Shown here piece by piece: positions 1 to 19,509 of a stretch of 19,509 bases of DNA. Source of the DNA: a virus; the IMG/VR virus record IMGVR_UViG_3300045988_079527, positions 1 to 19,509 of that record; one strand, 5' to 3'. Position numbers and translations under genes: made by a program. The notes under the pieces were generated by a model that worked only from the letters and a program-made list of their open reading frames with translations, searched no databases and had not been told where the DNA came from. Numbering within the stretch: position 1 is the first letter of the stretch; each line of letters starts with the position of its first letter.

Positions 1-21
1 AAAAAAAACGTTATTTTTTTA

Positions 22-50
22 TTGACATCACGGTTTAACCGTGATAAAAT
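22..50 (+). promoter_or_regulatory. Sigma70-type promoter TTGACA-17 nt-TAAAAT whose whole spacer is the palindrome TCACGGTTTAACCGTGA
   Basis: -35 TTGACA at 22-27 and -10 TAAAAT at 45-50. The 17-nt spacer (28-44) is a perfect palindrome. An A/T-rich tract lies upstream (1-21). An SD plus ATG follows at 100. Confidence 0.7.
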
Positions 51-99
51 ATAGTCAAGGTTAAGGAATTAACCAAAAACAAAAGAAAGGAAGGACAGT

Positions 100-397
100 A
101 TGCTGAACCGAAGGCAAAAGAAAAAGGACCCTTGGTTGACACAACCAAGAGCCACAGTTAATGTAAAAGTAAAAAATATTGATCGTTTTATTGAATTGAA
201 TAACGATATCCGTAACAATAACATAGAAAGGGAGAATCAAAACGGATAAATTAAGTATTGACATCAATGTTTCTAATGTCGAGGAATTGGCCGAGGTTAG
301 TCAAGAAGTATCTAAAAAAGCCGAAGAATTGCAAGAAGCAATTAAACGGCTTAACGAGGTCAAGTTAAAATTAGAAACCAAGTTTCTTCATGATTAG
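100..397 (+). pseudogene. Small phage protein with two related ~20-aa repeat units, reading frame broken (+1) near 239-249
   Basis: ATG at 100 follows SD AAGGAAGG and gives a 49-aa ORF stopping at 247-249. The +1 frame is open from 227 to the stop at 395-397 and has no ATG/GTG/TTG start. It encodes [21 protein letters not shown], which resembles ATVNVKVKNIDRFIELNNDI in the first ORF. Both are below the ORF-track length cutoff. Confidence 0.4.
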
Positions 398-694
398 GAT
401 TTGCGCTGCAGCAGACATCATTTCTTTCCAAGTATCGAATTTTGTTTGTTCAGAAACAAAGACATCAAGGATTGATTCATCTGCTTTTTCAAATTCCTCT
501 GCATTGGATATTTTTTCTGGACTTGATAGTAAAAATTCATCAATGGTTGAAAAATTTGTGTGTTCAATCATGAATTGATCGGAGAAAATTTCTTTGAAAG
601 AATATTCGTGTGTACCAGCAACAGATTGAGCATTCTCTGAAAGCTGATCAAGACGGTTAGAAAAATCATCTAGTCCGTTGATTTTGAAAGTCAT
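371..694 (-). CDS. Hypothetical acidic cytoplasmic protein, 107 aa
   Basis: Perfect SD (AAAGGAGG, 8 nt before the ATG on the - strand). It has its own consensus-like promoter at 756-784. I recognise no family. Confidence 0.75.
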
Positions 695-755
695 ATTGTT
701 AACCTCCTTTCTGTTTAGATTTTGACTAAAACGCGAGAGGTCTTAATCAAGATAT

Positions 756-784
756 ATTGTAACCCAAATATATTTGATTTTCAA
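756..784 (-). promoter_or_regulatory. Minus-strand promoter TTGAAA-17 nt-TACAAT for the 107-aa gene, overlapped by an imperfect inverted repeat
   Basis: On the - strand, -35 TTGAAA is at 779-784 and -10 TACAAT at 756-761, with a 17-nt spacer. The inverted repeat AATCAAGATATATT (745-758) / AATATATTTGATT (767-779) covers the -10 and spacer. Confidence 0.6.
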
Positions 785-809
785 CATATTGTATAAGAAA
801 GGATTTAAT

Positions 810-1028
810 GTGCTTGAAAAACACAACATATGGTATTTTTTGATGTGGGATAAAATTGAAAAACAATTAAAAATAAAAGGCTGGTCGATGTATCGTTTAG
901 CCAAGGAATCAGGTGTCCATCCATCTAATTTTTCAAATCTCAAAGCTGGAAGATTAAAAGAGATGTCTTGGACGAATATGTGCAAATTAGCTGATGCACT
1001 GGAGGTCAGCTTGGACGAATTTAGATAG
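810..1028 (+). CDS. XRE-family helix-turn-helix regulator (about 72 aa from GTG 810, or 62 aa from ATG 843)
   Basis: It contains WSMYRLAKESGVHPSNFSNLKAGR...LADALEVSLDEF, a typical XRE HTH. SD GAAAGGA lies 6 nt before GTG 810, and no SD precedes ATG 843. Confidence 0.8.
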   Translation: MLEKHNIWYFLMWDKIEKQLKIKGWSMYRLAKESGVHPSNFSNLKAGRLKEMSWTNMCKLADALEVSLDEFR

Positions 1029-1039
1029 GAGGTGAAAGA

Positions 1040-1246
1040 ATGACACAGTTAACGCTGAAAATGTTGAGGGTTCGAAACAATTGGACTCAAGAGCAGGCAG
1101 CCAAAAAAGTTGGTGTTTCAAAAGAAACGTGGTCAAATTGGGAAAATTATAAAACGTATCCAGACATACCAAAATTAAAGAAGATTGAATCAGTGTTTGA
1201 AATATCGTACAACGATATTAAATTTTTAGATAAAATCACGGTTTAA
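1040..1246 (+). CDS. XRE-family helix-turn-helix regulator, 68 aa
   Basis: SD AGGAGGTG precedes the ATG. The HTH signature is WTQEQAAKKVGVSKETWSNWE. The stop codon TAA (1244-1246) is the centre of the second palindrome copy. Confidence 0.85.
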   Translation: MTQLTLKMLRVRNNWTQEQAAKKVGVSKETWSNWENYKTYPDIPKLKKIESVFEISYNDIKFLDKITV

Positions 1247-1252
1247 CCGTGA
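1236..1252. promoter_or_regulatory. Second exact copy of the 17-bp palindrome TCACGGTTTAACCGTGA (putative operator)
   Basis: It is identical to 28-44. The octamer GATAAAAT (1229-1236) abuts it on the 5' side, whereas in copy 1 the same octamer (43-50) abuts the 3' side. Confidence 0.6.
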
Positions 1253-1269
1253 CAAAGAAGATTGAAAAA

Positions 1270-1461
1270 ATGAATGAACTAGAAAAAACAGCCCTCAATG
1301 AAATATTGAGGAGTAGAAACATGAAACCAAAACGATATCCATATAGTGGAAAGAAAAAAGAATCAAACGCTATTTTGAATATAACGATTGATTCTAAAAG
1401 AATAGCAAATGTTTCTAATCTTGAATTTTGCCACATGAGACGCCGATTATTTGGTCAATAA
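1270..1461 (+). CDS. Possible small basic protein (63 aa; could start at GTG 1249)
   Basis: The frame is open with only a weak SD. It overlaps the convergent - strand gene by about 47 nt. The composition is basic (KPKRYPYSGKKKE). Confidence 0.35.
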   Translation: MNELEKTALNEILRSRNMKPKRYPYSGKKKESNAILNITIDSKRIANVSNLEFCHMRRRLFGQ

Positions 1462-1744
1462 ACAAATAAACAAATGGCATCGTCATTTTTTGATTTGAAC
1501 TAGTAACCAAAGTGACATCTACTAAGAGGATAGCTTCGAGTGGTTCGTCGCCGTCGAAAGTATGGCTTAAATTTTTATGAAACTCTAAAAATTTTTTTAT
1601 ACCATCATAAGTTTCATCAGGATTATCAGGAAGTAATTTTCCAAAGTATGTTCCAGCCGCTGTCGATATAGCAATATCATTATCAATTTCTGTGGCAAAG
1701 AATGCTATATCACCAACTAAGTCAAATTTTTTTGTAGTAGACAT
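1415..1744 (-). CDS. Hypothetical acidic protein, 109 aa, in the position usually held by a cI-type repressor but with no visible HTH
   Basis: SD AAAGGGGA precedes the ATG at 1744 (MSTTKKFDLVGD...). It has its own extended -10 promoter at 1827-1855. It is divergent from the Cro-like gene. Confidence 0.7.
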   Translation of the reverse strand: MSTTKKFDLVGDIAFFATEIDNDIAISTAAGTYFGKLLPDNPDETYDGIKKFLEFHKNLSHTFDGDEPLEAILLVDVTLVTSSNQKMTMPFVYLFIDQIIGVSCGKIQD

Positions 1745-1826
1745 ATTAATTCCCCTTTCCATAATATTTGACTAGCGATTTTCATAAGGAGATGAGAGGC
1801 CCTATTTAATCATTTGTCATGAATCA

Positions 1827-1855
1827 ATTATATCAGAAAGGATAGAATAACACAA
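1827..1855 (-). promoter_or_regulatory. Minus-strand promoter TTGTGT-17 nt-TGaTATAAT (extended -10)
   Basis: On the - strand, TATAAT is at 1827-1832 with the TG motif at 1834-1835. The -35 TTGTGT at 1850-1855 lies inside the palindrome AACACAA-TATG-TTGTGTT. Confidence 0.55.
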
Positions 1856-1899
1856 TATGTTGTGTTTTCAATACAATAAAAAACTATATATTGTGTTTT
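1849..1899. promoter_or_regulatory. Operator-like repeats: palindrome AACACAATATGTTGTGTT plus a direct repeat of ATATnTTGTGTTTT
   Basis: The palindrome spans 1849-1866. The direct repeat occurs at 1855-1868 and 1886-1899, just upstream of the Cro-like start. A lone AACACAA is also present at 819-825. Confidence 0.5.
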
Positions 1900-1909
1900 G
1901 GGATTAAAC

Positions 1910-2098
1910 ATGAAAAAAACTTTAAGCAAGTTACTTATTGACAGAGGAATGACAGTCACAGAGTTAGCTGAAAAGACTGGTATCAGCTATAACACGTTGA
2001 TGAACATCGGAAAGAGAGGCATTTCTTTCAGTAGAATGGCGAAAATCGCTGACGTTTTAGATGTCAGTTTAGACGAATTCAGAAAGGATAATACATGA
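1910..2098 (+). CDS. Cro-like XRE-family HTH regulator, 62 aa
   Basis: The HTH signature is MTVTELAEKTGISYNTLMNIGKRG...ADVLDVSLDEF. Its stop overlaps the next start (ATGA). The SD is weak, and the ORF track offers TTG 1898 as an alternative start. Confidence 0.8.
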   Translation: MKKTLSKLLIDRGMTVTELAEKTGISYNTLMNIGKRGISFSRMAKIADVLDVSLDEFRKDNT

Positions 2099-2823
2099 AC
2101 AATTTAATCAATATAACTTTAAACGAAAACCACGAACCAGTGGTATCTGGTAGACAGCTCCACGAAACACTAGGAGTTAAGACTAGATATAACGACTGGT
2201 TTAATCGCATGACTGAGTTTGGTTTTACCGAAAATGAAGACTACTTAGCTATTACTCAAAAAAGAGTAACAGCTCAAGGTAACGCAACCAACCAAACCGA
2301 CCACATCATCAAGCTAGACATGGCTAAAGAAATCGCCATGATTCAGCGAACCGACAAAGGAAAAGAAGTACGTCAATATTTCATCCAAGTCGAGAAAGAC
2401 TTCAATAGCCCAGAGAAAATCATGGCTAGGGCATTGCTAATGGCTGACAAGAAAGTCCATAAGCTAGAAGCACAGATTGAGGCTGATCGTCCTAAGGTGC
2501 TGTTCGCTGACGCTGTCAGTGCTAGCAAGTCATCTTGTCTAATCGGCGAACTGGCTAAAATCTTGAAACAGAACGGGATTGATATCGGTCAAAACAAGCT
2601 CTTTCAGTGGCTACGCTCTAACGGCTATCTAATTAGTCGCCGCGGGGATTCTTGGAATCAACCAACTCAAAAGAGTATGCAATTAAAGCTGTTTGAGTTG
2701 AAAGTAACAAATATTAATCACGCTGACGGCCATACAACTACCAACACGACAACTAAGGTCACTGGCAAGGGTCAACAGTATTTCGTCAACAAATTTCTTA
2801 ATCAAGAACGCTTAACGGTTTAG
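2095..2823 (+). CDS. Phage antirepressor (AntA-like N-terminal domain plus KilAC/ANT C-terminal domain)
   Basis: The N-terminus reads VSGRQLHETLGVKTRYNDWFNRMTEFGFTENEDYL. The C-terminus reads KVLFADAVSASKSSCLIGELAKILKQNGIDIGQNKLFQWLRSNGYL. Both patterns are typical of Ant proteins. Confidence 0.85.
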   Translation: MNNLINITLNENHEPVVSGRQLHETLGVKTRYNDWFNRMTEFGFTENEDYLAITQKRVTAQGNATNQTDHIIKLDMAKEIAMIQRTDKGKEVRQYFIQVEKDFNSPEKIMARALLMADKKVHKLEAQIEADRPKVLFADAVSASKSSCLIGELAKILKQNGIDIGQNKLFQWLRSNGYLISRRGDSWNQPTQKSMQLKLFELKVTNINHADGHTTTNTTTKVTGKGQQYFVNKFLNQERLTV

Positions 2824-2840
2824 ATCAGAAAGGAAACACT

Positions 2841-2981
2841 ATGAATGAAATCAAAATCCGTGAAGATAAAGTGTCCTTGGACGGTCAAGAGTTAAAAACT
2901 CTTACGGAATTTGAAATAAAAAGCACAACCGAGGACGGCTATGCAGAAGTGAAATTAACCTTACTTGCTAAGTTGACCTGA
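2841..2981 (+). CDS. Small hypothetical protein, 46 aa
   Basis: SD GAAAGGAAA lies 5-6 nt before the ATG. The ORF is below the track length cutoff. It is packed tightly between neighbouring genes. Confidence 0.55.
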   Translation: MNEIKIREDKVSLDGQELKTLTEFEIKSTTEDGYAEVKLTLLAKLT

Positions 2982-2994
2982 AAGGAGCAAAAAA

Positions 2995-3189
2995 ATGAAT
3001 CACATTCACGATTTTATCGAGTTCATGCAAAAAGGCCGCACAATCCCAGAATGGGACTTCACGACCTACATGTTCTTTACATTCTCAATGCTTGTTGGAA
3101 TTTTTATAATACTTCCTGTTCGATTTGAGAACTCTTTTGGAAAGAGACCAGAAGGCACCAAAGATAGGGACGCTAACGAAGGACATTAA
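2995..3189 (+). CDS. Small hypothetical protein, 64 aa; its 3' 105 nt is antisense to the - strand membrane gene
   Basis: SD AAAGGAG precedes the ATG. The C-terminal third may be an artefact of reading the antisense of the membrane gene. Confidence 0.5.
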   Translation: MNHIHDFIEFMQKGRTIPEWDFTTYMFFTFSMLVGIFIILPVRFENSFGKRPEGTKDRDANEGH

Positions 3190-3507
3190 ATTTCCAAATT
3201 GAGTATCAGACAGGACAATCAAGCAGTTTCTCAAAACGAGGAATCCAAAGATAGGCAAAGTGATGACAAAGCTATAAGTTATATCACCGTCTTTCTCAAA
3301 CTTGAAAAAGAGCAGAATGTCATGGATATAGCTTAACGCTAACATCGAAATGAATAAAGCGATACCAATCACTAGGCATAGATACGTCCAATTGATGTCG
3401 GCCAGCCTAGTCAAGGCTGAATGGCTATCTGGTGTTATACAGTGGAATTCAATGTACAGCAACCCAACGAACATCAGAAAAGCAGATATTTCAGATTTAT
3501 TCTTCAT
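3085..3507 (-). CDS. Integral membrane protein, 140 aa, about 4 predicted TM helices, basic C-terminus
   Basis: SD GAGG lies 7 nt before the ATG. There are four hydrophobic stretches: ISAFLMFVGLLYI, WTYLCLVIGIALFISMLALSYI, ITYSFVITLPIFGFLVL and LMSFVSVPIFGAFWSL. It has its own extended -10 promoter. Confidence 0.75.
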   Translation of the reverse strand: MKNKSEISAFLMFVGLLYIEFHCITPDSHSALTRLADINWTYLCLVIGIALFISMLALSYIHDILLFFKFEKDGDITYSFVITLPIFGFLVLRNCLIVLSDTQFGNLMSFVSVPIFGAFWSLSKRVLKSNRKYYKNSNKH

Positions 3508-3531
3508 GTCAAAACCTCGTTTTTATTAACT

Positions 3532-3558
3532 ATTATATCAAATGGAAAGGACTACCAA
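3532..3558 (-). promoter_or_regulatory. Minus-strand extended -10 promoter (TGaTATAAT) for the membrane protein gene
   Basis: On the - strand, TATAAT is at 3532-3537 and TG at 3539-3540. A weak -35 TTGGTA sits at 3553-3558, with a spacer of only 15 nt. The element overlaps the start codon of the + strand ORF at 3558. Confidence 0.55.
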
Positions 3559-3797
3559 TGGAAATCACCTACAAACCAGTCGGAGTTAACGAAACGGCTG
3601 AGTGGGGAGACTACGACCACCTCATGCAACGGTGGGAAGGTCTAGGGAAGTCAATGGCGAAGAACCTTATCCGAGAAATGAGGGACAACAAAGATTTTCG
3701 GGACTACGTATTCAACCCAACACATAAACTGGTTTTTATCAACTATGAGGGTTTTAAATCCTTCATCGAGTGGAAAACTAGAAACAGATTCAAATAA
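3558..3797 (+). CDS. Hypothetical early protein, 79 aa
   Basis: SD AAAGGA precedes ATG 3558 (MEITYKPVGVNE...). The longer track ORF starting at 3432 would run through the antisense gene's start and is unlikely. Confidence 0.6.
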   Translation: MEITYKPVGVNETAEWGDYDHLMQRWEGLGKSMAKNLIREMRDNKDFRDYVFNPTHKLVFINYEGFKSFIEWKTRNRFK

Positions 3798-3806
3798 CAT
3801 CAATAT

Positions 3807-3966
3807 CCCAACCGTAGCAGTGAGCTAACGAAGCAAAAAAATAATTATCCTTTTTTAAACAATATCAACAAAAAGCCTACCAAGTGGCTAGCGGTAAGCA
3901 CGTAAACATATCATTAACGATGACTCCTAAATTTAAATGCTTCGTTAGCTTGTTGGTGCGGTTGGG
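3807..3966 (+). ncRNA. Candidate structured RNA: 29-bp long-range helix closing a 102-nt interior
   Basis: 3807-3835 pairs with 3938-3966 as 24 Watson-Crick pairs, 4 G-U pairs and 1 mismatch. The G-U pairs would be C-A mismatches on the - strand. No ORF lies inside. Confidence 0.4.
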
Positions 3967-3990
3967 TAATAGAAGAAAGGAAATAAATAA

Positions 3991-4155
3991 ATGAAAGTAT
4001 CAAAACTATTTAGCTGGATTTGGTCTAAAAAACAACCACAACAAGAGTGCTTCTTCGAGCCAGTATGGACACCACGAGAAATCAACGACCAGAAATATGA
4101 AGCACGTCAGAGACGTGAGCGGTATCTAGCCGCTAAGTATCTTAACAGTAAATAG
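3991..4155 (+). CDS. Small hypothetical protein, 54 aa
   Basis: SD GAAAGGA precedes the ATG (MKVSKLFSWIWSKKQ...). A GC-rich hairpin follows at 4179-4194. Confidence 0.5.
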   Translation: MKVSKLFSWIWSKKQPQQECFFEPVWTPREINDQKYEARQRRERYLAAKYLNSK

Positions 4156-4374
4156 ATCATCAATCTTTCAGCGTGCAGCCACGGCCTGCCGTGGAGTGTA
4201 ACTTATACCTTTCCCCAAAAAATCTTTACTAAATTACTTTTTTCCTAATTTTCCCATTCATAAGTCTAATAAAACATTGAAATACGACACGGTGGGTCAT
4301 GGGTGCACGTTGAAGGCACTAAAAAAGCATGGGTTAGGGCCCATGCAAGAAATAACATCTAAGGAGATTATACC

Positions 4375-6117
4375 ATGATTTCACAAACAATTGCAAAACC
4401 ATCTTACGTTAAAACTAAAGCTTTCGGTCTTTGTGGCACGCTCGCACTTGCTACAGCTCTATTGATTGGAGCTGGTCAAGTATCAGCGGATGAAATAACA
4501 CAGCCAGTAGTTGACGCTCAACCAGCGGTGTCTAATGTGTACACGGCTGACAATGCCGGCAATGTTACTGTGACACCGTCTGAAACAGTGGTACCGACAG
4601 AAACGCCGGTAGCAACTACAGAAGTAGCTACACCAGCACCAGCAACAACTACAGAGGTAGCTCAACCAGTAGCAGAAACACCGGCAGCACCTACAAGCGT
4701 GACTAAAGAGGGTGACACTATCACCGTCGAAAACCCTAACGTGCAAGTGGACTTTCCTAATGGCACTGGTAAATATAACCCGTTTGAAGTGGAATACAAA
4801 GATATCAACTTCCCAGACGATATGGCGATCAATGAAGGTGACAAAGTTGTAACTGAACTACCTAAAGAAATTGGTTTGCAGACTAGCTTTGATTTCGACG
4901 TTTACAACAACGAGAATGTCGTTGGTAAAGCCAACGCTGACGCTCAGACACGAGTGATCACAACGACATTTAACAATTATTTCACTGAGCACCCTTTGAA
5001 TAAAAAGATGTCTTTAAAATTCGATGCGAAATGGCTTGATGTCGTTGAACCGGGTAAACCAGTAACAGTGAATTTCGACGGTACTGTTAAGACATTCACC
5101 ATTGGTGAAGAAGGACCGCTTCCAACAGACGAGCTTCTTTCAAAATGGGGTAGCCAAAATAAAGATAACCCACAAATCATCAATTGGACCTTGCGTCTTA
5201 ACACTGCCCGCCAAGTGCTTAACAATGCATTATTGTCTGATACTTGGTCAGATAATCAAGAGTTCGTTGACGGCTCACAAAATATCTACTTCGTTGAGAA
5301 TCCTGTTAAGTGGACTGGCATTGATTATTCAGCTAAGGATTACCTTGAAAGCTGGAATGTTAGAGCAGACGGCTTTGATGCGAAATTCAAAGAGTTTAAC
5401 CGCATCATGTACATCGATTACCAAACACGCTTGAAATCAGCGGTTAAAGACTCAACTAATCCGACTAACAAGGCTACGCTGGTAGCGGTAGATGCTGGGG
5501 CTATCTCAACATCTAAGGTTCAATTGGTTGGTGGTCGTGGTGACGCAAGCGGTGAAAACAAACCAGAACCAACCTTTGAAATTCCACACGACGCACCTAA
5601 AGTTGACATCCCAGAATTTGAGGGTGGCATCCCTGGAATTCCAGAGGTACGAGAATTGCCAGAGTACACTGAGCCAATCGGAACAGTTCCTAATGAAGCC
5701 CCAGTACATGATAAGCCAGAGTTCCAAGGTGGTATCCCTGGTATTCCAGAAGAACGTGAGCTCCCACCATTTGAAGGTGGCGTAGTGCCAAACGATGCCC
5801 CTGTCCTTGACTTGCCAGAATTGAAAATCCCAGAGGAACCAACTAAACCGACACCAGAGAAACCAGTGACACCGAAAAAAGTACCTAGCAAACCCGTAGA
5901 CGCTCCGAAAGCGAAAGAGGCGGAATCCGCCACAGTATCTTATAAGCTCGATTCTGAGCCAAAAGAAGTGGCAAATACGACGGTTTACGGTGGCACTCTT
6001 CCAAACGCTGGTGAAAAAGAAGGAATTGCTAGCACTCTTGGTCTAGCAGTTATCGCTGTTGGTATCGCAGGTTTGACATTGAGCTTTAAGAAATATAACG
6101 AAGGTGAAGGAGAATAA
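4375..6117 (+). CDS. Secreted cell-surface adhesin-like protein (MSCRAMM-like), 580 aa, with an LPNAG-type C-terminal anchor
   Basis: SD AAGGAG precedes the ATG. The signal peptide ends in LLIGAGQVSA/DE and is followed by a T/P/A/V-rich spacer. The core contains RVITTTFNNYF (compare the MSCRAMM TYTFTDYVD motif) and IINWTLRLN (compare Cna/Sdr-type motifs). Three Pro-rich repeats of about 35 aa follow. The C-terminus has LPNAG, a hydrophobic stretch of about 24 aa, and then KK. Confidence 0.85.
   Translation: MISQTIAKPSYVKTKAFGLCGTLALATALLIGAGQVSADEITQPVVDAQPAVSNVYTADNAGNVTVTPSETVVPTETPVATTEVATPAPATTTEVAQPVAETPAAPTSVTKEGDTITVENPNVQVDFPNGTGKYNPFEVEYKDINFPDDMAINEGDKVVTELPKEIGLQTSFDFDVYNNENVVGKANADAQTRVITTTFNNYFTEHPLNKKMSLKFDAKWLDVVEPGKPVTVNFDGTVKTFTIGEEGPLPTDELLSKWGSQNKDNPQIINWTLRLNTARQVLNNALLSDTWSDNQEFVDGSQNIYFVENPVKWTGIDYSAKDYLESWNVRADGFDAKFKEFNRIMYIDYQTRLKSAVKDSTNPTNKATLVAVDAGAISTSKVQLVGGRGDASGENKPEPTFEIPHDAPKVDIPEFEGGIPGIPEVRELPEYTEPIGTVPNEAPVHDKPEFQGGIPGIPEERELPPFEGGVVPNDAPVLDLPELKIPEEPTKPTPEKPVTPKKVPSKPVDAPKAKEAESATVSYKLDSEPKEVANTTVYGGTLPNAGEKEGIASTLGLAVIAVGIAGLTLSFKKYNEGEGE
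5590..5830 (+). repeat. Three degenerate tandem coding repeats of about 100-105 nt (D/E-A-P-x-x-D-x-P-E-F/L-x-G-G-I-P-G-I-P-E)
   Basis: The units start near 5590, 5695 and 5793. The peptides are APKVDIPEFEGGIPGIPEVRELP, APVHDKPEFQGGIPGIPEERELP and APVLDLPELKIPEEP. Confidence 0.8.
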
Positions 6118-6119
6118 TC

Positions 6120-6440
6120 ATGAAAGAAAACAATAAACAAGTCATATTTTACAGCGCTGAAAAAGATGGGTTCCTTAAAAGTTACAAAGATAGAGGAAAC
6201 CTAGTTTTCGCAGCGACATTTACTGACCGTTTGAGAGACGCACTATACTTGCCAGTTGAACCATATGAGGAACAAAAAACTGAAATCGACAAACTTGCTG
6301 AAGCGTTTGACTGCGAAGTGCTTATCGTAGAAGCCGAGTATAACGTTACTAAACTTGACGGTTCGGGCTTTGAATGCACGGAGCGTGAAGAATCCATGAA
6401 AGATGGTATCAAAGCACCCCTAGAATTTTTGGCGAAGTAA
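6120..6440 (+). CDS. Hypothetical acidic protein, 106 aa, coupled to the adhesin gene
   Basis: Its ATG lies 2 nt after the adhesin stop (GGAGAATAATCATG). I recognise no family. Confidence 0.65.
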   Translation: MKENNKQVIFYSAEKDGFLKSYKDRGNLVFAATFTDRLRDALYLPVEPYEEQKTEIDKLAEAFDCEVLIVEAEYNVTKLDGSGFECTEREESMKDGIKAPLEFLAK

Positions 6441-6515
6441 CAGAACGTGAAGTGGCGGGAGGGTAGGCATTAATTATGGCAGATAATCAGAAATACTATA
6501 GCGCAGGAGGTACAA

Positions 6516-7295
6516 ATGGGGAACCGTAGAATGATAAGTAAAACCGTAACTCAAACGCATCGTTTTCTACGCTTGCCGCTAGAAGCTCAAGCTCTTTATT
6601 TCCATCTTATCCAAAATTGCGACGATGATGGAGTGGTGGAAGCGTTCCCTATTCTCAGAATGATAGGGGCTAACGAGGATAATCTAGGGCTTTTAGTTAT
6701 CAAACAATTCGTAAAACCTCTTAATGATGAAATGGTCTATTTCGTGGTTGATTTTCACGAACAAAACACTGTCAGAAAAGATAGGTATGTTCCTAGCATT
6801 TACAAAGAGTTACTAGAGGAAAACACCGATGAAACCACTGGTAAACCACCGGTAAACCAAACGGAAACCACTGGTTTACCCAATATAAGTAAAGATAATG
6901 AAAGTAAATATAATTTAAGTAAATCTAACAGTAGAGAGGATGAAACATCAGAAATTAGTCAATTTTCTTCTTCTGCTGCTGACGACCAATCAGATTTTAA
7001 TATTTTCAGACATTATCAAGAACGAATCGGGCCTATTGATGGCTACCAAATGGAAAAGCTAAAAGGTTATATCGATTTCGATAAGCTAGAAATCATGTTA
7101 GTCAAACGTGCCATTGATAGAGCCGCCGACAACTCGAAACGCTCATTTGGATATGTCAACTCTATTTTAAAATCTTGGGCACAAAACGGGATTCATACCG
7201 TTGCCCAGCAAGATGAAGAACAACGTCAATTTGACAGTCGTAAAAGTTTTGATGATCAACCGGTTAAATTCGGCCCAGCTTGCAGCAAATACTAG
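6516..7295 (+). CDS. Phage replisome organizer (N-terminal organizer domain plus DnaD-like C-terminal domain)
   Basis: SD AGGAGG precedes the ATG. The N-terminus reads HRFLRLPLEAQALYFHLIQNCDDDGVV. The C-terminus reads FRHYQERIGPI...SFGYVNSILKSWAQNGIHTV, which is DnaD/DnaB_2-like. The central segment is low-complexity and carries iterons. Confidence 0.8.
   Translation: MGNRRMISKTVTQTHRFLRLPLEAQALYFHLIQNCDDDGVVEAFPILRMIGANEDNLGLLVIKQFVKPLNDEMVYFVVDFHEQNTVRKDRYVPSIYKELLEENTDETTGKPPVNQTETTGLPNISKDNESKYNLSKSNSREDETSEISQFSSSAADDQSDFNIFRHYQERIGPIDGYQMEKLKGYIDFDKLEIMLVKRAIDRAADNSKRSFGYVNSILKSWAQNGIHTVAQQDEEQRQFDSRKSFDDQPVKFGPACSKY
6831..6923. repeat. Ori-like iteron cluster inside the replisome organizer gene
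   Basis: GAAACCACTGGT occurs twice (6831-6842, 6864-6875). GGTAAACCA occurs twice (6840-6848, 6851-6859), with the inverted TGGTTTACC at 6872-6880. An A/T-rich triple repeat of AAGTAAA follows, spaced exactly 15 nt apart (6887, 6902, 6917). Confidence 0.6.
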
Positions 7296-7306
7296 AGGTG
7301 ATATCT

Positions 7307-8089
7307 ATGAGTTTAGAGCAAACAGCCAAGCAAATGCGAAGGCAGTACATGAAGCCTAGCGATAAATACTGCGACAAGCACCAACGGCACTATGTCACGA
7401 TTCAGTTTCCTAACTCAAAACCCTACACAGTGTGTGAACTATGCCATCGGGAAGAACAAGATCAACAGAATGCCATCAAAGCACAAGAGCAGTATGAGCG
7501 TGAGCAAGAGCAAAAACGCTTATACTTTCTCAAAGATTTCAGCTTGCTGGATGATGATTTAAAAACTGCTAGCTTTGACAACTACAAGGCGGTAACCAGA
7601 GAGCAGAAAGAAGACTTGAAGAATGTTAGAAGTCAACTTAAAGGCTATCTGGACGGTCAAGACTACAATATTGTGCTTATCGGAGATACTGGAGTGGGCA
7701 AAAGCCATCTAGCTTATTCAGCACTTAAAGCCTTGTCTGATCACACGAAGAAGATGGGGTTATTTATAAACGTGGTTGACCTATTAGCCAAAATCAAAGA
7801 GGATTTCAGTCTCGAAGCTGAATATATCAGACGCATATCGGAAGCTGAATGGCTAGTGCTCGACGATTTAGGCACTGAAAAAGTGACAGAGTGGTCTAAC
7901 GGTATCTTGTACAGCATTTTAAACAAACGTACCAAGACTATCATCACTACTAACCTAAGTCCACGGGACATCATGGGCACTTATGGTAAACGTGTCTATT
8001 CTCGAGTTTTTAAGAAGACAGGACTTGGAACGACGAATGAGCATGTTTATCAATTCAAGACACAACAAGATAAGAGGATGATGCTTTGA
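7307..8089 (+). CDS. DnaC/IstB-like AAA+ helicase loader
   Basis: SD AGAGGTG precedes ATG 7307. Walker A is LIGDTGVGKSHL and Walker B is WLVLDDLGTE. The N-terminus has Cys/His pairs (CDKH...CELCH). Confidence 0.8.
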   Translation: MSLEQTAKQMRRQYMKPSDKYCDKHQRHYVTIQFPNSKPYTVCELCHREEQDQQNAIKAQEQYEREQEQKRLYFLKDFSLLDDDLKTASFDNYKAVTREQKEDLKNVRSQLKGYLDGQDYNIVLIGDTGVGKSHLAYSALKALSDHTKKMGLFINVVDLLAKIKEDFSLEAEYIRRISEAEWLVLDDLGTEKVTEWSNGILYSILNKRTKTIITTNLSPRDIMGTYGKRVYSRVFKKTGLGTTNEHVYQFKTQQDKRMML

Positions 8090-8268
8090 CAGAAACGGAA
8101 GTAAAACTAAAACTCTTTGAAGACTACGAGCGCATTCATGGGCTTGTGTTCTCGGAAGAGCACAAACAAAAAATGATGGACGATTTAGATTTGTATTCGT
8201 TCATCGAGAAAATTAACGAATATATGTATTTTGCTAAGAAATCAACGCAGATTTTTGGAACACACTAA
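8086..8268 (+). CDS. Hypothetical protein, 60 aa (TTG start overlapping the upstream stop)
   Basis: SD AAGAGGA lies about 8 nt upstream of the TTG. The only other support is its position. Confidence 0.5.
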   Translation: MTETEVKLKLFEDYERIHGLVFSEEHKQKMMDDLDLYSFIEKINEYMYFAKKSTQIFGTH

Positions 8269-8395
8269 AACCCCTCTAATTTCGATTTTAAGGCGTGCAA
8301 GCTAACACCTAGTCTATTTATGCTAGGACACCATTAAAATCGCACTATACCCACTTAAAATGCGAAATAAGGGTATTCGAGAAAGGAATAATAAC

Positions 8396-9130
8396 ATGAC
8401 AAACCAAATTCAAGAACACAAAGGCGATTTTTTAACGAATCCACAATTAATTACAGCTAACGTGGTTAGACAGTACCTTGACCCACAAGGAAAAGCAAAC
8501 AATGAAGAACTAGCCTACTTTATTGCCACTTGCAAAGAGCGAAACTTAAATCCGTTCACTAAAGAGGTCTATTTCATCAAATACGGGAACAACCCCGCTC
8601 AGATTGTAGTATCAAAAGATGCCTTTATGAAACGTGCCGAACAAAACCCAAATTTTGACGGTTTTGAAGCCGGTGTAGTAGTAGAAACTGCCGAAGGTGA
8701 AACCAAGCATATCACTGGTACGATTCATGGCAAGAATGACACCCTTTTAGGCGGCTGGGCAAAGGTTTATCGTAAAGATCGTAGCTATCCTATTGAAACA
8801 GACGCTGACTTTAAAGCGTACAATACAGGCAAATCAATGTGGGCTAAAATGCCGGGGCTCATGATCCGAAAAGTAGCGCTAGTATCGGCAATGCGTGAAG
8901 CGTTTAGCGAAAACGTGGGCGGTCTATATACTGCTGACGAAATGGAGCAATCAGCACCTATTGATATCACTCCACAAGAAACGCAAGAAGAAGTGAAAGC
9001 TCGTAAGATGCAACAAATCGAGCAAATGCAGCAAGAAGAAACCGAGCGACAGCGTGAAGCAGAACTAGAACAAACCTATCAAGAAGCGCAAAGTCAAACC
9101 GAAGAACAAATTGAATTGCCGTTTACTTAA
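8396..9130 (+). CDS. RecT/Bet-family single-strand annealing recombinase
   Basis: SD GAAAGGA precedes ATG 8396. The conserved region reads ELAYFIATCKERNLNPFTKEVYFIKYGNNPAQIVVSKDAFMKRAEQNPNFDGFEAGVVV. The C-terminal tail is acidic and Q/E-rich. Confidence 0.8.
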   Translation: MTNQIQEHKGDFLTNPQLITANVVRQYLDPQGKANNEELAYFIATCKERNLNPFTKEVYFIKYGNNPAQIVVSKDAFMKRAEQNPNFDGFEAGVVVETAEGETKHITGTIHGKNDTLLGGWAKVYRKDRSYPIETDADFKAYNTGKSMWAKMPGLMIRKVALVSAMREAFSENVGGLYTADEMEQSAPIDITPQETQEEVKARKMQQIEQMQQEETERQREAELEQTYQEAQSQTEEQIELPFT

Positions 9131-9141
9131 GAGGATAAGCC

Positions 9142-10158
9142 ATGAAAGAAGCAGAAAAAATTAACACACTAGACAACATTGAAATCACATTTGAACCCGC
9201 AAAAGTTACGTTTAATGACTTTGAAGCCTTTGAAAAAGGAATCGAACAAGCCATAGCTCAGTATGGCACGTTTGACCTTGAAGTCAATTCAATTGAGGAA
9301 GTCAAAAAAGCTAGGACTGACTTGAACAAGTTGAGCAAGAGCTTGGAAGATAAGCGCAAGGGAATTAAGGGCGCTATTAATAAGCCTTACGCTGAATTTG
9401 AAAAAGCGTACAAAACACCTTACAGCAAACTAAAAGGCTTGATTGATGAACTTAAGAATCAGATTGATAGTTACGAGCAAAACCAAAAAGAACTCCGAAA
9501 AGATGCAGTTAGACAATGGTTTAAAGCGAAAGCTGAGGAAGGTAATCTCAATCCAGATGTCTTTGAGCAATACTTGGATGATTACAGCAAGGGTACTCAA
9601 TTCAAGAAAGATACTTTTACACTCTTAAAGAAAACTGAGGGAGAGCTTGAAAAGATTGTCATTGACGAAATCAACAAGCAAAATCAGAAAGACCAAGACA
9701 TGCTTGTTATCACTGGTCAATGCGCTAGTAATAACCTAGGGCCTGCCACTTACGTCAGAATGTACGAAAACGGGGCTTCACTAGCCGAAGTGTTGAATAG
9801 CATTAACCAAGATGTGGAAAGCGCTAGATTATTCAAAGAACAACAAGAAGCCAAAGCAAAAGCTGAAGCTGAACGACAAGCAGAGCTTGAACGTCAAGCG
9901 AAGGAAAATGCGCAAGCCCAAATCAAGGCGTATAACACCGAAACGGGCGAGATAATCGAAGACGGTATAAATAACCTCAGACAAGAAACAAGCACCGTAC
10001 AAGCAAAACCAGAGGGTAATAACGTCAAATACGCTACGACAATTAAGTTTGTGTTCGACTTAGAGCAAGCTAAAGCATTTAAAGAGTGGTTGAATGCTCA
10101 TGATATCGGGTTTGAAACTGTGGAAGGAATGAAGGAGGTAGAAGATGGAAATAACTAA
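9142..10158 (+). CDS. DUF1351-like phage protein (coiled-coil rich), commonly paired with annealases
   Basis: SD AAGAGGA precedes the ATG. It sits directly after recT. The N-terminal pattern IEITFEPAKVTFNDFEAFEKGIEQAIAQY...ARTDLNKL is recalled from the DUF1351 family and has not been verified. Confidence 0.6.
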   Translation: MKEAEKINTLDNIEITFEPAKVTFNDFEAFEKGIEQAIAQYGTFDLEVNSIEEVKKARTDLNKLSKSLEDKRKGIKGAINKPYAEFEKAYKTPYSKLKGLIDELKNQIDSYEQNQKELRKDAVRQWFKAKAEEGNLNPDVFEQYLDDYSKGTQFKKDTFTLLKKTEGELEKIVIDEINKQNQKDQDMLVITGQCASNNLGPATYVRMYENGASLAEVLNSINQDVESARLFKEQQEAKAKAEAERQAELERQAKENAQAQIKAYNTETGEIIEDGINNLRQETSTVQAKPEGNNVKYATTIKFVFDLEQAKAFKEWLNAHDIGFETVEGMKEVEDGNN

Positions 10159-10543
10159 TAAAGGCTATATCAATTTTAACGACAAATATAACGACAAAGA
10201 GGCGAACTATTGCACAGCCTCCATGAGTTTCTATAACGGGAAGGATGAAGGAGGTAGCTATAAAAGCGGTTATATTGGCGTTATCGCTTTCGGTGAATTA
10301 GGAGATGCTCTTTTTAACAGCGTCGGGAAATTAGTAACAGTTTCCGGGTATTACCGGCTAAAAGAATATGGGGACAAAAAATACCCACAAGTGGTTATTA
10401 CAGCTATCGACAACAACCAAGGAAACTATGGAAATCAAGGTAGCTACAATCAACAACCGCAACAACAAACGCCAAACTTTGGGCGTAATAACCAAATGCA
10501 AGGTAATCCGTTGGACATCAGTAGCGATGATTTACCCTTCTAA
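10145..10543 (+). CDS. ssb: Single-stranded DNA-binding protein (divergent OB region, canonical acidic tail)
   Basis: SD GAAGGAGG precedes the ATG. A G/Q/N-rich linker is followed by the C-terminal DISSDDLPF, the hallmark SSB tip. Confidence 0.7.
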   Translation: MEITNKGYINFNDKYNDKEANYCTASMSFYNGKDEGGSYKSGYIGVIAFGELGDALFNSVGKLVTVSGYYRLKEYGDKKYPQVVITAIDNNQGNYGNQGSYNQQPQQQTPNFGRNNQMQGNPLDISSDDLPF

Positions 10544-10552
10544 GGTGTTCTT

Positions 10553-10957
10553 ATGGAAAGATTGATTTTAAAATTCGAGCTTGATAGAAAGCAAATGATC
10601 TCAGCGAATGACAGACTACACTTTCAGAAAAAGGCTAAAATCACAAAATTTCTAAGACAGCTAGCGTATTACGAAGGTCGAAACACCTTACTTGATTATT
10701 TTGGCTTGCCTTTTAACGAGAAAAAGCCTTGTAAGGTGATAGTTTGGATATTCGCCCCGACAAATCGAAAATATGACCCGCCAAACTGGTCACCAACTAG
10801 CAAGGCGCTTTTGGATGGTTTGACGGATGCAAACTTTTGGACGGATGATAATTACCACGTTATCAAATCAACAGATTTCAGACACGGTGGCAAGTCGGGA
10901 AACAAGAAATACAGAATTGAGCTTGAAATTGAGGAACTAGATGAAGGCGAAAGTTAA
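10553..10957 (+). CDS. RusA-like Holliday junction resolvase
   Basis: It contains SANDRLHFQKKAKITK and YDPPNWSPTSKALLDGLTDANFWTDDN, which resemble RusA catalytic-region patterns. Its position after ssb also fits. Confidence 0.6.
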   Translation: MERLILKFELDRKQMISANDRLHFQKKAKITKFLRQLAYYEGRNTLLDYFGLPFNEKKPCKVIVWIFAPTNRKYDPPNWSPTSKALLDGLTDANFWTDDNYHVIKSTDFRHGGKSGNKKYRIELEIEELDEGES

Positions 10958-11177
10958 AGACAAACTGGTCGGTGTATACGCTCCAGGTAACTATGATCAT
11001 ACAAGCGTGTTAGATCAGACACAAGCATTTTCAAGGTGGTTTTGGTCTAATCGCAAGGATATGGAACTTATTAGCATTAAGCTAGGTATCGACATTAAGA
11101 AGCTCAATCGTATTCTGACACTGGAGCAGTTACCGGATGAAGAATCACTAACGAGGATGATGAAACTATGCAAGTAA
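10941..11177 (+). CDS. Hypothetical protein, 78 aa
   Basis: SD GAGGAA precedes the ATG. It overlaps both neighbouring genes. Confidence 0.6.
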   Translation: MKAKVKDKLVGVYAPGNYDHTSVLDQTQAFSRWFWSNRKDMELISIKLGIDIKKLNRILTLEQLPDEESLTRMMKLCK

Positions 11178-11338
11178 AAGAGCATGCCTTATACAAAGGT
11201 GAAGAGCTACTGGCGATAGGCACTAAACGTGAAATTGCTGAACAATTAGGCGTGTCAGCTAGCACCGTTGGTTACTATGGCACGCCGGTATATGCTCGAA
11301 GGACTAGCGAGAATGGAAGGAGATTAATAAAGCTATGA
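11168..11338 (+). CDS. Small HTH-like protein, 56 aa
   Basis: ATG 11168 overlaps the end of the upstream gene. The sequence TKREIAEQLGVSASTVGYY looks like an HTH. An ATGA overlap links it to the next gene. It is below the track length cutoff. Confidence 0.55.
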   Translation: MQVKEHALYKGEELLAIGTKREIAEQLGVSASTVGYYGTPVYARRTSENGRRLIKL

Positions 11339-11550
11339 CAAGTATTAGACTGCAAAATCCATACATGGATCAAACTATCAAGGTGGAAGAAGATTATAAA
11401 TATATTCTGAACATGCTGAAATGGATTGAGCAAGGCGATGTGAATTATCTTTATTTACAGCAGATTGAGCCAGAAGAAAGAATAATAACTATCAGCCCTA
11501 AGAATTTCGCAAAGATTGATTATTACGAAGTAGAGGAGACAGAATCATGA
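11335..11550 (+). CDS. Hypothetical protein, 71 aa
   Basis: SD GGAAGGAG lies upstream. It has ATGA coupling at both ends. Confidence 0.6.
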   Translation: MTSIRLQNPYMDQTIKVEEDYKYILNMLKWIEQGDVNYLYLQQIEPEERIITISPKNFAKIDYYEVEETES

Positions 11551-11702
11551 AATATAAAGTTATCGTATACTACGACAACATAGAAGACAGTGAGCATGTT
11601 TTCAGCAATAAAAACGATGCGATTAATGAATTACACAGATTGAAATTGAAATATCGCAATGCAAGGAAGTATAAGGTGGGAATGGTGGAAATTGATGATT
11701 AG
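11547..11702 (+). CDS. Small hypothetical protein, 51 aa
   Basis: SD GGAGGAGA lies upstream. It has an ATGA overlap with the previous stop. It is below the track length cutoff. Confidence 0.5.
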   Translation: MKYKVIVYYDNIEDSEHVFSNKNDAINELHRLKLKYRNARKYKVGMVEIDD

Positions 11703-11905
11703 AACGAAGTATTTACGTGAGAGAACTGACACTTTTAACCACCTAGAAATTGATGAATTAATCAATAATTTTCTTGCAGAAAACCCAAATATAGAAAATT
11801 ATTGATATTAAATATCAATCTAATGTGGCGTTAGCAATCTATGAATATGACTTTCGTAGAGCATATGATACATCAGCATTAATCATCTATAAGGAGTTGA
11901 ATTAG
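11695..11905 (+). pseudogene. Cse60/DUF2758-like small protein, frame broken at the A4 run 11795-11798
   Basis: ORF 11695-11805 encodes MIRTKYLRERTDTFNHLEIDELINNFLAENPNIENY*. The +1 frame continues as IDIKYQSNVALAIYEYDFRRAYDTSALIIYKELN to the stop at 11903-11905. Removing one A restores a single 69-aa protein with the family pattern ...FL...DIKYQ...SALIIY. Confidence 0.6.
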
Positions 11906-12427
11906 ATGGATAGAAATGAAGCAATAAGCCGAGAAGAAGCGGTACGGACAATATCAAGGATATCTGGTGGTTCTGTATCATACGCAGAGGACCTATATGA
12001 TTCTTTCTTCCCTAAACCAATCGTTCCGCAATGTGTGGCGGATTGGTATGAGGAACATAAGAATGACTTAAATGAGGATATTTGGGCATACCTTACAAGC
12101 TGGGCTGATACGAAATGGGACGAGTTCAAATACTGGATGTACCATACTGGCAGGAACAAAGCCATCACTACCCTCGCAAACATGCACCAGTTCGGCTACG
12201 AGGTCGATAAAGGGCCTAGATATACGGTTAGAGTGAAAGGAATAAAAGGGGATAAGCAGTGGTTGGTTTTCAGCGAATTGACGGAGTGCTGGTGGTTTGG
12301 TACCAAGGAAGATTCTCACTATGTCGTTCTTGAACACACCCACAAAGAACTTGAAGCGAACGGCTTCGGGTGGGTGTTTGACTGCGAAGGCGTTGAAGTG
12401 AAAGAGGTGGACGATGAAAACGATTAA
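11906..12427 (+). CDS. DUF1642-like phage protein, 173 aa
   Basis: SD AAGGAG precedes the ATG. The patterns VPQCVADWYEEHK, GYEVDKGPRYTVRVKG and HTHKELEANGFGWVF match my recollection of streptococcal-phage DUF1642 proteins. Confidence 0.65.
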   Translation: MDRNEAISREEAVRTISRISGGSVSYAEDLYDSFFPKPIVPQCVADWYEEHKNDLNEDIWAYLTSWADTKWDEFKYWMYHTGRNKAITTLANMHQFGYEVDKGPRYTVRVKGIKGDKQWLVFSELTECWWFGTKEDSHYVVLEHTHKELEANGFGWVFDCEGVEVKEVDDEND

Positions 12428-12491
12428 ATTCATTTTGGCAGTCTTAGCTGCGGTTTACGCTTTGCGCACGCTGTCTAAGAAAGGGGAATGA
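12414..12491 (+). CDS. Hydrophobic micro-protein, 25 aa (MKTIKFILAVLAAVYALRTLSKKGE)
   Basis: SD AAAGAGGTGG lies 3-4 nt before ATG 12414. It has a single TM-like helix and a basic C-terminus. It fills the gap between two genes. Confidence 0.45.
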   Translation: MKTIKFILAVLAAVYALRTLSKKGE

Positions 12492-12494
12492 TCA

Positions 12495-12827
12495 ATGGGA
12501 CTTTCGTCAAAGAAGAAGACCTCTAGGAAGTGGTACACGGATAGTTTGACTATTTCAAGCGCTATCTTAGTCGTCAGTCTGGTCGTTAACATGCTGTCAG
12601 TCTACTACGTCCTGACAGTGCCACGTAGGGCAGAAACAGTGACTATCCATAAAGTGGATAACGTGGGCGCAGAGATGCACGGCAAGGTTACTGGAAAAGA
12701 GAAAATTAATGATCTCTACACTATCGATTGTGGGGCTTACGGCAAGTTTCTTGTCAGCAAGGAGCAATACAACAGTGTGAACGTCGGGGATGATATCCCT
12801 AGCTATTTAAGAGGGCGTGGCTCATGA
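12495..12827 (+). CDS. Single-pass membrane-anchored protein, 110 aa
   Basis: SD AAAGGGGA precedes the ATG. A basic N-terminus is followed by the TM helix LTISSAILVVSLVVNMLSVYYVL. An ATGA-type overlap links it to the next gene. Confidence 0.7.
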   Translation: MGLSSKKKTSRKWYTDSLTISSAILVVSLVVNMLSVYYVLTVPRRAETVTIHKVDNVGAEMHGKVTGKEKINDLYTIDCGAYGKFLVSKEQYNSVNVGDDIPSYLRGRGS

Positions 12828-13534
12828 GTAAAACCTACAAATATTCCGGACTGACCAAGGAGCTGTATCAGCGCTTAGTTATTGAACATGCAGCACTGAG
12901 AAAAGCACACAAAAAAGGCTCTTATAAGCAGTTCTTCCAAGACGTTAAACAGTGCAGTGAGTTACAAGCTCGCATCATTTACCAAGCGTTTAATAGCGCA
13001 GTCGTTGAACGTGCGAGGATATCGCCAGCGACTGTCGATAGGTTAGAAGGTATCATTTCAGACGAGCTTTATAGCGACCTAAAAGCATATCTGTCTGAAA
13101 ACTACACAAGAGGGAGAGTTACTCGACCAACCGTAGATACAAGTAATGCGGGATTGCCAGAAGAACTTTTCAAGCAGTTTCGTGTGGAAGTAGAAGAACT
13201 TCGGGCGAATTATAAGAATAGCCTAGCTAAATACATCATGGACGTTAAAGGCTGCGATAGAAAAGAAGCTAACAGAATCAAGGACTCAATCAATCGCTGC
13301 TATGTCGAATGTATCGTCCTAACACCACTCAAGGTCATCCAAATGGAAGGGCTACTTTCAAGAGAGCTTTTCAGCGAAATTATTGATTATGTATTTAATA
13401 ACTATGAATGGAGCGAGAGATTAGACAATGAAATTGACCGCATCATTCTTAAATATAGAACTAAGGGCAAGATAGGTCGTAAGAAACCCAGTGTTAAACG
13501 TGCTCTATATACGGCATTGGCAATGGGTTTGTAG
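12824..13534 (+). CDS. Hypothetical protein, 236 aa, built from two tandem ~90-aa homologous halves
   Basis: GLTKELYQRL...DVKQCSELQA...LEGIISDELYSDLKAYLSENY aligns with GLPEELFKQF...DVKGCDRKEA...MEGLLSRELFSEIIDYVFNNY. The C-terminus is basic. Confidence 0.7.
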   Translation: MSKTYKYSGLTKELYQRLVIEHAALRKAHKKGSYKQFFQDVKQCSELQARIIYQAFNSAVVERARISPATVDRLEGIISDELYSDLKAYLSENYTRGRVTRPTVDTSNAGLPEELFKQFRVEVEELRANYKNSLAKYIMDVKGCDRKEANRIKDSINRCYVECIVLTPLKVIQMEGLLSRELFSEIIDYVFNNYEWSERLDNEIDRIILKYRTKGKIGRKKPSVKRALYTALAMGL

Positions 13535-13575
13535 CCAGAATGGTATAGACGGTTCGATTCCGTCACTGGCTATCA
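13532..13575 (+). other. tRNA-like minihelix (acceptor stem plus T-arm only); truncated tRNA remnant or mimic
   Basis: TAGCCAG (13532-13538) pairs with CTGGCTA (13566-13572). The T-arm is GACGG-TTCGATT-CCGTC (13548-13564), with the canonical GGTTCGAnTCC signature. AATGGTATAGA resembles a D-loop. There is no anticodon arm and no CCA. Confidence 0.5.
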
Positions 13576-13772
13576 GTCTGTCACACTATATTTGGTGGCT
13601 AAGACACTTTTTAACACTTTTTCGACACAGGCAAGCTGACAGACCTTGCTCAAACAAAACCCAGCAAATTTAAGAAAAAAGGATGTGAAACGCCCTCTTT
13701 CTTATCGATATCGCATTACTAAAAAAAGCCAAAGATATTGCTGGTGTCAACGGCTAGAAGGAGGTGATAAAA

Positions 13773-13843
13773 GGCCCAAGAAACAACCCAAAAACAAATA
13801 CATTAATCTTTCCCTTGTAAAACCTCTTAATGTTTTTTGGGCC
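13773..13843 (+). other. 13-bp helix (12 Watson-Crick pairs plus 1 G-U) closing a 45-nt loop in the ORF-poor region
   Basis: GGCCCAAGAAACA (13773-13785) pairs with TGTTTTTTGGGCC (13831-13843). The single non-Watson-Crick position is a G-U on the + strand. Confidence 0.35.
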
Positions 13844-13919
13844 AAACAAAAAAAGACCGACACAATGGCCGGCACTCTTTGGAAGTCAACACTACTATTA
13901 TACCAAAGAGGACAGAACA

Positions 13920-14336
13920 ATGCTATTGCCGGAAATTGATGAGAAAGCAACTATCAGAGGTTGCAAGCGTAAACTTCGAGAATATCCAAGATGGCGAGAG
14001 ATAGCACACGATAGCGCCGAGCAGAAGATTACACAAGAGTTCACTTTTATGCCAAGAGGTGGCAGCGGAGTGAGCAGGCCAGTGGAAAATATCGCAGTTA
14101 GGCGTGTTGATGCTATGAACGAGCTAGAAGCCATAGAGCAAGCAGTTAGCGGGCTATATCGTCCAGACTATCGCAGAATACTGATAGAGAAATATCTGGC
14201 TTATCCACCTAAACCAAACTGGCAAATCGCCCAAGCAATAGGATTCGAAAGGACAGCCTTTCAAGAGCTACTTAATAATGCTATCCTAGCTTTTGCAGAA
14301 CTGTACAGAAACGGTCAATTAGTCGTAGAACGCTGA
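13920..14336 (+). CDS. ArpU-family late-gene transcriptional regulator
   Basis: SD AAGAGGA lies 7 nt before ATG 13920. The sequence is MLLPEIDEKATIRGCKRKLREYPRWREIA...RRVDAMNELEAIEQAVSGL...RRILIEKYL, which is typical of ArpU. It sits immediately upstream of the terminase genes. Confidence 0.8.
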   Translation: MLLPEIDEKATIRGCKRKLREYPRWREIAHDSAEQKITQEFTFMPRGGSGVSRPVENIAVRRVDAMNELEAIEQAVSGLYRPDYRRILIEKYLAYPPKPNWQIAQAIGFERTAFQELLNNAILAFAELYRNGQLVVER

Positions 14337-14370
14337 AATTTCGGTATTTTGACGGTTAAAGCTCGGTATC

Positions 14371-14398
14371 TTACAACTGTTTAAAGTGGTATTATTAT
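14371..14398 (+). promoter_or_regulatory. Candidate late promoter (TTACAA-16 nt-TATTAT, or extended -10 TGgTATTAT) preceded by TCGGTAT repeats
   Basis: TTACAA is at 14371-14376, TATTAT at 14393-14398, and TGgTATTAT at 14387-14395. (T/C)GGTAT motifs occur at 14341, 14363 and 14387, spaced about 22-24 nt apart. Confidence 0.35.
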
Positions 14399-14416
14399 AT
14401 TATCGAAGAAAATCAG

Positions 14417-14446
14417 AGACAGCTCACTTTGTGGGTTGTCTTTTTC
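14417..14446 (+). terminator. Rho-independent terminator-like hairpin directly upstream of the terS SD
   Basis: An 11-bp stem pairs AGACAGCTCAC (14417-14427) with GTGGGTTGTCT (14431-14441) and includes 2 G-U pairs. The loop is TTT. A T run follows at 14441-14445. Confidence 0.6.
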
Positions 14447-14464
14447 AGTATCAGAAAGGAGTTG

Positions 14465-14908
14465 ATGGAAAATGGGATGACCGAGAAACAAATAAAGTTT
14501 GCCGATGAGTACATCATCAGCCTAAATGCTTCCCAAGCATATAAGAAGGCTTATCCTAATATTAAAAACAATGATGTTGCGAAAGCTAACGGAAGTAGAC
14601 TGCTTGCTAAAGCTAACATCAAGGCTTATATAGACGAGCAACTCGAGAAATTAAAGTCGGAACGTGTTGCGGATCAACAAGAGGTCATGGAGTTTCTCAC
14701 TGCCGTCATGCGTGGAGAGGTTGAAGAACCCTTGCTTGTTCTAGATGGCGAGGGTATGCAACGCATTGCTCAAGCTAAGCCGAATGTTGCCACCCGTCGA
14801 GCTGCGGCAGTTGATATCGGCAAACGTTACAGAATGTGGACAGATAAGGTCGAAGCCGATGTAACGCAAGATATCAACATCAATGTCGGTGAATGGGATG
14901 ACGATTAA
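14465..14908 (+). CDS. terS: Terminase small subunit
   Basis: SD GAAAGGAG lies upstream. The sequence MTEKQIKFADEYIISLNASQAYKKAYPN...GSRLLAKANIKAYIDEQL is a typical TerS N-terminal HTH. The start is ambiguous between ATG 14465 and ATG 14477. Confidence 0.85.
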   Translation: MENGMTEKQIKFADEYIISLNASQAYKKAYPNIKNNDVAKANGSRLLAKANIKAYIDEQLEKLKSERVADQQEVMEFLTAVMRGEVEEPLLVLDGEGMQRIAQAKPNVATRRAAAVDIGKRYRMWTDKVEADVTQDININVGEWDDD

Positions 14909-16163
14909 TCTTGAAATCAATCCAAGTAGGGTGTTTAATCGGCATATCTATGAACATCTATTTGATTACGACACCTTCACCGAGGTACACTACGGCGGAG
15001 CATCTAGCGGTAAGAGTCACGGGGTCTTCCAGAAGATAGTCCTCAAGGCTCTTAGAAAGTGGGATAAACCCCGTAAAATATTGATATTGCGAAAAGTAGG
15101 CTCTACGGTTCGGGACTCAGTGTTTGCGGATGTGCAGGCAGCCTTGTCTTATTTCGGTGTGCTTAATCTATGCAAGGTTAACATGAGCGCATTCCGTATT
15201 GAGTTACCAAACGGTGCTGAGTTGATATTCAAAGGGATGGATAACCCAGAGAAAATCAAGTCAATCAAAGGTATTTCAGACGTAGTAATGGAAGAAGCGT
15301 CAGAGTTTACGCTTGATGATTACACGCAGCTAACACTTCGCTTGAGGGATAAGGCCCACAAACAAAAACAAATCTATTTGATGTTTAACCCAGTGTCTAA
15401 AGCTAACTGGGTATATAACGCATTCTTTGTGAAGAACCCAAAAAATACGGTGGTTTATCAAACGACGTACAAGGATAATCGCTTTCTGGATGACTTGACC
15501 AAGGAGAATATCGAGGAGCTAGCCAACCGAAACGAAGCCTATTATAAAATCTATGCGTTGGGTGAGTTTGCCACTCTTGACAAACTAGTATTTCCGAAGT
15601 ATGAAAAGAGATTACTCAATAAGGACGAGCTTAAACAGCTACCGTCCTTTTTTGGTCTTGACTTTGGTTTTACAAACGACCCAACGGCGTTTATGCACGT
15701 CAAAATAGACCGAGAGAATAAGCGGCTATATATCCTAGAGGAGTACGTCAAAAAGGGCTTGCTTAACAACCAGATAGCAGAAGCCATCACTAGCCTTGGC
15801 TACTCAAAAGAGGTGATTATGGCCGATTCAGCAGAGCAGAAATCCATTGCTGAATTGCAAACGCTGGGCTTGCGTCGAGCTATTCCAGTAGACAAGGGCA
15901 AAGGTTCGGTTCTGCAAGGGATTCAATTCTTGCAGCAGTTCGACATCATCGTTGACGAAAGATGTGTCAAGACGATTGAGGAGCTTGAAAACTATACATG
16001 GCAAAAAGATAAGCATACAAACGAGTACATCAACAAGCCGTGCGATAGCTATAACCACTGTATCGACGCTATTAGGTACGCACTGCAGAACCTTATTTTC
16101 GTCAAGGATAGGCAGGACGTAGACGCTAAGATAAGACGGGTTAACAAACTGATAAGGAGATAG
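14883..16163 (+). CDS. terL: Terminase large subunit (PBSX/XtmB-like)
   Basis: Walker A is HYGGASSGKSHGV. The size is 426 aa. It sits between terS and the portal gene and overlaps terS by 26 nt. ATG 14898 is an alternative start. Confidence 0.9.
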   Translation: MSVNGMTINLEINPSRVFNRHIYEHLFDYDTFTEVHYGGASSGKSHGVFQKIVLKALRKWDKPRKILILRKVGSTVRDSVFADVQAALSYFGVLNLCKVNMSAFRIELPNGAELIFKGMDNPEKIKSIKGISDVVMEEASEFTLDDYTQLTLRLRDKAHKQKQIYLMFNPVSKANWVYNAFFVKNPKNTVVYQTTYKDNRFLDDLTKENIEELANRNEAYYKIYALGEFATLDKLVFPKYEKRLLNKDELKQLPSFFGLDFGFTNDPTAFMHVKIDRENKRLYILEEYVKKGLLNNQIAEAITSLGYSKEVIMADSAEQKSIAELQTLGLRRAIPVDKGKGSVLQGIQFLQQFDIIVDERCVKTIEELENYTWQKDKHTNEYINKPCDSYNHCIDAIRYALQNLIFVKDRQDVDAKIRRVNKLIRR

Positions 16164-16164
16164 A

Positions 16165-17664
16165 ATGACGAACACAACACATAGTGCTGACGACATTTTA
16201 CATGAAGGACAGTACATTCCTAGATCATACCAATTCGAGCGAGACATGGAACCGACTAGTTTGCAGAAACGTGAAGACTTCCTTCGCTTTCCCAAAGAAG
16301 CTAATACACACTTCATGGCTCAATCAGCGGACGACCTAGTGAACACGTTTGAAGGGCGTGAGAAGTTAGAAAAGATGGTAGCTCAGTTCCAAGACGGACA
16401 GATAGACCGCTTGAATATCCTAGAGAGCTACTCGAACGGGAACAACTACACGATTCTAAATGGCCGTAAGCGACTAGAACCAGAGAAAGCTGACTACCGT
16501 ATTAGGCATGATCTGGGCGGACAAGCTAGCCGCTTCTTCACTGGTTATACGGTGGGTCAACCTATTTCAATTGGTGCTACTGACACTGACAGCGACTTGA
16601 CGGCTATTGATGACTTCAACGCTTACAACGACATTGAAGCTCTGAACCGTGAGTTAGTCTATGACGCTTCACGTTTTGGGCGAGCGTTTGAGCTGCATTA
16701 TTATGATGAGTTTGGCAATCCAGCAGTGGTCTTGATTGATGCAAGGGAGATGTTCACAATCCGTAGCGCAGACGTCCGAAAGGATATCATTGCGGCTGTT
16801 CATTGTCCAGTATACAACGGTGAAATGTTTGTCACAGTTTACACCGACAACAAGATTGTCAGCTATGATCCAAACTGGCAGGAAATTGAACGCAAAGAAA
16901 ACCCATTTGGAATGGTGCCAGTGGTTGAATGGCAAAACAACCGAGAACGTTCGGGAGACTGGGAGAAAGGTATTCCAATCATTGACGCTTACGACGCAGC
17001 AGAGTCAGACACGGCTAACTATATGTCAGACCTTAACGATGCCATGCTTGTTATCAAGGGGGATGTTGAAAGTACCGGCATGAATGCGTCCGACATCATG
17101 AAAATGAAACACGCTAACATGCTAGTGCTTGAGAGCGGTGTTGGACACAACGGACAGCAAACGTCACTAGATGCCGGCTATATCTACAAACAATACGATG
17201 TGAGCGGTGTTGAAGCGTACAAGTCACGCTTGATTAAAGACTTCTTCCGAATTGTCGGGCTACCTAACTTGCAAGACGATTCGACTTTCTCAGCTACGTC
17301 TGGGATTGCTATCCGCTATAAGCTCGTTGACTTGCAGCAAGTTACAGCCGTGAAGCGTGGGTTCTTTGTTAAGGCGCTCAGACGACGCTATAAGTTGCTT
17401 GAGTTGCTATCTAACAACCTCAAAGGGATCGAACCAGTGGACGCTGACATGCTGACATTCACATTTCATGAGAACCTGCCAACGGACGTATGGGCTGAGA
17501 TTCAATCTGCTATCAATTCCGGCATGGAAATCTCACAAGAGACGCTTATGGAATCAGCTAGCTTCACCGATGCACGCAAAGAAAAGAGCCGTTTGCTCAA
17601 AGAGGGCGGGGCTACTGATCTAGAAGTTAGCCAGATTGTAGGTGTTGAGGATGATGACGAATAA
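16165..17664 (+). CDS. Portal protein (SPP1 Gp6-like)
   Basis: SD AAGGAG precedes the ATG. It is 499 aa and lies immediately after terL. The C-terminus is acidic. Confidence 0.85.
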   Translation: MTNTTHSADDILHEGQYIPRSYQFERDMEPTSLQKREDFLRFPKEANTHFMAQSADDLVNTFEGREKLEKMVAQFQDGQIDRLNILESYSNGNNYTILNGRKRLEPEKADYRIRHDLGGQASRFFTGYTVGQPISIGATDTDSDLTAIDDFNAYNDIEALNRELVYDASRFGRAFELHYYDEFGNPAVVLIDAREMFTIRSADVRKDIIAAVHCPVYNGEMFVTVYTDNKIVSYDPNWQEIERKENPFGMVPVVEWQNNRERSGDWEKGIPIIDAYDAAESDTANYMSDLNDAMLVIKGDVESTGMNASDIMKMKHANMLVLESGVGHNGQQTSLDAGYIYKQYDVSGVEAYKSRLIKDFFRIVGLPNLQDDSTFSATSGIAIRYKLVDLQQVTAVKRGFFVKALRRRYKLLELLSNNLKGIEPVDADMLTFTFHENLPTDVWAEIQSAINSGMEISQETLMESASFTDARKEKSRLLKEGGATDLEVSQIVGVEDDDE

Positions 17665-18610
17665 TGAACGCTACAATGCTGAACGAAAAGCACAATCAGA
17701 CCTAATAAAGCGTGACATAGAGCGTGACGAGGTCTTAAAAGAGCTCTATCAAGCGTCGTATAACCGTATGCAGAGCCAAATAAACGGATTTTACATGCGC
17801 TACGCTGACAAAGAGGGGCTAAGTCGTGCCGAAGCTATGAAGCGAGCTAATGAGTTCGATGTTACTGAGTACAAAGACCGGGCTAGGAAGGCAGTAGTCG
17901 AGAAAGATTTCTCACACGGCACTAACCAATGGCTAAGACTGTTTAACTTGAAAATGAAAGTCAGTCGATTGGAGCTACTCAAGGCAGAATTAAGACTTGA
18001 AATAGCTAGTCTTATATCAGACGTTAACGAAGTCTTTGATGAAGCGCGTGAGAACGAATACTTAGCCGAATTTAAACGTCAAGCGGGCATCTTGGGCAAT
18101 TCTGCTGTCAATGCGGTAAGTCGTATGAGAGCAATTTTAGACGCTGATTTCTACGGGCAGAATTTTAGCCGTAGAGTTTGGGGGCAGGAATGGACTTCAT
18201 GCAAGTATGCAGAAGGATGTGTTTAGCTCGTTAGCACGTATCTTCACCGACATGAACGGTTTTAAGCAGGAACGGCAGCGATTAGCTAAGAAATATAACA
18301 CAAGCCAAGCCAACGCCCAACGGCTACTCAAGACCGAAATAGCTCGCATTAATGCTGATACAGAATTGATGTTGTTGAAGGAGAACGACTTCACACATTT
18401 GATCTATGTTGCAGAAAGTGGGGCTTGCGATATCTGTAAGCCTTTGGATAGAAAAGCCATACCAATCAACAAAGGGCGGAAAAAGGGGTTAACATGTACC
18501 CAATGCACCCTAACTGTCGTTGTTCGGCGTATGGACATATCAAAATGGAATATAAAGCCGGCGGCAGCACGCTTGATGAAGAAGCTGTTAACGGCGTTTG
18601 GGGCGAGTAA
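17651..18610 (+). pseudogene. Head morphogenesis protein (Mu-F / SPP1 gp7 family) interrupted by two frameshifts
   Basis: Three consecutive segments lie in frames A, A+1 and A again. Segment 1 ends in ...FSRRVWG at the G5 run 18180-18184. Segment 2 encodes NGLHASMQKDVFSSLARI...TEIARINADTE...GACDICKPLDRKAIP. Segment 3 starts after the A5G4 tract at 18480-18488 and encodes GVNMYPMHPNCRCSAYGHI...WGE* (stop 18608-18610). PMHPNCRC is the family hallmark. Confidence 0.8.
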
Positions 18611-18774
18611 GCCCTTGTCCAGACCGTGCTGAGGACGTTATAAAAGCTGCATGAGTTCGTCGAGGTTGGACGTAAAAGCGTAAAGAAAGGAGCCTATCAT
18701 GGCAGAAAAAAGAACTTGAAACAGTTGAGAATCCTCAAGAGGTTGAAGCTAGCCAACCAGAAAAAGAGGAGAAG

Positions 18775-19251
18775 ATGGTGTCAGTTGCTGAGATGCAGCG
18801 TAGACTCAAGCAGATGGAAGAAAAACATACTCTTGAAATCGCTGATATGCAAACCGGTATTCAATCTCAAATCGAGGAAGCCGTTGCTAAAGCTAAAATG
18901 AGTGAAGAAGAACTTCAAGAGCTGCAACAGAAACAGCGGGATAAAGAATTCGAAGAAGCCCAGAGCACAATTGCAGCACTTCAAGCCCAAATCGCTCAAC
19001 GTCAAATGCAGGATATCGCTATTAAAGAGCTCGAAGCTCAAGGTGTGCCTGTCAATGAGTCAACGCTCGCTTTCGTTGTCAAAGGCGATGAAGAAGCTAC
19101 TAAGCTAGCTGTTTCAAACATGGCTAACATCTTAAACTTGCAGAAACGAGAGGAAGCCAAAGCTCTACCACCTCGCACAAGCGGTGGAGAGGAAGGGCGT
19201 TCACATCGTGGAAAAGACAAGTTTGATAAAGCCAAAATCACTAATTTCTAA
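18775..19251 (+). CDS. Scaffolding protein (DUF4355-like, coiled-coil); the true start is probably ATG 18699, cut off by a frame break at the A6 run
   Basis: It is a Q/E/A-rich coiled-coil sequence between the head-morphogenesis and capsid genes. ATG 18699 has an ideal SD (AAAGGAG, 7 nt upstream) but stops after 6 codons. The scaffold frame is open back to 18676. Confidence 0.8.
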   Translation: MVSVAEMQRRLKQMEEKHTLEIADMQTGIQSQIEEAVAKAKMSEEELQELQQKQRDKEFEEAQSTIAALQAQIAQRQMQDIAIKELEAQGVPVNESTLAFVVKGDEEATKLAVSNMANILNLQKREEAKALPPRTSGGEEGRSHRGKDKFDKAKITNF

Positions 19252-19269
19252 TTTAAGAAAGGAGAGCGC

Positions 19270-19509
19270 ATGGCTCAACAAAAATTCAATCCGGACACAG
19301 TCCTCTTGTCTGATTCTCTTGGAAAAGAGATTACATCAGAATACATCACTGATCTATTCACTGACGAACTTGTTAAAACTTCAAAAGTCATTCAGCTTGG
19401 TCAAAAAGTTGAAATGGAAGGTAAAATGGTCCGTAAAGGCGTAGAAGTTGGTCAATTGACAGACGCTTACTTTGTTGGTGAAGGTCAAAAAATCGGTACT
19501 GCAAAAATC
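19270..19509 (+). CDS. Major capsid protein, 5' partial (runs off the window)
   Basis: SD AAAGGAGAG precedes ATG 19270. The frame is open for 80 codons to the window edge (MAQQKFNPDTVLLSDSLGKEITSEY...). It is positioned after the scaffold gene. Confidence 0.75.
   Translation, partial: MAQQKFNPDTVLLSDSLGKEITSEYITDLFTDELVKTSKVIQLGQKVEMEGKMVRKGVEVGQLTDAYFVGEGQKIGTAKI

Follow-up and report, generated by a model that had tools for sequence, protein, structure and literature searches.

The analysed window, a stretch of 19,509 nt of viral DNA (IMG/VR record IMGVR_UViG_3300045988_079527), belongs to a temperate siphophage (Aliceevansviridae-like) of oral Streptococcus salivarius. Its integration site adjoins pyk, and the integrase lies about 8.7 kb to the left. 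At 4375-6117 lies a real and intact gene for a predicted 580-aa surface adhesin of the MSCRAMM/Cna type, preceded by genes for Ant and an excisionase-like protein and followed by those for a DnaD-like organizer, a DnaC-like loader, RecT, SSB, RusA, TerL and portal. In the initial annotation it was described as by far the largest early gene; it is indeed the largest ORF within the first 10 kb, the runner-up encoding 338 aa. The locus comprises the following features:

4165-4316, plus strand: conserved long-range stem, arms at about 4165-4199 and 4282-4316 with a variable loop between them
4327-4346, plus strand: 7-bp hairpin GCATGGG-TTAGGG-CCCATGC, preceded by A6
4360-4377, plus strand: translation start region (AAGGAG, ATTATACC, ATG)
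4375-6117, plus strand: adhesin ORF, ATG start, 580-aa product
4375-4488, plus strand: predicted signal peptide, residues 1-38, cleavage between VSA and DE as read off the translation
4489-4692, plus strand: low-complexity T/V/A/P stalk, residues 39-106, defined by composition
4693-5109, plus strand: Ig-like domain 1, residues 107-245, Big_8 / MSCRAMM N2-like, bearing RVITTTFNNYF
5110-5532, plus strand: Ig-like domain 2, residues 246-386, Collagen_bind / Cna N2-like, bearing IINWTLRLN
5533-5562, plus strand: candidate latch strand GGRGDASGEN, residues 387-396, candidate end of the A region
5563-5994, plus strand: Pro-rich wall-spanning region, SIALI-17 repeats and then a P/K-rich spacer
5998-6114, plus strand: putative sorting signal, LPNAG (5998-6012), hydrophobic segment and tail KKYNEGEGE
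6120-6440, plus strand: 106-aa ORF (phrog_2486), starting 2 nt past the adhesin stop

Between the end of the preceding ORF at 4155 and the adhesin gene lie 219 non-coding nucleotides (4156-4374), close to the 220 nt estimated before. Folding of the RNA from 4156 to 4390 gave -68.2 kcal/mol (z = -5.9), and in an RNAalifold analysis of 66 leaders three consecutive pairs carried 27-28 double compensatory changes. The hairpin had been placed correctly in the initial annotation, both in its coordinates and in the length of its stem. It was found upstream of the adhesin gene in 74 of 81 loci, with the stem GCATGGG/CCCATGC in 42 loci and GCACAGG/CCTGTGC in 27, which again represents compensatory changes. 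As a plus-strand terminator the hairpin was rejected: the T-run sits on the minus strand, and because A6 precedes the hairpin, it is terminator-like on that strand only. When positions 3800-4450 were searched against Rfam, no significant family was obtained (best E 2.5). The structured leader is also present in SVep1, CHPC663, TP-J34 and DT1, all of which lack the adhesin, and it stands before two different types of replication module. The whole leader of 219 nt, with the hairpin, belongs to the conserved backbone of these phages and is not specific to the adhesin. An interpretation of 4156-4374 as a 'PER'-type origin, as in Sfi21/DT1, was unsupported and was dropped; the DT1 origin is reported to follow the primase, in the interval from orf36 to orf37, and DT1 bears the same leader between orf30 and orf31. 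The Shine-Dalgarno sequence AAGGAG lies 9 nt 5' of the ATG, and AAGGAGATTATACCATG is almost invariant across 80 loci. S. thermophilus phages keep the start sequence as ATTATACC ATG ACA ATT TAA, with no gene behind it.

Read from its N-terminus, the encoded protein begins with a predicted signal peptide and a stalk rich in T, V, A and P, continues with two Ig-like domains and three Pro-rich repeats of the SIALI-17 type, and ends in a putative sorting signal. As read from the sequence, the putative signal peptide has a K-rich N-region (K8, K13 and K15) and the hydrophobic core AFGLCGTLALATALLIGAG, followed by VSA; the NCBIfam model strep_RK_lipo matched weakly (E 0.053), and the mean identity of the segment among 73 versions of the protein was 80%. 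The composition of residues 40-106 (14 T, 12 V, 12 A and 10 P per 67 residues) fits the T/P/A-rich stalk that had been described. Pro accounts for 29 of the 146 residues between 395 and 540, where three SIALI-17 repeats (approximately residues 397-490) are followed by the P/K-rich spacer (491-540). The Pro-rich repeats noted initially could be assigned to a family, NCBIfam NF043031 (SIALI-17, an equivalog), which matched above its cut-off in three stretches (E 2.1e-15; 56 bits against a cut-off of 30). Across relatives the number of these repeats ranges from 1 to 5. NCBI names a 95%-identical S. salivarius protein a SIALI-17 repeat-containing surface protein; no mention of SIALI-17 was found in our literature search. 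In the PHROGs search, no family matching the adhesin was found.

Domain 1 matched Pfam Big_8 (PF17961) with an E value of 4.6e-10, above the gathering cut-off, and domain 2 matched Collagen_bind (PF05737) over residues 253-370 (E 3.7e-12; 47 bits against a cut-off of 27.5). An HMM search had been suggested as a check for adhesin families: Collagen_bind, and Big_8 as well, were thus recovered above their cut-offs, whereas Gram_pos_anchor scored 14.3 bits against a cut-off of 20. The AF2 model (pLDDT 88.2, pTM 0.76) contains two all-beta domains, the first with a pLDDT of about 90. The top 50 Foldseek matches in the PDB were mainly MSCRAMM A regions (ClfA, SdrG, SdrE, SdrC, SdrD, ClfB, Bbp, FnBPA and UafA) and Cna-type collagen adhesins (Cna, Cnm, RspB and ACE). 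The alignments covered both domains of ClfA, SdrG, SdrE, Cna and others, with approximately 300 columns and E values from 1e-13 to 3e-16, and TM-scores reached 0.69. As proposed, the predicted structure matches two-domain MSCRAMM regions, with Foldseek E values of about 1e-15. The identities in the Foldseek alignments to characterised adhesins were 9-16%, and single-sequence phmmer searches of the PDB with the full protein or with domain 2 gave no match, so the likeness to characterised adhesins is remote.

A profile of the family did match SdrE in the PDB (E 1.4e-6), the sole PDB family reached by a sequence profile. In this alignment tttFNdYF(kehP) lies opposite SdrE TYTFTDYVDKYE, and the likeness of RVITTTFNNYF to the latch-region motif TYTFTDYVD, which had been suggested from the sequence, was thereby recovered with SdrE. 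T197, F199, N200, Y202 and F203 are invariant in the homolog alignment. The second motif that had been compared with A domains of the Cna/Sdr type, IINWTLRLN, lies inside the Pfam Collagen_bind domain. Taking MSCRAMM in the sense of Foster, Geoghegan, Ganesh and Hook 2014, we found two adjacent IgG-like (DEv-IgG) domains by AF2 and Foldseek and a TYTFTDYVD-like motif in the first of them. Behind domain 2, a beta-strand is predicted for residues 387-394, and the pLDDT was about 86-87 in model blocks 281-300. This strand belongs to GGRGDASGEN, the most conserved stretch of the protein (96% among the 73 versions); domain 2 is the most variable folded region, with a mean identity of 65% in the same set. 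The RGD within the strand was considered as an integrin motif and rejected, as it is not conserved: of the 73 versions, 51 have RGD and 21 KGD, and CJLB-5 lacks the motif. K257, D289 and N365 form a candidate isopeptide triad in domain 2: D289 and N365 are invariant in both alignments, and K257 does not vary in the smaller set of 8 sequences and reaches at least 90% conservation in the wider alignment. We take these residues to correspond to K176, D209 and N308 of Cna, and the Lys/Asp/Asn triad would then occupy the places of the isopeptide residues in Cna N2. A similar triad proposed for domain 1 (K111/D175/N233) was not retained, since these residues are fixed in the 8-sequence set only and vary in the wider alignment. 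In the literature, neither a paper on this protein nor ligand data for any family member was found.

The C-terminus, which had been called sorting-signal-like, has the hydrophobic segment (21 residues, 551-571) followed by KK; its motif is the variant LPNAG, not LPXTG. Motifs in homologs are LPSTG, LPNTG, LPVTG, LPATG and LPKTG. The gene is common and was previously annotated in public phage genomes, so it is not new: the exact protein is already in GenBank and is present on 114 contigs, and relatives were found on at least 287 IMG/VR viral contigs. The dN/dS ratios were 0.07-0.20, taking in every region of the protein; the gene is under purifying selection.

Full-length homologs with the same domain order are present in phage YMC-2011 (Ssal_phage00024, YP_006561239.1; 86% identity) and in Javan536, Javan534/535/539 and SA-TP2 (61-73% identity). 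All of them have the same leader before and replication genes after the adhesin gene, and the 106-aa ORF intervenes in YMC-2011, Javan536 and SA-TP2 but not in Javan535. The sorting motif of these homologs is LPSTG, LPNTG or LPVTG instead of LPNAG, and the downstream replication module of YMC-2011 is of the Gam/Sak4/helicase type, whereas that in the window encodes DnaD, DnaC and RecT. The YMC-2011 copy is annotated as 'LPXTG cell wall surface protein, collagen binding domain protein'. For the 'sialidase' annotation of the Javan534/535/539 copies no support was found, and the Javan prophage paper does not discuss adhesins.

Among characterised adhesins, the collagen-hug proteins Cna, ACE, Cnm and RspB likewise have a Collagen_bind domain behind an Ig-like domain, and they gave the best TM-scores (0.66-0.69 for Cna, 2f68/2f6a; about 0.6 for Cnm, 8jl8, and RspB, 3v10). 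However, the Cna group has just 14-16% identity to the adhesin, which lacks the CnaB/B-repeat stalk of this group, has the SIALI-17 Pro-rich repeats instead and is phage-borne. The lowest Foldseek E values were obtained with the Clf/Sdr proteins (ClfA, SdrG, SdrE and Bbp), which act by dock, lock and latch (ClfA 2vr3, 3e-16; SdrG 1r17, 1e-15). Like these, the adhesin has a conserved strand behind its second domain, the candidate latch; it differs from them in lacking the SD-repeat region and in having Collagen_bind, not SdrG_C_C, as its second domain.

A relative is also encoded on the S. salivarius chromosome. This paralog, about 1010 aa in length (1014 aa in one copy), combines a YSIRK signal and an LPETG anchor with Big_8, Collagen_bind and four FctA domains; an example lies at 9821-12865 of KSS6 locus L113. 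It has the same A region as the adhesin (37% identity over residues 32-416), and the similarity ends right after GGRGDAxGxN; the motifs TTTFNNYF, SKWGSQ, NW.(M/L)RLN and LVGGRGDA are common to both. The YSIRK signal peptide, a long Ser/Thr-rich N-terminal region and the four-FctA stalk, which replaces the SIALI-17 repeats, are found only in the paralog. The paralog lies outside prophages, with no phage-like ORF within 10 kb on either side.

Other temperate phages carry surface factors, too. SasX of the S. aureus phiSPbeta-like prophage and PblA/PblB of S. mitis phage SM1 are phage-borne adhesins; the fold of SasX is unrelated to that of the adhesin described here, and PblA/PblB, rather than being sortase substrates, are tail proteins that lysis sets free. 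Prophages of the phiD12-like group in GBS also carry a surface factor, an LPXTG protein (PMC6546898). All of these share with our adhesin a temperate phage of a Gram-positive coccus as carrier and a predicted or shown role in adherence. To our knowledge, none of them heads a replication module behind a shared structured leader.

In the reading that we consider likely, the gene is cargo of a pyk-integrating temperate siphophage of S. salivarius, and its product is an MSCRAMM/Cna-type surface adhesin that leaves the cell by the Sec route. After export, the housekeeping sortase A would cleave within LPNAG and join the protein to peptidoglycan, with the Pro-rich region crossing the cell wall. The two domains of the A region might then trap between them a ligand resembling a peptide or collagen, and the GGRGDASGEN strand would latch this ligand, as in 'dock, lock and latch' or the 'collagen hug'. 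A lysogen would in this way gain an extra or alternative binding specificity beside that of the chromosomal paralog, and the specificity may be tuned by the variation concentrated in domain 2.

The cargo status of the gene follows from the comparison of collinear phages. As pointed out in the initial annotation, it has small early ORFs on one side and the replisome organizer on the other, and this position recurs in all 80 IMG/VR loci examined, where the gene is always co-oriented with the early genes; in prophages of S. mitis and S. parasanguinis and in those of the CJLB-5 type, all of them unrelated, the gene likewise lies co-oriented in the early block. The same slot holds a gene for a 191-aa beta-solenoid behind the same leader in SVep1 and no gene, between the same flanks, in the S. 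thermophilus phages CHPC663 and TP-J34. This synteny supports the earlier idea of a cassette, and the adhesin gene occupies a cargo slot. Since CHPC663, TP-J34 and DT1 are without the gene and SVep1 has another, the adhesin is dispensable.

Expression signals of its own were then sought for the gene. No sigma-70-like site was found on the plus strand at 4156-4374 in a consensus-only scan, which a weak or atypical promoter could escape, and leader alignments (72 and 66 leaders inspected) contained no conserved -35/-10 pair. The best promoter candidate in the window, TTCCTA-17-TCTAAT, was rejected because it is not conserved. No terminator was found 3' of the adhesin gene. The 106-aa ORF is the downstream neighbour of the adhesin gene in 40 of the 80 IMG/VR loci and also follows the different cargo gene of SVep1. 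Because the gene has no recognisable promoter or terminator and only 2 nt separate it from the next ORF, it is probably transcribed together with its neighbours on the same rightward early/replication transcript, as far as this can be judged from the DNA. For a moron, presence and absence between collinear phages was seen, but a promoter and terminator of its own were not found. Without these the gene is atypical of a classical moron, which puts its expression in lysogens in doubt.

This arrangement bears on an alternative in which the same wall-anchored protein has a phage-centred job on lytic timing. Its synthesis would go together with that of the early/replication proteins, either solely after induction or infection or, in the case of an episomal phage, all the time. 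The protein would mask receptors (superinfection exclusion) or glue infected cells to neighbours or surfaces, so that the progeny would emerge beside new hosts. The constant, co-oriented position of the gene in the rightward early block in all 80 loci and in unrelated prophages agrees with this, as do the lack of recognisable expression signals of its own and the 2-nt gap to the next ORF. In addition, the leader and start region head the first replication-module gene in phages lacking the adhesin. The YMC-2011 record is circular; this phage is said to be extrachromosomal, with 3-4 copies, and such an episomal state would keep the replication genes and the adhesin on. On the other hand, MSCRAMM A regions bind extended peptide or collagen, whereas the receptors of phages of the S. 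thermophilus group are cell-wall polysaccharide. A sortase-anchored layer just before lysis also seems costly, and the presence of the same A region in a chromosomal paralog points to a role in host colonisation. Furthermore, the exclusion proteins known from this phage group, Ltp, are lipoproteins of small size whose genes lie in the lysogeny module (PMC3952083). Taken with these points, we regard lytic timing as rather unlikely. Equally tentative, and in our view doubtful, is the idea that display of the adhesin is wired to the early/replication transcript as a phage-timed adhesion switch that recurs across oral streptococcal prophages. As the gene follows a conserved, covarying structured leader with which the replication module opens in other phages, the surface of the cell would in that case change upon phage replication, be it after induction, after infection or in an episomal state, and not constitutively in lysogens. 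The adhesin would then fix producing cells to surfaces or neighbours, or protect them from superinfection.

The variant sorting motif raises a further alternative, namely that LPNAG is a weakened or re-targeted allele, in which the T-to-A change hinders sortase and the protein is membrane-tethered by its C-terminal helix or shed. The Pfam anchor score below the cut-off would fit this, as would the retention of LPXTG in 65 of 73 diverse IMG/VR versions, the remaining 8 having LPNAG. However, LPNAG is found in 78 of the 120 closest distinct proteins and on more than 100 contigs, and this commonness suggests a stable, successful allele. LPXAG is moreover an accepted occasional sortase motif, present in S. 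aureus substrates and in predictions for S. uberis (PMC3436756, PMC2657157). The region of the repeats and tail is under purifying selection (dN/dS 0.19), and we consider a weakened anchor very unlikely. That the protein serves the phage in its structure or replication, for example as a virion receptor-binding protein, and merely looks like an adhesin is extremely improbable. Its conserved position in many relatives and the frequency of Ig-like domains on virions would be compatible with this, but a signal peptide, wall-spanning repeats and a sorting signal characterise surface proteins of the host. The gene is not part of the structural module, is absent from CHPC663, TP-J34 and DT1 and replaced in SVep1, and the PHROG search gave no match.

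The finding is ordinary in kind and moderately interesting in placement. The protein class, its carriage by phages and its annotation are all on record already; the less ordinary part is the location of the gene in the early/replication block, with no promoter of its own found, in phages of several oral streptococcal species. If its expression is indeed coupled to phage replication, this would represent a new timing logic for phage-borne surface factors. In the human mouth and upper gut, S. salivarius ranks among the most abundant early colonisers, and a mobile adhesin present on hundreds of viral contigs could carry binding specificities between strains. The adhesin is a candidate for lysogenic conversion in a commensal, for which we know of few documented examples, and as a phage-borne factor it could shape colonisation, coaggregation and occasional endocarditis.

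No ORF within the first 10 kb of the window is longer than the gene 3′ of the leader. A 54-aa ORF 5′ of it stops at 4155, leaving 219 nt of non-coding DNA before the ATG, in agreement with the roughly 220 nt of the initial annotation, and the hairpin described there was found in place.

4375-6117, + strand: adhesin ORF, ATG start, 580 aa
9 nt 5′ of the ATG, + strand: AAGGAG
4327-4346: hairpin GCATGGG-TTAGGG-CCCATGC
4165-4199 paired with 4282-4316: long-range stem from the RNA fold, next to the hairpin

The gene context is that of a temperate siphophage. HTH regulators, an AntA/ANT antirepressor and an excisionase-like protein are encoded to the left of the adhesin gene, and a DnaD-like replisome organizer (PF07261), an IstB/DnaC-like loader, RecT, SSB and RusA to the right; the genes for a late activator, large terminase and portal are on this side too. 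Among named phages, those of Streptococcus salivarius and the Moineauvirus and Brussowvirus phages of S. thermophilus are the closest relatives. In contigs with the identical protein the prophage has inserted beside pyk and its integrase gene lies about 8.7 kb left of the adhesin gene; in L140-L143 the insertion lies immediately 3′ of pyruvate kinase (pfk-pyk locus). One ORF within the rightward early block runs the other way (3085-3507, −); its 140-aa product has several hydrophobic segments and had no match in a PHROG search. Other minus-strand ORFs of the window are located at 1415-1762 (phrog_3773) and 371-694, and by position all three are better candidates for prophage expression than the adhesin gene.

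The protein has the following layout, as read from the sequence.

Residues 1-38: putative signal peptide, VSA|DE
Residues 39-106: T/V/A/P stalk
Residues 107-245: Ig-like domain 1
Residues 246-386: Ig-like domain 2
Residues 387-396: conserved strand GGRGDASGEN, candidate latch
Residues 397-490: SIALI-17 Pro-rich repeats
Residues 491-540: P/K-rich spacer
Residues 542-546: LPNAG
Residues 551-571: hydrophobic segment
Residues 572-580: tail starting KK

The Pfam HMM search proposed at the outset returned Big_8 (residues 143-219, E 4.6e-10) and Collagen_bind (residues 253-370, E 3.7e-12), both above the gathering score, and three SIALI-17 repeats were found in NCBIfam (E 2e-15, 56 bits versus a cut-off of 30). 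Residues 100-405 were modelled from an alignment of 75 sequences pooled from two homolog searches, which gave two all-beta domains (pLDDT 88.2, pTM 0.76). Almost all Foldseek matches in the PDB were ligand-binding regions of MSCRAMMs or collagen adhesins: ClfA 2vr3 (E 3e-16), SdrG 1r17, Bbp 5cfa, Cnm 8jl8, SdrE 5wtb, RspB, ACE and, with the top TM scores (0.66-0.69), Cna 2f68/2f6a. A family profile search also reached SdrE by sequence (E 1.4e-6) and aligned TTTFNNYF of the family with the MSCRAMM signature TYTFTDYVD of SdrE, the very likeness that the initial annotation had proposed. Single-sequence searches of the PDB with the adhesin gave no matches, so the relation to these adhesins is remote. 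Homolog alignments show no variation at D289 and N365 and hardly any at K257; these residues form a candidate isopeptide triad, placed where we take the triad of Cna N2 to sit.

The C-terminus had been called sorting-signal-like. This holds for the hydrophobic segment and the KK tail, but the motif of the window allele is LPNAG, and Gram_pos_anchor (Pfam) scored 14.3 bits, below its cut-off of 20. Homologs from eight phage genomes carry LPSTG, LPNTG, LPVTG, LPATG or LPKTG. LPXTG is found in 65 of the 73 distinct IMG/VR versions and LPNAG in 8, and most of the 120 closest distinct proteins (78) have LPNAG. LPXAG is accepted as an occasional sortase motif (PMC2657157, PMC3436756). Since the LPNAG allele is also frequent and the adhesin tail is under purifying selection, wall anchoring via LPNAG is likely from the sequence.

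The leader, comprising the hairpin and the start region AAGGAGATTATACCATG, is conserved phage backbone. In SVep1 (S. vestibularis; L002 4387-4962) the same leader and start region are followed by a 191-aa YdcK-type beta-solenoid (phrog_7964), which suggests that the slot exchanges cargo. CHPC663 and TP-J34 (S. thermophilus) keep the leader and have only ATG ACA ATT TAA before the replication initiator; the leader is also present in DT1. As the same leader occurs in phages with another gene or none in the slot, the earlier idea of a cassette was right, and the hairpin is not a signal specific to the adhesin. In the window, a 17-codon ORF (MADNQKYYSAGGTNGEP, 6476-6529) extends into the DnaD-like gene, which starts at 6516. 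The replication initiator of CHPC663 and TP-J34 has an N-terminus (MSDNQKYY) that the first codons of this ORF match, and the ORF looks like a recombination scar from the swap of one replication module for another.

The RNA fold of 4156-4390 reached −68.2 kcal/mol (z = −5.9). Across 66 leaders, compensatory double changes were observed in 13 of 32 consensus pairs, with three consecutive leader pairs doubly changed in 27-28 sequences and two hairpin pairs in 25-29; relatedness raises such counts, but a variable loop separates the two stem arms by about 100 nt. The covarying element (long-range stem plus A-run hairpin, 4165-4346), between the small early ORFs and the next gene, is common to salivarius-group phages with or without the adhesin.

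L002 (SVep1), 4165-4389: structured leader
L005, 3470-3700: structured leader
L006, 4325-4555: structured leader
L011, 2655-2912: structured leader

An Rfam search of the leader gave no match. The TP-J34 record marks stem-loops here, for which we found no functional description. A DT1-type origin was unsupported on comparison with DT1; the element may act in RNA processing or stability or mark a transcript boundary.

The adhesin gene lies co-oriented within the rightward early block in all 80 IMG/VR loci examined, preceded by Ant, Xis-like and orf54 genes and followed by a 106-aa ORF (40/80) or by DnaD-type, helicase-type or RecT-type modules. The identical protein occurs with differing lysogeny modules (S24 repressor versus CI plus Abi_2) and recombination modules (RecT versus ERF); Abi_2, carried by one of the two lysogeny modules (L140-L143), is an abortive-infection gene. 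Distant homologs likewise lie within early/replication regions of unrelated prophages: between two helicase genes in Javan311 (S. mitis), 3′ of the replication initiator in Javan371 (S. parasanguinis), and between excisionase and replication gene in CJLB-5. The CJLB-5 homolog (L010, MW057932.1, 5923-7353) is 34% identical and has the motif LPKTG. This record gives Campylobacter jejuni as the host and poultry faeces as the source; its lysogeny module is of Gram-positive type, its nearest protein relatives bear the names Streptococcus sp., S. panodentis and S. sanguinis, and the host assignment looks wrong.

Simple scans found no sigma-70-like site on the + strand of the leader and no terminator 3′ of the gene, whose stop lies 2 nt from the next ORF start. 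The hairpin at 4327-4346 is terminator-like only on the minus strand. The gene therefore has no recognisable promoter and terminator of its own, unlike a classical moron, and, judging from these scans, is probably transcribed from the early/replication transcript.

The gene is maintained, as dN/dS is 0.07-0.20 across all regions. Domain 2 is the most variable folded part (mean identity 65%, minimum 39%), conservation peaks in the GGRGDASGEN strand (96%), and versions carry 1 to 5 repeats. A survey of species-representative genomes found full-length relatives in prophages of S. salivarius, S. parasanguinis, S. gingivalis, S. sanguinis, S. oralis and S. panodentis and in a Gemella MAG. Non-phage DNA has matches limited to the ligand-binding A region, at 25-47% identity, the best (37-47%) in S. 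salivarius and relatives and weaker ones in S. suis, S. oralis, Abiotrophia and Gemella MAGs. The nearest is a chromosomal S. salivarius adhesin of 1008-1014 aa with YSIRK signal, Big_8, Collagen_bind, four FctA domains and an LPETG anchor.

L113 (strain KSS6), 9821-12865: chromosomal adhesin, S. salivarius
L111, 9503-12529: chromosomal adhesin, S. salivarius

Strain 85-06 S24 carries phage and chromosomal adhesins on one contig (L095 and L111). Because homology between the two ends directly after GGRGDAxGxN, the phage protein amounts to an A region of host type set on a short, Pro-rich stalk. A 279-aa S. sanguinis protein (P0220) oddly joins an N-terminal YopX domain, a phage domain of cytoplasmic type, to a SIALI-17-type C-terminus with an LPXTG anchor.

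The protein kind, its phage carriage and its annotation were all previously on record. The identical protein, which occurs on 114 contigs, is in GenBank (UVY58204.1, UWG02816.1, DAY31878.1) under the name 'cell-wall agglutinin N-terminal ligand-sugar binding [Bacteriophage sp.]', and a 95% identical S. salivarius protein is called 'SIALI-17 repeat-containing surface protein'. At the equivalent position, phage YMC-2011 has an 86% identical gene whose annotation reads 'lpxtg cell wall surface protein, collagen binding domain protein'. Further homologs occur in Javan536, Javan534/535/539 and SA-TP2, and IMG/VR holds at least 287 relatives. The single good match in a viral structure library was 'Clumping factor [Siphoviridae sp.]'. 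LPXTG proteins on GBS prophages were noted earlier (PMC6546898); our literature search, whose coverage did not include the YMC-2011 paper, found no study of this adhesin. The homologs in Javan535 (L007 4744-6465), Javan534 and Javan539 are annotated 'sialidase'. Only Big_8, Collagen_bind and SIALI-17, and no sialidase domain, were found in the family, and the label is probably an annotation error, perhaps from the repeat name. The one unusual aspect is that the gene recurs in the early block behind a structured leader that the phages share.

Domains, fold, the TYTFTDYVD alignment and the cassette slot bear out the adhesin and support its interpretation. The main alternative leaves the molecule as it is and couples it to the phage replication programme, where it would serve exclusion or aggregation. 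Most likely, the protein is a Sec-exported, sortase-anchored adhesin. Exported by Sec and anchored by sortase, it would capture a ligand, peptide or collagen-like, between its two Ig-like domains, and the carrier cell would thereby gain an extra binding specificity.
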